Part shown: positions 1 through 64,000 of the stretch, piece by piece
Position numbering within the stretch: the stretch's first letter is position 1
Layout: each line of letters begins with the position of its first letter
IMG/VR virus record: IMGVR_UViG_3300025849_000016
Coordinates: 42,705-106,704 of that record
DNA length: 64,000 bases
Direction: 5' to 3' (one strand)
Source: a virus
Program-made: the position numbers and the translations under genes
Notes under the pieces: generated by a model
The model's database searches: none
The model's input: the letters and a program-made list of their open reading frames with translations, nothing else
What the model was told of the DNA's origin: nothing

Positions 1-2899
1 AATCAGATGCGGACAATGTTATACTTGTTAAGCTGCCAAACTGTGCATTGTTTTCAATTTTTCTAAAATCTGCGCCGCCTATGTTACTTGAATCGTCGCT
101 TTCTTTGATTCGTATTTCTGCTATACTTTTATATCTTGTTTTTTGATTTTGTAAAGATCCTGCAATTCCTGATCCTGTAATAGTATAAAGTGCTTCTGTA
201 TATTCTTGTCCTGCATGAGAAAATCCTACACCAACAATTTTTCCATCTGCATCTGTATATGTTTCTTTAACTACTGCTTCACTAGATCTGTTATTTAAAG
301 TAGCAGTAATAGGCAGTTCTTCTGGATTTACTCCTTCAGCAACTGATCCAAAGTCTCCGTAAGAGTTGTTTCCGTTAGTTGCTCTAAGTTTGCCACCATC
401 AGTAGCAAGATATCCTATATGACAATAATATGTAAACACAGACACAAGTTCTGATCTACCTTGTCCATCTGCCCAATACCCAATGCCGTCACTTAAAATC
501 TGTGTAAAGTCGTTAGCTACCATTGATCGATATCCACCGTTATGTAAATTTCCATCAATTTTCATTCCAACACATCCTGTGCCAAAAGAACTACAATTTT
601 GTACATATGGTGATTTATTTTCAATCCAAACTGATGTATCATCTGGTCCTTCACCAGGATCGAGTGATACATATGAACCAGCACTTGGGCGTCTTGTTAA
701 ATAATCGTTTAAATCACCAAGTGTTCCATTTAGACCTGAAAATGTCATATTACGCATTCCACTTCCGTTATTCATATAAAACATGTTTGCTGTTTCATAA
801 CTTGCGGCTGGTTTAACATTAACACTTCTTAATTCGTCGCCTATAATTGCAACTTCTCTTGGAACTATAATAGGTAATTCTTCTTCATATGTTCCAGTTT
901 TAACAAAAATAGTAGCAGGTGCTCGTCCTGGAAGATCAGCTGCAATGTACTCACATGCATACTTGATAGTTCTAAAAGGTGCACCTTCACTACCATTTTG
1001 TGTTGTATTGTTTCCTAATAAGCTAACATAGTACACTTTTGGCACATTTTGAAATTGTGCCCATTCAATCGGCGATGCTGCTCCAACTTTTAAAGTATTA
1101 CCTGCTGTGCCTATTGCAAAATTACTATCACTGGATAAATTTCTATATTTTAAATCACCGACATTAACTAGTACGTTTGTAGCACTACCTTGAATTAATA
1201 TATTCCAATAGCTATTATCAGCATCTAAATCAGGTCTAACTAATGTACTATCGTCGCTTTGATGGCCTTGAATACAGACGTATGCTGTACCTGCATATGT
1301 TGCAACATCACCTAATGCATATCTTGTTGCTAAATTCCATGGTCCTTTCCATGCAACACCTGTAATAATTTTATCCCAACTAGCACTATCATTTGTTACT
1401 ATTGCTTTACTAAAGTTATACATTCCACTATGATTTGCACAGACAGGATACAGTGTATTCCAGTTAGATTGAGGTTGAAGTTCAATTGTTCTTACATTAG
1501 CGGAACTAAAACCAGATATATATAATTCTGGAGTTACTTCTATATTATCTAATTTATACACTGGCCCTACTACATAATTATAATTTCCTTCAACATGATG
1601 TCCATTCTCTTTTGTACTAAAATACATAGGATGTGTATTATTAGTACTGTCTGATTGGTTAATTATATATGTATTTCCGATTACTAAAAATAGATTAGGT
1701 GCTAACACACCATTTAGAAAATATTTATTAGAACCTGAAGATTCTGCTACAGTAACTTCATAAGTTGTTGTTGACGGCTCTTCAATTGGGTACGAAGAAG
1801 TATCTTGGGTTGCAACATATATGTCTCCCCCGTCTCTAACTACATCACCTGTAGCGTATCTTGTATCTTCAGTCCATTGACCTCTAAAATTATAACTTGT
1901 CGATATTACATCCCAAAATGCACTATCAACTGCTGGGAAATTTCCTATGTTTAAATTAGTAATACTACTATAAGTGTATCCGCCATATAGTACCATATCG
2001 CCTATTTGATAAGATGTTGTTTCATTATATAGTGCTTCATAACCTGTGCCTGGTATGTATAATGTCCAGTTTCCAGGAGTAAATGCTACGGTTTGTTGAA
2101 CTATAGATGTAATATATAAACTATTGTTCCATTTTACAATATCGTTTGGCAAATACAAAGTACTATTCGACCAAACGCCTGCATAACGTGTACTATCTAT
2201 AACTAATTCCCAATTCGAAGAATCAATAGGTAGACCGAGTAACTCGTTTGCCGTTGATGTATGCCCTGTTATACAACGATATATTCTACCGCCGTATGTA
2301 ACTACATCTCCTTTTGTAAATCTGTTACTTATTCCCCAAGAGGTTCTAAAATTATCTGAAGGATTTATTAGCTCCCATTTTTCTTGATCTGCTTCAAGAC
2401 CGTCTGAGGTTGACCTCGACGTGTGTTCTGTTATACAATTATATGTATAACCATTATATGTAACTACATCTCCTACAAAATAACTACGTGTTACAGCCCA
2501 GCTATTACGCCATTGCGATGTTTTTGCAAGAAACTCCCATTTTTCTATATCTGCTGCAACTCCGGATGTACTTAGTGCTGCACTTGTATGACCTGTTATA
2601 CACTTATATATAGTAGCTCCGTATTTAATAACTTCACTAGTTTCGTACTTTGTATTTGCTGCCCATGTACCTCTAAATCTTTGGCCTTCTGCCATTAGTA
2701 CCCATCTAGGTTCGGGATTGCTGTACAGATCAACTGCATTTAAATCGTCGTCAAAAGAAGATAACGATGAAATATGTCCAATTAAACAAACATAAATTTT
2801 ACCGCCTACAACTGCAATATCGTCTTGACTAAATGACGTTCCGTTGGCCCAGGGACCTTTCCAAATGTATTTAAATCGTGATATATTAAATTCTGCCAT
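1..2899 (-). CDS. Large virion structural/fibre protein, 3' partial: CBM5/12-like repeats, cupredoxin-like insert, pectin-lyase-like beta-helix
   Basis: Not in the ORF track because it runs off the window. ATG at 2899 after an AGGA SD; hand translation MAEFNISRFKYIWKGPW... is open to base 1. Repeated W-x4-Y-x2-GDVV-x-Y-x-G-x2-Y-x-C-x3-HTS units, an HPMYF...CANHSGM motif, and a YYVS..GN...GS...PFRTIKYA beta-helix start. Confidence 0.85.
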   Translation of the reverse strand, partial: MAEFNISRFKYIWKGPWANGTSFSQDDIAVVGGKIYVCLIGHISSLSSFDDDLNAVDLYSNPEPRWVLMAEGQRFRGTWAANTKYETSEVIKYGATIYKCITGHTSAALSTSGVAADIEKWEFLAKTSQWRNSWAVTRSYFVGDVVTYNGYTYNCITEHTSRSTSDGLEADQEKWELINPSDNFRTSWGISNRFTKGDVVTYGGRIYRCITGHTSTANELLGLPIDSSNWELVIDSTRYAGVWSNSTLYLPNDIVKWNNSLYITSIVQQTVAFTPGNWTLYIPGTGYEALYNETTSYQIGDMVLYGGYTYSSITNLNIGNFPAVDSAFWDVISTSYNFRGQWTEDTRYATGDVVRDGGDIYVATQDTSSYPIEEPSTTTYEVTVAESSGSNKYFLNGVLAPNLFLVIGNTYIINQSDSTNNTHPMYFSTKENGHHVEGNYNYVVGPVYKLDNIEVTPELYISGFSSANVRTIELQPQSNWNTLYPVCANHSGMYNFSKAIVTNDSASWDKIITGVAWKGPWNLATRYALGDVATYAGTAYVCIQGHQSDDSTLVRPDLDADNSYWNILIQGSATNVLVNVGDLKYRNLSSDSNFAIGTAGNTLKVGAASPIEWAQFQNVPKVYYVSLLGNNTTQNGSEGAPFRTIKYACEYIAADLPGRAPATIFVKTGTYEEELPIIVPREVAIIGDELRSVNVKPAASYETANMFYMNNGSGMRNMTFSGLNGTLGDLNDYLTRRPSAGSYVSLDPGEGPDDTSVWIENKSPYVQNCSSFGTGCVGMKIDGNLHNGGYRSMVANDFTQILSDGIGYWADGQGRSELVSVFTYYCHIGYLATDGGKLRATNGNNSYGDFGSVAEGVNPEELPITATLNNRSSEAVVKETYTDADGKIVGVGFSHAGQEYTEALYTITGSGIAGSLQNQKTRYKSIAEIRIKESDDSSNIGGADFRKIENNAQFGSLTSITLSASD

Positions 2900-2911
2900 T
2901 TTTTTTCCTAA

Positions 2912-3277
2912 TTATACATCGTCTGAGTAAGTATACCCTTGGTTAATTCTAACAACAAATTCACCATCATCATTTATATAATAGTAAACATTCCTATCAT
3001 CCCAACGGAATTGCTCGTAGTTTAAATTTCTATATACAAGATTATGATAGGTATCTCTACCTTCAAAAAAATCTTGCCCAGGCGTAAATCCTGGATAATC
3101 CTGACTCGGGTCATCGCCTACGTTGTTTATTTGAATGCCGTCAGTAACATTTAACTGATCAACTTTTGCAAAGTGCAGATACCCGTCCGGATCTCGACGA
3201 AGTCCATAAAAATATCTAGCGCCGCCTAGTGAATCTGCAAGCATTCCGGTATCATTACCTACATAAAAATCAGCCAT
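2912..3277 (-). CDS. Hypothetical virion-associated protein (121 aa), paralog of 15864..16373
   Basis: ORF with AGGAG SD and upstream TAAATAC; shares RxFYGxR...DFFEG...YxQxxWDD...YY...GE...RxNQG with the 169-aa ORF. Confidence 0.8.
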   Translation of the reverse strand: MADFYVGNDTGMLADSLGGARYFYGLRRDPDGYLHFAKVDQLNVTDGIQINNVGDDPSQDYPGFTPGQDFFEGRDTYHNLVYRNLNYEQFRWDDRNVYYYINDDGEFVVRINQGYTYSDDV

Positions 3278-3294
3278 GTTAATCTCCTATATTG

Positions 3295-3300
3295 TATTTA
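3295..3300 (-). promoter_or_regulatory. T4-like late promoter core (GATAAATACAAT)
   Basis: TAAATAC immediately after the upstream stop codon; the same motif recurs in most longer intergenic gaps of the window. Confidence 0.6.
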
Positions 3301-6300
3301 TCAGATAGCATTGTTTGGATAAGAATATCCTGCTCCCCAAATTATTCTTATAACTCCTCTTGAACCAGAAGCTCCGAAATCGTCTGGTATACCATTACTG
3401 TTTCCTCCTGATGAGCCGCCGCCACCGCCTCCAAATTCTCCACCTGTAGCGCCACCGTTAGCGCCGCCAGATCCACCTGTACCGTTTTTGTCTGACGTGT
3501 AAGAACCCGAAGCACCTTGTGTACCTGCGTTACCGCTAGTACCGACACCATTTACTCCAACACCACCGCCGCCACCGCCGGTAGTTGGATCATAATAACC
3601 CTGGCCGTATGAAGTATAATAAAAGTTTGTAGACTCGTGGGCGCCACCGCCTCCGCCACCTGACCCATTGCCTGGATTAGACGATACTTTGCCTGCGCCG
3701 GCGCCGCCGTTTCCTTGATAGCCTCCAGCGCCGCCACCTCCGCCACCACGTTGTCCGTCTGTGTCGCCTCCGTTGCCGCCAAAACCTCCGCCATAATTAT
3801 TAGTTTGTGCATCAGATGAGTAAACAAGAGTAGTGCCTCCAAGGCCGCCATTACTACTATTACCACCAGTACTTGTAGTTGGTGGAGTAAAAGTGTCCCA
3901 TGTCTGTCTACCACCACCGCCGCCTTCGGCTCCTAGTAAAATAGTACTTCCTCTTTTAATTGAACTATCGCCGCCGTCACCGGCTGCAGGTAAAGAAGCA
4001 GCTCCAGCACTACCTCCTGCACCAACAGTAAGTGATAATGTTTCACCTGGAGTAACTGAAATTGATTCTGCCCAAGCTAGGGCGCCGCCACCTCCTCCTC
4101 CGCCTGAACCTGTGTTATTAATACCGTTTGTGCCTGCTGTAGCATGGCCTGCACCTCCGCCTCCGCCGGCAATGACTACTGCACTAATACTAGTTACGCC
4201 TCCAGGAACAACCCATTCTTGAGAAGTAGTAAATGTTTGTGTTCCTGTAGACGGAGTTTCACTTGTATCATTTATTGTTATATTAGATGAATTAAAAACA
4301 TTACTATCAGGATCTGTTACTGTTATTTTAAAATTTTCAACTCCTTCAGAAACAGCATCATTTGATATCGGAAGCTGAATAGTTGATGTGTATCCGTATT
4401 GACTTGTATTTACTTCTGGTGCAAATATCCCTGACAATGCAACTATAAAATCAGAATTATCTATTCCCGTTCCGGATACAGCCCATGAATGTGTTCCGTT
4501 TGTTGCACAGTCAATATTAGCAAATACAATCGATCCTTCGTCATATACTAACGGAGAAATTCTAAATTCAACTGTTGGTTTTATAGTAAGTTCGTCAGAA
4601 GTAAATACAGTATTTCCTAAATTATTGACTATACTTACTGTAAATGTATCTTCAGAAATTTCTGCATCTGCTACTGTTTCTAATGTAAATGATCCGCTAT
4701 TGCCTTGAAGATAAAACGGTTCACTTTGTAAAGATTCTGAAACAATATCTATTTGCCCGGACATACTAGAATGTGTGCCGCATTGATAAAATAATCTAGA
4801 AGGTGCAGTATTAGGTACTGTAAATTCTAATACACCTGATGTTACACCTTGTCCTGTTATACCTGAGGAATACAAATTTCCATTTCCGGTTACCTGATCT
4901 GTTTTAATATAAAATGGATGTGTAGGAGTATTTACTGAAAATCTATAAGTTCTTCCTCTAATAAGTGTTAAAACTGGATTGTTAAAATTAAGTAATCCGT
5001 TTCCAGTAAAAGTATAATAATCACTTAATGTATTAACTATGTTAAACGTAATAGGTAAAGTTGTGTCTCTATAAAAATCAAAATTAGAAGTTGAAATATG
5101 ATTAATTAAATAAAAGTATGTACTACCAGATATAACGCTTTCGGTTGTAACTGTTGCAGATATTGACTGGCCTGCTCTAAATATAGTATCTGAAAAATTA
5201 ACACTAATTGTAGGTTCTTCATTGTCTTCAATTAATGTTAAATCAATACTAGTAACGTCATTGAGCTCGTATAATAAGCTGGGATTATAAATTGTAAATG
5301 TTGCTACAGCATTACCAATATATACATCTGTTTGCTCTGTTTCTATAGTAATTACTAATTGATTTTCTCCTGTAACAAATCTAGATATACCGCTTGTGCC
5401 TATAAATCTATTGTCAGTATTAGTTAATGACCAAGCAATTGTCGGAGTATCTGTTAGAGAACTTATACCATCTACAAGATGTTCTCGTTCTAATGTAATA
5501 GTAAATGTTGATCCTTCATTAACAGAAATATTAGGAGTTACAATAGTCATAGTTTTAATTTCAGATATTGTATCATTTATTCTTACATTACAAACATTAT
5601 TATTAATATCAATTATATAATTATTTGTTGCACTTAATATTCTAATAGTATTAAAAGTCGATGTTTGTAAACCTGGTTCTGAACTAATCGGAATACTAAT
5701 TGAATTAGTTAATGACGTTCCTAAAATAGTCACAATTCCACTAGTAACAGAAACTCGATCATCGTTAAGAGCTGTACCGAAGCTCCAAGATATATCTGTA
5801 GAATCAGATGGTGTTGTGTCTAATCCGTTTCTTTTAAATATTCTAGTAAGATCAATATTACCTGTAGTGCCTTCTGTTAAAATTACAGAACTTTCAACTC
5901 TAATTAATTTATATAAATTATTTATTGTGATAATACTATCTCCTAAAACAGTATATCTTGAATCGTTAATCGATGTAATTTCTATAATATTTGTTATACT
6001 AGCAGCATCTGTATTTTGTGGATTAACTGAAACTATAAAAGAAGCTTCTGATTGACCTGCTGGAATAACTGTTGAACCAGTAGTACTAGACCACCGACTA
6101 TCAGCTACATCCCCTACATTTTCTCCTCTAATAGCCCAATACACTGTTACAGGTTTTGATAAATCTGTAGTACCGTTTCTAATAGATGTACGCAATAAGG
6201 TAACAGTTAAACTATTACCTTCATCAACCGAATAGGTAGTAGACAGGAAACCTATTTCTCTTATTGGTTGATTAGGATTACTTTGAACACCTAAACTTAG

Positions 6301-7962
6301 TTGAGATGTTTGTATTGTATATGAATCTGTTACTGCTGTTAAGTTAAATGCAAACGATCCTATATTTGATCCTGGAACATCAGATAATTCGTCGTCTAAA
6401 ACAGGAATAGTAATTACCTGTGTTGAATTTCCAGCAACATACTGAACTTCTCTATCTACATTTTTTGCTGCACTATTTACAGTAGTTGGTATTATTCCAG
6501 TTAATCTATAAGAAATAATCGGAGTGTCTTCATCAAAACTCATAGTAGTATTATTATCAACTTCATACACATCATCATTGTGTGCTGCACGTTGTGCAGT
6601 TTGCCCTTCATAACCTCTGTTACCGCCCCATATAATTCTTACTGCACCGTTGCCACCGCTTGGTCCAGGAAAACATTGATCAGCATCAGTTCCTGGCCAT
6701 TCATAACCTGATGCACCATGACCAAACCAACCTGTTGAGCTAGTAATATTTGAACCGTATTTTTGGTATACTAAAGATCCTGTAGATCCATTTGAACCTT
6801 TAAATCCGTTAACATTGTTGCCGCCTATACTATTTTGACAAACTTGCCATAGTCCTGTGCCTCCGCCACATTGTCTATACCCTCCGGCACCTCCGCCACC
6901 AGATCCGTCAAGTCCGTATGGTTCTGTACCACTTCTTGGCCCGGCTGCACCTCCGGCTCCGTTATATCCTCCTGCGCCGCCTCCGCCGCCAGGTGATCCT
7001 TGAGTAATAGTTCCGTCGAGTTGAGTTACTCTTTCTGTACCGCCGCCATTACCTCCAACTCCGCCGCCTTTAGGTGACAATGATGCATCAACAACATATT
7101 GACCGCCGCTGGCTAATGAACTATAACTATTAAACGACGAAGTACCACCGCCGCTGCCGCCACATGCTGCCATAAATTGACAAGTGTTTCCTATATGACA
7201 TATACGTGTAGGTTCTCCATTAGATCCTACATTACCTACTTGTCCAGTTCCTCCTGCTCCAACTTCTATTTTAATTTGATCCCCCGGAGTAACTGAAGAT
7301 GTACCCCAAGCAAGGCCGCCGCCTCCGCCACCTTTACCCCAAAATGTTTCAAGTTGCGTTCCGTATGCTCCGCCACCGGCTCCTCCGCCACCGATTGCTA
7401 CCATACTTATTTCACACACTCCATTAGGAATTTCCCAATTATAAGTGCCTGGAGAAGTATAAGCAACTTGACCTTGCGGTTGTAATCCAGTAACTTCAAA
7501 TGTTTTTAAAATAGGTATAACAAAAGACTGTTCTGCATTATCTAAAACGACAGATGTAGCATTTGCTGCATCTATAGTTACATTTTTGTTGTATGTAATT
7601 GCGCCATTAGGCGCTGATCTAATTTCAAATCTTCGACTATATGCATATACTTCGTTATTTACTGTTGCTTTTAATTTATAAAATTGATTTTGAAAGCTAT
7701 CATCTGTTTCAATTGTTAATACAGTATAATTATTGTTTGAATCATTAGTACCGTAATTTTCAAAAGTAAATGCCGGAACATTTACAATAGTACTAGCAGT
7801 ATCTTGCTCAATTGAATATGTAACTGATTTTCTATTTGATATAATTCCTACCTTAATTTGAGAGTTAATAGGTATTATTATTTCATTTAATTTTGTTTCA
7901 AATTCAATTGTTCCAGAAGTACCACTTGAAGAAACAATGCCAATTATACCAATATCAGACAT
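3301..7962 (-). CDS. Fibre/adhesin-like protein (1553 aa): two glycine-rich modules, Calx-beta-like Ig domains, cupredoxin-like domain
   Basis: Two Gly-rich modules running from a short W-x-(I/V)P-x-GV start to (A/V)(V/I)RIIWG; SVDEG/SVNEG Calx-beta-like starts; HPFYIK...YQCGTHSSM. Confidence 0.75.
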   Translation of the reverse strand: MSDIGIIGIVSSSGTSGTIEFETKLNEIIIPINSQIKVGIISNRKSVTYSIEQDTASTIVNVPAFTFENYGTNDSNNNYTVLTIETDDSFQNQFYKLKATVNNEVYAYSRRFEIRSAPNGAITYNKNVTIDAANATSVVLDNAEQSFVIPILKTFEVTGLQPQGQVAYTSPGTYNWEIPNGVCEISMVAIGGGGAGGGAYGTQLETFWGKGGGGGGLAWGTSSVTPGDQIKIEVGAGGTGQVGNVGSNGEPTRICHIGNTCQFMAACGGSGGGTSSFNSYSSLASGGQYVVDASLSPKGGGVGGNGGGTERVTQLDGTITQGSPGGGGGAGGYNGAGGAAGPRSGTEPYGLDGSGGGGAGGYRQCGGGTGLWQVCQNSIGGNNVNGFKGSNGSTGSLVYQKYGSNITSSTGWFGHGASGYEWPGTDADQCFPGPSGGNGAVRIIWGGNRGYEGQTAQRAAHNDDVYEVDNNTTMSFDEDTPIISYRLTGIIPTTVNSAAKNVDREVQYVAGNSTQVITIPVLDDELSDVPGSNIGSFAFNLTAVTDSYTIQTSQLSLGVQSNPNQPIREIGFLSTTYSVDEGNSLTVTLLRTSIRNGTTDLSKPVTVYWAIRGENVGDVADSRWSSTTGSTVIPAGQSEASFIVSVNPQNTDAASITNIIEITSINDSRYTVLGDSIITINNLYKLIRVESSVILTEGTTGNIDLTRIFKRNGLDTTPSDSTDISWSFGTALNDDRVSVTSGIVTILGTSLTNSISIPISSEPGLQTSTFNTIRILSATNNYIIDINNNVCNVRINDTISEIKTMTIVTPNISVNEGSTFTITLEREHLVDGISSLTDTPTIAWSLTNTDNRFIGTSGISRFVTGENQLVITIETEQTDVYIGNAVATFTIYNPSLLYELNDVTSIDLTLIEDNEEPTISVNFSDTIFRAGQSISATVTTESVISGSTYFYLINHISTSNFDFYRDTTLPITFNIVNTLSDYYTFTGNGLLNFNNPVLTLIRGRTYRFSVNTPTHPFYIKTDQVTGNGNLYSSGITGQGVTSGVLEFTVPNTAPSRLFYQCGTHSSMSGQIDIVSESLQSEPFYLQGNSGSFTLETVADAEISEDTFTVSIVNNLGNTVFTSDELTIKPTVEFRISPLVYDEGSIVFANIDCATNGTHSWAVSGTGIDNSDFIVALSGIFAPEVNTSQYGYTSTIQLPISNDAVSEGVENFKITVTDPDSNVFNSSNITINDTSETPSTGTQTFTTSQEWVVPGGVTSISAVVIAGGGGGAGHATAGTNGINNTGSGGGGGGGALAWAESISVTPGETLSLTVGAGGSAGAASLPAAGDGGDSSIKRGSTILLGAEGGGGGRQTWDTFTPPTTSTGGNSSNGGLGGTTLVYSSDAQTNNYGGGFGGNGGDTDGQRGGGGGGAGGYQGNGGAGAGKVSSNPGNGSGGGGGGAHESTNFYYTSYGQGYYDPTTGGGGGGVGVNGVGTSGNAGTQGASGSYTSDKNGTGGSGGANGGATGGEFGGGGGGSSGGNSNGIPDDFGASGSRGVIRIIWGAGYSYPNNAI

Positions 7963-7970
7963 TAAAACTC

Positions 7971-8897
7971 CTAACTAAAATTCTGGCCAGCAACAAACCC
8001 ATAAAATCCGACGCCACTATCAACAGATAATAATGTAATAATATCTTTGCCGCTAGATGTTAAAGTAGGTGGCGATCCTTGTGACCAAATAATATTATTA
8101 GGCCAAGTTATATCATGTGTTGCAGTATTTGTAATAATAAGTGTTATAGTTGATCCTGCGTTAGAAGCATTTAATAAACTAAGATTAGTAATATTATTAT
8201 TTAAATTAATTGCAAATACATTAGATGTTGCTAAATCTAAATCTAATGATCCAGTAGATGACTCTAGTGTAATAGCAGGTTCATTACCTGCACCTTTTAC
8301 TTTTATGTATCCGTTCATATCAGATCTAACTTCACTTTGGTATACATATGTTCCAGCTGCATTTACTGGTATTTGCCAGTATAACGATCCAGAGTTCTTA
8401 CCTTGAGCTGAAATTCCTTGTAATACAGTTCCGTTATCAGCAACATGATATAATCCATCATTAAAATCGCTACCGGTAATATCTTGTATTCTTACAGCAT
8501 CACCTGCTGTATTAAGATCAAATCTTATAGTAGTTCCAGAAAATGCAGTTATATTAGGATTATTAGAATTTTCTGGATCTTCAGCTATTCTATAGTTTGT
8601 ACTCGAAGTAGATAAAGTAAAAGCAGCAGCACACGGGAATGCAATTTGTCTATATTTTAGAGAAGTGTTTACAAAAAAAGTACCATTATAAAATATCATA
8701 TCTCCTGATTCAAGATCTGAAAATCCTACATCAGTTAAACTTACCATTGACGTAGAGCCACCGCCACCACCGCCAGTTGCGCCACCTAATGACGTTGCCT
8801 TCCATAAATTTTTAGCTAATACATATGTGTACAAAGTATTAGATGCTATAAATTCCTGTCCATCTGTTGGATTGCTTGGAAAGTTTATTTGAGCCAT
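7971..8897 (-). CDS. Short fibre-like virion protein (308 aa) with degenerate cupredoxin-like domain
   Basis: N-terminal INFPSNPTDGQEF motif and C-terminal ITWPNNIIWSQGSPPTLT motif typical of phage fibre proteins; the middle domain matches the local cupredoxin pattern but lacks the His and Cys ligands. Confidence 0.7.
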   Translation of the reverse strand: MAQINFPSNPTDGQEFIASNTLYTYVLAKNLWKATSLGGATGGGGGGSTSMVSLTDVGFSDLESGDMIFYNGTFFVNTSLKYRQIAFPCAAAFTLSTSSTNYRIAEDPENSNNPNITAFSGTTIRFDLNTAGDAVRIQDITGSDFNDGLYHVADNGTVLQGISAQGKNSGSLYWQIPVNAAGTYVYQSEVRSDMNGYIKVKGAGNEPAITLESSTGSLDLDLATSNVFAINLNNNITNLSLLNASNAGSTITLIITNTATHDITWPNNIIWSQGSPPTLTSSGKDIITLLSVDSGVGFYGFVAGQNFS

Positions 8898-8915
8898 TTG
8901 TTGTTCTCCTAACTA

Positions 8916-8939
8916 TATTTATTGAATTAGTTGTATTTA
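8916..8939 (-). promoter_or_regulatory. Two tandem late-promoter cores (GTAAATACAA, AATAAATATAG)
   Basis: TAAATA at 8934-8939 and 8916-8921 upstream of an AGGAG SD. Confidence 0.5.
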
Positions 8940-11879
8940 CTATGAAGCGTTGTCCGGGAAAGATCTTCCTGCGCCCCAGATAATTCTCACTGCTCCCGGT
9001 GCTCCGTTTTCGTGCCCGCCGCCTTTTCTAGCATAACCTCTGCCGCCTCCCCCATAGATATTTGTTCCGGCAGTAGAAGTTCTTGCTGAGCCGCTGCTTC
9101 CGCCTGTACCGTTAAGACTTAATTCAGTGCCTGCAACACCACTGTCTCCTTCTCCAAAAATGCCAACGCCGCCGCCGGCACCAGTTGTCGAGGCGGTAGC
9201 AAATCCGCCACCGCCTCCACCGCCTGCTCCGTTAGAGGGAGTGTTTGACCAGCGTTTTCCTCGGCCGCCATTGCCTGAATATCCGGCAGCTCCGCCACCA
9301 CCACCACCGTTTTGGGCATTAAAGGATCTATCACCAGATGCGCCGCCAATGCCGCCACCATCTCTTTCGGCACCAGAACTTGTTCCTCCTTGGCCATTAG
9401 TTTGTGCATCTGACCAATAAGTAGTGCCGCCGGATCCCCCGCCGCCTTCTAATAAAGTTGTCAATCCTTGTATAATTGCACTATCTCCGCCAGATACGCC
9501 AGGTCTGCCAACGCCGCCGCCTCCGCCTACCTGAATGTCTAAAGTTTCGCCAGGCGTTACTGCAAATGTACCATATGCAAGGCCTCCGCCTGCTCCGCCG
9601 CCACCGGCTTGGCCATATACATTAACTGTAGTGCCTTGACCACCGCCACCTCCGCCGCCGATGACTACTGCACTTACCGAAGTCACACCTAACGGAACAG
9701 TCCAACTAGTAACTAAATTAGTTGTATCTGATGTAGTAGTAAATATTACCTCTCCTGGTGCTGGCATGGATTCTATTGTTCCACTCATACTGATATGAAT
9801 ACCGCACTGATAGTAAAAGTTACCCGTATCTTGTATAACCCAATTAATTATTCCGTTAGCAGTTCCGTTACTTAAAATTCCAACTACTTGGTCATTTGTT
9901 CCTATAACTGGTGCCGTTTTTATATAAAACGGATGCCCGGGTGAATTTACAATAAATCTTACCGAATCACCGGATTGAAAGGTTAGGCTTGGATCATTGC
10001 CACTTACTGCGCCGTTTCGATCAGTACCTGTAAGTATATAATGAGATGCGCCGCTATTTGTTACTGATATAGTAAAGTCGGGTGGCGGTTCATATGTAGT
10101 TTCAAACCCGTTTGAATCTGCTAATGCTACATTAGTTGAGGGGAATTGTCTATTTGACCCCCAAATAATTCTTACTGCACCGCCGCCACCAGATGTATTT
10201 TCTAAACCAGGATATGAAGTTGTATAATCACTACTAGTACTAGCTCTTCTATATGTAACACCGCCGCCGCCGCCATATTCGCCCCCATTTGCTTGAGCGC
10301 CTGATGCGCCTACGGCGCCTAGATCACCACCAGAGCCGCCACCACCTGCTTCTATAGAAGTAGCCGAATTGGCAAGGCCACCTGCGCCATTTGCACCTTG
10401 TCCATAAACTCCAACACCACCACCGCCGGCGCTCTGTGCGTCCCCAGTAAAATTAACATTACCTGAGCTATAATGGCCAGCACCACCACCACCACCGCCA
10501 GTGCCTGGTTCACCAGGATCTAAAACTATAGTGGTGGCAGGATTCTGTCCATGTTCGCCTGCATGGCCGCCATCGCCAGAATATCCGCCGGCGCCACCAC
10601 CTGATTTTGATGCCGTTACATATCCGCCGCCTTGACTGCCGTATCCGCCTCTGCCGCCGCCTGATCCAATCCATTCATTGCCAGCATACGTTCTAGCTTG
10701 GCCGGCAGATCTGCCGCCAGAAGCTTTTACTGTTGATGTACTTATAAAATAACTTTGTTCAGATTGCGTTTCAACAGTACCAGTTGAGGTATTTGTTCCG
10801 CCAGCACCTACTACAATATCATACTCTTGACCAGGTATAACAGGTATAGAATTTTTCCAAGCTAGAGAGCCACCCATACCGCCGTAAGTGTTATAATCGC
10901 CAACACCGCCACCGCCGACAACAACAGTAGATACTAATGTTACATTGTCTGGCGCAGTCCATGTATACGTGCCAGGAGTATCATATAGTATACCTCCATA
11001 GACTGCTGTAGCATTAATTGTACCAGTCATTGATCCGTGGTATTGACAAATGTAATAGAAAGTAGATACTGTATGCACAGTCCATCGAATTGTACCGCTA
11101 GTTGTACCATTATTTGGTATTTCGCTTCCGTCAATAGTAATTGTATCTCCTACATCAGTATTTGCTACTGTTTTAAGAAAAAATGGATGACCTGAAGCAT
11201 TAACTACAAAATCTACAACATCACCTAAATAAAATGTTAAGGTTGGATTAGATCCACTTACTGCGCCGTTTCGATCAGTACCAGACATTGTATAAGCTGA
11301 AGCACCAGAGTTAGTTACATTAATTGTATAATCAGCTAGGGAATCATCTACAGGTGTAGTACTAGTATCAGTAATAGTAAACACAGCCGAAGTAGCATTA
11401 GTAGGGTTTCCTAACGAGTCAGTAGAATCTAAAGAAAGAGTTGCTGTTTCAATATCTTCAGTAGTTAAATCAGATTTTGCTATTAATGTTACAGTTGCAA
11501 TACCGTTGTATATAATTGCAGTTCCTTGAAAAGATCCACCTGTAACATCAGAACTACTAATCCCTTCCCATAAATAACCAACTGATGTGCCATCTGTTAC
11601 TCCAGTTGTAGATATAGTAACAGTCATAGTATCGCCTTCGTCTACAGCGCCGCCAATTGGATTTTTAATTAAAGTATAAGTAGGAGTGCCTGAATAATAA
11701 CTAGTTTCTGTTAGAGCTTTCCAATCTCCAGTATTTGTTTTTTTTATATAAAATAAATTTTCAGATGAAACATATATAATAGTACCGATATCTCTATTGT
11801 TAGCAGATAAATCATTTAATGCAGTAATTGTTTCAACACCTTCTCTTGATAACGATTTTTTAGAAGAATACTTTGCCAT
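8940..11879 (-). CDS. Fibre/adhesin-like protein (979 aa): Calx-beta-like domain plus two [cupredoxin + glycine-rich] units
   Basis: GHPFFLK...YICQYHGSM and GHPFYIK...YQCGIHISM, each followed by a Gly-rich module ending GAVRIIWG..R.FP. Confidence 0.75.
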   Translation of the reverse strand: MAKYSSKKSLSREGVETITALNDLSANNRDIGTIIYVSSENLFYIKKTNTGDWKALTETSYYSGTPTYTLIKNPIGGAVDEGDTMTVTISTTGVTDGTSVGYLWEGISSSDVTGGSFQGTAIIYNGIATVTLIAKSDLTTEDIETATLSLDSTDSLGNPTNATSAVFTITDTSTTPVDDSLADYTINVTNSGASAYTMSGTDRNGAVSGSNPTLTFYLGDVVDFVVNASGHPFFLKTVANTDVGDTITIDGSEIPNNGTTSGTIRWTVHTVSTFYYICQYHGSMTGTINATAVYGGILYDTPGTYTWTAPDNVTLVSTVVVGGGGVGDYNTYGGMGGSLAWKNSIPVIPGQEYDIVVGAGGTNTSTGTVETQSEQSYFISTSTVKASGGRSAGQARTYAGNEWIGSGGGRGGYGSQGGGYVTASKSGGGAGGYSGDGGHAGEHGQNPATTIVLDPGEPGTGGGGGGAGHYSSGNVNFTGDAQSAGGGGVGVYGQGANGAGGLANSATSIEAGGGGSGGDLGAVGASGAQANGGEYGGGGGVTYRRASTSSDYTTSYPGLENTSGGGGAVRIIWGSNRQFPSTNVALADSNGFETTYEPPPDFTISVTNSGASHYILTGTDRNGAVSGNDPSLTFQSGDSVRFIVNSPGHPFYIKTAPVIGTNDQVVGILSNGTANGIINWVIQDTGNFYYQCGIHISMSGTIESMPAPGEVIFTTTSDTTNLVTSWTVPLGVTSVSAVVIGGGGGGGQGTTVNVYGQAGGGGAGGGLAYGTFAVTPGETLDIQVGGGGGVGRPGVSGGDSAIIQGLTTLLEGGGGSGGTTYWSDAQTNGQGGTSSGAERDGGGIGGASGDRSFNAQNGGGGGGAAGYSGNGGRGKRWSNTPSNGAGGGGGGGFATASTTGAGGGVGIFGEGDSGVAGTELSLNGTGGSSGSARTSTAGTNIYGGGGRGYARKGGGHENGAPGAVRIIWGAGRSFPDNAS

Positions 11880-13228
11880 TATGAATAATCCTGTTCTTGC
11901 ACAACACTATCTGTATTTGCTGCATTAGTTGCAGGGAAATTACGGGCAGCTCCCCATATTATTCTTACTGCGCCGCCTGCTCCGTTTTTTCCAAAACCTG
12001 CTGCTGTGTTAGTAGTTACGGCTGTCCCACTACCGCCGCCACCTGGAAACCCACCTGCTCCTGTATCACCATTACCGCCACCAGATCCGCCGCCTCCACC
12101 GCTTCGGAGTACCGGAGTTCCGTCTAATCCAAGTCCGTTAAATCCTGTTCCACCGCCGCCAGACAACCCCGGGGATGAAATAGATTCACTACCACCTGCG
12201 CCACCGCCGCCTATACCTGCTGTTCCATTTTGTCCATTTACTGGAAGATTTTGAATAAATGACGAGCTTCCACCTGTGCCGCCAGCACCGCCATATCCAC
12301 CGGCCCCTCCGCCACCGCCACCTGTACTTCCAACACTTGTTGCTCCACTTCCGCCATCGCCTCCAGAATATGCTGAATTTAGTCCAGCAACACCGCCGCC
12401 TGCACCAGCAGTACCAAACGATCCGCCCTGACCACCTGATGCTTCTATCAGTACTTGTCCGTTTCCAGTTTTTGAAACTCTAGTGAATCCACCGTTAGAA
12501 CCTGGAAAGTTTCTTACACCTCCGCTGCCTCCAGTACCAACTGTAATTGTTAGTGATGACCCGTCATTTTCAACATTATTAACATAAGATAGTGTACCAC
12601 CGCCTCCGCCTGCACCAGATGTATTAGTTGAAGATTGCATACCAGAACCGCCGCCACCTGCTCCTACACAAACAATATGTATTAATTCAGGAGTTCCTTG
12701 AGGAGGAACCCATGTATACACACCCGGCTTTGTCCAAATTGCTCCGCCATCTGCTGCTGTAGTAACTGTTTGAGAAAGTAATAACAATACATCTTTTGAT
12801 ACAGTATTAATCCCGTCAGTAACAGTTACTCTAATAAGTTTTTCACAAGTGTCTGTTGTTATAATAGGTGTAATAACTAATACACCTGTATCTATGTCAA
12901 ATGTTAATGAATCAACCGGATCTGTACCTGTGTTATCGCTAGTAAATGTTGGATAAGATAATTCATAATTTAATAAGGCACCCTCAGGATCTGTTACGCC
13001 AAAGTCTAAAGTTGTAGTAGCACCTGCTTGTTCTAAAAATACTGTTGCATCTATTCTATTATTCCATGTAGGAGCAATATTAGATGTTTCAACATACCCC
13101 CACTCATCTCCGTCCCATAGAAATACTTCTCCGGATATAAAAGATTTACTACCGTCTGGTACTCCGATACTAGGCAAGCTGCCTATGTACTCTCGTTGAT
13201 ACTGTTTTCGATCGCTGTAGTTTGCCAT
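11879..13228 (-). CDS. Fibre/adhesin-like protein (449 aa): Ig/cadherin-like domain plus glycine-rich module
   Basis: APTW...TDPEG Ig-like signature; WTKPGVYTW...GAVRIIWGAARNFP module. Confidence 0.75.
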   Translation of the reverse strand: MANYSDRKQYQREYIGSLPSIGVPDGSKSFISGEVFLWDGDEWGYVETSNIAPTWNNRIDATVFLEQAGATTTLDFGVTDPEGALLNYELSYPTFTSDNTGTDPVDSLTFDIDTGVLVITPIITTDTCEKLIRVTVTDGINTVSKDVLLLLSQTVTTAADGGAIWTKPGVYTWVPPQGTPELIHIVCVGAGGGGSGMQSSTNTSGAGGGGGTLSYVNNVENDGSSLTITVGTGGSGGVRNFPGSNGGFTRVSKTGNGQVLIEASGGQGGSFGTAGAGGGVAGLNSAYSGGDGGSGATSVGSTGGGGGGAGGYGGAGGTGGSSSFIQNLPVNGQNGTAGIGGGGAGGSESISSPGLSGGGGTGFNGLGLDGTPVLRSGGGGGSGGGNGDTGAGGFPGGGGSGTAVTTNTAAGFGKNGAGGAVRIIWGAARNFPATNAANTDSVVQEQDYS

Positions 13229-13237
13229 TATTACTCT

Positions 13238-14908
13238 CTATACTATATTATCTGGAAACGATTTATTAGCTCCCCAAACAATTCTAACTGCTCCATTACT
13301 ACCGCCTCCTGCAGATCTTGTACCGGCGGTATAATATGCATACATAGTTCCGCCCGATCCTCCACCTCCATATGTTGCAGATGTTTTTACCGATCCAGCG
13401 CCGCCGTTTTGTGGAGTTCCGTAGTTTAAATTGTAGTCATATACTCCTCGTGTACCACTTGTGCCTTCTCCAAGTGTTCCGGTACTTCCGCCATTGCCAC
13501 CAGTTTGAGAAAAACCGCCAGCATACTGATAATCGTCTGAACAAGCACCTCCGCCGCCACCGCCACTTCCGTTACTGCCTTGGTTGGGTCCGCCGGAGCC
13601 ACCATTGCCTGAATATCCGCCAGCTCCGCCACCGGCGCCGCCGTCCCAACCATTTGAAATTCCAAAGCCATTTCCGCCGTTGCCGCCGCCACCTGACACT
13701 GTGCCACTTCCTCCTATATAAGTGCCGCCATTTACTGTTGACGAGTTACCGCCGTTGCCACCATTACCCTGAGCGTAAGTTACACTATTGTATCTAATTA
13801 GACTATTGCTTCCATTTTGTCCATTTGTACGACCTGACCGTTGTGCATCTCTTGCACCTCCGCTGCCTCCGGCACCTACTACAATTTCGACTGTGTCTCC
13901 TGGAGTTACTGATAACGCATTAAAATAACCTAACCCACCACCTGCGCCGCCAGCCGCAGTTACTTGTGTTCCTGAACTTGTTCCTCTACTACACATCCCA
14001 CCGCCACCGCCACCGATAGCTACTCCGCATATAGATGTAACACCTTCTGGTACAGTCCAACTAAACGTACCGGGACTAGAAAAAGCAGCAGATCCGCTCG
14101 GTACTGTAGCACTACTGTCATTAATAGCAACTTCAGCAGTTGCTAAACCGTTATTTAAACTTATTGTAAATGTTTCATCACCTTCACCAATACTTGCATC
14201 TTCAACAATATTAAATTGTTTAGTGCTAGATCCGACTGCATCGATTGTAAAAGATCCAGTAAGAGATTCTTCTCCTGGTGCTTCTAAATCTTCTGATTGT
14301 ATGCCTGTAATTGTATACGGCAATACAGTTCCTTGAGAAACATTTTGAGTTGCTAGTTGTATTGTAAATGAATTACCTTCATTTACAGTAGTAACACTTG
14401 GAGTTAATGTGTAAGTTGGAACAGGTGTTGTACTAGTATCTGCAATTGTTATTAAAATACTATCTTGGTCGTTATCTAAACTTAGTATTAATACTTTATC
14501 TCCGTCAGTACTAGAGTCTTCTGTAACATTAAATTGAACCTGTGCTGAATTATTAATTATAGTAAATATTCCAGTTAATGGCACATTTCCAATATCAGCC
14601 GAAGTAACTGAGCCTGTAATGCTCCAGCCAATTGTTGTATTACTTTCAATATTAGTTGTTTGTAAATTAATAACAATTGTATCGCCTTCATCTACTGTTT
14701 TATCATCTGCTGTCAAATTATATGTTTGCACTAATAAAGAATCAGGAGCATCTAATAAATTAGTTTCTACCCAAAAATTACCATTCCAAAGATATATATC
14801 ATCGTTAACAATGTATCGATCGCCGATTAAATTATTTGTTAATGGGAGATTTTCTCTAGATGTTAAAACTGGAAGTTCAAAATATTTTTCAGCACTATAA
14901 CGTGTCAT
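13238..14908 (-). CDS. Fibre/adhesin-like protein (556 aa): two Calx-beta-like domains plus glycine-rich module
   Basis: Two TYxLT...V(D/N)EG...LTGxFTI...ED repeats; FSSPGTFSW...GAVRIVWGANKSFP. Confidence 0.75.
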   Translation of the reverse strand: MTRYSAEKYFELPVLTSRENLPLTNNLIGDRYIVNDDIYLWNGNFWVETNLLDAPDSLLVQTYNLTADDKTVDEGDTIVINLQTTNIESNTTIGWSITGSVTSADIGNVPLTGIFTIINNSAQVQFNVTEDSSTDGDKVLILSLDNDQDSILITIADTSTTPVPTYTLTPSVTTVNEGNSFTIQLATQNVSQGTVLPYTITGIQSEDLEAPGEESLTGSFTIDAVGSSTKQFNIVEDASIGEGDETFTISLNNGLATAEVAINDSSATVPSGSAAFSSPGTFSWTVPEGVTSICGVAIGGGGGGMCSRGTSSGTQVTAAGGAGGGLGYFNALSVTPGDTVEIVVGAGGSGGARDAQRSGRTNGQNGSNSLIRYNSVTYAQGNGGNGGNSSTVNGGTYIGGSGTVSGGGGNGGNGFGISNGWDGGAGGGAGGYSGNGGSGGPNQGSNGSGGGGGGACSDDYQYAGGFSQTGGNGGSTGTLGEGTSGTRGVYDYNLNYGTPQNGGAGSVKTSATYGGGGSGGTMYAYYTAGTRSAGGGSNGAVRIVWGANKSFPDNIV

Positions 14909-15867
14909 TATCTATCTTTCAATACCCATCCGTTTAAAGAACTATGATAAAGTAACCCCAAACTAGCACGGGTAATATCAATAATTAAATTTTCACTGTC
15001 GCCTTGAATAGGTGAAGACGACGATACAGTACATGGATTTGATGCAAAAGTTCCTTTGATATCAACTATTCTTACTTCGTCACCTTTAGACGGTCCAGAA
15101 GGTAGTGTAATAGTTATCGGACCATCTGTTGAATCTACAAATATTAAATCATAAGCTGATGCTGAATATGGTGATGTTGCCGAATCAACATCTACCGGGT
15201 TTAATGCATCAGCTGCCTGACTGCTTGCTGATATAAATTCTAATGCTGTCCCAGTTGAATTTACTCTTACTATATTATTTTCTTGACCAGTAAAGCTATT
15301 AGGAGTATCAGACATACCTAAAAACGTAGTAATACCTGCTTGGACATCGCCATTAAAGTTTTCAATTACGTTACCACCGTTAGATTGTACCCAAACTGCT
15401 TCTTCAGAAAACCATACTGCTAGTATACCTAATTCACTATCGTACCATAAATCTCCTGCTGTAGGATTTGATGGAGCAGATGTACTAACTGTTACACTAG
15501 CTCCGCCGCCACCTGCACCGCCACTACTAGAAATTGTAAGTATATTTCCTGTAATAGAAGTTGATACTCCGCCAGCGCCTTGAATACCTAATGTAGTATT
15601 GCCTGCTGAAGCTGTCCCCGTACCTGTATCAGCTTGTATTGCATTAAATGCAATTGTACTTGATGAACTTGGAACAAAATTTGCTCCGTTGTATGCTAAA
15701 ATTTGTCCTGCTTGTGCGCCTGACAGATTAAGTTGTAGAGAATTTCCATTTCCTAATGCATTATACAGTTCTGTAAAATTATTATTTACTTTTCCGGCGC
15801 CGTCTCTTAAACTATCACCAGTACCGTCATTTGCGCCTGCACCTGTGTTAATTATTTGCTTTGTCAT
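14908..15867 (-). CDS. T4 gp9/gp10-like baseplate-fibre connector (319 aa)
   Basis: N-terminus KQIINTGAGANDGTGDSLRDGAGKVNNNFTELY matches the gp9/gp10 N-terminal trimerisation motif; C-terminal DSTDGPITITLP..P..GDEV...D domain. Confidence 0.75.
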   Translation of the reverse strand: MTKQIINTGAGANDGTGDSLRDGAGKVNNNFTELYNALGNGNSLQLNLSGAQAGQILAYNGANFVPSSSSTIAFNAIQADTGTGTASAGNTTLGIQGAGGVSTSITGNILTISSSGGAGGGGASVTVSTSAPSNPTAGDLWYDSELGILAVWFSEEAVWVQSNGGNVIENFNGDVQAGITTFLGMSDTPNSFTGQENNIVRVNSTGTALEFISASSQAADALNPVDVDSATSPYSASAYDLIFVDSTDGPITITLPSGPSKGDEVRIVDIKGTFASNPCTVSSSSPIQGDSENLIIDITRASLGLLYHSSLNGWVLKDR

Positions 15868-16373
15868 TCTGTCGGTTCCTTATTATCAAAATTGATATCA
15901 TTATTGTCAAATGTTACTGTATTATTATCAAATGTTGGGAATACTCCAAAACGTCTATAATCTTTTTGTATTGGATTAATTGGCACATTTGGTACTAAGA
16001 CATCACCTTCGTCAATTCCTTGATTGACTCTTAAAGTTAATTCTCCATTATCATCTACATAGTAAGAATAATTCCCATCATCCCATTTATACTGTTGATA
16101 TATTAAACTAGGATATCTTTCAGCATGATTTTCGTCGTTACCTTCAAAAAAATCAATACCTGGTATAAAATAAGGAAAGTCATCTAAAGGATTATCTCCT
16201 ATTTCATTAACTAAAACACCGTCATTGCTATCAAATGCATCTACCTTGCATAATACAAGCTCTTCGCCGTCTGATCTCATGCCGTAAAAAAATCTTTGGC
16301 TTCGTGTTTGCTTTGCTACCGTCCTAGGTGTATTGCCTATGTAATATACCGAGTCTAACTTTTTTACTGTCAT
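15864..16373 (-). CDS. Hypothetical virion-associated protein (169 aa), paralog of 2912..3277, with C-terminal FD repeats
   Basis: Shared motifs with the 121-aa ORF; ends TFDNNTVTFDNNDINFDN; translationally coupled on both sides. Confidence 0.8.
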   Translation of the reverse strand: MTVKKLDSVYYIGNTPRTVAKQTRSQRFFYGMRSDGEELVLCKVDAFDSNDGVLVNEIGDNPLDDFPYFIPGIDFFEGNDENHAERYPSLIYQQYKWDDGNYSYYVDDNGELTLRVNQGIDEGDVLVPNVPINPIQKDYRRFGVFPTFDNNTVTFDNNDINFDNKEPTE

Positions 16374-16702
16374 TAGAGGATTTCCACATAACTCACTATT
16401 GCATCAACACTTGCTGCTAGATTACTTTTAATCTTTAACTGATTGTCGTTACCTAATATAAGTTTTTCACCACCTGCAATTAGTCTTAAACTACTATTTG
16501 GTGGTAACATTACTTCTTTTACATAATAACCTTCGATATCTAGTTCATTAGTAACAGTAACATCAATAAACAAGTTGCTTTCTGACACATTTGCTAAACT
16601 GATACCTACAATTGTCATTTTACTATTATTTGTATTATCCACTAGTGTTACTGGTGTTGGACCAATATCTTTTGCTATACTATTTCTAAAATAATTTGCC
16701 AT
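16373..16702 (-). CDS. Small beta-rich virion protein (109 aa), paralog of 52864..53202
   Basis: EKLIL...VSYVEI versus EKLVL...LSYVDI. Confidence 0.75.
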   Translation of the reverse strand: MANYFRNSIAKDIGPTPVTLVDNTNNSKMTIVGISLANVSESNLFIDVTVTNELDIEGYYVKEVMLPPNSSLRLIAGGEKLILGNDNQLKIKSNLAASVDAIVSYVEIL

Positions 16703-16706
16703 TTCT

Positions 16707-19700
16707 TTATCCCATTATAAGTGCTGCTGTAAAACTTAGATCTTCAGCTTCTGAAGTTGAAATACCAGAACTTTCTCCTGGTGATACTGGTAGCCATTTT
16801 CCTTGAATTGAATCCCAACGCAGATAATCTCCATTTGATACTCCGGTAGTATCTATGTCTCCAATTTGATCTAATATAATATCAATACTAGCACCATCAA
16901 CTGTGCCAGGCTCCCAAGCAAGTGTAAAATTGTTCCAAACTAACGCTTGGCCGCTTGTTGCACCTGCTTGATCTAATTTTGATGTATTTAGAACACTATT
17001 TACACCATCAACTAGTAATGTCGAGTCATCACCAAATATACTACCTGTAACATCACCGTCAAACCCGCCGCCAGTTGCACTAATATAACCTGCATCATTT
17101 GTAAAATGACTTACATTTGTAGGAGCACCGTTTAGATCTGCATAGTTACCTGTTAACCCAACTTGTGCAATACTCGGAGTACCTGATATATTACTATATG
17201 TTATTTGCTTAAATGTAACATCACCGCTACCATCAGTGCCTAAAAACTCTCCGTTATTACCGTCTGCTGTAGGCAATGTGTATGCATTATTAATACGTAT
17301 TGCCCCATTATTTCCTTGAATTTTAAAACGCTCTTGTAATATATTAGTTACATTGTTATTTGCTGACCCTTGTGATCCTGTTTTAAATACAATACTACCA
17401 GATGCTGCTGTACCAGTTGAAGATCCAGCAACTATTTCTATAGTACTACCTGATATATTTGTTCCTACACCGTTAGATGATGCTATAGTTTTTGTAGATC
17501 CGCCTATACTATCTGTTGCGGCTCTACCAAGTGTAATATCACTTTCTACAAAGAAATCATTGTTGTTTTCTAATCTAAAAAAGTCTGACCCTATTTCTAA
17601 TTGAGGAACGTTTGCACTATTACTATATTTTAAAGCAACGCCTTGAGTATAAATTTCATTTTGTACAGTTATACTATTATTAACAACTAATGCACTTGAT
17701 GTAGTATTACCTCTACCAGTTACTGTTCCAAGAGTATCTGCTTCAGATGTAAGGTAATTACTAGTATTATTAAAACTAATAACTCCTGTACCTTGATCAA
17801 AACTAATATCTCCAGTGCCACTAATATCAGTAAGTGCTAAAAATGATAAATCATTATTTAGATCACTTAGATTAACAGGGAAACTTGAATAAGTTGATCC
17901 ATCATTTGTGTACTGCCATCTATCTAAACTTTCATTCCAACGCAACGAAACAGTACTATTACTTCCTCTTAATACTTCGATACCTGCATTTTCTGTAGGT
18001 GTGCCTGAATTAAAATCACTATTTAGTGTTATAATGTTGTCAGCAAGATTGATTGTAGTACTATTAATAGTAGTTGTAGTTCCAGCAACGGTTAAATTTC
18101 CGTTTACTTGCATATCGTTTACAGCAATACTATTAGTAGTAGTAGATCCTCTACTTGTTACACTTTGTAATGTATCTGTTTCTGTAATACTAGCACTTGT
18201 AATATATCCGCTAGTATTATTAAAACTAAACTCGCCTGTAGTACTATTATAACTAATATCTCCAGTACCACTAACTAATCCACGTATAGTTGCATCAGTA
18301 CGTTCAGTAAATGATATGGTACCTGTAGCAGCATCGTAACTTAAATCACCGCTTGCACTTAATAATCCACGTACTTGTGAGTCTGTTCTTTGAGTAAATG
18401 ACATAATACCAGTAGCATTGTCATAACTTAGATCGCCACTTGCACTGATTAATCCACGTATAGTTGCATCAGTACGTTCAGTAAATGACATAATACCAGT
18501 AGCATTGTCATAACTTAGATCGCCATCTGCACTAATACCTGTTCGTGTAATAAATCCGGCAGTGTTTGTTAAATCACCTGTATCAACAGCAATAACTTGA
18601 TAATTAGTACCATCGTTAGTAAATTCCCACTCGTCGTTAGTTTCATTCCAACGAATATCAACAGCTGATGACACTCCTCTGTTTATAGATATGCCTGCAT
18701 TTTCTGTTGGAGTACCCGTTACGTCACTATTTAATGTTATAATGTTATCTGCAACATCAAGTGTAGCAGTATTAATAGTTGTTGTAGTTCCGCTTACTGT
18801 TAAATCACCGCTAACTATTAATCCACCTACAGTAAGATTATTAGTTGTAGTTGCACCTCTATCTGTTACGCTATCAAGGGTGTCAGTTTCAGTATAAGTA
18901 GTTATAAATCCGCTATTATTACTAAAGCTAATAACACCTGTCGAATTATCATATCCAATATCACCAGTTCCACTGATTAATCCACGTATAGTTGCATCAG
19001 TACGTTCAGTAAATGACATAATACCAGTAGCATTGTCATAACTTAGATCGCCACTTGCACTGATTAATCCACGTACTTCTGTATTTGTTCTTTGAGTAAA
19101 TGATATAACACCAGTAGCACTGTTATAACTTAGATCACCACTAACACTTAGTGCATTTCTTGCACGACTAGCTAAAAAGTATTGATTACTTCCTGACTCT
19201 GATATATCACCGGTACTTAAAACAACAGCACCAGTTTGTGTGTTTACACTAGTAACAGGTGCTGATGCTTGTGTAAAGCTAATAACACCTGTAGTACTAT
19301 TATAAGTGATATCGCCTGTTGCACTTATAAGCCCACGTATAGTTGCATCTGTTCTTTCTGTATAACTAAATACACCTGTTGAATTATCATAACTTAGACT
19401 TCCAGAAGCACTAAACAATGCTCTAATATCTGAGTCTGAACTCGACGCTGGAGTATCAGTTAGGTCATTATAACTTCCTGAAGTTGCTACTGTAGCTAAA
19501 GTCGGAGTTCCGGATATAGCTGAATATGCAATTTGTCCAAAAGAGGTACTGCCCGACCCGTCTGTAACAAGTGCTTGGCCAGTTGTACCGTCACTTGTTG
19601 GTAATGCATAAGCAGCGTTAATAGTAATTTTTCCATCAGCGCCGCTTATTTTTAACCTTTCGGATAATGCATTAGTAGCAGTTCCTGATACACCGGTACT

Positions 19701-22700
19701 ACCTGTTTTAAAAATAACATTGCCGCCAGCGGCAGTACCTGTAGAACTACCTGCTTCAATATTTAAATTGTTACCTGCAATATTTGTACCTAATGCATTT
19801 GCTGTTGCTATTTTTTTTGTATCACCGCCTGAAGTATTTTGCTGTGAATTTGCTAACCAAAGATCACCGTCTGAGTATAATTGGTTAATGTAATTTAATT
19901 GCACATATCCGTTAACCATTGATAGGTTAGTTTTGTTAGCACCTGATTCAGTTTGTAGCGCAATACCATTAGTAAATATTTCATTAGTAATTGTTAGCGC
20001 ACCTGTCATTGCTACAGTATTGTTAAACGCAACATGGTTATCTGTACTATTACCTCTATCAGTTACTGTTTGTAAAGTGTCAGTTTCTGATGTAAGAAAT
20101 CCTGTACCATTATTAAAAGAAATAACACCAGTACTACTATCATAATTAATATTACCGGTTGCACTTATTCCAGATCTAGAAATAAATTCCGAGTCGTTAT
20201 TAAATATGCTTATGTTAGCACCTGATAACGCAACACTAGTTCCGCCTACTGTTAACCCACCAAATTCTGCACTATTTGAAGTAGACGAACCACGACCAGT
20301 TACAGTGTCTAATGTATCAACTTCGGTATAACTAGTTAAATACCCGCTACTGTTATTGAAACTAATTACACCGGTACTATTATTATATGTAATGTCACCG
20401 GTAGCACTAATGCCGGAGCGTGTAATAAACCCAGTGCCGCTGTTATCAATCGAAATTTCACCAGTACCGCTATTATACGAAATACCAGTACCACCACTTA
20501 AAGAACTTAAAGATATATAATTTGCATCGTTATTAAGTTCTGACACAGAAGATGCTAATACTTGATAGGTGCTACCGTCATTTGTAAATTCCCATTTACT
20601 ATTTGTTTCATTCCATCGTAGTACAACATTTGTTGATGTTCCTCTTTCAACTTCGATACCTGCATTTTCTGAAGGAGTGCCAGTTACGTCACTGTTAAGT
20701 GTCATAATATTATCAGCAATGTTAAGTGTAGCAGTATTAATAGTTGTTGTAGTTCCGCTTACTGTTAGATTACCGGTAACAGTCATATCGCCAACTTGAA
20801 TATTATTTGAAGTTGTTGCTCCGCGGCTAGTTACAGTATCTAACGTATCAACTTCTGTGTATTCGGTTATGTAACCGCTTGTGTTACTAAAGCTAATAAC
20901 ACCAGTAGTATTATTATATGTAATGTCGCCACTTGCACTAATTAATCCGCGTACTTCTGCATCTGTGCGCTCAGTAAATGATATAACACCAGTACTATTA
21001 TTATATGTTAAGTCACCACTTGCACTTATCAATCCACGCACTTCAGCATCAGTACGTTCAGTAAAACTAAATGCACCTGTTGCATTGTTGTAAGATAAAT
21101 CGCCGGTTGCACTTAAATCTGATAATATAATAAAATTAGTGTCATTAGTAAAATCACTTAAATTGCTAGGAGTCGTATAACTGATTACACCCGTTGCACT
21201 ATTATAAGCAAGATCGCCTCCTACACTTATAGAGCCTCTTGCTCTTGCCTGTGTAAAATATTGGTTAGTAGATCCTTCAGATAAATCATCTGTATCTTTT
21301 GCTGCAAAGTTTGTATCAAAGTTAGTTGATGTATAAGGATCTGCAGGTTCCCAATACTGATTTGCATTGTCCCAAACAAGTATTTGTCCATTAGTTGCAG
21401 TACTTGTATAATTTACATCTGCTAAATCGTCAAGTGTTGCTAACGCTATTCTTGCATCAGCATCAGCATCTTTATATGTAGTAACACTAATTACACCTGT
21501 TGCGTTGTTGTATGTTGCATCTCCGGTTGCACTTATCAATCCACGCACTTCAGCATCAGTACGTTCAGTAAAACTAAACTCTCCGCTAGAATTGTTATAT
21601 GATAAATCGCCTCCTGCGCTTAGGTCAGCAAGTTTAATAAATCCTGCATTATTTGTTAAATCACCTAAATCATCAGGAGCAGTATAACTTATAATGCCAG
21701 TAGCATTGTCATAACTTAAATCACCACCTGCACTAATTAATCCGCGTACTTCAGAATCTGTTCTTTCAGTAAATGATATAACACCAGTTGAACTATCATA
21801 ACTTATATCGCCCAATGCACTTATTGCTGAACGTGCTCTAGCATTTGTAAAATATAAGTTTGCACCTTCAGATAAATTAGTAGTTGATTTATTTCCAAAT
21901 GCTGTATCAAATCTTGCTTGTGTATAGTAAAGGTTGGTTGTTCCTTCAGCTAAATCGTCTGTAGTGACTCCACTTAAATCTAAGTTAGCACCTGCTTGTA
22001 AATTAATACGTGCATCTACCCTAGCATCTGTATAATATAAATTTGTTAAACCTTCACTAAGAGCATCAGTATCATGATTTGAAATATCGCTAACTGTACC
22101 TGTTACATTACCTGTTAGCGCACCTGCAAAGTTTGTACTTGCTGTAATTACAGTACCGTTAATTGTTGTACCTGTAATTGCCGCGGCAGAAGTAGCACCA
22201 ATAATAGTACCATCAATATTGCCGCCGTTTATGTCAACTGTAGTAAATGTACTAGTACCAGTAGATGTTACATCACCTGCTAAATCACCCGTTACGTTAC
22301 CAGTTACGTTACCAGTTACATTACCTGTTAAATCACCTGTTACATCGCCAATTAGACTTGTATCAAGTGATTTGTTCATTACAAACTTATCACCTGTTGC
22401 AGCGTATGTTAATGTAGCATCAGCTCCGTCAATTGTTAACCCTGCGCCATTAGCTGCTGCTGCATCAGCTGCTCCGCTTGCAACTACAATATTAAGATCT
22501 TCAACTGTTAAAGTTGCCGTGTTTAATGTAGTAGTTGTACCGTTAACAGTTAAATTACCTGATACAATTAAATTATCGTCAACTGTAACATCTGTTCCAG
22601 ATCCTACTGCTGTAATAGTATCTGTAAGAATTTTATCAGTTAAGGTAATGGTATTAAATGTTACATCTTGATCAGTTGCAATGTTTTGTGCAATGCTAAA

Positions 22701-23111
22701 TTCACCAGTAGCATTATTATATGTAATACCTGTGCCACCACTTAAATCTGTAAGAGTAATGTATCCAGTTGTATTGTTAAAACTTATTTGGCCATTTGTA
22801 CTTTCGTAAGTAATATCACCTGTGCCGCTAAATAAATTTCGCACTTGTTGGTCAGTACGTTGTGTAAAGCTAATAACACCTGTACTATTATTATACGTAA
22901 TATCACCACCTGCTGATAAATCAGTAAGTGTTATATAATTTGCATCGTTAGTTAATTCACTTACATTATCAGCATCTGTTAATACAGTATCGCTTCCTAT
23001 TGTAATTGTGTATCCGTTAGCGAATGCAGCGGTATTACTATCAATGTCAACATTGAAGTCGCCCGACCCTACCTGCAGGCCTTTTTTGACCTTAAAATCA
23101 CTAGTTGCCAT
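16707..23111 (-). CDS. Giant repeat-rich fibre protein (~2134 aa)
   Basis: Start reassigned to ATG 23111 (MATSDFKVKKG) because GTG 23120 abuts the GGGGAG SD. Many FTERTDAxxRGLISASGDLSYxNxTG and TDDLxEGxxNxYxTxAR repeats. Confidence 0.85.
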   Translation of the reverse strand: MATSDFKVKKGLQVGSGDFNVDIDSNTAAFANGYTITIGSDTVLTDADNVSELTNDANYITLTDLSAGGDITYNNSTGVISFTQRTDQQVRNLFSGTGDITYESTNGQISFNNTTGYITLTDLSGGTGITYNNATGEFSIAQNIATDQDVTFNTITLTDKILTDTITAVGSGTDVTVDDNLIVSGNLTVNGTTTTLNTATLTVEDLNIVVASGAADAAAANGAGLTIDGADATLTYAATGDKFVMNKSLDTSLIGDVTGDLTGNVTGNVTGNVTGDLAGDVTSTGTSTFTTVDINGGNIDGTIIGATSAAAITGTTINGTVITASTNFAGALTGNVTGTVSDISNHDTDALSEGLTNLYYTDARVDARINLQAGANLDLSGVTTDDLAEGTTNLYYTQARFDTAFGNKSTTNLSEGANLYFTNARARSAISALGDISYDSSTGVISFTERTDSEVRGLISAGGDLSYDNATGIISYTAPDDLGDLTNNAGFIKLADLSAGGDLSYNNSSGEFSFTERTDAEVRGLISATGDATYNNATGVISVTTYKDADADARIALATLDDLADVNYTSTATNGQILVWDNANQYWEPADPYTSTNFDTNFAAKDTDDLSEGSTNQYFTQARARGSISVGGDLAYNSATGVISYTTPSNLSDFTNDTNFIILSDLSATGDLSYNNATGAFSFTERTDAEVRGLISASGDLTYNNSTGVISFTERTDAEVRGLISASGDITYNNTTGVISFSNTSGYITEYTEVDTLDTVTSRGATTSNNIQVGDMTVTGNLTVSGTTTTINTATLNIADNIMTLNSDVTGTPSENAGIEVERGTSTNVVLRWNETNSKWEFTNDGSTYQVLASSVSELNNDANYISLSSLSGGTGISYNSGTGEISIDNSGTGFITRSGISATGDITYNNSTGVISFNNSSGYLTSYTEVDTLDTVTGRGSSTSNSAEFGGLTVGGTSVALSGANISIFNNDSEFISRSGISATGNINYDSSTGVISFNNGTGFLTSETDTLQTVTDRGNSTDNHVAFNNTVAMTGALTITNEIFTNGIALQTESGANKTNLSMVNGYVQLNYINQLYSDGDLWLANSQQNTSGGDTKKIATANALGTNIAGNNLNIEAGSSTGTAAGGNVIFKTGSTGVSGTATNALSERLKISGADGKITINAAYALPTSDGTTGQALVTDGSGSTSFGQIAYSAISGTPTLATVATSGSYNDLTDTPASSSDSDIRALFSASGSLSYDNSTGVFSYTERTDATIRGLISATGDITYNSTTGVISFTQASAPVTSVNTQTGAVVLSTGDISESGSNQYFLASRARNALSVSGDLSYNSATGVISFTQRTNTEVRGLISASGDLSYDNATGIMSFTERTDATIRGLISGTGDIGYDNSTGVISFSNNSGFITTYTETDTLDSVTDRGATTTNNLTVGGLIVSGDLTVSGTTTTINTATLDVADNIITLNSDVTGTPTENAGISINRGVSSAVDIRWNETNDEWEFTNDGTNYQVIAVDTGDLTNTAGFITRTGISADGDLSYDNATGIMSFTERTDATIRGLISASGDLSYDNATGIMSFTQRTDSQVRGLLSASGDLSYDAATGTISFTERTDATIRGLVSGTGDISYNSTTGEFSFNNTSGYITSASITETDTLQSVTSRGSTTTNSIAVNDMQVNGNLTVAGTTTTINSTTINLADNIITLNSDFNSGTPTENAGIEVLRGSNSTVSLRWNESLDRWQYTNDGSTYSSFPVNLSDLNNDLSFLALTDISGTGDISFDQGTGVISFNNTSNYLTSEADTLGTVTGRGNTTSSALVVNNSITVQNEIYTQGVALKYSNSANVPQLEIGSDFFRLENNNDFFVESDITLGRAATDSIGGSTKTIASSNGVGTNISGSTIEIVAGSSTGTAASGSIVFKTGSQGSANNNVTNILQERFKIQGNNGAIRINNAYTLPTADGNNGEFLGTDGSGDVTFKQITYSNISGTPSIAQVGLTGNYADLNGAPTNVSHFTNDAGYISATGGGFDGDVTGSIFGDDSTLLVDGVNSVLNTSKLDQAGATSGQALVWNNFTLAWEPGTVDGASIDIILDQIGDIDTTGVSNGDYLRWDSIQGKWLPVSPGESSGISTSEAEDLSFTAALIMG
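18240..21880 (-). repeat. 87-bp (29-aa) coding repeat family FTERTDAxxRGLISASGDLSYDNATGxxS
   Basis: Clusters of units; 18443-18525 and 18971-19053 are identical over 83 bp. Confidence 0.85.
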
Positions 23112-23143
23112 CTGGTTCACTCTCCCCTAATTGGCTTATATTG

Positions 23144-23149
23144 TATTTA
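23144..23149 (-). promoter_or_regulatory. T4-like late promoter core (GATAAATACAAT)
   Basis: Same 12-mer as at 3295; intergenic, upstream of the SD. Confidence 0.6.
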
Positions 23150-23153
23150 TCGG

Positions 23154-26100
23154 TTACAATGTAATCATAGTTTTAGCTACTTTGTAAACCAATGTATTTG
23201 CTGTTGACGGTGTAGCCAACAACTCAATATTGCCCCCTGAAACTTGTGTGCTGAAGGTTGCAAGTGCTGAACTGCCAGTAAATAAAACTGCATATTCTGT
23301 TGATTTTACGCCTGCATTATTTGTGCTATCATGTAATATTAACATTTCTTGTGCTTGATATTCGCCATCTGATGCATTATTAATTTGTATTAAAACTTTT
23401 GCAGTTCTAAAGTCTGCCACTGCCCATTCTGCAATTTTAACAGCATTTGTACCGCTTGCTGTTGTTGTTTCAGTGTCTAATGCAACATCTTGAACTTGCA
23501 ACGGTGCTTTAGGTGTTGATGTTTGCACGCCAACAAAATCAGAACTCCCGTCAACAAATAATGCATGAGTTTGTTGATTTGTTTCAACTCTAAAATCTAC
23601 ACTTGCTCCGGCATCATTAATAGTTACAGCACCTTCAATCGACGCACCTTGGTCTACTGTTAATGGATTTTGTATATCAATAGTGCCAGTACCTGCTGCA
23701 CGTAATTCTAAATTACTATTAGAAACTGTTGTTCCTATATAGCTACTATTAATTTCAATATCGCCAACATCAAGTCTGCCAAATCCTGTTTCAGTTAATT
23801 CGGCTGCCATTACGCCATTTGCAAAAAACTTAATAGTATCATTATCTGCGCCAGGAGTTGTTTCTGTGCTAATATATGTATCTCCATCTACATCGCCGGT
23901 GTTTTGCAAACTAATCCAATTAGCTCCATCATATCCTTCATAATAATTGTTAGTTGTATTAAATCTAATTTGTCCTTGAACAGGAGTTGGTCGCTGTACA
24001 GTTGTACCTACTGGTACTTTTATTGCATCAGTGCCATTGATATCAACACTAACGCCCGGAGTTAAAGTATTAACTCCTATTCTGTGCTCAACACCATCTA
24101 CAAATAATGTGTCTGTATCAACTGTTAATTCGTCAAGTGTTAATGCATCAAGTGTAATACTATTTGACCATACTGGAACTGATCCGTTACTTTTTAATAC
24201 ATACCCGTCAGGTCCAATTCCTAACTTAGTTAAAGAATCACTATTTAAACTTAAATTACTAGCAGCGTATAATATATCACCTGTTGAGTAACTATTTAAG
24301 TTTGTACCACCTTTTGTAATAGGCATTGAACGTGTATTGTTTTCCGGATTTAGATAGTACGAACCTGACTGTCCATTAAGTGTACTTGCATCTAATTGGC
24401 CGCCGTCTGCTGTGCTAAGAACACTAACTTCACCGTCAGCTGTAATATCAAACTGAGATTTATTAAATGCTGCAACTCCAAAATTAGTATAGGTAACATC
24501 TCCAGCAGTAGGATCAATAGGATCAACTTGTATTTCAAGTTCTCCAAAATATTTTAATTCGCCGCCTTCGGTAACACTATCACCTACAATTGATATTGGA
24601 TTATTTGTTGCAATAGTCATACTACGTACAGTTCTTTTATACGTTCCGTCGCCGTACAATGCAGTATTTTGGTTAGCTGTACCTGTACCTAATCGTGTAG
24701 TTGAAATAGTTCCACTAACAATATTAGTTGCATCAATATTTAAGCTATTTAAACTAGAATAATTATCTACATTTTGACTAGATGTGTTTATAGTACCAAT
24801 AATTTTTACATTTTGTTCACGGAAGTTTGTTGTACCAGAATTTTCTGCGGTAATGTCAACTACTGATTGTATTGTTCCGTTTACGCTTTCAATTGCATCA
24901 TTTCTTAGAGTATGAAGTGTAAATGAATTAGTTGTAATACTACCTATAAAATAAAAGTTACCGTCAGTTAATCCTGTAGGCGGTGTTGATGAAATTAGTC
25001 TAATTCCTGTACCAGTAGCATATCCGTGATTGGGAAGAAATATTCTATTACCGCTTGTGCTAACATTACGTACTCTAAATAAATGAGTTCCATTACTACT
25101 TGTTCCAAAGTCTACTTGACTTGCAACAGATAAAGTATATGATGTATATACTTCAAACGTATCAGCATCTATTTTCTTTACAAAATATACTACACCATTT
25201 TCTAATCCGCCAATTTCAGTATTGCCATTTGCGTTATATTCTATAGGATCTCCGTTTATAAGACCGTGTGCTGTTTTAATAATTTGATTACTAGTGTAAT
25301 TAATTTCATTGTCTACAGCATTTGCGCTAAACGTTGTTGTTGTAAATCCTGCTTGGTTAATATTTTGTATAACTGCATTATTGTCTTCAATGTATTCGTT
25401 AGTTGTAACACTTGCAACAAATTTTACATTGTTTCCAGTAAGATTAACATATAATCTATTTTCAACTGTTTGCACATCGACAGTAAATGCACTACCGCCT
25501 GATCTTCCACCTAAGTTAGCATCACTTGCGCTAAGAGTATCGCCTGTTGTATACCCAGTGCCGCCTCTAGTTAGATCGACTACAGTAACAACACCTGTTC
25601 CGTCAACTGTAATGTCAGCTTTTGCTCCACTACCGGTGCCGCCTGTTAATGGTACATTTATATATGTACCTGCTGAGCCGTATCCACTACCGCTAGGCAA
25701 CGTATTTGTATTTGTAAATGTAGCAACGCCTTCTCTATATTCTACAATTGTACCTTCTGCAAGTGTATTTGCTCCTGTTACATCTGTACCATTTACAAAA
25801 TTATGTATTGTACTATCATCAGGATCATCGATTATTAAGAATTGACTTTCACTGTCATTTGATAAGAAATAATTGTCCTGTGCATCAACACTACCAGTTG
25901 TAGCTGTTGGATAAACATTCAACGCACCTGTTGTACTTCCGCTAAGTGTATCTGCTACGTTTGTTGTAAACGTACCGCTAACATTTACAAGAGTAATGCT
26001 TGTATCTGAGCTTACCGCAGCTTTAACTTCACCTGTTGCTCCGCTATTTGCTTGCGTTATTGTTTCACCTTTTACAACAGATGTAGCTGTATCAACTGTT

Positions 26101-29100
26101 AAAACTTCTTGAGTATATGCTTCAATAACATTGTCGCCTGATAATACTTCGTCAGCAGGAATATTTTCAAATAAAGTTAATCTTTCTTCAAATTTATCTA
26201 AAGTAAAACTACTGTTTGTTCTAATAGGCGGTATTAAGTCGCTGTTAATTTTACCAGAACTATTTAATTGTACAACAGCACCCGGCACACTTGAAGACGT
26301 AACTTGTTTATCTAAGAAATCTCCTAGTCTGTTGTTCATAAAGGTTCGTTGAGCTAACTGGGTAGTTAATCTACCATGACTTGCTCCGCCTGGGTCATTA
26401 TCACCTAGTGTAACATCTGTAGATATAGCTTCAATAGTTACATCTGATAAACTTAATTGTAAACTATCTAACTGAGCAATAGAAACTTTGTTTGTAAATG
26501 TAACATTACCTGTTCTATTTTGAGCTGTAATGAATTTACCAACTTTAAAATCACCTAGTTCTGTTGTACCTGAAGTATATACTCTTCCAGGCAAATCTTC
26601 GTATTGTTCATAATCAGGAATACTCTGGCCGCCATTGATTGGCATAGCGTTATAATCTGTACCGGACCCTGCATATTCCCAAGTATGTGCAGAACTATTA
26701 ACAATAGACGGGCGATGTAAAAAACACTGGAAGCCTGGTAACAACGCAATATTGTTAACTGATCCGCCTGATAATGTTGAACGAATAAGTATTTTAGCAC
26801 TATGTAAATTTGTTTTATCAGCAACACTAGATATAGAAATATTAGTATTACCATTAGCATCAACATTAATAGTACTGCTTGCTGTAAATTTAACATAGCT
26901 AGTAACACCTGAAACAACAACTTGGTTAATACTAACAACAAGAGTGTTAGTGCCGCTATCCCAACTATACACATACGCATTATTTGTGTTGCCACTAACT
27001 GTACCTGTAATTTCTTGACCTACTGTAAAGTTATATGAGCCTGCTCCTAATACTATAGTTTGATATATTGTATGAGCATTTTTAATTTCATTAATAAAAA
27101 ATTCTTCGTCGCCTGATATAAATTTATGCGTGCCAGAAGATGTAGTGCCTAGTTCTGCTAAATTACTTAATTCTTCATCTTCATATAACTGAAATTCGTT
27201 AGTATTAATTAAACTTACATAATAATAGGTTTCGTCGTAAATGCCAAATATATCTGCATTACCATTAGAATCATATCTTACTCTATCTCCGTTAGAAAAC
27301 CCATGTGTTGTAATAACAAATTTATTATTGGCTATATCTACTGTACTGCTATTTGCACTAAATGTTTTTGTTGTAGTGCTTGTTTTGTAATCATCAGTAA
27401 CATCATCTCCGTTACTGTTTACAAATCTTGTAATGTAGTGTTCTGTTACTGCCCTGTCAAACCCTATTAAATCGAATGTTTGGAATACTCCGTCAACGCC
27501 ATTTGTTGCTATTATTCCTCTATCAAATTCAAATGCTTCGCTCCTAAAGCCACTTGCTCTTAGTGCGTAAGTACCAAAGTTTGTTGCAGAGTTTGTAATT
27601 GATAAGTAGCCGCCGCTTTGAGCATAAGAACCATTTTTACAAAAAATCTGGAAACAACTAACAATTTGTGAATATGCATTATTTGATACTCTATAACCAG
27701 TTCCTCCAAAAGATAAGATAGTAAATGCGTTACCAACAATACTTGGATTTTGTACTGGCGCTGCGCCTGCAACAGGATTTTCAGCTTCTAATTGATTAAC
27801 AGGAGTATTTGGTTGGAATACTTTTGACCCATCTACATTACACCCGTTTCCTCCTAAAAAACTAATGATAGAACAGTTTTGTACATAAGGTGAAGCTGTA
27901 ATTATTGTTTTTTGTATAGGTAACCCTGGATACGAATGTCTACTCACACCATGGTCGTCTGGATCATCAAATGCTACAGCAAAATTATATGTTCCTGTAG
28001 GTATTCCGTTTGCATCTAGTTTATCTCTAAATGTAAATCCGCTCATATACGCTGCATTACGAATACGGAAAATATCTTTTTGAACATTTTGAGGACGTAT
28101 AACTACAGAGCGCAACGCATCGCCCATTATAGAAACGTTGTCTGGTACGACAATAGGATTGTCTTCTAAATATTCTCCAGTGCCTATTTTAATAGATACA
28201 AGATTAACAGTAAAAGTTCCATAAACTATTGCACTGGCCTGTCCTATACCTAGATCAAGAATAGTAATTGTTTCGTCCCATAAATCGTCGTGAGCAGTTT
28301 TCGAACTTGCGCCGTCGTCATATGTATTATTTGTTACTTGTGTAACAGTTGTTTGGAAAGGAGCATTAGCATTGCCGTCTTGATCATCAGTTAATGCAAT
28401 ATTTCTAATAATATCACCTGCGATATGTTTTGCATACTCTAACGCCGCAACAGTTTGTGGTTTTTGATTATCAATTACTTCTTGCGTAGATGTTGTTCCT
28501 AAATAATACTTTTTACCAGCTTCAATAGATTTACTATTACCACCAAATTTTAAATCGTATATTACTGCGTCAACAATATATCCTACATCTCTTTCACAAG
28601 TTGTACTGTTATAAGTAAAGCCACTCCATATTCCGCCTGCATTTGCAACTTGATATGTAATGTATGCTATAACTTCTTTTTGTATAAACGTTTTGTTTAA
28701 TGTTAAAAGTTGAATCGCATCATTTTTTGTGTCAGTAACTGTAACTTTTGGCACATAAACATTTTCACTAGCAATTTCACATGCTTTCTTAATGCTTGCT
28801 ACGGGCTTTATAAATCCATCATTACTGTCACTACCTGCAACACTATCAACATAGATCATGTTTGAAGTGATGCCAGGATTCTCAAAACTTAGTGTTCCAG
28901 ATCCGTCTGTAGTGATAACTTGCCCGGGCGCACCTGCTGTAGGTGGAAGTTTAAAATCATAGGTGCTAGTAATACTTTCAGGTACTTTAATTACAACACC
29001 GTTAGTTCCGTTTGCACTAGCTTCTCTAATTGTAATAGAATCATTATCTTCAATGACAACAGGAACTTTAATATTCATTGCTGCGTTTGCAACTTCAACA

Positions 29101-29336
29101 ACATTAGATCCGTCTGCTTCTAATACAATTTTACCGTTTGCACCGCTTTCGTCAATGCTTACACTAGTGTCACCGTCGTGTATTTGTTTTGTAATTTCTC
29201 TAACTGAACTGTCAGATTTTTTCATAAACAGTTTACCATCAGCAGTATTAAGAGCTAATTGCCCTTCATCCATTTGTCCTGCTGTTGGTGCTCTACCTGC
29301 AACACTAGAGCGGAGATGCTTAATCTTACTTGCCAT
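23154..29336 (-). CDS. Giant virion protein (2060 aa): Mtd-N-like N-terminus, beta-helix, CxRD helical insert, HGxxxG repeats, fibre C-terminus
   Basis: IKHLRSSVAGRAP...EGQLALNTADGKLF; IYVDSVAGSDSNDG; CERDVGYIVDAVIYDLKFGGN; three HG(F/L/Y)xxG repeats; EYQAQEMLILHD...EYAV C-terminal domain. Confidence 0.85.
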   Translation of the reverse strand: MASKIKHLRSSVAGRAPTAGQMDEGQLALNTADGKLFMKKSDSSVREITKQIHDGDTSVSIDESGANGKIVLEADGSNVVEVANAAMNIKVPVVIEDNDSITIREASANGTNGVVIKVPESITSTYDFKLPPTAGAPGQVITTDGSGTLSFENPGITSNMIYVDSVAGSDSNDGFIKPVASIKKACEIASENVYVPKVTVTDTKNDAIQLLTLNKTFIQKEVIAYITYQVANAGGIWSGFTYNSTTCERDVGYIVDAVIYDLKFGGNSKSIEAGKKYYLGTTSTQEVIDNQKPQTVAALEYAKHIAGDIIRNIALTDDQDGNANAPFQTTVTQVTNNTYDDGASSKTAHDDLWDETITILDLGIGQASAIVYGTFTVNLVSIKIGTGEYLEDNPIVVPDNVSIMGDALRSVVIRPQNVQKDIFRIRNAAYMSGFTFRDKLDANGIPTGTYNFAVAFDDPDDHGVSRHSYPGLPIQKTIITASPYVQNCSIISFLGGNGCNVDGSKVFQPNTPVNQLEAENPVAGAAPVQNPSIVGNAFTILSFGGTGYRVSNNAYSQIVSCFQIFCKNGSYAQSGGYLSITNSATNFGTYALRASGFRSEAFEFDRGIIATNGVDGVFQTFDLIGFDRAVTEHYITRFVNSNGDDVTDDYKTSTTTKTFSANSSTVDIANNKFVITTHGFSNGDRVRYDSNGNADIFGIYDETYYYVSLINTNEFQLYEDEELSNLAELGTTSSGTHKFISGDEEFFINEIKNAHTIYQTIVLGAGSYNFTVGQEITGTVSGNTNNAYVYSWDSGTNTLVVSINQVVVSGVTSYVKFTASSTINVDANGNTNISISSVADKTNLHSAKILIRSTLSGGSVNNIALLPGFQCFLHRPSIVNSSAHTWEYAGSGTDYNAMPINGGQSIPDYEQYEDLPGRVYTSGTTELGDFKVGKFITAQNRTGNVTFTNKVSIAQLDSLQLSLSDVTIEAISTDVTLGDNDPGGASHGRLTTQLAQRTFMNNRLGDFLDKQVTSSSVPGAVVQLNSSGKINSDLIPPIRTNSSFTLDKFEERLTLFENIPADEVLSGDNVIEAYTQEVLTVDTATSVVKGETITQANSGATGEVKAAVSSDTSITLVNVSGTFTTNVADTLSGSTTGALNVYPTATTGSVDAQDNYFLSNDSESQFLIIDDPDDSTIHNFVNGTDVTGANTLAEGTIVEYREGVATFTNTNTLPSGSGYGSAGTYINVPLTGGTGSGAKADITVDGTGVVTVVDLTRGGTGYTTGDTLSASDANLGGRSGGSAFTVDVQTVENRLYVNLTGNNVKFVASVTTNEYIEDNNAVIQNINQAGFTTTTFSANAVDNEINYTSNQIIKTAHGLINGDPIEYNANGNTEIGGLENGVVYFVKKIDADTFEVYTSYTLSVASQVDFGTSSNGTHLFRVRNVSTSGNRIFLPNHGYATGTGIRLISSTPPTGLTDGNFYFIGSITTNSFTLHTLRNDAIESVNGTIQSVVDITAENSGTTNFREQNVKIIGTINTSSQNVDNYSSLNSLNIDATNIVSGTISTTRLGTGTANQNTALYGDGTYKRTVRSMTIATNNPISIVGDSVTEGGELKYFGELEIQVDPIDPTAGDVTYTNFGVAAFNKSQFDITADGEVSVLSTADGGQLDASTLNGQSGSYYLNPENNTRSMPITKGGTNLNSYSTGDILYAASNLSLNSDSLTKLGIGPDGYVLKSNGSVPVWSNSITLDALTLDELTVDTDTLFVDGVEHRIGVNTLTPGVSVDINGTDAIKVPVGTTVQRPTPVQGQIRFNTTNNYYEGYDGANWISLQNTGDVDGDTYISTETTPGADNDTIKFFANGVMAAELTETGFGRLDVGDIEINSSYIGTTVSNSNLELRAAGTGTIDIQNPLTVDQGASIEGAVTINDAGASVDFRVETNQQTHALFVDGSSDFVGVQTSTPKAPLQVQDVALDTETTTASGTNAVKIAEWAVADFRTAKVLIQINNASDGEYQAQEMLILHDSTNNAGVKSTEYAVLFTGSSALATFSTQVSGGNIELLATPSTANTLVYKVAKTMITL

Positions 29337-29398
29337 TTTTCAATCCTATATAGTATGGGTCAGGTCCTAAGACGCCCGGTGGTCAAAAGTTGTTATTG

Positions 29399-29404
29399 TA
29401 TTTA
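29399..29404 (-). promoter_or_regulatory. T4-like late promoter core (AATAAATACAAT)
   Basis: Intergenic TAAATAC followed by a GC-rich leader. Confidence 0.55.
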
Positions 29405-29410
29405 TTGCAT

Positions 29411-32400
29411 TTAGAAAGTGCCTTCGTCAATTGTGTCTGTCCAAACTGGAACTCCGCTACCGTCAGTTGTAAGTATTTGATTACTTGTTGATGCGTCTGC
29501 ATCTCCTGATGCTGCTGTAACTTGAACATCCCCTGTGCCGTTACCATATAAAATGCCTTTTGATGTTAGTGTGCTTACACCTGTACCACCATGTTCAACT
29601 GCTAGATCACCGCTTGTAACAATGCTGTTAACAGTTAAGTCTTGTACATATAAATCGTTAAACTCTGCATCGCCAGCATTACCACTGAATATTTCGTTTG
29701 AGTTAGTTGAGTCTGGCTTAAATGTAAATCGTCCTGTTGATTCATCATATCCAAAGAATCCAACCTTTGCATCTGTTCCATTGTGCCAAAGGAATTCTAT
29801 ACCTCTGTCTTTCGAATCGTTAATGCTCGGAGCTGTATCACCACCTAAAGTAAACACCGGATCATCAATAGTAACTGTTGTACTATCTACTGTGGTAGTT
29901 GTACCTTGAACAGTTAAGTTACCAGCAATAGTCACTGTACCGCCAACTCCTGCTGTGTCAGGATCAATTATTAATCCGCCTGTAGTAGTACCAATTGTAG
30001 TTCCATTAATAGTAATATCATCAATGTCTGCTTGACCGGTAACATTTAATGTTCCATTTAGTCCTAGTGTGTTGCTTGAGAATGTAAAGTTTGCACTGTC
30101 AATTAATCTACCACCTGTGCCAGCTACTGGCACTCTATGCTGTGTTAGATCTTCTACTACTGATCCTGCTACGGTTGCAACTCCGTCAACATTAATAGTA
30201 CCACTAACTGTAGCATCACCTGTTATAGCAAGTGTATCAGAAGTAAATGTTAAGTTTCCGCTATCTTCTACTTCTCCATTAGTGCCAGCTAGTAAAACCC
30301 TACCATCTGTTAAGTCACTTATTTTAGCTGTTGCTAAAGTAGTTGCGCCTTGCACATTTAGTGTTGTGCTTACATCTAAAGCACCAGTAATATTTGTCGA
30401 ATCTTGTAATTCAATTGTGCCTGATCCATTAGTTCTTAATTCTAAATCAGTTGCACTTACTGTAGTTTGAATTACATTTGTATCAATTAATATATCACCA
30501 ACATCAACTCTGTTTGAATAAGTTGTATCGTTATATAGATCCATCAATGTAGATGAACTTGGCATATGAACCCTTAGTCCGTTATTATACGAACTCATAG
30601 TAGTATCACCTAAGTAAATTGAATTACCATTTAAGTATAGATCATTCCAACGTAAATCTTCAGTACCTAGGTCATATGTATTTGATACACTTGGAACAAT
30701 ATGGCTATCAACTCTACCACCAAATGTAATAGTTTGAGCAGTAGTTGCACCTAAATCAACATTACCATTAACTTGTATATTACCTGTAATTGTTGCTGCG
30801 GCGTCAACAGTTAGCAACGAGCTACTAAATGTAAGCTGTGCAGTATCTTCTACTTCGCCATTACCGCCTGCAATTAAAATACGATCCTCAGTTAAATCAG
30901 TGACAGCTAGAGTTGGAAAACTAGATCCTGATGATGATTCTAATTGTGGTACAGTAAGTGTTGTACCATCAAAAGTAAATCCAGAATCGTCAACTAATGC
31001 ACCGTCTGTTCCGACAAATATAACACGACCTGCTGTTAAATCTGAAACAATTGCACTTGCTAAAGTAGTTTCTCCTGTTACGCCTAATGTACCTGCAATT
31101 GCTGTATCGCCACTTGCAGACGCTACTGTTAGCTTGTTAGCACCAACTACAAAGGTTGTGCCGTCATATGTTAAGTTACTACTACCACTTAGTCTGCCGC
31201 CTGTACTAGGAACAACAATTTGATTGATTGTTAAATCTTCAACAGTTGCTTCGGCTAGTGTTGCCAGTCCGTCTATATCAACAGTGCCGCTTACTGTAGC
31301 ATCACCTGTAATATTTGTGCTATCAAGTAATTCAATTGCACCTGTACCTGCAACACTTAATTCTAAATTAGCATTTGATGCAGTTGTTCTAATTTGGTTA
31401 CCACTAATTGTAATATCATCTAATTCAATAGTATTAGAACCAAATATTGTACCGTTTATAGTAAGTGTTCCATCAACTAGTAAATCGTTTGTTACACTTG
31501 CTATTGCAAGGGCAGTACTAGGTTTAAATGTATCTGCTGCTGCATCATAAATTAGTGCTTGTCCGTCTATTATTCCTGATGTATCAACATCAATTAAGTC
31601 ATTTATGTTCGGAGTTACATTTTCAAATTCTGTACCAAGTGTACCAGCATATGTATATGCAGCTCTTTCAGGGGTTATATAGTTACTTGAATCATAACGT
31701 GCTGATGTTGTAACTCTAAAGTCGTCAATGTTACCATTTATATAACCTTCTAAACCATTTGCTGCTGCTGGGTTACCACCAATGTTCCAATCTGTGGCTG
31801 TTAATTCTCTAGTGTAAGCTGAACTTGCACTTATTGTACCGTTAATGTGTCTATATAGTGTGCCGCCTGTTCTTGTAAAACTTACATAATACCATGTATT
31901 TGGAGTTAAAGATGTTGCTGTTAAAATATTTCCATTACTGTCGGTTACACCAAGTGACCCACTAATTTGAAACGATGTAGTGTCATCTGCAGAGTAAATA
32001 TAACCTGATACACTACTATCATGGTACACCCAAAAATCAATTGTAAAATCACTAGTACCAATTGCTGTTCGTGTTACATTTAGATAAGAATTAGTACCGT
32101 TACCTAAATAACTACCAGTTCCGAATTTTTTAACTGTTTGTGTAATTTTTGCATCACCATTGGCAGTAATTGTGCCAGCAATATTACTTTCATCTAAGAA
32201 TGTTGTAGCATCTTCACTACCATTACTAGGAATTAACAATAATGTGTTTCCGTATGCAGTATCACCAAACGATCCGCCATAGCGTAAATATTGTCCTGGT
32301 TTAATATTTGATATTGAAACATCACCGATACCATCAACACTTGCTGCTGCTAAGTCAGTTGTAAAATCAGCTGTTTTATATGTTGTAACACTAAACACAC

Positions 32401-35400
32401 CTGTGCCACTATCAAACGATAGATCACCGCCTGCACTTACTGCTGCACGTACTCTAGTGTCAGTATAATATTTGTTTGTACCTTCGCTTAAATCAGATGT
32501 GCTATGATTGCTTATATCACTTACAGTGCCAGTAACATCACCAGTTAAGTCACCTATAAATGTCGCAGCAACAAACGTTTCTGTTCCTATAGTCCATCTA
32601 TTATTTGTTTCGTCCCATAGCAATGTAACATTAGTGTCGTCACCACGTTCAATTTCAAGTCCTGCATCTTCAGTTGCACTACCTGTTGCATTTGAATTTA
32701 ATTTAATTGTATTGTCAGCTAAATTAATTTCTTCTGTGTTTACAGTTGTTGTAGATCCACTTACAGTTAAGTTGCCACTAATAACAACATTGCCACTTGC
32801 TGTAACTGTAGCTGCTGTAATATCGTCTGTTGTTAATGTACCAGCTACAGTAACATCATTAAATTCAACATCATCAGATGTTCCTACTGCTTGACCAATA
32901 CTAATTACACCTGTTGCATTATTATATGTTACACCTGTACCGCCACTTAAATCAGCAGAAGTAATATAAGCAGAGCCAGAATTGTCAAATCCTATTTCAC
33001 CTGTTGCACTATTATATGTTATCGGAGATGCTGCTGCACTAATTAATCCACGCACTTCTGCATCTGTACGCTCAGTAAATGATATAACACCAGTTGTGTT
33101 ATTATAATTAATATCACCGCTTGCACTAATTTTTGCTCTTACTTCTGCGGCACTTGGACCTGTATAAGTAAACGCACCAGTAGCAGTATTATATGTCATA
33201 CTTCCGTCGCCGCCGGCATCAGTTAAAGTAATTGCTTGTCTTGCTCTAGCTTGTGTAAAGTATTCGTTAGTAGAACCTTCTGATAAATCGTCAGTTGATT
33301 TATTACCAAAATCAGTATTAAAATCAGATGTTTTATATGTAGTTACACTAAACAAGCCTGTTGCACTATTATATGTTAAGTCGCCACCTGCACTAAAGTT
33401 TCCTCTAATATCTGCTGCACTTGGACCTGTATACGTAAGTGCACCAGTTGAATTATTATATGCAAAAGATCCAAACCCTCCTGCATCAGTAGCACTTATA
33501 CTAGTTCTTGCTCTAGCTTGTGTAAAGTATTGATTAGTAGAACCTTCTGATAAATCGTCGGTGTCAAAATTGCTAATATCACTTACTTGTCCAGTAATGT
33601 TACCAGTAACAGCAGCATAAACTCTGTTAAACTGTGCATCACCTAGTGTTCCAGTAAACACTTCTGAAGTGTTAGTAGCATTTGGTATAAAGCTAAAGCG
33701 CCCTGTACCTTCGTCTAATCCAAAAAATCCTACTTTTGCAGATGTATCCCAGTGTAGGAATTCAATACCTCTGTCTTTACCATCACTTGCACTTAGACCA
33801 CTTATGCCAACTCTTAGTACTGGATCTTCAGTTGTTGTTACAGTTGATTCTACAGTTGTAGTTGTACCTTGGACAGTTAAGTTTCCTGTAACAGTTAGAT
33901 TATTGTCAACACTTACATTTTGATTTGCTGCATCAATTACAATCCCGCCACCTGTTTCACCGTTTGCACGTAGGTAAAGTGTGTTTGATGCGAAAATTCT
34001 AAAGTTATCACTACCGTCATTGTCAAACGCACCAACGTTTGTCATACGTAATCCGCTACCGGTTTGTGCAATACGTAATGTATCTGCTACTGTAAGAGAA
34101 TTGCCTGTGGCATTTGCTGCTATTACACCACTTGCTGTTATAGCTGCGGTAGTTGTTTCACCTGTTACTCCAAGTGTTCCGCCAACTGTAGTATTATTAG
34201 TAACTTCTAATGTGTTGCTCGGTATTAAAACGCTACCTGTACCAGCTGCTTTAAGTTCTAGATCGGTATTTGTATTGTATGTTTCAATAAAATTATCATC
34301 TATACGAATTTGATCTGTTTCAAAAATTGCAGAACTAATTGTACCACTTGCATTAATATCTACACCACTTAGTGTTGCATATGTTAAAGTTCCGCCTGCT
34401 GTAATGTCACCTGTAACAACTAAGTTACGCCCAACTGTTGCATCTCTTGTTAGAATTAAATCATTACTAATTGTTACATCATTTCCTATTGTAACATCAT
34501 CTGGTAAACTAACAGCAATTTTATTATTACTTACTGTTACAGTTATTTCATTAGTAGTTCCTTCAACAGTTAATTGTTCAGTTAATAAGTCAATAGTAGT
34601 TGAATTTGATCCGTCTGTAATATCTAATGTTTCTACTAATGTTGATGTTGAAACACCTGTAACTCTACCGTATTCATCTACAGTTAACACAGGTATAGAA
34701 GTTGCACCTCCATAAGTGCCTGACGGATCAACACTTAATGCATCTAATGCATATGTAACTTCATTGTTTGAAATTGCGCTTGAAAGACCAGTGCCACCTG
34801 TAAATGTTATAGTTTCGCCACCTGCTACTACATCAGTGTTAGACCCGTCACTTAACCCTATACTTGTAGTTATTGACTGTGTTGTTACTGTTGTAATACG
34901 CCCTTGCGCATCAACAGTAATAACTGGAATTGAAGTTGTAGAACCGTATGTTGCTGCTGTTACACCCGAGTTAGGCAATGACAATACAGGAGTACTACTT
35001 TCGCCACTACCGCCTGTTATAGTTATATGTCCAGATGTAGCACTAATTGATTCGATATAATCACCAGTTGTATCTGTACCTAATGCTACACTGTTTGCAC
35101 CTATTGTAAGTGCAACGTTTGATACGTCTGCGCTTCCATCAATACTAAACGATCCAGTTACGTCACCTGTAGCAAAAGTTACTGTTCTAGAATTTTCCCA
35201 AGCACTTGCAGTATCAGCATTACCTGTTACATCTCCTGTTACGTCACCTGTTACATCTCCTGTTACGTCACCTGTAAATGTTGCATTAGTTCCATCAGTG
35301 CCATTTTCTAATATTTTACTAGTACCATTACTTGCAAATATATCACCAATTATACTGCCTGAAAGTTTATTAACACCTAAACTTACTGGTTTATTAAACG

Positions 35401-38400
35401 CAATATGTTGACCTACATGATTCCATACTAAAGTAGCTTCACCGTCAGTACCTAAGTCAATAGTTAGACCTGCACCGTTTGCTGTTGAACTATCAGTTGT
35501 TCCTTTTGCAACAGTTATGTTAATATCATCTACATCAAGTGTTGTACTATTAATAGTAGTTGTGTTGCCATTTACTGTTAGATTGCCTGTAATAACAACA
35601 TTACCACTTGCTGTAACTGTAGATGCAGTAATGTCATCAGTATTTAAAGTACCATTTGCTGTTATGTTATTAAATATAACATTGTCAGTAGTTCCAACAG
35701 CCTGTCCGATTGCAAGTGTAGGTGTAGTACCTTCACCTGTATTGTTTGTTATAGTTACGCCAGTACCAGCAACTAATGATTCTACGTAATCACCGGTTGT
35801 ATCTGTTCCTAATACTAAGTTACCTGGGTTAAATGTAGTTGTAAGACTAACATTTCCTGACCCGTCAAAAGTAACAGTATCTGAAGTTACATCACCTGTT
35901 AAATTAAACGATCTTGCTGTAGCAAGAATTGTTGCAGTGTCGGCGTTACCAGTAACATCGCCAGTTACGTCACCAGTAAATGTTGCATCAGATCCATCAG
36001 TTCCGTTTTCAAGCACTTTACTAGTGCCATTACTTGCAAATACATCACCAGTTAAATTGCCAACAACGTTACCAACTACTGCACCAGTGTGTACGCCAAC
36101 AGTGTCACCTGTAATATCTCCAGTTGCATCTATTGTTGTAAAATTACCTGCTGCTGCTGTTGTTGCACCTATTACACTATTATTAATTGCAACGCCATCA
36201 ATAGTGCCGCCGTTAACGTCAATTGTAGTAAATGTACTTGTGCCTGTAGATGTTACATCACCAGTTACATCACCAGTTAAATCACCAGTTACATCACCAG
36301 TTACATCACCAGTTAAGTCACCAGTAACATCACCTGTAAACGTTGCATCAGTGCCATCTGTACCATTTTCTAATATCTTGCTTGTGCCGTTGTTTGCATA
36401 AACATCACCAACTAAGTCACCAGTAATATCGCCCGTAACTGCACCTTCAAATGTTGCTGCTTTTACAGTTTGATATACAGGAGTTCCTGCTGCATCTTTA
36501 AATTCAAACTTGTCTGTAGTTTCATTCCAAAGTATTTGTACGTCAACAACAGAACCTCTGTTAATAAGTAAACCTGCATCTTGTGTAGGAGCAGTACCTG
36601 CACCTAAATTACTGTTAAGTTCAATTTGATTATCAGCAAGTTTAATTTCTTCTGTGTTGACTGTTGTAGTTGTACCACTTACTGTTAAGTTACCACTAAT
36701 AACAACGTTGCCGCTTGCTGTAACTGTTGCTGCTGTAATGTCGTCTGTTGTTAATGTACCAGCTACAGTAACATCATTAAATTCAACATCATCAGTTGTA
36801 CCTACTGCTTGACCTATTGCAATTGTAGGAGTTGCGCCTTCGCCTGTGTTATTTGTTAGAGTTACGCCAGTACCTGCAACTAGTGATTCAACATAGTCAC
36901 CAACTGTGTCTGTTCCTAGGTCAACACTATTAGCTTGTATTACACTATTAAGAACAACATTTCCAGTGCCGTCAAAACTTATTGGGCTTGCAACAACATC
37001 ACCAGTTATACTAAAGTTTCTTGCAGTTTCTAATGCAGTTGCAGTATCAGCATTACCTGTTACGTCACCTGTAACATCACCTGTAAATGTTGCATCAGTT
37101 CCATCGGTTCCGTTTTCTAGAATTTTTGTTCCGTCATTACTATAAATGTCACCTGTAATATCACCGCTGATTGTAGCAGTAACAATATTATTAATAGCAT
37201 CTACAAGTAATGTACTATCGTCACCAAACACACTACCTTTTACATCACCTAAATGGTAACCTGTAGTATCACCTGTTAAATCACCAGTTACATCACCAGT
37301 TACATTACCTGTTAAATCACCAGTCACATCACCTGTGAACGTTGCATCGGTACCATCAGTGCCACTATCTAAAACAGTAGTACCTCCAGTGGCCTTAACG
37401 TCGCCTTTAAAGAATGCATTTGTACCGTCAGTGCCACTATCTAAAACTGTCTGTCCACCAGTAGATTTAACATCACCTGTTAATGAACCAGCAAATGATG
37501 TAGATGTAATTATGCCACCTGCAGGATTATATGATAATCCGTTATCAACTTCTAATCCGTTTACACCTGTTGAAGAACTATCAGCAAAAACAAGATATAC
37601 ATTTTCGTTTGCAGTTGCATTTGCTGTTATAGTAACTTCAGTTGCACTGTCAGCGTTACCAACTAAGTCAGCTGTAATAGTGCCTGCTGCAAAATCTCCA
37701 CTTGCATCTCTAGATACAATTGTACTAGCAGTATTAGATGCAGTTGCATTTGAAACTATTTCATATTGAACTGCTTCGCCTGCTACTTGTGCAACACTTA
37801 AACCAACACCACTTACAGTAATATCTTCAGCATAATTACCTGTTGTGTCAGTACCTAAAAGAACTGCATTTTCTCCAACTGTAGCTGTCAATGTAACATT
37901 TTGTGAGCCGTTTATTGATACACTACCTACTAAATCTCCACCTAATGTAATGGTTCTAGCAGTAGCCCAAGACCCTGAAGTACCAGTTACATTACCAGTT
38001 ACGTCACCTGTAACATCGCCAACTAAGTCAGCATGTACTGTTCCAAATTGAGCATCTCCAGCATTTCCACTAAAAACTTCTGAATTGTTAACTGCTTCAG
38101 GGATGTAAGTAAACCTTCCCGTGCTGTTATCAAATCCAAAAAATCCTCTTTTTGATGCTGATCCATTATGCCAAAGGAATTCACTACCTCTATCTTTACT
38201 ATCATTTGCTAGTAAACTACTTACACCTAACCGTATAACTGGATCTTCTATTGTCATTACAGTTGTATCAACTGTTGTTGTAGATCCGCTTACTGTTAAA
38301 TTTCCGTCTACAAATAAATCATTACCAACAGTAAGATTTGTTGTAATTTCTACTGTACTAGGAAGTCCTACGGTTACTTTGTTATTTGATACAACAACTT

Positions 38401-40171
38401 CTGTTTCAAGTGCTGTGCCTTCAAATGTAAGTGTATCAGTAAGCAAACTAACAGTATCATTGTTTGTTCCGTCAGTTATACTTAATTGTGTAGCAACATT
38501 AATTTCTTCTGCAAATGTAAGTCTGCCATAATTATCTACAGTAAAGCTAGGTATAGCAGTAGCACTACCATATGTACCAGTGCTAACACTTGTAGTGTTT
38601 AATCCTATTGTAACTGATGCACTTTCTAATCCACTTCCTGATAATACAAGTGTTGCATTTCCGTCATCTGTTATTGTTTCTACGTAGTTACCAGTTGTGT
38701 CATCTCCTAATACTATTGAATCTAATTCAATAGTTGTAGTCAAAATTGCATTTGCAGATCCGTCAAATGATGCTGTACCAGTAACATCGCCTTGTAGTGT
38801 GATATTTCTTGCTGTTGCTAATGCTGTAGCAGTATCTGCGTTACCAACTAAGTCACCTGTAAATGTAGTAAATGTTGCATCAGTTCCAAATAGTGTAGTA
38901 ATGTATCCTTCACTCCAGTATGCACTCGAAGAACCTATGTTTAGTGTGTTGCTACCTGATGGTATTACATCAGATGCTAATACAGCATTTAACGTAATAG
39001 TATCTGAACTTCCATCACCTAATTCTGTATTTCCGCTTACTGTTAATATAGGCGTTGTTATTCCGCCTTGTGATATTTCTAAACCTGTTGAAACAAATCT
39101 AGCAACTTCTGTGCTGTTTATTTCTGCAAGTATAGCATTACCTGCATCAAGTACAATGTTTGTTGCACTTTCTAAAGTCGGAGTACCTGTACCGTCACTT
39201 ATAAAACTTTCAGCTGTAACAGCACCATTTACTTCAAATGTTGTACCGTCCCAAGTTACATCACTACTAGTTGTTAACTCGCCGTTAGCTGATGCAATTA
39301 CAATCCCTTCGTCTGTTAAATCACTAACTTCTAATGATGTAACTTTAACTGCATTTAATATATCTATAATACCAGAGCCACTCGCTGCTAATTCTAAATT
39401 AGCATTAGTATTAAATGTTTCGATTCTATTTCCGTTAATTGCAATTTGATCTAAAGTTAAATTACCATTAGGATCAATACTTACATTATCACCAATATTA
39501 GTAGTACCACCGCCACCAATATTAGTAGTGCCGCCATCGCCTGCACCTATATCTAAATCATCGCCTGGAGGAGTTGTAATTTCAGTGCCGCCATCGCCTC
39601 CGCCAATAGTAATACCACCTATTTGTGTACCACCAGAAGATGATGGACCAAATGTTCCTGTGTATACTGCACCTACAACATATATAACTTTTGATGCAGT
39701 TAGGACACTTGGTAGATTATCTCCTATAAAATGTACTGTACCTGCTTGATAGTCAAAAAACCATTCGTCGCTATTACCAGCACCAACAGCAAATAATTGT
39801 GTACCTGTGCTAGTTGGATCAGCTGCGCTAGGACTATCAACATATACTTTAACATTATATGTAGCACCAAATTCTGTAGGTATCCAATCAGTACTTCCAG
39901 TTAACCATGTACGCCTAGTACTTGCTGTTCCGTCTTCAGTACATTCTACAGCATTAGCACCTGTGTATATTGTTACCGGATTTGAAGTTGTAGTAGGTAT
40001 CGTTGCAGGTATATTAGCACTGTCTCCCCATATCTTATCGCTTCTTATAAGTAAAGGACTTGCTATGGCTTCGTTTGTAGCACCTTTGTTAGATTCAACA
40101 TCTGACTTGCTAACTCCGTATCCTATCTTTTTCCAAAGGTAGTCAATTTTTTGTATATCGCTTATAGCCAT
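29411..40171 (-). CDS. Giant fibre protein (3586 aa) with LamG/ConA-like domain and many shaft repeats
   Basis: Uninterrupted ORF; N-terminus shared with 40176..48743; GD(V/L)T repeats; DFTIDFWVY...WYYVSFTR...IDDFRVT LamG-like domain at ~31660-32280; ends IDEGTF. Confidence 0.85.
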   Translation of the reverse strand: MAISDIQKIDYLWKKIGYGVSKSDVESNKGATNEAIASPLLIRSDKIWGDSANIPATIPTTTSNPVTIYTGANAVECTEDGTASTRRTWLTGSTDWIPTEFGATYNVKVYVDSPSAADPTSTGTQLFAVGAGNSDEWFFDYQAGTVHFIGDNLPSVLTASKVIYVVGAVYTGTFGPSSSGGTQIGGITIGGGDGGTEITTPPGDDLDIGAGDGGTTNIGGGGTTNIGDNVSIDPNGNLTLDQIAINGNRIETFNTNANLELAASGSGIIDILNAVKVTSLEVSDLTDEGIVIASANGELTTSSDVTWDGTTFEVNGAVTAESFISDGTGTPTLESATNIVLDAGNAILAEINSTEVARFVSTGLEISQGGITTPILTVSGNTELGDGSSDTITLNAVLASDVIPSGSNTLNIGSSSAYWSEGYITTLFGTDATFTTFTGDLVGNADTATALATARNITLQGDVTGTASFDGSANAILTTTIELDSIVLGDDTTGNYVETITDDGNATLVLSGSGLESASVTIGLNTTSVSTGTYGSATAIPSFTVDNYGRLTFAEEINVATQLSITDGTNNDTVSLLTDTLTFEGTALETEVVVSNNKVTVGLPSTVEITTNLTVGNDLFVDGNLTVSGSTTTVDTTVMTIEDPVIRLGVSSLLANDSKDRGSEFLWHNGSASKRGFFGFDNSTGRFTYIPEAVNNSEVFSGNAGDAQFGTVHADLVGDVTGDVTGNVTGTSGSWATARTITLGGDLVGSVSINGSQNVTLTATVGENAVLLGTDTTGNYAEDITVSGVGLSVAQVAGEAVQYEIVSNATASNTASTIVSRDASGDFAAGTITADLVGNADSATEVTITANATANENVYLVFADSSSTGVNGLEVDNGLSYNPAGGIITSTSFAGSLTGDVKSTGGQTVLDSGTDGTNAFFKGDVKATGGTTVLDSGTDGTDATFTGDVTGDLTGNVTGDVTGDLTGDTTGYHLGDVKGSVFGDDSTLLVDAINNIVTATISGDITGDIYSNDGTKILENGTDGTDATFTGDVTGDVTGNADTATALETARNFSITGDVVASPISFDGTGNVVLNSVIQANSVDLGTDTVGDYVESLVAGTGVTLTNNTGEGATPTIAIGQAVGTTDDVEFNDVTVAGTLTTDDITAATVTASGNVVISGNLTVSGTTTTVNTEEIKLADNQIELNSNLGAGTAPTQDAGLLINRGSVVDVQILWNETTDKFEFKDAAGTPVYQTVKAATFEGAVTGDITGDLVGDVYANNGTSKILENGTDGTDATFTGDVTGDLTGDVTGDVTGDLTGDVTGDVTSTGTSTFTTIDVNGGTIDGVAINNSVIGATTAAAGNFTTIDATGDITGDTVGVHTGAVVGNVVGNLTGDVFASNGTSKVLENGTDGSDATFTGDVTGDVTGNADTATILATARSFNLTGDVTSDTVTFDGSGNVSLTTTFNPGNLVLGTDTTGDYVESLVAGTGVTITNNTGEGTTPTLAIGQAVGTTDNVIFNNITANGTLNTDDITASTVTASGNVVITGNLTVNGNTTTINSTTLDVDDINITVAKGTTDSSTANGAGLTIDLGTDGEATLVWNHVGQHIAFNKPVSLGVNKLSGSIIGDIFASNGTSKILENGTDGTNATFTGDVTGDVTGDVTGDVTGNADTASAWENSRTVTFATGDVTGSFSIDGSADVSNVALTIGANSVALGTDTTGDYIESISATSGHITITGGSGESSTPVLSLPNSGVTAATYGSTTSIPVITVDAQGRITTVTTQSITTSIGLSDGSNTDVVAGGETITFTGGTGLSSAISNNEVTYALDALSVDPSGTYGGATSIPVLTVDEYGRVTGVSTSTLVETLDITDGSNSTTIDLLTEQLTVEGTTNEITVTVSNNKIAVSLPDDVTIGNDVTISNDLILTRDATVGRNLVVTGDITAGGTLTYATLSGVDINASGTISSAIFETDQIRIDDNFIETYNTNTDLELKAAGTGSVLIPSNTLEVTNNTTVGGTLGVTGETTTAAITASGVIAANATGNSLTVADTLRIAQTGSGLRMTNVGAFDNDGSDNFRIFASNTLYLRANGETGGGIVIDAANQNVSVDNNLTVTGNLTVQGTTTTVESTVTTTEDPVLRVGISGLSASDGKDRGIEFLHWDTSAKVGFFGLDEGTGRFSFIPNATNTSEVFTGTLGDAQFNRVYAAVTGNITGQVSDISNFDTDDLSEGSTNQYFTQARARTSISATDAGGFGSFAYNNSTGALTYTGPSAADIRGNFSAGGDLTYNSATGLFSVTTYKTSDFNTDFGNKSTDDLSEGSTNEYFTQARARQAITLTDAGGDGSMTYNTATGAFTYTGPSAAEVRAKISASGDINYNNTTGVISFTERTDAEVRGLISAAASPITYNSATGEIGFDNSGSAYITSADLSGGTGVTYNNATGVISIGQAVGTSDDVEFNDVTVAGTLTTDDITAATVTASGNVVISGNLTVSGSTTTVNTEEINLADNTIKLNSNATGSATEDAGLEIERGDDTNVTLLWDETNNRWTIGTETFVAATFIGDLTGDVTGTVSDISNHSTSDLSEGTNKYYTDTRVRAAVSAGGDLSFDSGTGVFSVTTYKTADFTTDLAAASVDGIGDVSISNIKPGQYLRYGGSFGDTAYGNTLLLIPSNGSEDATTFLDESNIAGTITANGDAKITQTVKKFGTGSYLGNGTNSYLNVTRTAIGTSDFTIDFWVYHDSSVSGYIYSADDTTSFQISGSLGVTDSNGNILTATSLTPNTWYYVSFTRTGGTLYRHINGTISASSAYTRELTATDWNIGGNPAAANGLEGYINGNIDDFRVTTSARYDSSNYITPERAAYTYAGTLGTEFENVTPNINDLIDVDTSGIIDGQALIYDAAADTFKPSTALAIASVTNDLLVDGTLTINGTIFGSNTIELDDITISGNQIRTTASNANLELSVAGTGAIELLDSTNITGDATVSGTVDIDGLATLAEATVEDLTINQIVVPSTGGRLSGSSNLTYDGTTFVVGANKLTVASASGDTAIAGTLGVTGETTLASAIVSDLTAGRVIFVGTDGALVDDSGFTFDGTTLTVPQLESSSGSSFPTLAVTDLTEDRILIAGGNGEVEDTAQLTFSSSLLTVDAAATITGNIQVNGNVDLGATTAQTITFGGRVDSHIVPSVSNTYDLGTEDLRWNDLYLNGNSIYLGDTTMSSYNNGLRVHMPSSSTLMDLYNDTTYSNRVDVGDILIDTNVIQTTVSATDLELRTNGSGTIELQDSTNITGALDVSTTLNVQGATTLATAKISDLTDGRVLLAGTNGEVEDSGNLTFTSDTLAITGDATVSGTINVDGVATVAGSVVEDLTQHRVPVAGTGGRLIDSANFTFSSNTLGLNGTLNVTGQADIDDITINGTTIGTTTGGLIIDPDTAGVGGTVTIAGNLTVQGTTTTVDSTTVTIDDPVFTLGGDTAPSINDSKDRGIEFLWHNGTDAKVGFFGYDESTGRFTFKPDSTNSNEIFSGNAGDAEFNDLYVQDLTVNSIVTSGDLAVEHGGTGVSTLTSKGILYGNGTGDVQVTAASGDADASTSNQILTTDGSGVPVWTDTIDEGTF
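36255..36340 (-). repeat. 12-bp tandem coding repeat (GD[V/L]T)n
   Basis: catcaccagtta-like units repeated about 7 times; similar runs near 22290, 35240 and 37290. Confidence 0.8.
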
Positions 40172-40175
40172 TTAA

Positions 40176-43100
40176 TTATACGCCTTCTAATATTGACAAA
40201 CTGCTAACACTTTGCCCTGCTGTTAATGCTATTCTAATTAACACAACGTTACCAGTTGTGCTTGTAGTACTTACTGTTCCTAAAGTCATTTGATAGTTTC
40301 CACTTAAACTAGTACCTGTTCCGATTATATTTGCTGGACCGTCTGCAACTCCATCACTAGTGTTGCCTCCAGTGCCTGAACCAGGTTTACCATTTCCGCC
40401 ATATGGAGTGCTACAATCTAACCAACCATTTAGACCGCTGGTTGTATCTGTATCACTGCCTGGTAATGCTAACCACATACCTGCAATTCCGCTTGATGAA
40501 ATATTAATTCTAAACTTACTTACTGCACTTCTTCTAAATGCCATTGTAAAATATTGTGTGCCAGTGTCACCACTTCTATCAGGACCTACTGGTAAATATG
40601 AGCTATAATTTTCTACATTATGCTCTAACACACCTAAACGTATAGTTGCTTCTTGAGTACCTTCTACGCCAGGATCAGTTGATTCTGTGTACGGATTATT
40701 TGTATAGAAATTTGTACTATTAACATATGCTGGATTATCAGTTGTTGCTGCATTAAAATCAAATATTCTTACAGCATCATCAGTGTGTGTAGAACCTAAG
40801 CTGTTTGAAACACTAATTGCAATTTCACTTATTCCAGTTTGTGCAGCAGTGTGTACAGCAATTTTTTCACTTTGTGCTTGGTAATCGCCGTAGCCGTTAA
40901 CATTTAATCCTCTTGTGCGTAATTGTTCAACTGTACGAACTGAGCTAGATGTAATATTAATATCAACTGGTCCTATTGAATAAGGTGTACCATTACCTGT
41001 ATTTGCATTTGGTATTCCGCCTGTTAAAAATGTTGTTGCTCCGTCAATTAATGCATATGAATATGACTGAGGTGATGTAATAGCACTTTGACTTGTTCCT
41101 TCAAGATTTGTTCCGCTTTCTACAGTAAACGGACTTGGTGTATCCATATATGTTTGGCCAATCCAATCATCTATTGTAACACCCGATAATGTTATTACTG
41201 GAGATCCAGTATTATAATATGGAACTCCACTAATATATCTATAAGTACCTGCTGTTTTTTCTGCTATTGTTCCTTCAGTTACAATAGGTGTATCAGTCAT
41301 TGTATCTTTAACAAATTCTACCAAGTTTGTATCTCCTGTAGCAGTATGGCTTAATTGAAATGTGTTTATTCCTACGCTTGTACTATTTGTTGCTTTTTTA
41401 ACTCTAGCTTTAAATCCTGAATATAATGCAGGATGGTATATACTACTACCAAAACTTGTACTACTTCCGCTTGCATTTAATAAATTATAATCTGATTCTT
41501 CTGTTAAGTCAAGAGCGCCAATATGCGCTGTATCGTCTCCTGATGATAAAGTTATAGTACCATCGTTAGCACCATTTACTTTTGCGTGTAGTGTACCTGC
41601 ACTAGCATTGTATGCAAATGTTGGTATAATACTACTTTCGATAAATCCAGTTGTTGCAGTATTTCTTTGGACATCATCACCAGCAGTTAATGTACTAGAT
41701 CCATTTGAATTATCAGTAGCGCCTGCTGCTAGTTTCGGACTTGAACCGCTTGGTATTGCTAAGGAAATTGTTTTTGTACTTAACCCTTGCGGTGCTGCAA
41801 TGTTTGGGTCATATACTTTTAAAGTTGTAGTTGTTGACATTGGAAATAATGCAGGTGTTGCTGTTGTATGTGTTAACAATTGCAATGTTAAAGTATCTGA
41901 TCCTGTTCCAGTAGCAGTGCCGCCTGCCCATGTATGTTGTAATCTACTTCCTGCTACACCGCCAGCGGCTGCATCACTTGCAATGCTATCATTTGAACTT
42001 CCGTCACCCCAATTCATAGAATAAGTTACATCTGCCATTGAAGTATTTGTAGTTAGATTTTCTAAATATAAACTATCGCCTTCAATAACATACTTTTCAT
42101 TGCCAGTTAATGCACTTCCTCCAGTTGATGCATTATAAAGACTAAATGCCATTACAGGATCTGCTGTGTAAATTACGATGTAATCGGTATTAGTTGCACT
42201 TGCTTCACTACCGTATCCACTACCAGAATTATTAAAAGCACGTACTACAACTGTATAAGGTGATCCTGCATTACTTGTATAAGTGTGGCTCGGTGTGTTA
42301 TCTGAAGTAGCTGACGTTGTATTACCGTCGCCCCAGTCAATATCATATCTATTTGAATTGCCATCAACTGTTAAACTAAGAGTAACAGTTGTTCCTTCGC
42401 CTCCAGCTTGTGGTGATGCACTAAATGTTACACCTCTAACAAATGTATCGTTTGCTACATTAAACATTGTTTCGTTAAGTTGATCTAATGCTTCTGCAAT
42501 GTTGCCGCTTGCTGATAACTCTTTGTAAGCACCATCTGCAAATCCGCCATCTGATGGTGCACCTAAAGTAATTTGATTACCAATTTGTGAACCACTTACT
42601 AACGATACTTCGCTATCAACATATGCTTTAACACTTTGTTGTGTAGGTATAGCTGTTGCACTATCACTTACTAGATCATCTTCATCTAAAATTGCATCAA
42701 CTTCTGTAGTATTTTCAATGTTAAATCTACCAATAACTTCTACTGCACCTGTTCCTGCTGCTTTTAGTTCTAAAGCCGAATTTGTATTGCTAGTTGCAAT
42801 TGTGTTATCAGTAATTGTAATAGACGGAGTAATAATATCTCCATCTACATTAATATTTGATCCGACTGTGACAGTTTGTGTTGTTTCAATTGTTGTAGCT
42901 GTAATTGCTGCTGTATCAACATCTGATAAGATTGTAGTACCTGTAACATTAAATGTGCCTTCAATAGTTGTATTAGCTTTTAGTTCTATTTCGCCTGTTC
43001 CCGAAACACCTAATTGCAAGTTACTATTTGATTCAGTAGTTTGAATCAAATTTCCATCAATTCTAATATCGTCAAGTATCAAAGAACCTGCATTTATTTC

Positions 43101-46100
43101 GGCTGCATAAAGATCCATCATAACATCAGAATCTGGCATGTGTACCATCATACCATCAATGTGTTGACTCATTGTTACGTTGCCCAAATAAATTGAATTT
43201 CCGCTTAGGTACAAATCTTTCCATCTTTTTAAATCAGTACCTAAGTCGTATGTTACATCATCATTAGGTATTAAATCTGAGTCAAACTCGCCGGCAATTG
43301 TTATTCCGTCTGAATCGCTATCGCCTATTGTAATGTTGCCACCGATAACAACATTACCTGTTGCATTAATATCTACTGCATCAATATTGCCAAATTTTAC
43401 ATTACCTAGTGTGCCTGCAAATACTTCTGACGAGTTTGTAGCATCCGAAATAAAGGTAAATTTTTCATCTGTTCTATCAAATCCAAAAAATCCAACTTTT
43501 GCATCAGTACCAGTATGCCAACGGAATTCAACACCTTTATCCTTAGTATCATCAGTTGCAGGAGCAGTGTCGCCTCCTAATGTAAGTATAGGATCGTCTA
43601 ATGTTGTTACTGTACTATTAATTGTAGTTGTAGTACCCATAACTTGCAAGTCGCCTTGTATAGTTAGTGTACCTGCAGAACCAGCTGGTGTTGGATCAAT
43701 TACAAGTGTTCCTGATGATGTACTAATAGTATTTCCATCAATTGTAATATTATCTACTACTACTGCTGTAGCTGTAAGTGTGGTTCCGTCAAATGTTAAG
43801 TTTGCATTATCTTCAATTTCAGATGCACCCATTAGCAATACACGACCGTTTGTTAAACTTTCTAAGTTTAGTCCTGCTAGTGTTGTTGTGCCGTCTACGT
43901 GTAAGTCGCCTGACACAAGTGTATCACCTGATGCTTGTTGTACTGTAAAGTTTCCTGCACCAATGCTAAACTCAGTTCCATCAAACGTTAAATTTGCATC
44001 ATCTTCAATTGCGCCGCCGCTTCCAGCAATAACAATACGATTGTCTGTTAAGTCTTCTACAATAGCACTTGCTAATGTAGCTTCATTGTCAACATCTAAT
44101 GTTCCTTGTAGTGTAGCATTGCCTGTAACGTCAATTAACCCAGCAACAGTTAGTGTACCGCCTGCTCCGCTTGGATTAGGATCAATAGTAATATCTGTAC
44201 TTGCTGAAATAGTGCTTCCGTCAATATCAATATTGTCAATTGATGCATTACCAGTTATTGATAATGTACCAGTAATATCAACATTAGTTAATGTAGATGT
44301 TCCTGTAACACCTAATGTACCGCCGATAGCAGTGTCACCAGTTGCTTGAGCAATTGTAAATTCAGTTAAGTTTGGACCAAATCCTAAATCACCAGTAGCG
44401 CCAATTTGCATACGCACTGACCCGGCAGTATAAAAATCTAATTCGTCGTTGTCAGTACCCGGTGACGATTCGGCAATAATCTTTGTGTCTTGATCAACAT
44501 CTTTTACACCACCTAATGACGCCCACGCAGTACCGTCATATCCTTCAAATGCAGTGTCAGTAGAGTTGAAACGCATTTGTCCAGTTACTGGCGTAGGACG
44601 TTCTAATGTTGTACCTACTGGAATTTGTAATGAACTTGTAGTGCCGATAATCATATCGGTGCCGTCGAATGTTAATGCTGCACTATCTTCAATTGCGCCT
44701 GATGTGCCAGCAAGAACAATTCTGTTTGCAGTTAGATCTGATATTGTTGCACTACTTAAAGTTGTTTCTTGTGCGTCTAATACTTGTAATGTAGTATCAC
44801 CTGTTACATCTAATGTGTCAGATACTGTTACTGCGCCTGTTATATTTGTATCTGATAATAATTCAACAGTTCCTGTTCCTGCTGCAATTATTTCAACAGG
44901 TGAGTTTGTAGAAGTAGTTGCAATTCTATTTCCAGTTATTAATATATCTTCGCCAACTAATCTATCAGCATATACTTCGCCTGCTGTAATGTTTACTTCG
45001 TTTCCTGCTGCATCAACAACTTTAAATCCGCCACTTTCTTCTTTAAGTTGAATACCGCCTAGATGAATTTGTCCAGCGACATATAACTTACGCCAATTTT
45101 TTGTAGCACTACCTAAGTCATATGTTTCGTTTGCATTTGGAATTAAATGACTCTCAAAATCAGCAGCAACAGTGATGCCATCTGTGTCTGCATCGCCTAT
45201 TGTAATGTTACCACCGATTGTAACGTCACCGCTTACATCAAGGTTACCTGTAACATCTAATGTAGTGCCGTCAAATGTTAAGTTGCCGCTATCTTCAATT
45301 GCACCCGATGTACCTGCAAGCACTATTCTGCCTGCTGTTAAGTCTGATACTGTTACACTGCTTAGTGTTGTTTCTTGTGCATTTAAAACTTGTAGGGTAG
45401 TATCGCCTGTTACATCTAATGTTCCTGTTGTGTTTATATTACCTGTTGTGTCTGCAACAGTGAATGCACCGTCAACATCAATACCTCCATCTAAGGAAGC
45501 TAGACCTACAACGTCTAGTGCATCATTAATTGTAGTAACACCTGTTATTTCTAACGTTCCGCTGACAGTTGCATCGCCTGTTATGTTTGTATCAGTCTGT
45601 AATTCAATTGTACCTGTGCCAGCTGCATCTAATTCTAGTGGACTGTTTGTATTAACAGTTTCAATTCTGTTACCGTTAATTTGTACATCTTCGACGTTTA
45701 ACTGCCCAATGTTAACTAATGATGCATATAATTTATTCCAAGGTTTTGTTGTACTACCTAGATCGTATTTGTCAGCTTCGTCAGGAATAAGATTAGATTC
45801 AAAGTCAGCTGCTACTGTAATTGCATCTGTATCTGCATCACCGATTGTAATGTTACCGCCAATATTAACATTACCTGTTACATCTAAATTTCCTGCAAGA
45901 TTTGTGTCGCCTGTTACAGTCAAAGTTTGTCCAACAGTTACAGTTCCGCTTACTTCAGTGTCTGCACTTAAATTAATATTTGATGTTCCAGAAGGAGTAA
46001 GATTTATATCTCCTGTAATAGTAGAAATACTATTGCCTGCTAATCTAAGATTTCCTGTTTCAATTTTAAATGGATCAACTGTACTTGTGTTAACACCGCT

Positions 46101-48743
46101 TACAAAATTAATACCTGTAAGAGTAGTTACATCAAATGTGCCGCCTTGGAATGTAGTGTTTCCAGTTTGTTGGTCAACTGTAAAGTGTGCGCCAATTCTA
46201 AAATCACCTCGTTGGTCAACTGTTGAATAATATACTCTACCGCCGTTTGTTTCAGTAATTTCGTTTGCTTGTACAACAGCAGTATCGTCATTATCTAATC
46301 TCTTGCCAACACCGATATAACCAAAATTGTGAGATACCATTCTCAAACTTGTATCTGGGCCGTCTGCAACTATACCAAAGTTACCATAGACGTTTGCCGA
46401 TGCAATTGAGCGCATTTCAGCAGCAAACTCTTTTCTGTCATAACGTAAGATACTTGTAGCAGTAGCACCGCCGTTAAAAACAATTGAATCTGGTGTAAAA
46501 TCAAATCCTTCTAGATCATCGTTACGCCCGTTTTGTAAAAGAGTAGTTCCGTTTTCAACTGCATCAACTGTCATTGTTACAACAGTTGATCCGTCAGTAG
46601 ATGTAAATGTTGCAACGTCACCTGCTGCTATTGTTCCTACTACTCCGCCTAGTGTAATATGTGTCTTGCCAACGCCGCCGCGACCTGTAGTTCCTGTAAT
46701 ACCTTTAATTGCCTCGTGTGCAAAATATGTAAAACAATTTAACCATTCAACTCTTGCACCATTAGTCATAATTAAACCAACTGAGTTAGGAACAATAAAT
46801 GTTACACTGTCAAATAGCATTGCAGGTTCTATTGAGCCAGGTGAAATACTTGCACCGTCAACTAATGCTCCGCGGCCTGCATCGCCTGCATCAAAACCGT
46901 ATGGATCATCACTAGCATTAGTACTAAGTCTTACACTTGAGCCAAAGTTAGCAACAGTAATATCTTTAATGTATGCTGACCGTATTGAAACACTTGCTGT
47001 TGGCTTGTAACGTATAGCATACCCAGTATCATTAGTACTGTTGTATTCCATTTCACGAATTGTCATACTTTCAATAACAACACCGCCATCAACACGGAAA
47101 CAGTCTAAATCTCTAGTAGCCGCACTAGGTTTAATTTGTGTTGCACGTAATCCTTCACCAACAACAGAAACATTTTCTGGTACATCTAACGGAAATGTTT
47201 CTGTAAATGTACCTGCACTAATTCGAATTGTATCTCCTGAATTTGCTTGTGATAGTGCATGTTTAATAGTTGCATATGCATCGTTAGGAAGACTGCCACT
47301 GTTAGTATCATTACCGTTTACTGTTACATAAATGATATTACCTTCTGGCATGTTTAAATCTATACCTTTAGCAAGTATTCTGCCAGTGCCGGCTGCATCG
47401 AGTTCTAAATCTGCATTTGTATTTAAAGTTCTAATTCTGTTGCCGTCAAGTTCTATTTCGTCTACAACAATACTGTGTGCATCAATTACACTTGCTTCAA
47501 AATCTGTTCTTGATCCATCTTCGCTTATAATTACAAGACCGCCGCTGCCGTTGTCCTGCATTTTTAATCCACCTAAGTAGATTGTACTTCCGCTTACATA
47601 CAGCGAGCGCCATCTTTTTGCATCTGAACCTAGATCGTAAGTGCCATCGTCGTTTGGTATAAGATGTGATTCAAAATCAGCAGCAACAGTAATCGAATCC
47701 GTGTCTGCATCGCCTATTGTAATGTTACCACCTAATGTAAGATTACCTGTAATTTCTGTGTCACCTGTAACAACAAGTGTAGTGCCGTCAAATGTTAAGT
47801 TAGCACTATCTTCTAGTTCTCCGTCTGTGCCTGCTAGTAATACTCTACCTGATGTTAAATCACTTACAGTCAAGCTAGGAGCTACAACATCACTTAGTAT
47901 ATCTATAATGCCAGTGCCAGCAGCAAGTAATTCTAAATTTGCGTTAGAATCATAAGTTTCAATTCTATTGCCATTAATTGCAATTGCAGAGAGTTTTAAA
48001 TTTCCGTTTGGGTCAACTTCAACATTTTCACCAATAGTAGTTGTGCCACCACCACCACCAATTTGTGTATTACCACTATCGTCAATTACAATATCGTCGT
48101 CACCAATAGTAGTTGTACCACCGGTACCTGCACCAATTTTTAAATTTTCATACGGTAAACTAACAATTTCAGTTCCGCCTGTTCCAGCTCCAACAATAAC
48201 AGATCCAAATTGTGTACCGCCTGATGCTGATAGACCTAATCCACCTTCATAAACTGCACCTTCTATATAAACAACATTACCAGTTAATCCAGAAGGTAAG
48301 TTATCTCCAATGAAGTTTAGTACACCTGATTGATAATCAAAGAACCATTCGTCGTTGTTTCCAGAACCAGCAGCAAATATTTTTGTTCCTGTTGAAGCTG
48401 GACTAGCTGCACCTGCACTATCAATGTACACGTTTACTTGATATGTAGCACCAAACTGTGGAGGGATCCAGTTTTCGTATCCTGTTTTCCAAGTTCTATT
48501 TGGAGTAGCAGTTGCGTCTTGTGTACACTCGGCTGTATAAAGTGCTACAGGTGCAGCAGCAGTTAACGGTTTTATGTTAGGTACGCTGCCACTATCAGCC
48601 CATAATTGATCTGAACGCAATAGCAATCCACTTGATATACTTTCATTAACAGCACTTTTAATGCTATTGACGTCAGTTTTAGCTACACCATAACCTACTT
48701 TTTTCCAAAGCCAGTCAATTTTTTGTATGTCACTTATTGCCAT
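40176..48743 (-). CDS. Giant fibre protein (2855 aa): shared N-domain, beta-helix, PKD-containing shared C-region
   Basis: MAISDIQKIDWLWKK N-terminus; IIYVTVNGNDTNSG beta-helix start; WGDG...SHTY PKD motifs; C-terminal ~800 aa paralogous to 48755..52153. Confidence 0.85.
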   Translation of the reverse strand: MAISDIQKIDWLWKKVGYGVAKTDVNSIKSAVNESISSGLLLRSDQLWADSGSVPNIKPLTAAAPVALYTAECTQDATATPNRTWKTGYENWIPPQFGATYQVNVYIDSAGAASPASTGTKIFAAGSGNNDEWFFDYQSGVLNFIGDNLPSGLTGNVVYIEGAVYEGGLGLSASGGTQFGSVIVGAGTGGTEIVSLPYENLKIGAGTGGTTTIGDDDIVIDDSGNTQIGGGGGTTTIGENVEVDPNGNLKLSAIAINGNRIETYDSNANLELLAAGTGIIDILSDVVAPSLTVSDLTSGRVLLAGTDGELEDSANLTFDGTTLVVTGDTEITGNLTLGGNITIGDADTDSITVAADFESHLIPNDDGTYDLGSDAKRWRSLYVSGSTIYLGGLKMQDNGSGGLVIISEDGSRTDFEASVIDAHSIVVDEIELDGNRIRTLNTNADLELDAAGTGRILAKGIDLNMPEGNIIYVTVNGNDTNSGSLPNDAYATIKHALSQANSGDTIRISAGTFTETFPLDVPENVSVVGEGLRATQIKPSAATRDLDCFRVDGGVVIESMTIREMEYNSTNDTGYAIRYKPTASVSIRSAYIKDITVANFGSSVRLSTNASDDPYGFDAGDAGRGALVDGASISPGSIEPAMLFDSVTFIVPNSVGLIMTNGARVEWLNCFTYFAHEAIKGITGTTGRGGVGKTHITLGGVVGTIAAGDVATFTSTDGSTVVTMTVDAVENGTTLLQNGRNDDLEGFDFTPDSIVFNGGATATSILRYDRKEFAAEMRSIASANVYGNFGIVADGPDTSLRMVSHNFGYIGVGKRLDNDDTAVVQANEITETNGGRVYYSTVDQRGDFRIGAHFTVDQQTGNTTFQGGTFDVTTLTGINFVSGVNTSTVDPFKIETGNLRLAGNSISTITGDINLTPSGTSNINLSADTEVSGTVTVGQTLTVTGDTNLAGNLDVTGNVNIGGNITIGDADTDAITVAADFESNLIPDEADKYDLGSTTKPWNKLYASLVNIGQLNVEDVQINGNRIETVNTNSPLELDAAGTGTIELQTDTNITGDATVSGTLEITGVTTINDALDVVGLASLDGGIDVDGAFTVADTTGNINTTGTLDVTGDTTLQVLNAQETTLSSVTVSDLTAGRIVLAGTSGAIEDSGNLTFDGTTLDVTGNLDVSGDVTIGGNITIGDADTDGITVAADFESHLIPNANETYDLGSATKNWRKLYVAGQIHLGGIQLKEESGGFKVVDAAGNEVNITAGEVYADRLVGEDILITGNRIATTSTNSPVEIIAAGTGTVELLSDTNITGAVTVSDTLDVTGDTTLQVLDAQETTLSSATISDLTANRIVLAGTSGAIEDSAALTFDGTDMIIGTTSSLQIPVGTTLERPTPVTGQMRFNSTDTAFEGYDGTAWASLGGVKDVDQDTKIIAESSPGTDNDELDFYTAGSVRMQIGATGDLGFGPNLTEFTIAQATGDTAIGGTLGVTGTSTLTNVDITGTLSITGNASIDNIDIDGSTISASTDITIDPNPSGAGGTLTVAGLIDVTGNATLQGTLDVDNEATLASAIVEDLTDNRIVIAGSGGAIEDDANLTFDGTEFSIGAGNFTVQQASGDTLVSGDLHVDGTTTLAGLNLESLTNGRVLLMGASEIEDNANLTFDGTTLTATAVVVDNITIDGNTISTSSGTLVIDPTPAGSAGTLTIQGDLQVMGTTTTINSTVTTLDDPILTLGGDTAPATDDTKDKGVEFRWHTGTDAKVGFFGFDRTDEKFTFISDATNSSEVFAGTLGNVKFGNIDAVDINATGNVVIGGNITIGDSDSDGITIAGEFDSDLIPNDDVTYDLGTDLKRWKDLYLSGNSIYLGNVTMSQHIDGMMVHMPDSDVMMDLYAAEINAGSLILDDIRIDGNLIQTTESNSNLQLGVSGTGEIELKANTTIEGTFNVTGTTILSDVDTAAITATTIETTQTVTVGSNINVDGDIITPSITITDNTIATSNTNSALELKAAGTGAVEVIGRFNIENTTEVDAILDEDDLVSDSATAIPTQQSVKAYVDSEVSLVSGSQIGNQITLGAPSDGGFADGAYKELSASGNIAEALDQLNETMFNVANDTFVRGVTFSASPQAGGEGTTVTLSLTVDGNSNRYDIDWGDGNTTSATSDNTPSHTYTSNAGSPYTVVVRAFNNSGSGYGSEASATNTDYIVIYTADPVMAFSLYNASTGGSALTGNEKYVIEGDSLYLENLTTNTSMADVTYSMNWGDGSSNDSIASDAAAGGVAGSRLQHTWAGGTATGTGSDTLTLQLLTHTTATPALFPMSTTTTLKVYDPNIAAPQGLSTKTISLAIPSGSSPKLAAGATDNSNGSSTLTAGDDVQRNTATTGFIESSIIPTFAYNASAGTLHAKVNGANDGTITLSSGDDTAHIGALDLTEESDYNLLNASGSSTSFGSSIYHPALYSGFKARVKKATNSTSVGINTFQLSHTATGDTNLVEFVKDTMTDTPIVTEGTIAEKTAGTYRYISGVPYYNTGSPVITLSGVTIDDWIGQTYMDTPSPFTVESGTNLEGTSQSAITSPQSYSYALIDGATTFLTGGIPNANTGNGTPYSIGPVDINITSSSVRTVEQLRTRGLNVNGYGDYQAQSEKIAVHTAAQTGISEIAISVSNSLGSTHTDDAVRIFDFNAATTDNPAYVNSTNFYTNNPYTESTDPGVEGTQEATIRLGVLEHNVENYSSYLPVGPDRSGDTGTQYFTMAFRRSAVSKFRINISSSGIAGMWLALPGSDTDTTSGLNGWLDCSTPYGGNGKPGSGTGGNTSDGVADGPANIIGTGTSLSGNYQMTLGTVSTTSTTGNVVLIRIALTAGQSVSSLSILEGV

Positions 48744-48754
48744 TTATTTCAACC

Positions 48755-51700
48755 TTACGATATCGAAAGTGCTGTAACACTTTCGCCTGCTGCTAATGCT
48801 ATTCTTACTAACACAACGTTACCTGTTGCATCTGTCATGTTTGCTGTACCTAGTGTCATCGAAAACGATCCACTAAGTGATTGCCCTGGAATTATTCTTT
48901 CACCTGGGTTTACTGCACACCCATTTGTGTTTGTAGGTGATCCTGATGCACCCGGAAGTCCTACACCATTATAAACTCCTGCACACTCTAACCAGCCGTT
49001 GATTGTACTACTACCATCAATTCCTGATCCAGGAGCAGCAATGAAAACACCTGTTACACCTGTTGAACTTGTAATATTAATATCAAAGTTTGCAACAACT
49101 TGACGTCTAAATGCCATTGTAAAATATTGTGTACCTGTATCGCTACTTCTGTCTGGTCCTACTGGTAATAAGACACTAAAATCATCAATGTTATGTTCTA
49201 GCACACCGTACCTTATTGTTGCTTCTTGTGTTCCAGCTACGCCAGGATCTGCTGATTCAGTATATATGCTATTTGTATAAAAGTTTGTTGAACTATTGTA
49301 TGCAGGAGTGTTTGTTGTATCTGCGTTAAAGTCAAATATTCTTACAGCATCATCACTAAAGCCTGTACCTAAACTTGCACTTACGTCGATTGCAGTTTCA
49401 TTTATTCCTGATTGTGATGCACTATGGACTTGAATTACTTCTGGTAAGCTAACATATGAACTATATCCATTAACATTACGGACTCTATATCTTAGTTGCT
49501 CTGAAACTCTTGTATTGCTTGCATTAATATTAACAACTAAATCTCCAAAGGCATATGCTCCACCTACACCTGTATCTGCATTAGGTATGCCTCCTGTTAA
49601 CATTGAGGGTGTTCCGTCTACATCGCTATAATCAAAGTTTTGTTCTACGATACCGCTACCACTTCCTTCAGTATCTGTTCCGCTTGTAACTTCTACAACA
49701 TCAGATATGTTTGCATATGTTTGACCAACTAAGTTAGTTGCTGTTGTTCCACTAAGTGTTAAACTTGCACCTGTGTTGTAATGAGGTACTCCGCTAACAT
49801 AACGAAGAGTTCCGGCTACATTTTCTGTTAGGGTGCCGCCTGTTGCAGTAGGATTAGTAGTGATATCGTCTTTAACAAATACTACTGTGTTTGTATCACC
49901 AGTAGCATCATGGCTAAGTTGAAAACTATTAATGCCTTTCGGAGTAGATGCATTAGATTTACTTACACGAGCTTTGAACCCGCTGTATAGTCCTGGATGG
50001 TATATACTAGAAGAAAAACTTGTAGAGCTGCCACCTGCATTTAGCAAGTTGTAGTCTTGTTCATCTGTAATTGTTACACTGTCTGTTGTACCTGTGTTAT
50101 CAGCTGCACTTAATCCTATTGCTCCGTCGGCTGTACCGTTGACTATAGCACTTAATGTTCCTGCTGCTGCATTATATGCAAATGTACTTGTAGCACTAGT
50201 CTGAATATTACCAGCTGCACTTTCTATTCTAGATATATTGTCACCTGCATTTAATCCAGATGTACCGCTTGTGTTGTCAGTTGCACTAGCTGCAAGTTTA
50301 GGACTTGTACCTTGTGTGCCTGTGATACTAATAGTTTTTGTGCTTAGTCCTTGCGGAGCAGCAATATTTGGATCATAGACTTTTAAGCTAGTAGTTGTTG
50401 ACAATGGAAATATACCAGGTGTAGCAGTTGTATGCGTTAACAAAGTAAGTGTTAATGTATCATTGCCGGTACCTGTGTTTGTAGCAGCGCCCCAAGTATG
50501 TTGCAATCTGCTTCCTGATACTCCGCCTGGATCGCTATCACTAGCAATGCTGTCTAGTGACGAACCATCACCCCAGTTCATTGAATAGGTAACAGCAGCC
50601 ATTGTTGTGTTTGTTGTTATGTTTTGTAAGTATAAGCTATCACCTTCAATAACGTATTTGTCATTACCGGTAATAGCACTGCCACCCGATGCTGCTCTGT
50701 AAAGGCCAAATGCCATAACAGGATCTGCTGTGTAAATTATTACATAATCTTCCTGAGTAGCACTAGCTTCGCTACCATAACCAGTACCATTATTATTAAA
50801 CGCACGTACAATTACAGTATATGGTGATCCTGTATTACTTGTATATGTATGACTAGGTGTACTGTCAGTAGTGTTTAATGTTACATCACCGTCGCCCCAT
50901 GTAATATCGTATCTATTTGAATTACCGTCTACTGTTAAGTTTAATGTAACTGTTAACCCTTCACCGCCTGCTAATGGTGATCCAGTAAATGATACACTTC
51001 TTACAAAAGTGTTGTTAGCAACATTACGCATTGTTTCGTTAAGTTGATCAAATGCTTCGGCTATATCTTCTGCAGGATCCAATCCAACATACGCTCCGTC
51101 GGTATATGTTCCGTCTGATGGTGTTCCGACAACAATTTGATCACCTATCAAAGATGAAACAGTGTTACCTATGTTTGTATCTACATATGCTTTTACACTT
51201 TGTTGTGTTGCTAATGCTGATGCACTATCACTTACAAGATCGTCTTCGTCTAATATATTATCAATTGATACACCTGCATTAACTCTAAAGTTGCCTTGTA
51301 CTTGTATTTGTCCTGTACCAGCTGCGGAAAATGTTAAATCACTGTTACTTGCTGTAGTTTGAATAGTGTTACCGTCAATAAGAATGTCATCATCTATAGT
51401 AACTGCTCCTATAGATAAGTCAGCTTGTACAATAACCTTTCCAGTGCCAGCAGTTTTAATAAAAATATCGCTGTTTGACTGTGTTGTTTGTAAGGTGTCG
51501 CCTGTAATTAATAAGTTTGCATCAATTAATGCACTTTCAGCTTCTGTTAATCCGCCAAGTTCACCTACAAGCTCGCCTTCGGGCAATTGAAATACTTGTA
51601 AACTACCATTACCAGAATCTTTCAATTCTATATTACCTAGTGTAATAGTTTGACCAGATAGATAAATGTCACGCCATCTTTTGTCTATAGAACCTAAGTC

Positions 51701-52153
51701 ATATGTTTCTGTAGTATCTGGAAGTATATGACTTGCTATATCTGCATTAATTGTAATACTATCTGTATCTGCATCACCTAATGTTAAATTACCGTCAGCA
51801 GTAATGCTTCCAGTAGCATGTATGTCACCTGTTACTTCTACGTTACCATTTAAATTAATAAAATCTGTAGCTGTAGCAGGTGCAACATTAACATCACCTA
51901 CTGTTGTTGTAATTAAACTATTATTTAGAGAAAGATCGTCTACAAGTAAAGAACCTGAACGAATGTCGGTTGCATTAATTGTTCCTGTAACGTCTAGTTC
52001 ATATCCAGGTGAACCGTTTATAATACCAATTTTAGGATTCGCTGGGTCTGATGTTACATCAAAGTAAATTAAATTACTATTAATAGCTAGGTCCTCATCA
52101 CGTAAGAGATTACTCTTAAGTAACGGACCTGAAATTCTTCCTACGTTGGCCAC
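48755..52153 (-). CDS. Large virion/fibre protein (1132 aa) with PKD-containing C-region
   Basis: GTG start with GAGGAG SD; GRISGPLLKSNL N-terminus; C-region paralogous to the 2855-aa protein. Confidence 0.85.
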   Translation of the reverse strand: MANVGRISGPLLKSNLLRDEDLAINSNLIYFDVTSDPANPKIGIINGSPGYELDVTGTINATDIRSGSLLVDDLSLNNSLITTTVGDVNVAPATATDFINLNGNVEVTGDIHATGSITADGNLTLGDADTDSITINADIASHILPDTTETYDLGSIDKRWRDIYLSGQTITLGNIELKDSGNGSLQVFQLPEGELVGELGGLTEAESALIDANLLITGDTLQTTQSNSDIFIKTAGTGKVIVQADLSIGAVTIDDDILIDGNTIQTTASNSDLTFSAAGTGQIQVQGNFRVNAGVSIDNILDEDDLVSDSASALATQQSVKAYVDTNIGNTVSSLIGDQIVVGTPSDGTYTDGAYVGLDPAEDIAEAFDQLNETMRNVANNTFVRSVSFTGSPLAGGEGLTVTLNLTVDGNSNRYDITWGDGDVTLNTTDSTPSHTYTSNTGSPYTVIVRAFNNNGTGYGSEASATQEDYVIIYTADPVMAFGLYRAASGGSAITGNDKYVIEGDSLYLQNITTNTTMAAVTYSMNWGDGSSLDSIASDSDPGGVSGSRLQHTWGAATNTGTGNDTLTLTLLTHTTATPGIFPLSTTTSLKVYDPNIAAPQGLSTKTISITGTQGTSPKLAASATDNTSGTSGLNAGDNISRIESAAGNIQTSATSTFAYNAAAGTLSAIVNGTADGAIGLSAADNTGTTDSVTITDEQDYNLLNAGGSSTSFSSSIYHPGLYSGFKARVSKSNASTPKGINSFQLSHDATGDTNTVVFVKDDITTNPTATGGTLTENVAGTLRYVSGVPHYNTGASLTLSGTTATNLVGQTYANISDVVEVTSGTDTEGSGSGIVEQNFDYSDVDGTPSMLTGGIPNADTGVGGAYAFGDLVVNINASNTRVSEQLRYRVRNVNGYSSYVSLPEVIQVHSASQSGINETAIDVSASLGTGFSDDAVRIFDFNADTTNTPAYNSSTNFYTNSIYTESADPGVAGTQEATIRYGVLEHNIDDFSVLLPVGPDRSSDTGTQYFTMAFRRQVVANFDINITSSTGVTGVFIAAPGSGIDGSSTINGWLECAGVYNGVGLPGASGSPTNTNGCAVNPGERIIPGQSLSGSFSMTLGTANMTDATGNVVLVRIALAAGESVTALSIS

Positions 52154-52252
52154 ATCAGCTCCTCAATAAACGGCGATCCTGTCGCTCCAACCACCTTACC
52201 TTGCGGGTTGACCACAGTTTGACCTGCAACTTAGACCAACTACGTTGCATTA
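52154..52252 (-). promoter_or_regulatory. Structured ~100-nt 5' leader (candidate cis-regulatory RNA)
   Basis: GC-rich segment between the TAAATAC promoter (52257-52262) and the SD. Stems UGCAAC/GUUGCA, UGUGG/CCGCA with loop UCAAC complementary to downstream GUUGG, and GCGA/UCGC. Confidence 0.5.
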
Positions 52253-52256
52253 ATAG

Positions 52257-52262
52257 TATTTA
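52257..52262 (-). promoter_or_regulatory. T4-like late promoter core (GATAAATACTAT)
   Basis: Directly downstream of an intrinsic terminator. Confidence 0.6.
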
Positions 52263-52269
52263 TCCAATC

Positions 52270-52300
52270 AAAAAAATAAGAGCTAATAAGCCCTTATTTC
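52270..52300 (-). terminator. Rho-independent terminator
   Basis: AAAUAAGGGCU-UAUU-AGCUCUUAUUUUUUU hairpin plus U-tract after the 176-aa gene. Confidence 0.75.
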
Positions 52301-52331
52301 AAAATCATTACTTTAAAGTAGTTTAAATGCA

Positions 52332-52862
52332 CTATTTGTCAAAATTATGTAGTACTGTTATATCTTTTCCGGTAGGAGGAGCAGTTCCAAAATCTAAATA
52401 CCAGCCAGCTACTTTGCCTGCCGGATTTTGTACTAATGTGTAGTTTGTTGTAGGAATTTGGAATACATTTTCAATATAAACAAAAATACTTCTTGGATTA
52501 TTAGCAAAACTTAATGGATTTTCTACGTCTTGATTATCTAATGGTCCGAATAATGTTTCAATATCGTCTGCTCCAGTAAACGTTTGTTGATTAATAGCTG
52601 TTGCTGTACCCATGCGTATCTTTTTCCAACTGCCACCTTGATAAAATTCTAATTTTCCGTCAATAGGATCACCCGGTGATGATTGTATAAGATAGCGCAT
52701 CATACCTTCTTCTGGTACAAGAGGTCTAGTTGTAGCATCTCCTCTTGGTACTCTAACACTTTTAGGAGTATCTAATACAATTTCATCATTAATGCCTTTA
52801 ACAATTATGCCTCTGCCATTTATGTTCTTTATATTAGTAACTTGCTTCTTATAAAATTTCAT
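52332..52862 (-). CDS. Hypothetical virion protein (176 aa)
   Basis: VPRGDATTRP...EGMMRY...LEFY...W fibre-type motif; IFVYIENVFQIP...FGTAPP baseplate-type repeat. Confidence 0.75.
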   Translation of the reverse strand: MKFYKKQVTNIKNINGRGIIVKGINDEIVLDTPKSVRVPRGDATTRPLVPEEGMMRYLIQSSPGDPIDGKLEFYQGGSWKKIRMGTATAINQQTFTGADDIETLFGPLDNQDVENPLSFANNPRSIFVYIENVFQIPTTNYTLVQNPAGKVAGWYLDFGTAPPTGKDITVLHNFDK

Positions 52863-52863
52863 T

Positions 52864-53202
52864 TTAGATATCCACGTAGCTTAGTGTTGCAACTAAATTA
52901 TTAGGTGATCCGCTTAAAACTTGCATACTGTCACCTGCTTCTAACACAAGTTTTTCTGTATCCATTACAAATGTTTCTCCGGCTGATATAGGTAATGCAT
53001 TGATTATCATATTAGACGAACCAAGTGAGCCACCACTTTCAACTAAATGAGCAGTAAGTGTTGTTTCGCCTGCTGTATCATCTGCTGGATCTGCGTTTGC
53101 TGTATTTGTAAAAATTACTGTTGTAATAACGTATGTCTTATCAGCAGGAACTAGAAGCAATGTTGATGCGCTGCTTGTTAAACTTAGATTTGCTAATGCC
53201 AT
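52864..53202 (-). CDS. Small beta-rich virion protein (112 aa), paralog of 16373..16702
   Basis: EKLVLEAGD...LSYVDI. Confidence 0.75.
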   Translation of the reverse strand: MALANLSLTSSASTLLLVPADKTYVITTVIFTNTANADPADDTAGETTLTAHLVESGGSLGSSNMIINALPISAGETFVMDTEKLVLEAGDSMQVLSGSPNNLVATLSYVDI

Positions 53203-53214
53203 TTCTTATTTTCC

Positions 53215-54183
53215 TTAAAATATTAGTGCAAACAATGCAGCAGTTTTTCTACTTACAAGGTCGCCTTGTCTAGTTGGTGTTATAAATTTTAGTCCTGTAT
53301 CTTTTACATCAGCTTCATCATGATATATTTTTGAACCTGCAGATGGAGAAGCAGGTGCACCAGCACCATTTTCATCTATATGTAACGAATCTGGTATACG
53401 AACACTACCACCTGCTGTGCCAACTAGAACTAAATCGTCACCGCTATTTGTTGAAGAAATTGTGCTTCCTTCAAATTTAAGATCATACATAAATGCTTCT
53501 GCTGTACCTACAACTAAACGATTAAACCCGTCTACTTGTAATCTACATACACTCGGTACTGCTGTATTGTCAAAATCTTCAGCTGCTACTAGTGTATCAC
53601 CTTGTCTAATTTGTGACGGAGGGTTCTGTCCTGAAAATTGTGTAACATAATCAACTACCCATTTACTATTAGGTATGTCATCGTCATCTACAACATAGTT
53701 TTCATAGTCAGCGGCGGCGGCACGTAATGGATTATTACCTGCATCAAATTGAATTGCTCCGCCGCCACTGTCTATACTGTTTGTTTGAATACCAGCAATG
53801 CTTGAAAGACCATTGCTGTCAACTTTTTTAAAACTAAATGCACCTAAACCTTGTGTACCAGTTACGTCATCTTCGTATGGTGCTGATTCGTCCCATACCA
53901 TCATAGCATCAGGCAAACTGCCTCTTACAATTTGTAATCCTGACCACTGCTGAACTCCTACTCCAGGTGTAACACCTGCACCAGTTTCTCCGTAGTTAAC
54001 TCTAACGATGCGATCTTCTACATCTAGTTCTGTTGTATTCAATGTTGTTTGTTCACCTTGGACTAACAAATCACCTGTTATAATAACTTGACCCTCATCT
54101 ACGCCTGTGTTTAACGTAATGTTACCGCCTGGCTGTACTGCAATTTTATAATTACTATTAGGTATATCAAGTATTTTAGTCAT
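53215..54183 (-). CDS. Hypothetical fibre-related virion protein (322 aa)
   Basis: GDLLVQGEQTTLNTTELDVEDRIV motif is shared with repeats in the giant fibres; hydrophobic C-terminal end TAALFALIF. Confidence 0.75.
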   Translation of the reverse strand: MTKILDIPNSNYKIAVQPGGNITLNTGVDEGQVIITGDLLVQGEQTTLNTTELDVEDRIVRVNYGETGAGVTPGVGVQQWSGLQIVRGSLPDAMMVWDESAPYEDDVTGTQGLGAFSFKKVDSNGLSSIAGIQTNSIDSGGGAIQFDAGNNPLRAAAADYENYVVDDDDIPNSKWVVDYVTQFSGQNPPSQIRQGDTLVAAEDFDNTAVPSVCRLQVDGFNRLVVGTAEAFMYDLKFEGSTISSTNSGDDLVLVGTAGGSVRIPDSLHIDENGAGAPASPSAGSKIYHDEADVKDTGLKFITPTRQGDLVSRKTAALFALIF

Positions 54184-54204
54184 TAGTTATTCCTATAAAC
54201 AAAC

Positions 54205-54585
54205 TTAGCTAAATGCGTCTACTGCTGCGCCTGAATCAGCTGCACCAGGATGTACGCCTGCTGCCCAACGAACTTTACCAACATCTGTTGTTCCGCCTTC
54301 ATACTGAATTTTTCTACCGTATAAACGTGTAACTTGTACTGTTGTTGAATCATCTAAAACAGCATCAATTCGCATTTCACCAGCAACTAATGCAGCATTA
54401 GCTTTGTTAACTAATGTTAATACTTCTGTTGTTGAGCCATTTGTAACTGTAAATTTATTTGATGATCTTTGGTTTACAATCCATGCATCAGTTGTTGCTT
54501 CTGAGCCACCTGTAAAAAAGTGACGAGTCACTTTAATTGATCCTGCATCGTTGCCAAAATATTTCTTATTTAGTGGTCTTCCCAT
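54205..54585 (-). CDS. Hypothetical protein (126 aa, MGRPLNKKYFG...)
   Basis: Start moved from GTG 54669 to ATG 54585, which has an AAAGGAG SD; the upstream 84 nt form a structured leader. Confidence 0.8.
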   Translation of the reverse strand: MGRPLNKKYFGNDAGSIKVTRHFFTGGSEATTDAWIVNQRSSNKFTVTNGSTTEVLTLVNKANAALVAGEMRIDAVLDDSTTVQVTRLYGRKIQYEGGTTDVGKVRWAAGVHPGAADSGAAVDAFS

Positions 54586-54670
54586 TTGTTTCTCCTTTAA
54601 AAACGTTCTAGGTTTACGCAGTAGGTCAATTCTGCATAAGTCCGTATCATACGGCACGATTATCGACACT
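54586..54670 (-). promoter_or_regulatory. Pseudoknotted three-way-junction 5' leader
   Basis: Hairpins CCGUA-UGA-UACGG and UUAUGCAG/CUGCGUAA; loop AUUGAC can pair with 5' GUCGAU; begins right after TAAATAC (54673-54678). Confidence 0.5.
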
Positions 54671-54672
54671 AG

Positions 54673-54678
54673 TATTTA
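54673..54678 (-). promoter_or_regulatory. T4-like late promoter core (GATAAATACTAG)
   Basis: Immediately downstream of terminator 54688-54720. Confidence 0.6.
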
Positions 54679-54687
54679 TCAAATAAG

Positions 54688-54720
54688 AAAAAAGCCTTAA
54701 CAAATAAATGCTAAGGCTTT
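54688..54720 (-). terminator. Rho-independent terminator closing the ncRNA unit
   Basis: AAAGCCUUAGCA-loop-UGUUAAGGCUUUUUU. Confidence 0.75.
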
Positions 54721-54931
54721 AAATAAAAGTGATAGGTTGGACTCTGAGAATACCAACAACCTCCTAGTAGCTCTCGCATAATTCGGAGGAGCCTAGTATC
54801 GGATAGTTACTTCCAAAAACATATCTTTGTATCTCTACACTCATATGTTGCTACTACAGCTACTAGCCAAGTTGTGTCACTACGCAACACCGTTCCTTGC
54901 ACTATCTAATCTAAACCGTCGTTTAGCTTAT
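54688..54931 (-). ncRNA. ~240-nt structured ncRNA, manA-motif-like
   Basis: Has its own sigma70 promoter and terminator. Closing helix GAUAG/CUAUC, several internal stems and pseudoknot complementarities. The 3' element UGUUGGUAU...UCCAACC resembles my recollection of the manA RNA 3' end. Confidence 0.6.
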
Positions 54932-54937
54932 GTATTA

Positions 54938-54966
54938 AATATAACAAACTATTAAGCAGAAGTCAA
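54938..54966 (-). promoter_or_regulatory. Host sigma70-type promoter (TTGACT-17 bp-TATATT, extended -10 TGn)
   Basis: -35 at 54961-54966, -10 at 54938-54943, A/T-tract UP-like element upstream. Confidence 0.75.
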
Positions 54967-55050
54967 CCTCTTTTTTAATAAAAAGTTAATTTTTTTTATG
55001 TGGTGCTGTTTAATGATTCGTTGAAAGCACCAAAGCGTGTAATTATCCAT
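54952..55050 (-). CDS. 32-aa basic peptide MDNYTLWCFQRIIKQHHIKKINFLLKKRLTSA downstream of the glutamine riboswitch
   Basis: Strong GAGGAG SD 6 nt before the ATG; below the ORF-track size cutoff. Confidence 0.55.
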   Translation of the reverse strand: MDNYTLWCFQRIIKQHHIKKINFLLKKRLTSA

Positions 55051-55075
55051 AACACTCTCCTCGTTAAAGGGTTAA

Positions 55076-55120
55076 GTGCGTTCCTTCGCTTATGCTACTC
55101 CCGGCCTGTTGGCTGAACGT
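55076..55120 (-). ncRNA. glnA-type glutamine riboswitch (glutamine-I)
   Basis: ACGUUC-A-GCC(AACA)GGC-C-GGGAGUA-GC(AUAA)GC-GAA-G-GAACGCAC: P1 CGUUC/GAACG, P2, E-loop AGUA/GAA, P3 and the 3' CGC of the glnA motif. Confidence 0.8.
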
Positions 55121-55125
55121 AATAT

Positions 55126-55131
55126 TATTTA
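55126..55131 (-). promoter_or_regulatory. Late-promoter core (CTAAATAATATT) ahead of the riboswitch
   Basis: TAAATA 5 nt downstream of the capsid terminator and 5 nt upstream of the aptamer. Confidence 0.5.
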
Positions 55132-55136
55132 GTCAT

Positions 55137-55163
55137 AAAAATAGGCGCCGTAGCGCCTATTTT
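55137..55163 (-). terminator. Rho-independent terminator of the major capsid gene
   Basis: AAAAUAGGCGC-UACG-GCGCCUAUUUUU perfect stem with a UNCG loop. Confidence 0.85.
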
Positions 55164-55182
55164 AAAGTTTGTAAGTTAAATC

Positions 55183-56349
55183 TTAACTAAAAGATACGTT
55201 ACCGTTAGTAATAGCAACTTTACCTAAGTAATCAGCTGCGTTACCAAGCGATGACGCTGTGTTTGATAGTTCAACATAACCATAACGTGTCATAAATGAT
55301 ACGACTGGCTCGAATGAATTTGGATCAAGTACAACACCTGAACTCATTAGCGGGATGTATGGGCAGTAGAACGCCGGAGCGTCTGACTCTGAACCACCTT
55401 TGTAGCCAATAAGAACGTCTGTGCTGTCTGCTGCATATGAATCTACATACACTTTCATTGCGTTGTTTAATGTACCAACGAATTTTGTGTTTGTAGGTGC
55501 TTCAAATGCACCTTCAGTTGTACGAGCAAATGCACTTGTAGTTGCAGACTGTAGGATTGTTAATGCAAATGGGCTAACCACTGCATAGTTACCTGCGCCT
55601 CTGCGTGTACGCTGAGCAATCTCGTTTGCAACTTTGTTGACTTGTACTGCTAATGCAGCATGTTCGTCACCAACAAATGTTGCTGTACCTGAAACAGCAG
55701 CTTGATCATAAGTCTGTGTTGCGTTTCCGGCTAATGCACGTAGTGAAGCAAGAACTTCTTGGTCGATCTCAGCAGTAATTTCTTGTGCTAGAGCAGCCAT
55801 AATTTCAGCTTCGATATCAATACCGTGCTGTGCTTGTGCATCTTGTGCAGATTCAAAAGTCCAACGAGCTGATAGCTTGCGAGTTTTTGCTTCTACAGTT
55901 TGCTTTAAGATCTGGATGCTTAGTCTGTTACCAGCTTCACCTTCCATTGATCCTGTTGAGCTAGGTGCACCATTTGAAGATGGATTGCCTGAATAGCTCT
56001 CAGCAATTTTGAATGGGCTTAGAGCCTCTTCACCTGCTGTTGCGCCGTTATTGCCATCGGCATAACGTACACGTAGTGTGTGGATCTGACCCACTGGTCC
56101 TGTCATTGGCTGTACGCCAACTAGTTCGTTTGCGATGACTGTTGGCATCACACGACGAATGACTGGTAGAATAACACGGTTAAGTGTTGCGACATTACCG
56201 GCAGAAGTAGCACCAGCTGTTGCACTTTCTGAAAGATACCTACGAGTATTTTCCAGTGTGCTTTCCATTACAGCTTTCTTGTTTCCAGTTAAACCTTCAA
56301 CAAGAGCGGTTTTAGTTTCCTGCCAGCGACTTTCTAGTAGTTCTGACAT
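55183..56349 (-). CDS. gp23: Major capsid protein, T4 gp23 family (388 aa)
   Basis: GVQPMTGPVGQI, TVEAKTRKLSARWTFESAQDAQAQHGID, FYCPYIPL and TRYG motifs; synteny after gp21 and gp22. Confidence 0.95.
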   Translation of the reverse strand: MSELLESRWQETKTALVEGLTGNKKAVMESTLENTRRYLSESATAGATSAGNVATLNRVILPVIRRVMPTVIANELVGVQPMTGPVGQIHTLRVRYADGNNGATAGEEALSPFKIAESYSGNPSSNGAPSSTGSMEGEAGNRLSIQILKQTVEAKTRKLSARWTFESAQDAQAQHGIDIEAEIMAALAQEITAEIDQEVLASLRALAGNATQTYDQAAVSGTATFVGDEHAALAVQVNKVANEIAQRTRRGAGNYAVVSPFALTILQSATTSAFARTTEGAFEAPTNTKFVGTLNNAMKVYVDSYAADSTDVLIGYKGGSESDAPAFYCPYIPLMSSGVVLDPNSFEPVVSFMTRYGYVELSNTASSLGNAADYLGKVAITNGNVSFS

Positions 56350-56361
56350 AATTTTCTCCTA

Positions 56362-57456
56362 TTAATTTAATCCAGCTAAACGCTTGATGTCCACGACGTT
56401 TCCATCAGATGCGTTAGCTTGTGAACTAACGTCAATTTTATTGCCTGTAATTTCTTTGCCTTCTTTTAGGGGTGCCTTCTGCTTCGCTGGAGCTTTACTG
56501 TCGATAACTGACGGTAGGTATTTGTCGAACGATGATCTTAACTTCGCCGTTTGAACTGATTCCAGTAAGTCTGTCATAATCTCACGCTGTGCTGTACCTA
56601 ACGGTGCAACCAATTCGTTTAGAATATCTTTTCGTGTAGCTGATTCAACTAATGCTGATTTTTCAGCTTCTTTTGATTCAACTAGTTGTGTAGCTTTAGC
56701 AGCTATCTTTTTTGCTTCTGCTAGTTGTTTATCTTTTAGTTCAACAACTTTTAGTAGCTTCGATGTCTCTGATTTTTCATTCAGATGACTTGTGCTATAT
56801 TCAGAAGCAAACGCTTCGAATAATTTACGACCAAAGTCGTTTTCACGTGCAGAATCAATATCTTCTTTAAGTGCAGTAATTTCTTTTGCAAGAGTTTCCT
56901 TCACTGTTTCTGATACCATTTTTGCACTGCGTTCAATGAATTTAGATTTAACTTTGTTAATATGAGCTTTACCTTCGCGGACAAGGCGCACTTTAGTTTC
57001 TGCTAAGTCTTTTTTGTCTTCATCAAATTCTGCTATTTCTTTAGCTAGAGCTTCAACAACGAACTCTTCAAGTTTAGAAAAGTTTTCAGCCATTCTAACT
57101 TGATCAGTATGTAGTTCGTTAACTTCTTTGCCTAGTTGTGACATAACAAAACCTTTTAATAGTTCTGCATTTTCACGCATTGCAACAGCATATTTTGCTT
57201 TTGCTTCTGCTAGTTGTTTGCGATCGTCTGCAAACTCAGCAATTTCTTCTGAAAGTTTTTCAGAAATCATAGTATCTATTGCTTCAACCATCACGGATTT
57301 GTCATGCTCATATTTTTGAGCAAACTCTTCGCGAAGTTCAGCAGTAGCAGCAAGTTTATTTTCTTTAATCTTGTTTTCCCACGCTTCTTCAATTTGAGCT
57401 CTGATATCTGCTGAAACAACATCGTTTTCAAAAAGTGTTTTTAGTGCATCTATCAT
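56362..57456 (-). CDS. gp22: Prohead core scaffold protein, T4 gp22-like
   Basis: Glu/Lys/Ala-rich coiled coil lying between protease and capsid genes; GRKLFEAFASE motif. Confidence 0.8.
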   Translation of the reverse strand: MIDALKTLFENDVVSADIRAQIEEAWENKIKENKLAATAELREEFAQKYEHDKSVMVEAIDTMISEKLSEEIAEFADDRKQLAEAKAKYAVAMRENAELLKGFVMSQLGKEVNELHTDQVRMAENFSKLEEFVVEALAKEIAEFDEDKKDLAETKVRLVREGKAHINKVKSKFIERSAKMVSETVKETLAKEITALKEDIDSARENDFGRKLFEAFASEYSTSHLNEKSETSKLLKVVELKDKQLAEAKKIAAKATQLVESKEAEKSALVESATRKDILNELVAPLGTAQREIMTDLLESVQTAKLRSSFDKYLPSVIDSKAPAKQKAPLKEGKEITGNKIDVSSQANASDGNVVDIKRLAGLN

Positions 57457-57470
57457 TACGTTTCTCCTCG

Positions 57471-58094
57471 TTATTGGAGTTTACTGATTATGTTAATCAG
57501 TGATTCCTTAAGATACTTTTGTGCCTTTTCGTCATTTTTTGTTGCCTGCGCTAATTCGTATGCCTGATATCCTCCGCGAGCGTTCATTAAATGCTCATAG
57601 ATTGGTGTTGGATATGCACCAGGGGCGCTGGGCTGAGCCACAACGTCCACAGTGATTATTTCAAAGTCCGATACTTCACCGGACCCATCTTCTCGTACAT
57701 TGCCAGAGCCCCTAGAGGAGACACCTAATTTAACTCCGCTTTGCAGCATTGTTTCAACTAACTGTCCCATAGGGGTTGGCAGAATTTTTAACTTACCATA
57801 TCCGTTAGCATCGTCCATCCAAGTTTCAGATATCATATGACTAACACGATCTAAGTTAATATTAAGTCCTTCAGGATGATCAACTTCTCCGAGAACACTA
57901 TATCCTCCTTGTATTTGATCATTGAGAGTTTTGACAGCCCTGCCAATTTCATTTACAGGATATACACGCTGATTTGCATTGCGTATCCCTCCTTGAATGA
58001 TAATTCCCTTCATATAAAGGTCCTTACCTTCGTTAGCAGACTCGACAACAATCTTTGCCTGGTCGAATGTCAAGTTCTCTCGTAAGTTTCTCAT
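57471..58094 (-). CDS. gp21: Prohead protease, T4 gp21 family
   Basis: RNANQRVYP, GEVDHP (His), LGVSSRGSG (Ser), DVVAQPSAPGA (Asp). Confidence 0.95.
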   Translation of the reverse strand: MRNLRENLTFDQAKIVVESANEGKDLYMKGIIIQGGIRNANQRVYPVNEIGRAVKTLNDQIQGGYSVLGEVDHPEGLNINLDRVSHMISETWMDDANGYGKLKILPTPMGQLVETMLQSGVKLGVSSRGSGNVREDGSGEVSDFEIITVDVVAQPSAPGAYPTPIYEHLMNARGGYQAYELAQATKNDEKAQKYLKESLINIISKLQ

Positions 58095-58110
58095 TACCTA
58101 ATTTCCTTAA

Positions 58111-59073
58111 TTAAGAACCAATAGTCGACTTTTTGTTTTGTCCATTGTCGCCTGCGGCTTTTTTCTCTGCACCATGTCCTGGAGCAGGTTTATTAGCTTT
58201 TGAAGCTTTTCCGCCTGGTACGTTTACGTTCCCTGCGTTATCTTCTTTTTCACTCATGTCACCTAATCCATCATGAGCACCGGCTTCGTTGTCTTTACCT
58301 TGTGTCATGTTAGATGCTGTTCCACCCATGTCGTTTTTACTTGCAACTGGTGATTTTGTATTGTCGCCGTTGTCACCCATGTTACCATAAGCATGGTAAT
58401 GGTCGCCACCGATTTTTTCTACATATTCACGCATTTGCTCTGTTGGTGATTTTTCAACATTGTCTGAAGCTTCTTCAACTTCATCGTCAGCTTCAAAAGC
58501 CATTGCTTCTTCTTCGCCTTCTTCGTCGTCGCCTGCATCCATATCCATTTCTGGTTCTTCTGCATCGTCGTCGTCGCCGCCGTCACCCATCATTGCTGCA
58601 AACTCATCTTTTAATGCGTCTAATGCTGCTTCTAGGTCGTCAAGTGCAGCTTCTGCTCCACCTTCGTCGCCGTCTGCATCATCGTCGCCTTCTTCGTCGT
58701 CACCGGCCATAGCTGCTAGATCACCCATCATATTGTCTGTTGGGTCTGCTTCCATTGCTGGTTCCATGTCCATGAATTCTTCAACTTCTTCGTCAGCTGC
58801 TTCGTCTAGGTCTTCATCTGACTCGTCTACTTCTTCATCAGTTGCTTCATCTAGATCTTCGTCATCTGACTCGTCTACTTCTTCATCAGTTGCTTCATCT
58901 ACTTCTTCATCAGTTGTTTCTTCAACTTCTTCGTCAGCTTCTTCTGAAAGTAACTTTTCATATATATCTCTTGATTTTTCTACCACAATCTCGTGGAATA
59001 ACTCTTCAGCACCTACACGATCTTCGTTTACAAGGCGCTCGAGCATTTCTTCGAACTTATTTGTTTCTGACAT
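58111..59073 (-). CDS. Highly acidic prohead core/internal protein (320 aa)
   Basis: D/E-rich low-complexity protein in the gp67/gp68 position between portal and protease; AGGAG SD. Confidence 0.7.
   Translation of the reverse strand: MSETNKFEEMLERLVNEDRVGAEELFHEIVVEKSRDIYEKLLSEEADEEVEETTDEEVDEATDEEVDESDDEDLDEATDEEVDESDEDLDEAADEEVEEFMDMEPAMEADPTDNMMGDLAAMAGDDEEGDDDADGDEGGAEAALDDLEAALDALKDEFAAMMGDGGDDDDAEEPEMDMDAGDDEEGEEEAMAFEADDEVEEASDNVEKSPTEQMREYVEKIGGDHYHAYGNMGDNGDNTKSPVASKNDMGGTASNMTQGKDNEAGAHDGLGDMSEKEDNAGNVNVPGGKASKANKPAPGHGAEKKAAGDNGQNKKSTIGS
58790..58945 (-). repeat. 24/48-bp acidic coding repeats (EEVDEATD-like)
   Basis: 58814-58853 is identical to 58862-58901 (40 bp). Confidence 0.8.
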
Positions 59074-59119
59074 TATAATCTCCTATAAATGTATGTACCT
59101 ATGGCTAGGCTGTCAATAG

Positions 59120-59125
59120 TATTTA
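59120..59125 (-). promoter_or_regulatory. T4-like late promoter core (GTAAATACTATT) for the core-protease-scaffold-capsid unit
   Basis: Follows a terminator-like hairpin; the leader has a CCUA-GCCA-UAGG hairpin. Confidence 0.6.
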
Positions 59126-59148
59126 CACAATTGAAAGAAAAGTACACA

Positions 59149-59174
59149 GAAATAGGCTCAAAACGAGCCGTTTT
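59149..59174 (-). terminator. Probable intrinsic terminator overlapping the stop of the 196-aa gene
   Basis: GGCUC-GUUUU-GAGCC followed by UAUUUCU (imperfect U-tract). Confidence 0.45.
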
Positions 59175-59748
59175 GAAGATTTTTAAGAAATACTGATATA
59201 TCTTGTGTTCTGTAATTGCTATTATTTAGTTGTGTTGGATTGTAATTATATGGTGCTATAACACGAATATAAGTTTTTTCTTGATAACTTGTTATTACAG
59301 TTCTTGTTTGTTTAACCCAATTTCCGTAATATGTTGCCTTTGCGTCTGATGGTTTGTAATTTTTAGATCCTGAAAATATATTATTAACTGTAGTATTATC
59401 TTCTAAACCATGATAATCAAAACCTAAAATATATATTGTTTCGTGGTTGTGTTGACTTGCCAACCATAATGCAGTCGGCCCACTACTCCAACCTTTTGAA
59501 GGATTAAAAAAATTAAGGCGTCTAAAATCAGAATATCTTTTATTTGGATTAGTCCATACAGTATTGTATATTTGATAATTGTTATTACAGATTTCAATAA
59601 CCATTTTAGGATCTACTGCAATTAAATAATCAGGAGAAAAGTCTCTATACACTGCATTGCAAGCATATACAGGTCCGTGTTTTTGTAATTCTGTAAGATC
59701 GATAGGAGATCGGCTTACGCCGTTACCTACAACAAATGCAATAGTCAT
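59158..59748 (-). CDS. DUF115/Maf/sialyltransferase-fold putative glycosyltransferase (196 aa)
   Basis: AFVVGNGVS, YACN, PDYLIAVD, SSGPTALWLA and IYILGFDY motifs of this Rossmann-like family. Confidence 0.65.
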   Translation of the reverse strand: MTIAFVVGNGVSRSPIDLTELQKHGPVYACNAVYRDFSPDYLIAVDPKMVIEICNNNYQIYNTVWTNPNKRYSDFRRLNFFNPSKGWSSGPTALWLASQHNHETIYILGFDYHGLEDNTTVNNIFSGSKNYKPSDAKATYYGNWVKQTRTVITSYQEKTYIRVIAPYNYNPTQLNNSNYRTQDISVFLKNLQNGSF

Positions 59749-59767
59749 ATATTATATATTTTAAAAA

Positions 59768-60013
59768 TTATATAGCTGCTTCAGCATTGGCAGCTACGCC
59801 ATACATTTGACGAACAAATTCTAGTTCTTTAACTTTTTCGTCGTTATGATAATCACTTGCTTTGCGCATTTTATTAATTTGTCGCAATGATAGTCGTGTT
59901 TTACGAGTATCTTCTTTTTCTAATTGAGATTCATCGTTTTCTAAATCAAGATGTGGTTCGTCACTAGGTTCTAGTGTTTCTTTATCAAAGTAATATAGTT
60001 CACGTATTATCAT
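59768..60013 (-). CDS. Small hypothetical head-module protein (81 aa, MIIRELYY...)
   Basis: Start moved to ATG 60013 to avoid overlap with the portal gene; TRKTRLSLRQINKMRK...FVRQMYG. Confidence 0.7.
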   Translation of the reverse strand: MIIRELYYFDKETLEPSDEPHLDLENDESQLEKEDTRKTRLSLRQINKMRKASDYHNDEKVKELEFVRQMYGVAANAEAAI

Positions 60014-60017
60014 ACTG

Positions 60018-60025
60018 TATTTATA
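60018..60025 (-). promoter_or_regulatory. Perfect T4 late promoter TATAAATA overlapping the portal stop codon
   Basis: Exact T4 sigma-late consensus, 4 nt upstream of ATG 60013. Confidence 0.65.
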
Positions 60026-61760
60026 CCGTTTGGTCCATTGTCGGCGGTGATGAAATGTCATCTCCTGTTACCGTCGACGGTCCTTCCCCGGCTCCTCCAT
60101 CTATTGCTCCGTCGGTATCTGGAATTTCTTCTTCGCCTGCACCAAGATCATCCTCAATGCCAGCACTACTAATTCCAGCGCCTCGCATTTCACCGCTAGA
60201 ATCTGTTGCCGGAGTTTCTAAGTTTTCTTCATTTTCTTCACGCCATAGACGTTCGTTTTCTGCAATTTCTTGATCAGTCATTCCTAAGAAACGTTTCATT
60301 GCAAATCTATTACTAACAAAAGGAATAGCACTCATTGTTTGGAATGTTGGAATACGTGCATTATCAACTTCGCTTTGTCTATATGCTGCAAAGTTCTGTG
60401 GAGGTTGAAATTCTAAATCAAACATTCCAACATCAACATTAACACCTTTTTCCAATAAGTAACGTTTAAATTCTTGATTAAATTGTTCGTTAATTAGTCC
60501 TTGTAAACGCTTGCAATATTCATTAAATCTTAATTCTTGAATATATGCTGTTCCGACTCTACCGTCATTGTATTGACTAGCTGAGTCATCAGCCCCGGTT
60601 GGCAAATAACTGCTAGGAATTCGTAAACCACGTACGAGCTTATTAGTAAAATATCTGAGATCGTCAATTTCTCCTAAATTTGTGCCGCCCGGTAATGTTT
60701 CAACTTTTGATCCTCTACCTTCAGCAGTTTGTGGAAAGAAGTAGTCTTCGTTGATTGACAGTGGATTATAGCTTGAGTCTATGACATTAGTTCCGCCACC
60801 TGTCTTGGATGGGATTCGTCTTTGATGAATTTCCGTTTTAACACGCTCAACAAATTGCATCGCAAGGTGTGATGGCATGTTACCCACATCAACGTAGAAT
60901 ACTCTGCGCTCTGGCGCACGTTGGACACGATAGATGATAATCGCATCTTCAAGCAATTCTTTTTGCTTGTATACTTTAAAAATTGTTTCTAATAAACTAT
61001 TACCAAACGGATAGTTTTGATCTAATCCTTCCGACAATGAAAGATGTATAACATTTTCTGCATTAACTGATACTTCGCCTTCGCCTTCGTTAAATCTACT
61101 TCCAGTTGATTTACTAACAGTTCCTGTCATTCCTCTAGAACCGCCGGTTATATAATTTCCTTGCGGGCCTGTACTATTTGTATTTGTTTGGAAAGGAGTT
61201 GTAGCAACCATGTCTTTAAAGTTTAAATTAAAATCTTTAATTACATATTGTTCTGGAGTTTTTCCTTCACTTTCGTTTACAATAATTCTTACAACATTTG
61301 CAGGGTCAACATGAAACCACTTCTTAGTTTCTGGATCTCTAACAAAAAATGCATCACCATACTTAAAAACATTACGCACAATACGAAACAATCGTGTTTC
61401 AAAACTTTGTAATTTTGTCCACTGTTTTAAATATTGTTCTAGAATTGTAATTTCGCTATTCGTAGCTTTTGTATTAAAATTCATATTAAAACTTAAATGA
61501 GTTTCATCATGTTTTTGTGTGCAAAACTCTGCAAGAATATCTAATGCTGCATTTACTTCTGAATCTAAATCCATTGTGTTATATTGGCCGTAACGTTCAA
61601 CACGATTAGGTGTACCAATATACACATCTGGTAAGTATGAGGAATAATTAGAACGAGCCGGGCCTGGTTGACTTCCATTACTTGGTCCGCCTAGCGGTCC
61701 GTAATTTCCATTATTTCCGTTGCCAACAGGCACAGGGGTGAAATGTTTCTTCCAACTCAT
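60021..61760 (-). CDS. gp20: Portal vertex protein, T4 gp20 family
   Basis: LEDAIIIYRVQRAPERRVFYVDVGNMP, EDYFFP, GRGSKVETLPGG.NLGEIDD. Confidence 0.95.
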   Translation of the reverse strand: MSWKKHFTPVPVGNGNNGNYGPLGGPSNGSQPGPARSNYSSYLPDVYIGTPNRVERYGQYNTMDLDSEVNAALDILAEFCTQKHDETHLSFNMNFNTKATNSEITILEQYLKQWTKLQSFETRLFRIVRNVFKYGDAFFVRDPETKKWFHVDPANVVRIIVNESEGKTPEQYVIKDFNLNFKDMVATTPFQTNTNSTGPQGNYITGGSRGMTGTVSKSTGSRFNEGEGEVSVNAENVIHLSLSEGLDQNYPFGNSLLETIFKVYKQKELLEDAIIIYRVQRAPERRVFYVDVGNMPSHLAMQFVERVKTEIHQRRIPSKTGGGTNVIDSSYNPLSINEDYFFPQTAEGRGSKVETLPGGTNLGEIDDLRYFTNKLVRGLRIPSSYLPTGADDSASQYNDGRVGTAYIQELRFNEYCKRLQGLINEQFNQEFKRYLLEKGVNVDVGMFDLEFQPPQNFAAYRQSEVDNARIPTFQTMSAIPFVSNRFAMKRFLGMTDQEIAENERLWREENEENLETPATDSSGEMRGAGISSAGIEDDLGAGEEEIPDTDGAIDGGAGEGPSTVTGDDISSPPTMDQTV

Positions 61761-61769
61761 ATTACAATC

Positions 61770-64000
61770 CTAATCTAATCCCAATTGTAGATCACCACCT
61801 TTAAGTGCTTTTGCAGTGTCTTTATTGTAATCTCTATTTTCCATTAATATCATCTTTACGGCATCAAGTGTTGTATTTAACCGATTTAACTGTTCTGCGT
61901 TCATTTGTGAACCACCGCCACCACCGCCACCGATACTGTCCATTTTACCAAGAACATCGCCAGCATTAGTTCCTGTTCCAAGTCCAACTTTATTATCTTT
62001 AGAAAGTTCATCGTTTAATTCACTAAGAACTTTTACTAATTGTGTCATACTTTCAGTATACTGTATAACACTTGAATTGTCAAGTGTATTCAACGCATTT
62101 ACACCTGTAGCAATACTTACATTACTTAACGCATTTATTGATGTTGCAAATGTAGTTAAATCAGGTACTTCTGCTAGAGCTGTAAGTCTTTGTGCCAAGT
62201 ATGCATCTATTGTTACACCTTCTATATCTGTAAAAGTACTTAATGCAGTACTCATTGACGACATAGCTTCTGCATTTGTCTTAACATTTTTTGCATTTAG
62301 ATCTAAAGCGCCAAATGCCTTTAATTGATCGAATGGTGTATCTGTTCCAAACAGTCCGCTTATTGCACTTGAGAAACTTGAAAATATTCCCTTTTCAGGC
62401 ATCATTACAACACCACTCATTGCTGCACTAAATGATGCCATTGCTTCAGCATTTGACTTAACTTTTGCATTATCAATGTTTAATGCGCCAAATGCAATCA
62501 ACTGATCAAACGGTGTGTTTACTCCCAAGAACCCTGATATTGCAGAACCAATACTTGCAAAAATTCCTTTTTCAGGCATCATAGTAACGCTCGACATTGC
62601 AGTGCTAAATGCTGACATAGCTTCTGCATTTGTTTTAATTCTTGCAGTATCTAATTCTAGAACAGAAAACTTTGTAAGTTGCGTTAGTGGATCTTCTGCT
62701 CCAAATAGTTTACCTATGCCGCCTGCTATTCCGCTTACAAGTGTACCTAGACCTTCACCTGCAGAACTCTGAGATGCTACATTCATTGCTGTACTAAATG
62801 CAACCATTGCTTCTGCATTAGTTTTAACTTTTGCAGTATCTATGTCATAGCTTGCAAATTTAACCATATCTGCAAAAATATCATTGTTATCTTTGCCGCC
62901 AAATAGTTTACCTATGCCACCTGCTATTCCGCTTACTAGAGTTCCTAGACCATCAATTGCATTACTTCCCGATGCTAGTGCCATTGCTGTACTAAATGCA
63001 ACCATTGCTTCTGCATTAGTTTTAACTTTTGCAGTATCTATGTCATAGCTTGCAAATTTAACCATATCTGCAAAAATATCATTGTTATCTTTGCCGCCGA
63101 ATAAACTTCCAATGCCACCTGCAATACCAGATACTAAAGATCCAAGACCTTCTGCTGCGGATGCTCCTCCTGCTGCTGCCATTGCTTTACTAAATGCAAC
63201 CATTGCGTCTGCGTTATTTTTAACTTTAGCTCCGTCAATATTTGCTGCTGCAAAAGTTTTTAATTGTTCTAGAGGATCGTCGGCACCAAATAGTTTTCCT
63301 ATAGCACCTGTAATACCCCCAACCATTGCGCCTAGACCTGCAACGGCTGATCCTGCGCCAAATGCTGCCATTGCTGCACTTAATGCTAACATTCCTGTAG
63401 CAGCACTAGCTAATGCGTCTCCATCTATGTCTTCAAATGATTTTAATCCGTCAACAAACGTAGGTAATGATTTACCTAATAACCATGCAGCACCTGCTAT
63501 ACCGGCACCAACTGCTGTAATAGCACCTCCGAGTATACCAGCACCGATTAATATCTGCGGATTAGCAAATGCTTTTAGACCAGCAGCAGCGCCTTTCATT
63601 ACGCCTGCACCCATTTGTCCTACAAAGTTACCAATTTGTGCACCTGCTCTGCCGCCAGCTGCTCCTGGTTTTCCTTTTGGTGCTTTAGGTGTACTACCAC
63701 CGCCTGCTGCATCTCCGCCACTGAATATTTTACCAGCTATATTAGATACAGTTCCGCCAATTGCAGATTTAAATGCACCAGCTAATGCACCTGTAACTGC
63801 TTTAGCAGCAAATAATGCACCTATTCCGGCTACTATGCCTGCAACTAAACCTTTGTTTTCCCATACTTTACCAAGGCCATCACCTAACATTTCAAATATA
63901 GTACCAAAAGGATCTTCTGAAAACTTTGTAAGCATATCTGCAAAGTATTCTGTTGCGCTAAGTAGTTGTTCTGAGAATGTAACAAGTAAGTCTGATAATT
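61770..64000 (-). CDS. Tape-measure-like alpha-helical repeat protein, 5' partial
   Basis: Frame stays open from 63935 to the window end; Ala/Gly-rich amphipathic repeats GIAGGIGKLFG...VKTNAEAMxAFSxAM. Confidence 0.7.
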   Translation of the reverse strand, partial: LSDLLVTFSEQLLSATEYFADMLTKFSEDPFGTIFEMLGDGLGKVWENKGLVAGIVAGIGALFAAKAVTGALAGAFKSAIGGTVSNIAGKIFSGGDAAGGGSTPKAPKGKPGAAGGRAGAQIGNFVGQMGAGVMKGAAAGLKAFANPQILIGAGILGGAITAVGAGIAGAAWLLGKSLPTFVDGLKSFEDIDGDALASAATGMLALSAAMAAFGAGSAVAGLGAMVGGITGAIGKLFGADDPLEQLKTFAAANIDGAKVKNNADAMVAFSKAMAAAGGASAAEGLGSLVSGIAGGIGSLFGGKDNNDIFADMVKFASYDIDTAKVKTNAEAMVAFSTAMALASGSNAIDGLGTLVSGIAGGIGKLFGGKDNNDIFADMVKFASYDIDTAKVKTNAEAMVAFSTAMNVASQSSAGEGLGTLVSGIAGGIGKLFGAEDPLTQLTKFSVLELDTARIKTNAEAMSAFSTAMSSVTMMPEKGIFASIGSAISGFLGVNTPFDQLIAFGALNIDNAKVKSNAEAMASFSAAMSGVVMMPEKGIFSSFSSAISGLFGTDTPFDQLKAFGALDLNAKNVKTNAEAMSSMSTALSTFTDIEGVTIDAYLAQRLTALAEVPDLTTFATSINALSNVSIATGVNALNTLDNSSVIQYTESMTQLVKVLSELNDELSKDNKVGLGTGTNAGDVLGKMDSIGGGGGGGSQMNAEQLNRLNTTLDAVKMILMENRDYNKDTAKALKGGDLQLGLD
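62784..63098 (-). repeat. 198-bp-period tandem coding duplication
   Basis: 62784-62900 is identical to 62982-63098 (117 bp). Confidence 0.9.

Follow-up and report, generated by a model that had tools for sequence, protein, structure and literature searches.

Glutamine riboswitches of the glnA type are known from cyanobacteria, cyanophages, the OM43 phage Melnitz and pelagiphages (PMC2864571, PMC6212724, PMC9004378). In Melnitz the riboswitch was assigned to the control of tmRNA, and the small ORF was not annotated (PMC9004378). The manA motif was found in T4-like cyanophages, marine metagenomes and Photobacterium and was listed as cis-regulatory (PMC2864571), and manA RNAs were reported to form decamers and 60-mer cages in vitro (preprint 10.64898/2026.07.01.735769). 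In cyanophage S-CREM1, wcaG, manA and abiF were located within ~0.8 kb (PMC9964418, Table 4), with no promoter or terminator analysis reported for this cluster (PMC9964418).

A glutamine riboswitch, a manA RNA and a freshwater-2 RNA were identified close together in a 64,000-nt stretch of DNA (the window) from an uncultured freshwater giant (jumbo) phage, which is Rak2-like. The DNA that separates the capsid-gene terminator from the following late gene is very probably a variable cargo slot, occupied by three distinct units whose RNAs all belong to catalogued families.

The riboswitch of the window has the same aptamer as the known glutamine riboswitches, above cut-off, together with the anti-Shine-Dalgarno (anti-SD) logic proposed for gifB. 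It shared 87% DNA identity over 58 nt with the Melnitz copy, which is likewise followed by a 32-aa ORF of this type. It differs from the known copies in belonging to a Rak2-like freshwater jumbo phage, with a T4-type late promoter and a place directly behind the capsid gene, and its ORF is not DUF4278/IF17-like, the usual cargo in cyanobacteria. The manA copy matched the helices and closing helix of RF01745 in full length and kept the complementary loop pairs (UAGU/ACUA here, UGGU/ACCA in the consensus), whereas it is a free-standing gene instead of a 5' UTR element and lies among the late structural genes of a jumbo phage. The leader RNA shared with RF02980, also listed as cis-regulatory, the three hairpins and the elements ACUUAUGC...GCGUA and YUAGAAC, followed by AAGGAGAAA and ATG; what differs is that its context is now defined: in Rak2-like jumbo phages it is the late-promoter leader of a gene called MGRP, which immediately follows the capsid gene. 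The freshwater-2 motif reportedly originates from Weinberg et al. 2017. S-CREM1 is alike in having several Rfam RNA motifs, manA included, close together in the genome of a T4-like phage, but the partner RNAs are different and its glutamine riboswitch is ~154 kb away from manA.

Locus order and the glutamine riboswitch cassette

The major head gene, whose product had ~70% amino acid identity to jumbo phage capsid proteins, is the final gene of the upstream late operon, and its terminator T1 was 98-100% identical to the copies in two relatives (L002 and L084). All features described in 54586-55163 were on the minus strand (Table 1). The capsid-gene terminator was followed by a late-type promoter, the glutamine riboswitch, a 32-codon ORF and a sigma70 promoter, and then by a ~245-nt structured RNA, a terminator, a late promoter, a structured leader and a gene. 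This order with its two promoter classes had been given in the preliminary description, made from the sequence alone, and so had the position of the sigma70 -35 box in the last codons of the ORF, the 3' end of which overlapped the UP/-35 region of the manA promoter. The claim that no terminator separates the ORF from the ncRNA was also borne out, since no terminator-like hairpin was found in the interval from the ORF to the sigma70 promoter (z -0.7). Isoforms of ~240 and ~430 nt had been expected, which fit the predicted transcripts of ~245 nt for manA alone and ~435 nt from the late riboswitch promoter through manA. Because of the order, the promoters and the absence of an intervening terminator, a late ~435-nt read-through RNA into manA could fairly be expected from the riboswitch promoter. 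On the 106.7-kb contig, no second copy of the riboswitch, manA or freshwater-2 was found.

Table 1 Features of the locus, listed in the direction of the minus strand
Feature	Position	Strand	Remarks
Major head protein gene (T4 gp23-like, Rak2/CBB/PA5oct type)	55183-56349	-	phrog_138, E 5.8e-102
Intrinsic terminator T1	55133-55163 (hairpin 55163-55138)	-	AAUAGGCGC-UACG-GCGCCUAUU + U run; dG -16.9, z -6.2
Late-type promoter core CTAAATA	55126-55132 (TAAATA 55131-55126)	-	Ends 6 nt ahead of aptamer
Glutamine riboswitch aptamer, glnA type	55075-55121	-	RF01739; 42.3 bits
Expression platform hairpin	55052-55079	-	GCACUU (directly 3' of P1)/GAGUGU + CCUU/GAGG; dG -8.5
32-codon ORF (MDNYTLWCFQRIIKQHHIKKINFLLKKRLTSA)	54952-55050	-	SD GAGGAG
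Sigma70-type promoter TTGACT-17-(TG)TATATT	54938-54966	-	-35 inside last ORF codons
Inferred manA transcript	~54931 to 54686	-	
manA-type structured RNA	54726-54917	-	RF01745, divergent; 34.1 bits, E 7e-7 on 1 kb
Intrinsic terminator T2 of manA gene	54686-54720 (hairpin 54720-54691)	-	dG -15.9, z -5.5
Late promoter GATAAATAC	54672-54680	-	
Freshwater-2 RNA	54583-54656	-	RF02980, divergent; three hairpins, then open SD AAAGGAG + ATG
126-aa late gene (MGRP)	54205-54585	-	Invariant N-terminus MGRP, variable all-beta body

The aptamer matched positions 1-53 of the 53 in the model and exceeded the gathering cut-off of 35, and the glutamine riboswitches that relatives carry at this site scored up to 63. 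The P1 helix (CGUUC/GAACG) and both inner hairpins were present, as were the strands GGAAGUA and GAAGGAACGC, which are conserved in the family; all helices paired and no non-canonical pair was flagged. One deviation was observed at a strongly conserved position, GGGAGUA for GGAAGUA (GGGAGUAG against the consensus GGAAGUAG). The promoter core CTAAATA was kept in nine jumbo-phage cassette copies, the window counted in, and was absent from Melnitz. TAAATA or TATAAA ended 3-13 nt upstream (mode 6) in 41 of 59 phage aptamers, compared with 1.8% of random 25-nt windows.

The platform hairpin buried the Shine-Dalgarno sequence of the 32-codon ORF, and of 56 distinct phage platforms, 41 had a matching anti-SD helix that ended 3 nt ahead of the ATG and showed compensatory changes. 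ORF versions of 28-32 aa were present in seven contigs (L031, L010, L012, L014, L166, L175 and L129) and in a Melnitz-type relative. The 32-aa peptide had no Pfam match at E values up to 1, DUF4278 (PF14105) included; a different phage cassette (L155) passed PF14105 (30.5 against a threshold of 25.3). Judged from these sequences, phage glutamine riboswitches appear mostly to be late-promoter cassettes with a conserved anti-SD helix before several families of tiny ORFs.

The cassette would be a portable unit composed of the late promoter, the riboswitch and the ORF, with its RNA starting at the aptamer. The riboswitch is predicted to control translation instead of read-through, because the platform is a covarying anti-SD helix and no terminator is present downstream. 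When glutamine is absent, the bases immediately 3' of P1 would pair into a helix that hides the ribosome-binding site; when glutamine is bound, the site would be freed, following the ON model proposed for cyanobacterial gifB (PMC6212724). If direction and timing are the same by this analogy, a small basic peptide would be produced at the late stage, and then only if glutamine is abundant.

The manA RNA gene and the freshwater-2 leader

The manA copy of the window scored below the gathering cut-off (34.1 vs 55.2 bits), with the model matched in full length (positions 1-192), and homologues at the same site passed the cut-off with 79.9 (L012) and 61.9 (L175). Since the window copy is divergent, a genome-wide first-look profile search with RF01745 on the phage's own contig gave no match. 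In a blastn search with a canonical copy (L012), no match was found in isolate phages. The consensus architecture was present, with the 5' hairpin, the long-range closing helix, the multi-helix junctions and the conserved loops. For the 47 pairs, in a structure derived from the same alignment that was used for counting, 92.5% of cells were paired (30-40% when slid) and 33 pairs had changed on both sides.

Two loop-loop pairings also covaried, the loop numbers of the preprint being mapped onto this RNA by us. One showed AU/GC at 129-182, and the other, L8/L9, had six matched tetramer types, with 1 of 5000 shuffles as good in a register-anchored test; such covariation is the same for intramolecular and intermolecular contacts. 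A free search for complementary runs between manA loops gave no separation (own 4.97, cross 4.40) and was replaced by the register-anchored test.

Rfam lists manA as cis-regulatory (type Cis-reg), and in these phages it was not situated in a 5' UTR. A promoter of the form TTGAC-N16-18-TAnnnT was found at 25 of 27 distinct manA loci and T2 in 24 of 27 relatives, while the gene after manA was served by a separate late promoter. In 19 aligned relatives, TTGA of the -35 box was invariant (the following C in at least 90%), as were TG and most -10 positions, and the spacer varied. Both promoter and terminator were retained with or without the riboswitch cassette. The manA unit would then be an autonomous RNA gene with a strong host-type promoter and its own terminator, and its product a free-standing RNA instead of a 5' leader. 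Its two loop-loop pairings fit the kissing-loop self-assembly reported in vitro, and manA may self-assemble in the same way here.

The freshwater-2 leader of the window scored 45.8 bits, just below the cut-off of 49.9, and 14 homologous leaders at the same site were above it (52.0-76.7). The architecture of the family was observed, with three hairpins whose junctions and loops are conserved in sequence, placed immediately before the SD and start codon. Hairpins 1, 2 and 3 were paired in 81%, 100% and 97.8% of cells; 10 of 15 pairs changed on both sides, and in hairpin 3 all four pairs covaried. The TAAATA of the late promoter was invariant in 52 leaders, all of which (52/52) were followed by ATG. 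On the contig, ATAAATA occurred 22 times on the gene strand (17 within 150 nt upstream of a start) versus 5 times on the other strand.

A pseudoknot of GUCGAU with the loop AUUGAC had been proposed for this leader. As a feature of the family it was rejected: 65.8% of cells could pair in the 52 leaders, and the middle pairs formed only in seven, those with an AAYUGAC loop insertion.

Freshwater-2 would form the fixed 5' end of the late MGRP mRNA and leave the ribosome-binding site open; its most likely role is either to bind a protein or ligand or to stabilise the 5' end. The MGRP protein belonged to no Pfam or PHROG family. Its AF2 model (pLDDT 79.8) had no PDB match by Foldseek, and the fold matched uncharacterised jumbo-phage proteins; tblastn gave one weak match, in Sinorhizobium phage Phosso.

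Distribution among relatives and rival explanations

About 90 related viral contigs were compared, with the best 80 capsid loci entered in the presence table. Freshwater-2 was near-universal among the ~90 contigs and always adjoined the MGRP ORF, manA was patchy and the riboswitch cassette was rare. With G for the riboswitch, M for manA and F for freshwater-2, all four states F, MF, GMF and GF were seen. Many relatives had freshwater-2 alone, the closest ones (capsid protein 97-98% identical) had manA and freshwater-2 without the riboswitch cassette, and two contigs (L109 and L199) had the riboswitch and freshwater-2 without manA. On the capsid-gene tree, the seven riboswitch-bearing rows required six changes, at least five of them forced. 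Since the three RNAs come and go independently in related phages, they make up separate cassettes rather than a single nitrogen-sensing machine.

The ancestry of the locus was mosaic. The stretch 55140-54941 was 90-100% identical to L031, with flanks of 41-88%, and the shared block spanned the cassette and the manA promoter. The two cassettes were 96% identical, and the capsid genes 78%. Compared with L002, the flanks were 92-100% identical and a clean 147-nt gap lay at the cassette. The capsid-to-leader gap of relatives held varied ORFs and a tRNA; Rfam scans of the relatives in which this gap is long revealed no further RNA family, only ORFs. The units would adjoin because the slot accepts cargo and recombination swaps blocks there.

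The preliminary description had taken the riboswitch, the peptide and the ncRNA for one integrated nitrogen-responsive module, with the ncRNA made early from sigma70 and late as an aptamer-bearing isoform with a distinct selected function. Such a module would agree with the unterminated ORF-to-manA interval, with the overlap of the ORF end and the manA promoter, and with the L031 block, which covers the cassette as well as that promoter. In the close lineage (capsid protein at least 81% identical), manA was directly downstream of the riboswitch in all 7 of 7 complete riboswitch loci, at no fewer than five separate positions of the capsid tree. This adjacency and the inclusion of the manA promoter in the exchanged block point to some linkage of riboswitch and manA, physical or functional. 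However, when synteny was checked across relatives, the elements occurred independently, an outcome that the preliminary description had itself named as refuting the module: the nearest relatives keep manA without the cassette, L109 and L199 the reverse, manA is missing from the neighbourhood of 51 of 58 other phage riboswitch loci, and Melnitz has the same cassette type behind its tmRNA gene. The manA promoter and terminator are also conserved regardless of the cassette. Nor does nitrogen response extend to the ncRNA, because the expression platform is an anti-SD helix without terminator; with a switch acting on translation, the yield of read-through RNA should not depend on glutamine. One integrated module is therefore improbable, and the preliminary description as a whole was partly supported.

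It is still less probable that the riboswitch cassette is a decaying passenger, with an aptamer variant that no longer binds glutamine and an untranslated or functionless ORF. The deviating aptamer position, the lack of a known family for the ORF and the dispensability of the cassette in sister phages would be expected of decay. But L031 and L059 keep the same variant together with an intact P1, SD helix and ORF, and the aptamer score is above the gathering cut-off. The near identity of the cassette to that of L031, despite the distance of the capsid genes, and the conservation of ORF length, start and N-terminal motif across divergent copies argue against decay as well. That the matches are chance or compositional artefacts of an A+T-rich spacer has a negligible probability and is already refuted by the comparative data, for although two of three Rfam scores were below the gathering cut-off and promoter-like matches in the region were no commoner than in shuffles (3 found, 3.7 expected), homologous covarying copies occupied the same position in dozens of contigs, the window-wide E values were 7.6e-6 (riboswitch) and 8.7e-4 (freshwater-2), and the promoter hexamers stayed nearly invariant across relatives while the spacer varied.

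Biological meaning

The locus had been put forward as an undescribed system, which does not hold because each of the three RNAs belongs to a family already in Rfam (RF01739, RF01745 and RF02980); nor is the trio a unit. Three results of the comparison remain useful. The orphan metagenomic motif freshwater-2 gains a home, the Rak2-like jumbo phages, and a target, the late MGRP mRNA after the capsid gene. The manA RNA, listed as cis-regulatory, is here a gene of its own: its promoter is conserved, it has a terminator, and its loop-loop contacts covary. A genomic picture of this kind would be expected if the RNA cages observed in vitro also occur in cells. The tiny-ORF cassettes of phage glutamine riboswitches include the unannotated ORF in cultured Melnitz, where the riboswitch was previously assigned to tmRNA control; as Melnitz and its OM43 host are culturable, direct testing is possible.

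A bolder reading, offered tentatively and rather doubtful in its full extent, is that manA in these jumbo phages would not regulate a neighbouring gene but would be an abundant free-standing RNA which, by way of its two covarying loop-loop contacts, self-assembles inside infected cells into multimeric rings or cages. It would be made early from the strong host-type promoter and, in cassette phages, again late, as the 3' portion of the mRNA for the peptide, and the cassette would be a widespread means by which aquatic phages tie a small host-directed peptide to the glutamine level of the cell.

Layout and family identity of the three RNAs

The 106.7-kb viral contig containing the window was estimated to be about 31% complete, and its major head protein was about 70% identical to the counterparts in jumbo phages of the Rak2/CBB/GAP32/PA5oct type. 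Every gene around the region was carried on the minus strand. The order and positions of the elements in the preliminary description, read on this strand, were confirmed, and its expected RNA lengths agreed with the sequence positions and with the lack of any terminator-like hairpin between the 32-codon ORF and the sigma70 promoter. A late read-through RNA of about 435 nt is a reasonable prediction from the sequence.

Elements between the major head gene and the 126-aa gene (window coordinates)
Feature	Position	Strand	Remarks
Major head gene	3' end at 55183	-	
Hairpin and U run (terminator after head gene)	55163-55133	-	dG -16.9, z -6.2
TAAATA core	55131-55126	-	
Glutamine riboswitch aptamer	55121-55075	-	42.3 bits vs cut-off 35, E 7.6e-6
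32-codon ORF	55050-54952	-	GAGGAG ribosome-binding site
Promoter TTGACT-17-TATATT with TG extension	54966-54938	-	-35 within final codons of 32-codon ORF
Structured RNA (manA match)	54917-54726	-	
Second terminator	54720-54691	-	dG -15.9
GATAAATAC (late promoter)	54680-54672	-	
Structured leader (freshwater-2 match)	54656-54583	-	
126-aa gene	54585-54205	-	

The glutamine aptamer (RF01739) was the sole Rfam match over cut-off in the whole window. When the region was scanned sensitively against Rfam, the middle RNA matched the full 192-position model of manA (RF01745) with 34.1 bits (cut-off 55.2, E 7e-7), and the leader scored 45.8 bits against freshwater-2 (RF02980; cut-off 49.9, E 8.7e-4 at whole-window scale). 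Since both were below the Rfam thresholds, they were tested through relatives, fetched with the head protein (the best 80 viral contigs), the 126-aa protein (5) and an aptamer pattern (119). Behind the head gene of relatives, manA copies at the same position reached 79.9 and 61.9 bits, freshwater-2 copies in fourteen loci 52.0-76.7 bits, and glutamine aptamers up to 63 bits. The region had been proposed as an undescribed system, which could not be upheld, since all three RNAs matched known Rfam families and same-site relatives exceeded the cut-offs. Judged by this homology, the window RNAs are diverged members of catalogued families and not new RNAs.

Glutamine riboswitch and the small ORF

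TAAATA or TATAAA ended 3-13 nt upstream (mode 6) of 41 of the 59 phage aptamers, compared with 1.8% of random windows. CTAAATA was kept in the nine jumbo-phage copies of the cassette (late promoter, riboswitch and 32-codon ORF) and was absent from phage Melnitz. The short distance suggests that phage riboswitch RNAs would begin at the aptamer and be late transcripts, by analogy with the T4-type late promoter consensus.

GCACUU, directly 3' of P1, pairs with GAGUGU, and CCUU with GAGG (dG -8.5), leaving the ribosome-binding site buried. Of 56 distinct phage platforms, 41 had an anti-SD helix of 5-7 bp ending 3 nt before the ATG, with compensatory variants (CACUU/GAGUG, CACCU/GGGUG, CAUCU/AGAUG, CGCCU/AGGUG and CAAUC/GAUUG). 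This arrangement is the same as in the proposal of Klahn et al., in which glutamine induces opening and translational activation of cyanobacterial gifB (PMC6212724). No terminator was found in the expression platform. A helix burying the SD, together with the lack of a terminator, points to a switch that should act on translation of the 32-codon ORF and should leave the quantity of RNA running on into manA unaffected.

Copies of the peptide (28-32 aa, pattern MD[NRIL][YF][TA][LFYI]WC[FY]...KQH...(KK)[IV]NF) were identified in the related viral contigs L031, L010, L012, L014, L166 and L175, and looser relatives in L129, L162, L165, L109, L144 and the Methylophilales phage Melnitz (MZ577097; L001:4056-4151, +). 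The window peptide had no match in Pfam, and any link between it and glutamine synthetase control would be by analogy only. Other phage riboswitches sat before ORF families of roughly 50 aa and 64 aa, and some before DUF4278 (IF17-like) ORFs. YRG-repeat ORFs lay downstream of phage glutamine riboswitches at L155:3165-3341 (-) and in L139, L099, L153 and L148, the L155 ORF passing the Pfam DUF4278 model (IF17-like; 30.5 vs 25.3 bits); such YRG-repeat/DUF4278 loci are phage versions of the cyanobacterial riboswitch-IF17 pairing. The 32-aa ORF of Melnitz (MTLYQQWCYLKAQKEY...) follows the glutamine riboswitch and comes with an SD as well as the conserved anti-SD helix. It carries no annotation, with a minus-strand hypothetical CDS recorded at that place, and the riboswitch was assigned to tmRNA control in the Melnitz paper (PMC9004378).

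manA, freshwater-2 and late promoters

In the manA promoter of 19 relatives, TTGA of the -35 was invariant and the following C was kept in at least 90%; TG and most -10 positions were also invariant, while the spacer was variable. TTGAC-N16-18-TAnnnT occurred in 25 of 27 distinct complete loci, and a terminator came right after the RNA in 24 of the 27. Judged from this conserved promoter and terminator of its own, manA here is an autonomous transcription unit and not a 5' leader. In L072 (4520-4830) the -35 was weaker (TTGCTT) and no terminator followed the RNA, and here manA and the freshwater-2 gene may share a transcript. In L049 a tRNA (4499-4570; Rfam tRNA 61.5 bits, tRNA-Gly by aragorn) directly followed the manA gene, at the place of the manA terminator in other relatives.

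The manA consensus structure was derived from an alignment of 19 manA-type genes, and in that very alignment 92.5% of cells were paired, compared with 30-40% with slid partners, and changes on both sides were seen in 33 of 47 pairs, which none of 500 shuffles reached. Two hairpin loops paired with each other, as UAGU/ACUA in the window copy and as UGGU/ACCA in other copies, the varying pair being AU in 11 and GC in 6. A second loop pair showed six matched tetramer types (GAGA/UCUC, AUGA/UCAU, GUGG/UCAC, AGGA/UCCU, CAGA/UCUG and CUGA/UCAG); matches were seen in 12 of 16 distinct sequences, where shuffling gave 5.3 on average and did as well once in 5000 trials. According to a 2026 preprint, manA RNAs assemble in vitro into decamers and into a cage of 60 subunits via kissing loops L5-L7' and L8-L9' (10.64898/2026.07.01.735769). 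The loop data fit conserved loop-loop contacts, within or between molecules alike, and the window loops would correspond to the loop numbering of the preprint.

In an alignment of 52 freshwater-2 leaders, hairpin 2 was 100% paired, hairpin 3 97.8% (4 of 4 pairs covarying) and hairpin 1, as aligned by sequence only, 81%; the leader pseudoknot described earlier was rejected as a general feature of these leaders. No conserved helix enclosed the ribosome-binding site AAGGAGAAA. All 52 leaders carried an unchanged TAAATA at the same spacing. The late promoter consensus was GATAAATAC; across the contig the gene strand held 22 copies of ATAAATA (18 outside ORFs, 17 at most 150 nt upstream of a start) and the other strand only 5. 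On the minus strand of the whole contig (G000), many gene starts had GATAAATAC(A/T) 10-95 nt ahead of them. The head gene itself had no late promoter motif, and apparently shares a transcript that begins at about 59130.

Freshwater-2 always adjoined an ORF beginning with MGRP, whose products (116 to 512 aa) were alike only in MGRP[LIV]xK and in a small number of core positions. The MGRP N-terminus was invariant in the window gene and its homologues, and nucleotide conservation of freshwater-2 extended into these first codons. The 126-aa protein was modelled as an all-beta domain (pLDDT 79.8) with no PDB match, and its fold matched uncharacterised proteins of Agrobacterium phage Atu_ph07 and Yersinia phage fHe-Yen9-04. 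A virion role would be a guess from gene position.

Independent assortment and the gap behind the head gene

The three RNAs had been taken as one new nitrogen-responsive system, which is contradicted by their independent assortment across related contigs. Freshwater-2 was present in essentially every fetched locus with sufficient downstream sequence, manA in about 30, and the riboswitch in nine besides the window. Tandem aptamers and freshwater-2, but no manA, were present in L109 and L199 (Rfam-confirmed; 74% identity in the head protein), and only 7 of the 58 true-aptamer phage loci had manA nearby. The cassette lies behind a tmRNA gene in Melnitz, and manA and glnA are about 154 kb apart in cyanophage S-CREM1 (PMC9964418). 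By these comparisons the three RNAs are not a unit.

Tandem glutamine aptamers were located at L109:3413-3524, L199:2284-2395 and L117:3190-3304, and in L152. In three of the 58 aptamer loci (L117, L155, L198) the riboswitch was directly behind a T4-type head gene only 31% identical to that of the window, so the post-capsid position recurs in distant T4-like phages.

In the nearest relatives (L002, L084, L086 and L082, with 97-98% identity in the head protein) the manA promoter came straight after the terminator, and the cassette was a clean 147-nt gap. The window flanks were 92-100% identical to L002, while 55140-54941 was 90-100% identical to L031, with 78% for the L031 head gene and 41-88% for its flanks. 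Such an L031-like block within L002-like flanks indicates that the block, manA promoter included, has either undergone exchange through recombination or disappeared from the sister phages. On the capsid-gene tree, the seven complete rows that carry the riboswitch call for six changes, of which well-supported branches force no fewer than five. In the close lineage manA directly followed the riboswitch every time (7/7), a linkage that block transfer with manA as one homology arm accounts for as well as function does, or better.

In relatives, about 85 to 2,000 nt separated the terminator of the head gene from the promoter of freshwater-2, and this gap held varied ORFs or a tRNA. Accessory ORFs were found there at L009:3697-4274, L042:4830-5838, L023:4176-5367 and L016:3559-4138; examples included a 128-aa ORF starting MAYTDAVLEHYNNPKNVG, presumably IscU/NifU-like, a Cys-rich ORF of 322 aa, and ORFs of signal-peptide or lipoprotein-like type. 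Judged by its contents, the gap behaves as a cargo hotspot, and what is new here are diverged copies that belong to three known families, in a phage lineage that is itself new.

Follow-up and report, generated by a model that had tools for sequence, protein, structure and literature searches.

A divergent manA RNA behind the head genes of uncultured giant phages, probably a free-standing and self-associating RNA

The gap behind the major head protein gene of an uncultured giant phage holds what is, by full-length homology, a divergent and so far uncatalogued branch of the manA RNA family, and we consider it probable that this RNA is free-standing, self-associating and made early in infection. 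Listed as a 'riboswitch candidate' in 2010, manA has remained an orphan; RNA-only cages were obtained from it in vitro in 2026, with its biological context still lacking. The locus described here, together with 57 homologues, provides such a context: a strong host-type promoter of its own precedes the RNA, a terminator or an attached tRNA gene usually follows, and the homologues keep complementary exactly those loops that join the solved manA multimers. These observations shift the odds away from a switch on a neighbouring gene and toward a free RNA particle, and they add giant phages of other hosts to the cyanophages as carriers of manA.

The window, i.e. the whole stretch of 64,000 nucleotides that was analysed, forms the end of a 106.7-kb IMG/VR virus contig, the completeness of which was put at 31%. 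Genes for a T4-type head protease, a scaffold-like protein and the major head protein follow one another on its minus strand (Table 1). The head protein is ~70% identical to its closest matches, those of Rak2-like and other jumbo phages (GAP32, CBB, Vibrio 2.275.O), and related contigs of 176-210 kb have their completeness rated at 49-60%. Judged by this kinship and these ratings, the contig is therefore that of an uncultured giant T4-like phage with a genome estimated at ~350 kb, and not that of a cyanomyovirus. The head gene is separated from the next gene, which encodes 126 amino acids, by 597 nt that contain, in 5' to 3' order, the head-gene terminator, a glutamine riboswitch with a 32-codon ORF, a sigma70-type promoter, the structured RNA, a 12-bp terminator, the motif GATAAATAC and a freshwater-2-type leader.

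Table 1. Positions of the head genes, of the structured RNA and of the elements around it, numbered along the window
Feature	Position	Strand	Remarks
T4-type head protease gene	58094-57471	minus	
Scaffold-like protein gene	57456-56362	minus	
Major head protein gene	56349-55183	minus	PHROG 138, E 6e-102
Glutamine riboswitch (RF01739)	55121-55075	minus	42.3 bits, cut-off 35
32-codon ORF behind the glutamine riboswitch	55050-54952	minus	preceded by a ribosome-binding site
Sigma70-type promoter, whole	54938..54976	minus	conserved in homologues
A6 tract of the promoter	54976-54971	minus	
-35 element TTGACT	54966-54961	minus	17-nt spacer to the -10 element
Extended -10 element	TG 54946-54945, TATATT 54943-54938	minus	
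manA-class structured RNA	54718..54932	minus	nine helices; from the Rfam RF01745 match, model R1 and covariation
RNA core	P1 (54926-54911) to the 3' strand of closing stem P2 (54735-54731)	minus	
L3 segment GUAGU	54883-54879	minus	pairs with GCUAC of L8
L5 UAGU and L7 ACUA	54856-54853 and 54807-54804	minus	possible third loop-loop contact
L6 GNRA loop GAGA	54835-54832	minus	
L8 segment GAGAGCUAC	54767..54775	minus	GAGAG (54775-54771) to L9; GCUAC (54771-54767) to L3
L9 segment UUCUC	54750-54746	minus	pairs with GAGAG of L8
Intrinsic terminator	54681..54720	minus	12-bp stem 54720-54691, T-rich tail
Late-promoter-like motif GATAAATAC	54680-54672	minus	heads the next gene; downstream boundary of the RNA gene
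Freshwater-2-type leader (RF02980)	54583..54656	minus	includes the ribosome-binding site and ATG of the 126-aa gene
126-aa gene	54585-54205	minus	

The surroundings of the RNA are variable. In close relatives (L002-L081) the distance from the capsid gene to the homologue of the 126-aa gene ranges from ~160 to ~1380 nt, and the cassettes found there (glutamine riboswitch with its peptide, manA, tRNA-Gly, small ORFs) are interchangeable; the gap behind the capsid gene is a hot spot for accessory RNA modules. The glutamine riboswitch and peptide module recurs in about nine of 80 related loci, and over 58 nt the riboswitch and the start of its ORF are 87% identical to DNA adjoining the tmRNA gene in Methylophilales phage Melnitz. 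A blastn search of the intergenic region against 50,697 phage records returned only this riboswitch part, in four records of that same phage, and at blastn sensitivity this manA clade is found in no cultured phage. Neither the 126-aa and 322-aa downstream proteins nor the 32-aa peptide had a Pfam match; PHROG likewise gave no match for the 126-aa and 32-aa products and only weak ones for the 322-aa protein.

That the RNA resembles manA had been suggested by the sequence-only reading from the order of its elements, and the resemblance holds at the level of a divergent subgroup. The Rfam manA model (RF01745) matches the window copy at 54917-54726, across model positions 1-192 (E 6e-7 in a 901-nt search), though at 34.1 bits against a gathering cut-off of 55.2, and the match is absent from a whole-window scan at the gathering threshold. 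Those homologues behind the capsid gene that were scanned with Rfam score 29.7-55.7 bits, always over the full length, among them L021, the one above the cut-off, L067 (53.2 bits) and L136 (50.4 bits); the undisputed manA RNAs of the Prochlorococcus phages P-SSM4 and P-SSM2 reach 184.1 and 181.6 bits. In the reverse direction we used R1, a covariance model built from 11 capsid-downstream sequences of this clade only, which scores the window copy at 224.4 bits. It recovers the manA of P-SSM4 at 46.0 bits (E 2e-15) and that of P-SSM2 at 27.9 bits (E 3e-9), both at full length and with the same coordinates as Rfam's. Because the Rfam match is full length, homologues bridge the gap in score and R1 finds both undisputed members, the window RNA is, on homology, a divergent branch of manA. 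No second copy was found with R1 in the 106.7-kb contig, nor was one found in three relatives of 176-210 kb.

Eighty loci were fetched whose head protein is 82-98% identical to that of the window, and 26 of them have the structured RNA behind the head gene; viral contigs scanned with a clade-specific 14-mer and then with R1 gave 57 distinct sequences. We call the 5' hairpin P1 and the closing stem P2. A covariation check on homologues, of the kind that the sequence-only reading had proposed, came out in favour of the fold. In the 57-sequence alignment, which was fitted to R1 and on which the pairing figures rest, standard pairs occupy 95.6% of the cells, as against 31-41% when the partners are slid by 1-3 columns; changes on both sides, i.e. 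compensatory ones, occur at 45 of the 52 pairs, and none of 500 shuffles reaches any of five covariation measures. All 11 helix segments have 87-100% of their cells paired. A plain MAFFT alignment (A1) led to the same structure, with compensatory changes at 32 of 52 pairs. The manA consensus architecture, comprising the 5' hairpin, the closing stem, P3, a three-hairpin subdomain, P8 and P9, is thus reproduced with covariation, and so is each of the nine pairings read from the letters (P1, P2, P3, P3b, P4, P6 with its GAGA loop, P7, P8 and P9); a 3-bp P5 (GCU/AGC) is an additional helix missing from that list. The L6 loop is of the GNRA type in nearly all homologues. Folded as a single sequence, the segment has an energy of -70.9 kcal/mol (z = -3.2), and the terminator forms a hairpin apart from the rest. 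The segment is also free of ORFs led by a Shine-Dalgarno sequence, as had been claimed: only two short ORFs, both lacking a ribosome-binding site, lie in it.

The tertiary contacts turned out differently from the first proposal. A 9-bp pseudoknot between UUGCGUAGU and AUUAUGCGA had been put forward, but this duplex is present in the window copy only and is broken in its closest relatives; we rejected it as unconserved. The pairing that is conserved joins the same two loops, L3 and L8, in a different register, the 3' half of the P3 loop pairing with the nucleotides that immediately precede P8's 3' strand. Its register is constant, its complementary pairs are of at least ten sequence types that are position-consistent across homologues (GUAGU/GCUAC, ACAGA/UCUGU, GUAAG/CUUAC, GCAG/CUGC, GCAAC/GUUGC, CCCA/UGGG and more), and none of 500 partner permutations reaches the observed mean. 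In a second contact, the P9 loop pairs with central positions of the P8 loop (UUCUC/GAGAG, AUCCU/AGGAU, UCAUU/AAUGA, UCUCG/CGAGA, UUCUG/CAGAA, AUCAG/CUGAU); over 43 distinct combinations the mean duplex is 4.67, compared with 3.96 +/- 0.12 after permutation, and 0 of 1000 permutations reach it. The third, between L5 and L7, appears to covary in part, UAGU/ACUA being replaced by GGU(A)/(U)ACC in other homologues, with about seven copies mismatched. A coarse test, which takes the longest duplex between whole loops, gave z = 3.1 for L3-L8 and z = 2.0 for L8-L9; it is too blunt for the purpose, and the position-anchored tests are decisive for these two contacts.

In the manA family a contact marked 'pseudoknot?' links the P3 loop with the 3' side of P8, and the L3-L8 pairing is probably Weinberg's 'pseudoknot?': in our homologues L3 pairs 3-5 nt before the P8 3' strand, and an analogous GGCA/UGCC pairing can be made out by eye in P-SSM2 and P-SSM4. 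All three loop pairs are complementary in the window copy and L6 is GAGA, which is what self-assembly through these loops calls for. It seems likely that L3-L8, L8-L9 and L5-L7 pair between molecules, by analogy with the solved manA multimers, with the covariation fitting intra- and intermolecular pairing alike.

The bracket of promoter and terminator that had been seen around the RNA was found, too. The promoter, TTGACT-17-TATATT with an extended -10 element and an UP tract, is the only match to the strict extended -10 pattern in the 64-kb window; the pattern occurs five times in the 106.7-kb contig, and one other occurrence heads a protein gene on the opposite strand. Sixty-five distinct copies have enough upstream sequence for comparison. 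In 61 of them the best -35/-10 pair reaches 10 or more of 12, in 55 the -10 element has TG in front of it, and in 56 promoter and RNA are separated by one and the same distance. The spacers vary widely, and so does what lies further upstream: a head-gene terminator, the 32-codon ORF or the end of another ORF. With hexamers 16-18 nt apart, an extended -10, an A-tract and a fixed position, the element has the features of a T4-type early promoter used by the host polymerase, and transcription would start near A54931.

This arrangement had been regarded as special, a view that has to be tempered, since canonical manA copies share much of it. Directly in front of the manA RNAs of P-SSM2 and P-SSM4 stand perfect TTGACA-N16/17-TATAAT promoters that overlap the ends of regA and pstS, and among distinct canonical copies in viral contigs (L211, P-SSM2 142750-143050; L210, P-SSM4 164780-165015; L212-L331) promoters scoring at least 10 of 12 stand at a fixed distance in 92 of 95. 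The sigma70 promoter, as predicted in these copies, is therefore a trait of the whole family. The downstream part varies: 94 canonical copies have enough sequence beyond the RNA, and 25 of these, about a quarter, have an immediate terminator, in seven a tRNA (Asn or Asp) lies no more than 45 nt away, and another 57 are free of both over 150 nt and mostly run into ORFs. In many canonical copies a conserved long hairpin with a T-run (AGACC...GGTCT) follows. The closed-off form is, on these counts, the dominant one in the present clade.

In that clade an intrinsic terminator begins within ~35 nt of the RNA in 35-36 of 52 homologues and later in four more. The stems are long and perfect, 9-14 bp, and mutually unrelated in sequence, so that what is conserved, by this comparison, is the function of the terminator rather than its sequence. 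In the window it forms an independent hairpin of 12 pairs with a T-run, 10 nt past the closing stem P2; in the homologues, too, it lies ~10 nt past the constant 3' end of the RNA, and no conserved alternative pairing was seen. Since the stems are unrelated and the 3' part of the RNA is constant, a shared anti-terminator pairing is ruled out. Three distinct relatives have the order RNA, ~5 nt, tRNA-Gly(UCC), terminator, late motif and freshwater-2 leader, i.e. a unit from promoter to terminator that holds stable RNAs only.

The next gene has signals of its own. All nine occurrences of GATAAATAC in the 106.7 kb are on the gene strand; most of them precede a ribosome-binding site and ATG by 10-30 nt, and in 38 of 52 homologues the motif is found past the terminator. 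The T4-type late promoter is TATAAATA, and GATAAATAC has the look expected of one; from this placement, the 126-aa gene probably has its own start. In the form (G)ATAAATAC the motif occurs 9-11 times on the structural-gene strand (in the window at 60024, 54679, 52263, 29405, 23150 and 3301) and not at all on the other, again mostly 10-30 nt before a ribosome-binding site, and it appears to be the T4-like late promoter consensus for this phage group. The freshwater-2 leader begins just past GATAAATAC and ends at the ATG. A separate reading of the same DNA had taken this leader for a new class, wrongly, as RF02980 matches it (45.8 bits here, against a cut-off of 49.9, and 62-77 bits in relatives). 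In relatives (L010:4202-4284, L031:4200-4284) freshwater-2 likewise heads, as a 5' leader, the gene that follows the capsid gene. A full-text literature search found no paper on the motif, and the main text of the 2017 paper does not mention it; freshwater-2, an Rfam motif of unknown setting, can now be placed in what would be late mRNAs of giant phages.

The RNA moreover behaves as a cassette, gained or lost with its neighbour unchanged: of 45 relatives with sufficient sequence, 18 have it, and where it is absent the gap from head gene to next gene is ~160-220 nt. Because promoter and terminator are kept, and the next gene has a late-type promoter and a leader of its own, the data support the window copy as a stand-alone RNA gene rather than a 5' UTR. 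The sequence-only reading had argued for an independent transcription unit on the promoter and terminator of a single copy, and the conserved promoters, the terminators and the tRNA-Gly units now speak for it across the homologues.

A second context exists in relatives, at another locus away from the capsid gene, where manA is followed by other RNA-like modules, a late-type motif, a 65-aa ORF and Hsp20 (L090:4207-4847, L112:1797-2231, L129, L188). There is no immediate terminator in these four, nor before purL-hsp20 in P-SSM2 (143484-143942), the order of which is echoed by that in the relatives; a link of manA to ibpA was noted in 2010 (PMC2864571). Between manA and the terminator, some relatives have an element of ~100 nt that is closed by a long stem (~18 bp) around a conserved interior (L148:3510-3615, minus strand; L090:3912-4010; L188:10134-10230) and may be another co-transcribed structured RNA. 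Different extra modules stand behind manA in L052/L136, L166/L126 and L129/L112, and an Rfam scan of the extra modules gave no match at E <= 0.01. Elsewhere in L090 (12888-13275) lies a permuted, two-piece tmRNA of the alphaproteobacterial type (RF04321, 118 bits; RF01849, 98 bits), which hints at an alphaproteobacterial host for that phage.

The main alternative is that the RNA is a riboswitch or attenuator leader, which binds a ligand or factor and uses the terminator as an expression platform gating early read-through into the 126-aa and fibre genes. manA is classed as a cis-regulatory riboswitch candidate both in Rfam and by Weinberg et al. (2010; PMC2864571), the order of promoter, structured RNA, terminator and gene on one strand is the classic layout, and other manA copies lie directly upstream of genes, including hsp20. 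A cis-regulatory role would also suit the 57 canonical copies that lack a nearby terminator. Yet a 5' leader with a competing expression platform is not what the locus offers, as a terminator, a late promoter and another leader intervene between the RNA and the gene. The unrelated strong terminators at a fixed place behind the RNA, the tRNA gene that precedes the terminator in three relatives and the late promoter of the downstream gene disfavour an attenuator, and so does the coming and going of the RNA beside an unchanged neighbour; we regard a riboswitch leader as unlikely.

One could instead imagine that the RNA modifies RNA polymerase in cis, as HK022 put RNA does, making it resistant to terminators and allowing early expression of downstream genes in the late region. 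The constant position just past a strong promoter and before terminators would suit this idea, and it is an idea only; however, no resemblance to a known anti-termination RNA was found, the segment having no Rfam match other than manA, the units with a tRNA end at a terminator like ordinary stable-RNA operons, and the covarying loop-loop contacts fit the solved multimers. We therefore consider a polymerase modifier very improbable. That promoter-like and terminator-like sequences bracket non-functional or decaying DNA by chance deserves practically no credence: promoter-like sites are indeed no commoner around the locus than expected (6 in the surrounding 3 kb, compared with a shuffle mean of 7.4), but 57 distinct homologues with compensatory changes and with conserved promoter and terminator function refute it.

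The free-standing, self-associating RNA is thus the reading that we prefer, and it would work as follows. The host RNA polymerase with its primary sigma factor would start at the strong promoter near 54931 and stop at the intrinsic terminator near 54690, yielding a self-contained manA-class RNA of ~240 nt as transcribed, with a core of ~200 nt. Given a host-type promoter and a terminator, the RNA would probably be made from the start of infection and form part of no mRNA. It would fold into nine helices around a conserved core, and the three loop pairs (L3-L8, L8-L9, L5-L7) and the GNRA loop, all kept across homologues, would let it associate with itself. According to a preprint of July 2026 (10.64898/2026.07.01.735769), refolding of five manA RNAs in vitro gave pentamer-based decamers, octamers or a 60-mer cage, in which kissing loops between molecules (L5-L7', L8-L9' or L3-L8') and a contact between the L6 GNRA loop and its receptor join the subunits. 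That study was carried out in vitro only and still terms manA a putative cis-regulatory element. Because the loop pairs kept here are the joining contacts of those multimers, a particle that acts in trans, with no switch on the next gene, appears most likely.

We can speculate further that the RNA is made early and in bulk and assembles in the cell, through the three loop pairs, into closed pentamer-based particles that act in trans, perhaps as a container or a sponge for a host factor; as a specific proposal this is possible but doubtful. If true, the phage would make a compartment free of protein, and the links to tRNA and hsp20 and the position beside the capsid gene would point to a role in the takeover of translation or protein folding, or in head assembly. 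The place next to the head genes may, however, be nothing other than a permissive insertion site. For work on assembly and function, the locus and its homologues provide defined constructs, from promoter to terminator, together with natural loop variants.

Compared with manA as catalogued in RF01745, the window RNA shares the nine-helix architecture over model positions 1-192, a 5' hairpin with a GACG-type loop, a closing stem followed by AGUG, the GNRA loop on P6, a UAAC-type L7 and a near-identical P9 (UUGUUGGUA...UCCAACC). Both have a consensus sigma70 promoter at an equal distance and, sometimes, tRNA genes or hsp20 downstream. They differ in P8, which is here a 5-bp stem with an open loop of 20-25 nt pairing with L3 and L9, in contrast to the extended P8 helix of P-SSM2 and P-SSM4; in the carriers, which are giant phages with a capsid protein ~70% identical to that of Rak2-like jumbo phages rather than cyanomyoviruses; and in the share of copies directly followed by a terminator, 67% in this clade as against 27% of canonical copies. 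The published description has the family as 5' UTR elements, in contrast to the stand-alone RNA gene that we propose for the window copy. In the manA multimers solved by cryo-EM (10.64898/2026.07.01.735769) the joining loops are those that covary here, plus the GNRA loop L6, and we take our helix names to be those of the preprint, matched on the position of the GNRA loop, L6, and on the partners of the paired loops. The multimers were formed by other manA sequences, refolded at 10 mM Mg2+, and for the window RNA multimerisation is a prediction.

Other phage RNAs offer looser parallels. GOLLD and ROOL RNAs are often phage-borne and lie near tRNA genes. They are likewise non-coding, and they are reported to form RNA-only homo-oligomers with no biological role assigned (Nature 2025; PMC12286853). 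At several hundred nucleotides, with folds unrelated to manA, they differ from the present RNA, and neither was detected here. The pRNA of phi29 is a small phage RNA with its own early promoter, which forms a ring through intermolecular loop-loop pairs that covary between phages, binds the portal and drives DNA packaging. Its fold is unrelated to that of the window manA, and the likeness lies in the combination of a small phage RNA, an early promoter and covarying loops.

Follow-up and report, generated by a model that had tools for sequence, protein, structure and literature searches.

The stretch of viral DNA analyzed here (the window, 64,000 nucleotides of a 106.7-kb parent contig) raises the question of what a glutamine riboswitch may control when it stands directly behind the major capsid gene of an uncultured giant aquatic phage. 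The riboswitch class and its presence in phages are already known: Buchholz et al. 2022 (PMC9004378) reported glutamine riboswitches in phages Melnitz (OM43) and Mosig (SAR11) and in pelagimyophage MAGs, and they are also listed for T4-like cyanophages (PMC9964418, PMC9602691). What is new is the micropeptide that it most likely controls. The first-pass annotation of the window had described, behind the capsid terminator, a TAAATA site, a 45-nt element, a GAGGAG Shine-Dalgarno (SD) sequence and a 32-codon ORF, and all of these are present on the minus strand in the place described:

55183..56349, minus strand: major capsid gene, 388 aa, directly upstream of the riboswitch module; stop codon 55183-55185
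55137..55163, minus strand: intrinsic terminator-like hairpin with GC-rich stem, 4-nt loop and T-run, read from the sequence; ends the capsid transcript
55126..55132, minus strand: CTAAATA, a T4-type late-promoter-like element; the TAAATA end lies 6 nt before the P1 CGUU
55075..55121, minus strand: glutamine riboswitch aptamer (glnA RNA, RF01739; Rfam cmscan), with the 45-nt element at 55076-55120
55074..55079, minus strand: GCACUU, the 3′ tail and anti-SD strand, paired with 55052-55057 in the MFE fold
55067..55070, minus strand: CCUU, inner helix strand paired with GAGG of the SD in the MFE and centroid folds
55057..55062, minus strand: SD sequence GAGGAG, 6 nt upstream of the ATG, fully paired in the predicted ligand-free fold
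55052..55057, minus strand: GAGUGU, partner of the 3′ tail (MFE fold, covariation); shares the last G of the SD and ends 1 nt before the ATG
54952..55050, minus strand: 32-codon ORF for a basic micropeptide (stop included; ATG 55048-55050), supported by conservation and pN/pS

The capsid gene product matches the phrog_138 major head protein (PHROG profile, E = 5.8e-102) and shares about 70% amino acid identity with capsids of 290-470-kb jumbo myophages, whose hosts are heterotrophic Proteobacteria, not cyanobacteria. The hairpin that ends its transcript was absent from the output of a simple terminator scanner run on the locus; an equivalent hairpin with a T-run occupies the same place in many sibling loci. 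The module is found in the same slot, behind a 68-88% identical capsid gene, in 66 contigs, and between the window and contig L009 no part of the locus is better conserved (92-100%; the capsid gene has 55-92%). In this clade the riboswitch unit is located in the head and tail-fibre region, outside any lysis cluster. ARAGORN detected no tRNA or tmRNA in the window, so the position after a tmRNA known from Melnitz-type phages does not apply here.

The assignment of the aptamer is firm. A cmscan of the whole window matched RF01739 with 42.3 bits (gathering score 35, E = 7.6e-6) over model positions 1-53 of 53, and this is the sole match of any Rfam family above its gathering score in both the window and the parent contig. 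The covariance model thus bears out the glnA-type glutamine riboswitch that had been proposed from the letters. The Downstream-peptide motif (RF01704), the second model that had been suggested for comparison, gave no match within 54100-55400 even at E ≤ 10. The RF01739 match is beyond chance, since six near-identical contigs and over 100 further ones have aptamer, linker and ORF together.

The aptamer consists of P1 (CGUUC/GAACG), a P2 of 3 bp, a P3 of 2 bp and the core AGUA/GAA. Compared with the family core, which is CGGAAGUA 5′ and GAAGGAACGC 3′ with the E-loop-like AGUA/GAA, its junction differs at one position and matches at the others: it reads GGGAGUA where the family version is GGAAGUA. 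Both the minimal stems and this variant, as described in the first pass, are seen in the sequence. Among 32 diverse phage copies, the window included, P1 shows no variation, and each of the five P2/P3 pairs has compensatory changes on both sides (RNAalifold). The variant base itself (CGG-G-AGUA) is G in the window lineage and A in 31 of these 32 copies. Judged from the sequence, glutamine affinity and even the ligand could differ in the window lineage; a KD of ~2 mM for glutamine has been reported for the gifB leader (PMC6212724). The first-pass proposal that the phage reads host nitrogen status would depend on glutamine binding by this variant aptamer.

Is the short ORF behind the aptamer a gene? 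Its predicted product has a pI of 10.3 and a net charge of about +6. The pN/pS ratio is 0.30 in the ORF subclass of the window and 0.28-0.47 in other classes, compared with 1.05-1.57 in shifted control frames. ORF length is conserved within peptide classes, and orthologues of the same length were detected in six sibling contigs and in Melnitz. By these comparative measures the micropeptide, noticed earlier as an unannotated basic ORF, is a real gene under purifying selection. The switch followed by a short ORF recurs in more than 200 viral contigs, at least 120 of them identified by one 17-nt word and at least 120 more having other tails.

AlphaFold2, run on an alignment that did not include the Melnitz GenBank peptide, predicts a single alpha-helix over residues 3-31 (pLDDT 91.8). 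No relatives of the micropeptide were detected in Pfam (E ≤ 10), NCBIfam, PHROGs, PDB profiles or ESM Atlas, and tblastn with the window peptide against cultured phage genomes gave no match at E ≤ 5. The searches of Pfam and NCBIfam, DUF4278 included, were likewise negative for nine other riboswitch-linked phage peptides. Of the peptide classes, only those of 57 and 63 aa matched a PHROG (phrog_32989, function unknown). The window peptide is from an undescribed family of 31-46-aa phage peptides. A short basic block is shared by the 32-, 50- and 63-aa peptides, but hhalign gives no support for grouping them into one family (probability <1%).

The peptide gene appears to be exchangeable. Two otherwise identical phage contigs, L009 and L081, have a 32-aa and a 50-aa peptide in this slot, respectively, and their identity restarts ~150 nt past the 3′ end of the aptamer, indicating that the payload was swapped as a cassette. 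Such swapping suggests interchangeable or host-specific effectors. Beyond the ORF, the following features were identified:

54938..54966, minus strand: sigma70-like promoter, TTGACT and TATATT separated by 17 nt, with TG; overlaps the 3′ end of the ORF
54726..54917, minus strand: manA-like structured RNA, a neighbour outside the switch (RF01745, 34.1 bits, under the gathering score of 55.2)
54691..54720, minus strand: first terminator downstream of the module (terminator scan)
54583..54656, minus strand: freshwater-2-like leader RNA ending at the true ATG of the next gene (RF02980, 45.8 bits, gathering score 49.9)
54205-54585, minus strand: next gene, 126 aa, true ATG 54583-54585

In the syntenic locus L004 RF01745 passes its threshold, and nine sibling loci have RF02980 in the corresponding place with 57-68 bits, over its cut-off. 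A late transcript through the riboswitch and the ORF would probably end at the terminator listed above. The sigma70-like promoter is that of the following unit and delimits the swappable cassette on its downstream side.

How could the aptamer act on the ORF? Glutamine-dependent ON control has been shown for this riboswitch class by Klahn et al. 2018 (PMC6212724), who postulated that a C located 3′ of P1, together with its neighbours, pairs with the ribosome-binding site until the ligand melts the helix. In the window, C 55078, which follows GGAACG, is at the position of the long-range 'linchpin' C of the class, and it lies inside the GCACUU:GAGUGU helix of the unliganded predicted fold. The energy of this tail-SD duplex is -6.2 kcal/mol, and the whole SD is buried in the MFE fold of the leader; the z-score of the whole-leader fold, -0.88, is unremarkable. 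The CCUU:GAGG pairing provides additional SD sequestration and is peculiar to the linker of this lineage.

The tail-SD pairing is maintained while its sequence changes. Among copies found with the 17-nt word, the tail's partner is kept as (G/A)GAGUGU-N-AUG, and across copies the compensatory tail/SD pairs include CACUU/GAGUG, CAUCU/AGAUG, CAAUCU/AGAUUG, CACCU/GGGUG and CAUCUC/GAGGUG. In Mosig the pair is CUCUUU/AAAGGAG, alongside a compensatory P1. Duplexes of tails with their own partners have an energy of -4.43 kcal/mol, compared with -3.11 ± 0.14 for permuted partners (z = -9.7, with none of 1000 permutations as low); these statistics are inflated by related sequences, so the case for covariation is mainly the occurrence of several distinct compensatory pair types. 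The covariation provides comparative support for a mechanism that until now was only postulated, in one cyanobacterium. Moreover, the covarying platform is common to phages and SAR116 bacteria. One SAR116 genome has this platform ahead of the gene for glutamate synthase, a consumer of glutamine, which is consistent with ON logic.

The TAAATA site ahead of the aptamer resembles a T4-type late promoter, whose consensus TATAAATA lies a short, constant distance ahead of the transcript start and is used by a phage late sigma factor. The placement of the site, pointed out in the first-pass annotation, is conserved: in 102 of 185 distinct copies, 3-12 nt (most often 6) separate the end of TAAATA from the aptamer, ~100-fold over the background of 0.56%. 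Over the whole window CTAAATA is not enriched (17 found, 19.9 expected), so the candidate promoter is called from position only.

Together, these features make it likely that the module is a self-contained late unit, in which a glutamine-ON translational switch controls a real, basic, single-helix peptide of 32 residues late in infection. Its parts, in order, are the terminator, the CTAAATA late-type candidate promoter, the glutamine riboswitch, the ribosome-binding site and the 32-codon gene. Without ligand, two pairings would bury the ribosome-binding site and keep the peptide from being made: that of GCACUU, on the 3′ side of P1, with GAGUGU by the start codon, and that of CCUU with GAGG. 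We infer that this copy binds its ligand with ON polarity: at high intracellular L-glutamine the aptamer would fold and draw the tail C into a long-range G-C pair, the sequestering helix would melt, and the ribosome could start, a translational ON switch as proposed for gifB. The peptide would presumably act late in infection on a host or phage target.

Several published systems resemble this arrangement. Melnitz has 86.7% identity to the window over 58 nt that span the 3′ two-thirds of the aptamer, the linker, the SD and the ATG, and a 32-codon ORF of the window peptide's family behind the aptamer. Mosig has TAAATA, aptamer and SD, followed by a 51-aa gene. The Melnitz riboswitch was read as control of a two-piece tmRNA (PMC9004378). 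However, the Melnitz aptamer is located 3′ of the tmRNA and 5′ of an unannotated ORF, a geometry at odds with the published reading. Buchholz et al. 2022 (PMC9004378) give no description of the micropeptides downstream of the Melnitz and Mosig switches. The window unit differs from both: it lies behind the capsid gene, with a candidate promoter of its own, in a phage of a different and much larger type. Switch and peptide are also found without manA or freshwater-2: Melnitz-type phages have them behind a tmRNA, Mosig has them ahead of tRNAs, and in SAR116 they stand by themselves.

Among cellular systems, the type-1 glutamine riboswitch in the gifB (IF17) leader of Synechocystis sp. PCC 6803 shares with the window the RF01739 family, the P1/P2/P3 layout, a small-protein gene directly after the aptamer and the proposed ON mechanism, in which bases 3′ of P1 are freed from the ribosome-binding site by glutamine (PMC6212724). 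The window unit, in contrast, belongs to a giant phage with relatives on heterotrophs; its leader is ~70 nt long, with minimal P2 and P3 and one A-to-G change in the core. Its candidate promoter is of a late-phage type, whereas gifB is NtcA-controlled, and its product is a 32-aa predicted helix without a DUF4278 domain. Type-2 glutamine riboswitches (RF01704) likewise have an aptamer directly before a conserved ORF of ~30 codons, such as the 33-codon Yfr6 of Prochlorococcus MED4 (PMC2864571), and this arrangement gives nitrogen-dependent ON regulation (PMC2864571; Klahn et al. 2018, PMC6212724). The window differs in its lack of an RF01704 match, as noted above, and in its ORF, which is not of the DUF4278/IF17-like kind found behind type-2 aptamers; moreover, RF01704 is confined to marine picocyanobacteria.

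Similar units are also present in SAR116-order bacteria (for example, L264, with aptamers at 5588-5699 and an ORF at 5724-5837). In these, too, glutamine aptamers go together with a basic peptide, here of 36-38 aa, and the tail-SD platform (CACCU/GGGUG) follows the phage design. Unlike the window unit, the SAR116 units are cellular and stand-alone, and most have tandem aptamers; most of their peptides carry a C-terminal tail with Cys, which is absent from the window peptide. The phage peptide type of contigs L106 and L043 is clearly homologous to the SAR116 micropeptides. The window family aligns with the SAR116 family end to end with an hhalign probability of 51% (E = 1.6e-4; shuffled controls ≤0.8%), and this alignment is only suggestive of homology. 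SAR116 bacteria also have riboswitch-controlled amt and gltB, which places the cellular family within a glutamine-responsive regulon. The 17-nt word had nine matches to bacterial genomes, seven of which are chance.

What might the peptide do? In cyanobacteria this riboswitch class, which is ON at high glutamine, is tightly associated with IF17 and similar small proteins (PMC6212724), and the window peptide, small and very basic, could by analogy, as the first-pass annotation proposed, be a counterpart of the glutamine-synthetase-inactivating factors IF7/IF17, made at high glutamine to shut down host glutamine synthetase. The SAR116 units, alongside amt and gltB, and the possible kinship of the two peptide families would fit this idea. 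However, none of the ten riboswitch-linked phage peptides matched DUF4278 or any other Pfam or NCBIfam family, the window peptide has no PDB relative, and its 32-aa sequence contains no YRG motif, whereas peptides with YRG repeats are encoded behind other glutamine riboswitches of phages. In addition, the capsid relatives infect heterotrophic Proteobacteria, while control of glutamine synthetase through inhibitor proteins is described as limited to cyanobacteria (PMC6212724). The Melnitz authors report that the OM43 host is without glnA (PMC9004378), and yet Melnitz has a 32-aa ORF of the same family. The neighbourhood of the SAR116 unit contains no nitrogen genes and gives no functional hint. 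A predicted complex between a SAR116 micropeptide and glutamine synthetase from its own genome scored 0.01 (mark 0.32), which we counted neither way. An inhibitor of this kind is in our view unlikely. We judge similarly improbable a timing or lysis-linked regulator that couples a late decision (lysis or the late-gene programme) to the nitrogen state of the cell. A link between glutamine and lysis was speculated upon for Melnitz by Buchholz et al. (PMC9004378), and the unit stands behind a late-type candidate promoter. Moreover, the 50-aa replacement peptide of L081 is homologous to gp47 of Pelagibacter podophage HTVC023P, which has no riboswitch, overlaps the preceding gene and is encoded two genes before an M15 peptidase. 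Nevertheless, the 32- and 50-aa families share the slot and not homology, this clade has the unit outside any lysis cluster, and the window peptide, with no hydrophobic segment (maximum 18-residue Kyte-Doolittle window of 0.03) and no amphipathic moment, is not holin-like.

Two further explanations concern the RNA rather than the peptide. The A-to-G change at an otherwise nearly invariant core base might have left the window-lineage aptamer no longer glutamine-sensing, as a constitutive leader or a sensor of another ligand; the window lineage also has the lowest bit scores of the copy set (42-43 vs 47-66), with its minimal P2 and P3. Short P2 and P3 stems are, however, common among well-scoring phage copies, and the remaining core, P1, AGUA/GAA, the linchpin C and the sequestering helix are all intact. 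Furthermore, the G variant is retained in nine copies, one of which (L104) combines a compensatory P2 swap with a diverged ORF, implying continued selection on the fold and a G variant kept by selection. Loss of glutamine sensing seems quite unlikely. Alternatively, the ORF could be a mere leader, whose translation tunes read-through into the manA-like RNA or the 126-aa gene, the peptide itself being irrelevant. Downstream of the ORF stop (54952) the first terminator is the one at 54691-54720, so that the late transcript probably crosses the manA-like RNA, and the order riboswitch, ORF, manA, freshwater-2 recurs. Against this stand the purifying selection on the amino acid sequence, the length conservation within classes, the existence of switch and peptide in Melnitz-type phages, Mosig and SAR116 without the two downstream RNAs, and the predicted promoter of the manA-like RNA itself. 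We consider a mere leader highly improbable and favor the glutamine-ON switch for a functional peptide.

In a broader and rather speculative extension, which we hold possible though not probable, glutamine-gated micropeptides of 31-64 aa would be nitrogen-status effectors of a class not yet recognised, present in marine bacteria other than cyanobacteria (e.g. SAR116) and in their phages, analogous to IF7/IF17 in function and unrelated to them in sequence. Giant phages would carry swappable alleles behind the capsid gene to reprogram a step of host nitrogen assimilation or of late infection when glutamine is plentiful. Three observations go beyond the literature searched: phage glutamine riboswitches consistently gate tiny unannotated protein genes, their expression platform is the covarying tail-SD helix also seen in SAR116 bacteria, and the payload cassette is swapped between otherwise identical giant-phage genomes. 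Cultured pairs suitable for tests exist, Mosig on HTCC1062 and Melnitz on H5P1. Identifying the targets of these peptides would reveal the way in which phages abundant in the ocean, and streamlined heterotrophs as well, act on glutamine inside the cell.

The glutamine riboswitch aptamer glnA RNA (RF01739) is the sole family above its gathering score in an Rfam cmscan of the whole 64-kb window, matching the full model at 55075-55121(-) with 42.3 bits (gathering score 35, E = 7.6e-6). This covariance-model search bears out the glnA-type riboswitch proposed in the first-pass annotation, while the Downstream-peptide (type-2) model RF01704, which it had also named, gave no match at the locus. The parent contig, a 106,704-bp IMG/VR viral record with a CheckV completeness of ~31%, holds a single RF01739 copy. 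The layout read earlier from the sequence (terminator hairpin, TAAATA, 45-nt element, GAGGAG and 32-codon ORF) was found in full at the expected place, together with further elements downstream.

Features of the locus
55183-56349, minus strand: capsid gene, upstream of the module
55137-55163, minus strand: GC-rich hairpin and T-run, from sequence reading
55126-55132, minus strand: CTAAATA, from sequence reading
55076-55120, minus strand: 45-nt element written out in the first-pass annotation
55057-55062, minus strand: ribosome-binding site GAGGAG
55048-55050, minus strand: ATG of the 32-codon ORF, which ends at 54952
54938-54966, minus strand: sigma70-like promoter of the manA-like RNA (TTGACT, 17 nt, TATATT), overlapping the end of the 32-codon ORF
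within 54691-54966, minus strand: manA-like structured RNA (RF01745), sub-threshold at 34.1 bits (cut-off 55.2)
54691-54720, minus strand: terminator after the manA-like RNA
54583-54656, minus strand: freshwater-2-like leader (RF02980), 45.8 bits versus 49.9

The finer reading of the aptamer was also right: P2 has 3 bp, P3 has 2 bp, and GGGAGUA stands in place of GGAAGUA. Across 32 diverse aligned copies, the junction varies only in the window's G for A in CGG-A-AGUA. Only nine copies carry the G, every one of them from the window's peptide lineage. One of these, contig L104, has a compensatory swap of P2 (GGC/GCC for GCC/GGC) and a diverged ORF; the G variant is thus maintained, though its affinity for glutamine may differ. 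Judged by sequence, the window RNA can be assigned to RF01739, with all sequence-level features present but one core base.

The unannotated 32-aa ORF noticed in the first pass behaves as a gene. Within peptide classes, length is constant and substitutions are mostly conservative. In the predicted frame, pN/pS is 0.30 for the window subclass (four distinct sequences only) and 0.47, 0.28, 0.28 and 0.29 for other classes, compared with 1.05-1.57 in the two shifted frames, which indicates purifying selection. All-against-all phmmer clustering with decoys (2419 real edges, 20 decoy edges) placed the window peptide in a group of 40 distinct phage peptides of 31-46 aa, including an unannotated ORF of phage Melnitz. 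The peptide is basic (pI 10.3, net charge ~+6), and neither a membrane segment nor an amphipathic moment was found in it. AlphaFold2, supplied with the family alignment, predicts a single helix over residues 3-31 (pLDDT 91.8). Searches of Pfam, NCBIfam, PHROG, PDB and Atlas returned no relatives.

How might the aptamer control this ORF? In the unliganded MFE fold, GCACUU (55074-55079), directly 3′ of P1, pairs with GAGUGU (55052-55057), CCUU (55067-55070) pairs with GAGG (55059-55062), and together the two pairings bury the entire ribosome-binding site (SD). Aptamers with other 3′ tails, collected in a second scan, revealed covariation between tail and SD region.

Tail directly 3′ of P1 and its partner beside the SD
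CACUU with GAGUG
CAUCU with AGAUG
CAAUCU with AGAUUG
CACCU with GGGUG
CAUCUC with GAGGUG

Phage Mosig adds a further pair, CUCUUU/AAAGGAG, along with a compensatory P1 (CGUUU/AAACG). Tails pair with their own pre-AUG regions at a mean of -4.43 kcal/mol versus -3.11 +/- 0.14 for permuted partners (z = -9.7; 0/1000 permutations as low), figures that relatedness of the copies inflates, the several distinct pair types being independent of relatedness. According to Klahn et al. (PMC6212724), the glutamine riboswitch is ON at high glutamine: binding makes a long-range G-C pair using the C just 3′ of P1, and a short helix 3′ of P1, able to pair with the gifB ribosome-binding site, was postulated to melt. 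By analogy, the window switch most likely acts as in this model. Without glutamine, the tail-SD helix and the CCUU/GAGG pairing would hide the ribosome-binding site of the 32-codon ORF; glutamine would draw the C 3′ of P1 into the long-range G-C pair and melt the short helix, turning expression ON at high glutamine. The ON polarity is independently supported by a SAR116 genome, in which this platform lies ahead of a gene encoding a product with the GATase_2 domain of glutamate synthase at its N-terminus; glutamate synthase consumes glutamine.

The T4-type late promoter has the sequence TATAAATA, which the TAAATA before the aptamer resembles. In 102 of 185 distinct copies, 3-12 nt separate the end of TAAATA from the aptamer (most often 6 nt, which is also the window's spacing), compared with 0.56% of random positions, and a terminator hairpin often precedes the motif. 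Across the whole window, the 7-mer CTAAATA shows no enrichment, so the promoter call derives from position. The motif is absent from Melnitz-type copies, which follow immediately 3′ of a permuted tmRNA. No terminator was found ahead of the one at 54691-54720 once the ORF has ended, and the late transcript probably extends through the manA-like RNA as well. The latter, for which RF01745 scores above threshold at the same position in contig L004, looks like a separate RNA gene outside the riboswitch unit. The freshwater-2-like leader ends at the ATG at 54583-54585, the start of gene 54205-54585(-); a 154-aa GTG ORF considered as the next gene was therefore rejected in favor of one of 126 aa. RF02980 reaches 57-68 bits at the same position in nine sibling contigs, and the motif is thus a conserved leader of a virion-region gene.

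The window capsid belongs to phrog_138, with prohead protease and scaffold upstream. The capsids of 290-470-kb myophages infecting heterotrophic Proteobacteria (GAP32, CBB, Vibrio 2.275.O, Sinorhizobium Phosso and PA5oct-like phages) share ~70% identity with it, those of cyanophages <60%. Sibling contig L112, 85% identical in the capsid, extends to 181.9 kb. By these relatives, the module belongs to an uncultured aquatic phage with a large genome. A phage-type module, complete with CTAAATA, aptamer and the start of a 63-aa-class ORF, also lies at the end of a 20-kb Flavobacteriales MAG contig (L125, PAND01000020); the contig end may be phage DNA that was binned wrongly, or it may point to the host.

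At least 120 viral contigs match a 17-nt word that covers the aptamer 3′ end and linker. A complete aptamer precedes it in all matches listed except L035, a chance match, and L120, incomplete at the contig end. Wherever the contig suffices, a conserved (A/G)GGAGAGUGU-N-AUG and a short basic ORF come after the word; the ORF is of the window's own type in six contigs (L009, L016, L019, L022, L030 and L099). At 66 loci, the gene directly upstream encodes a capsid with 68-88% identity to the window's, and the order, contig permitting, is scaffold, capsid, module, 126-aa gene, 322-aa gene, 112-aa gene. The slot behind the capsid holds peptides of 32, 33, 38, 46, 50, 51, 63 or 64 residues. When the window is compared with L009, conservation across the locus peaks in the module (92-100% versus 55-92% in the capsid gene). 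L009 and L081 share 98-100% identity over 700 nt of capsid gene as far as the aptamer and 100% identity again from ~150 nt downstream, but their ORFs (32 versus 50 aa) are unrelated; the payload ORF is thus exchanged as a cassette. One breakpoint falls among the variable stems of the aptamer, the other just ahead of the manA promoter. Contigs L004, L064 and L032 were listed beside this replacement. Within the window's capsid clade, L122 (2852-2961) and L010 have two tandem glutamine aptamers before a 50-aa ORF, where the window has one. Tandem aptamers also lie upstream of an ammonium transporter gene in SAR116-order genomes L254, L257 and L258; the linker there is different, long and AU-rich, a tail-SD helix like the window's is not obvious, and the platform may be built differently or have opposite polarity.

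The first-pass annotation saw in the peptide a possible analogue of the factors that inactivate glutamine synthetase, which we consider unlikely: it has neither a DUF4278 match nor the YRG motif, although YRG-repeat peptides do follow other phage glutamine riboswitches. Moreover, relatives of the window phage infect heterotrophs, and the Melnitz host is stated by Buchholz et al. (PMC9004378) to lack glnA. Support comes by analogy only, from 13 of 101 sampled SAR116-order genomes in which glutamine riboswitches, mostly tandem, precede an ammonium transporter, glutamate synthase or basic peptides of 36-38 aa. These peptides are clearly homologous to phage type L106/L043, and their end-to-end match to the window family (hhalign probability 51%, E = 1.6e-4; 30 shuffled controls at most 0.8%) makes homology suggestive, not conclusive. 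The SAR116 riboswitch-peptide unit stands alone among unrelated genes. A lysis or timing role seems similarly improbable. Homologues of the 50-aa allele found in this slot occur in two Pelagibacter phages: in Mosig, under riboswitch control, and in HTVC023P (L251, 3001-3991), where the homologue, gp47, lacks a riboswitch and overlaps the end of gp46; two genes further on comes an M15 peptidase, probably the endolysin. However, no homology is detectable between the 50-aa and 32-aa families.

Glutamine riboswitches have already been reported in Melnitz, Mosig and pelagimyophage MAGs (PMC9004378), in T4-like cyanophages (PMC9964418, PMC9602691), and in SAR86 and Pelagibacter. In the literature searched, we found no description of the micropeptides downstream, of the covarying platform or of payload exchange by cassette. 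In the Melnitz paper (PMC9004378), the riboswitch was assigned to the tmRNA, and the GenBank tmRNA feature (MZ577097, 2071-2523) overlaps the aptamer (2485-2533). The aptamer nevertheless follows the tmRNA model matches and immediately precedes an unannotated 32-codon ORF on the same strand (2556-2654), an order that does not suit control of the tmRNA; instead, an opposite-strand 33-aa ORF (2579-2680) is annotated at that site. The window module is a genuine glutamine-riboswitch unit carrying an undescribed payload. In the second viral scan (L132-L250), many phage glutamine riboswitches, often tandem, precede other small ORFs, including DUF4278-looking YRG-repeat peptides and a ~50-aa family whose conserved C-terminal motif is of the NP(F/W)Y type. 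The payload repertoire of phages is far wider than the window's peptide family.
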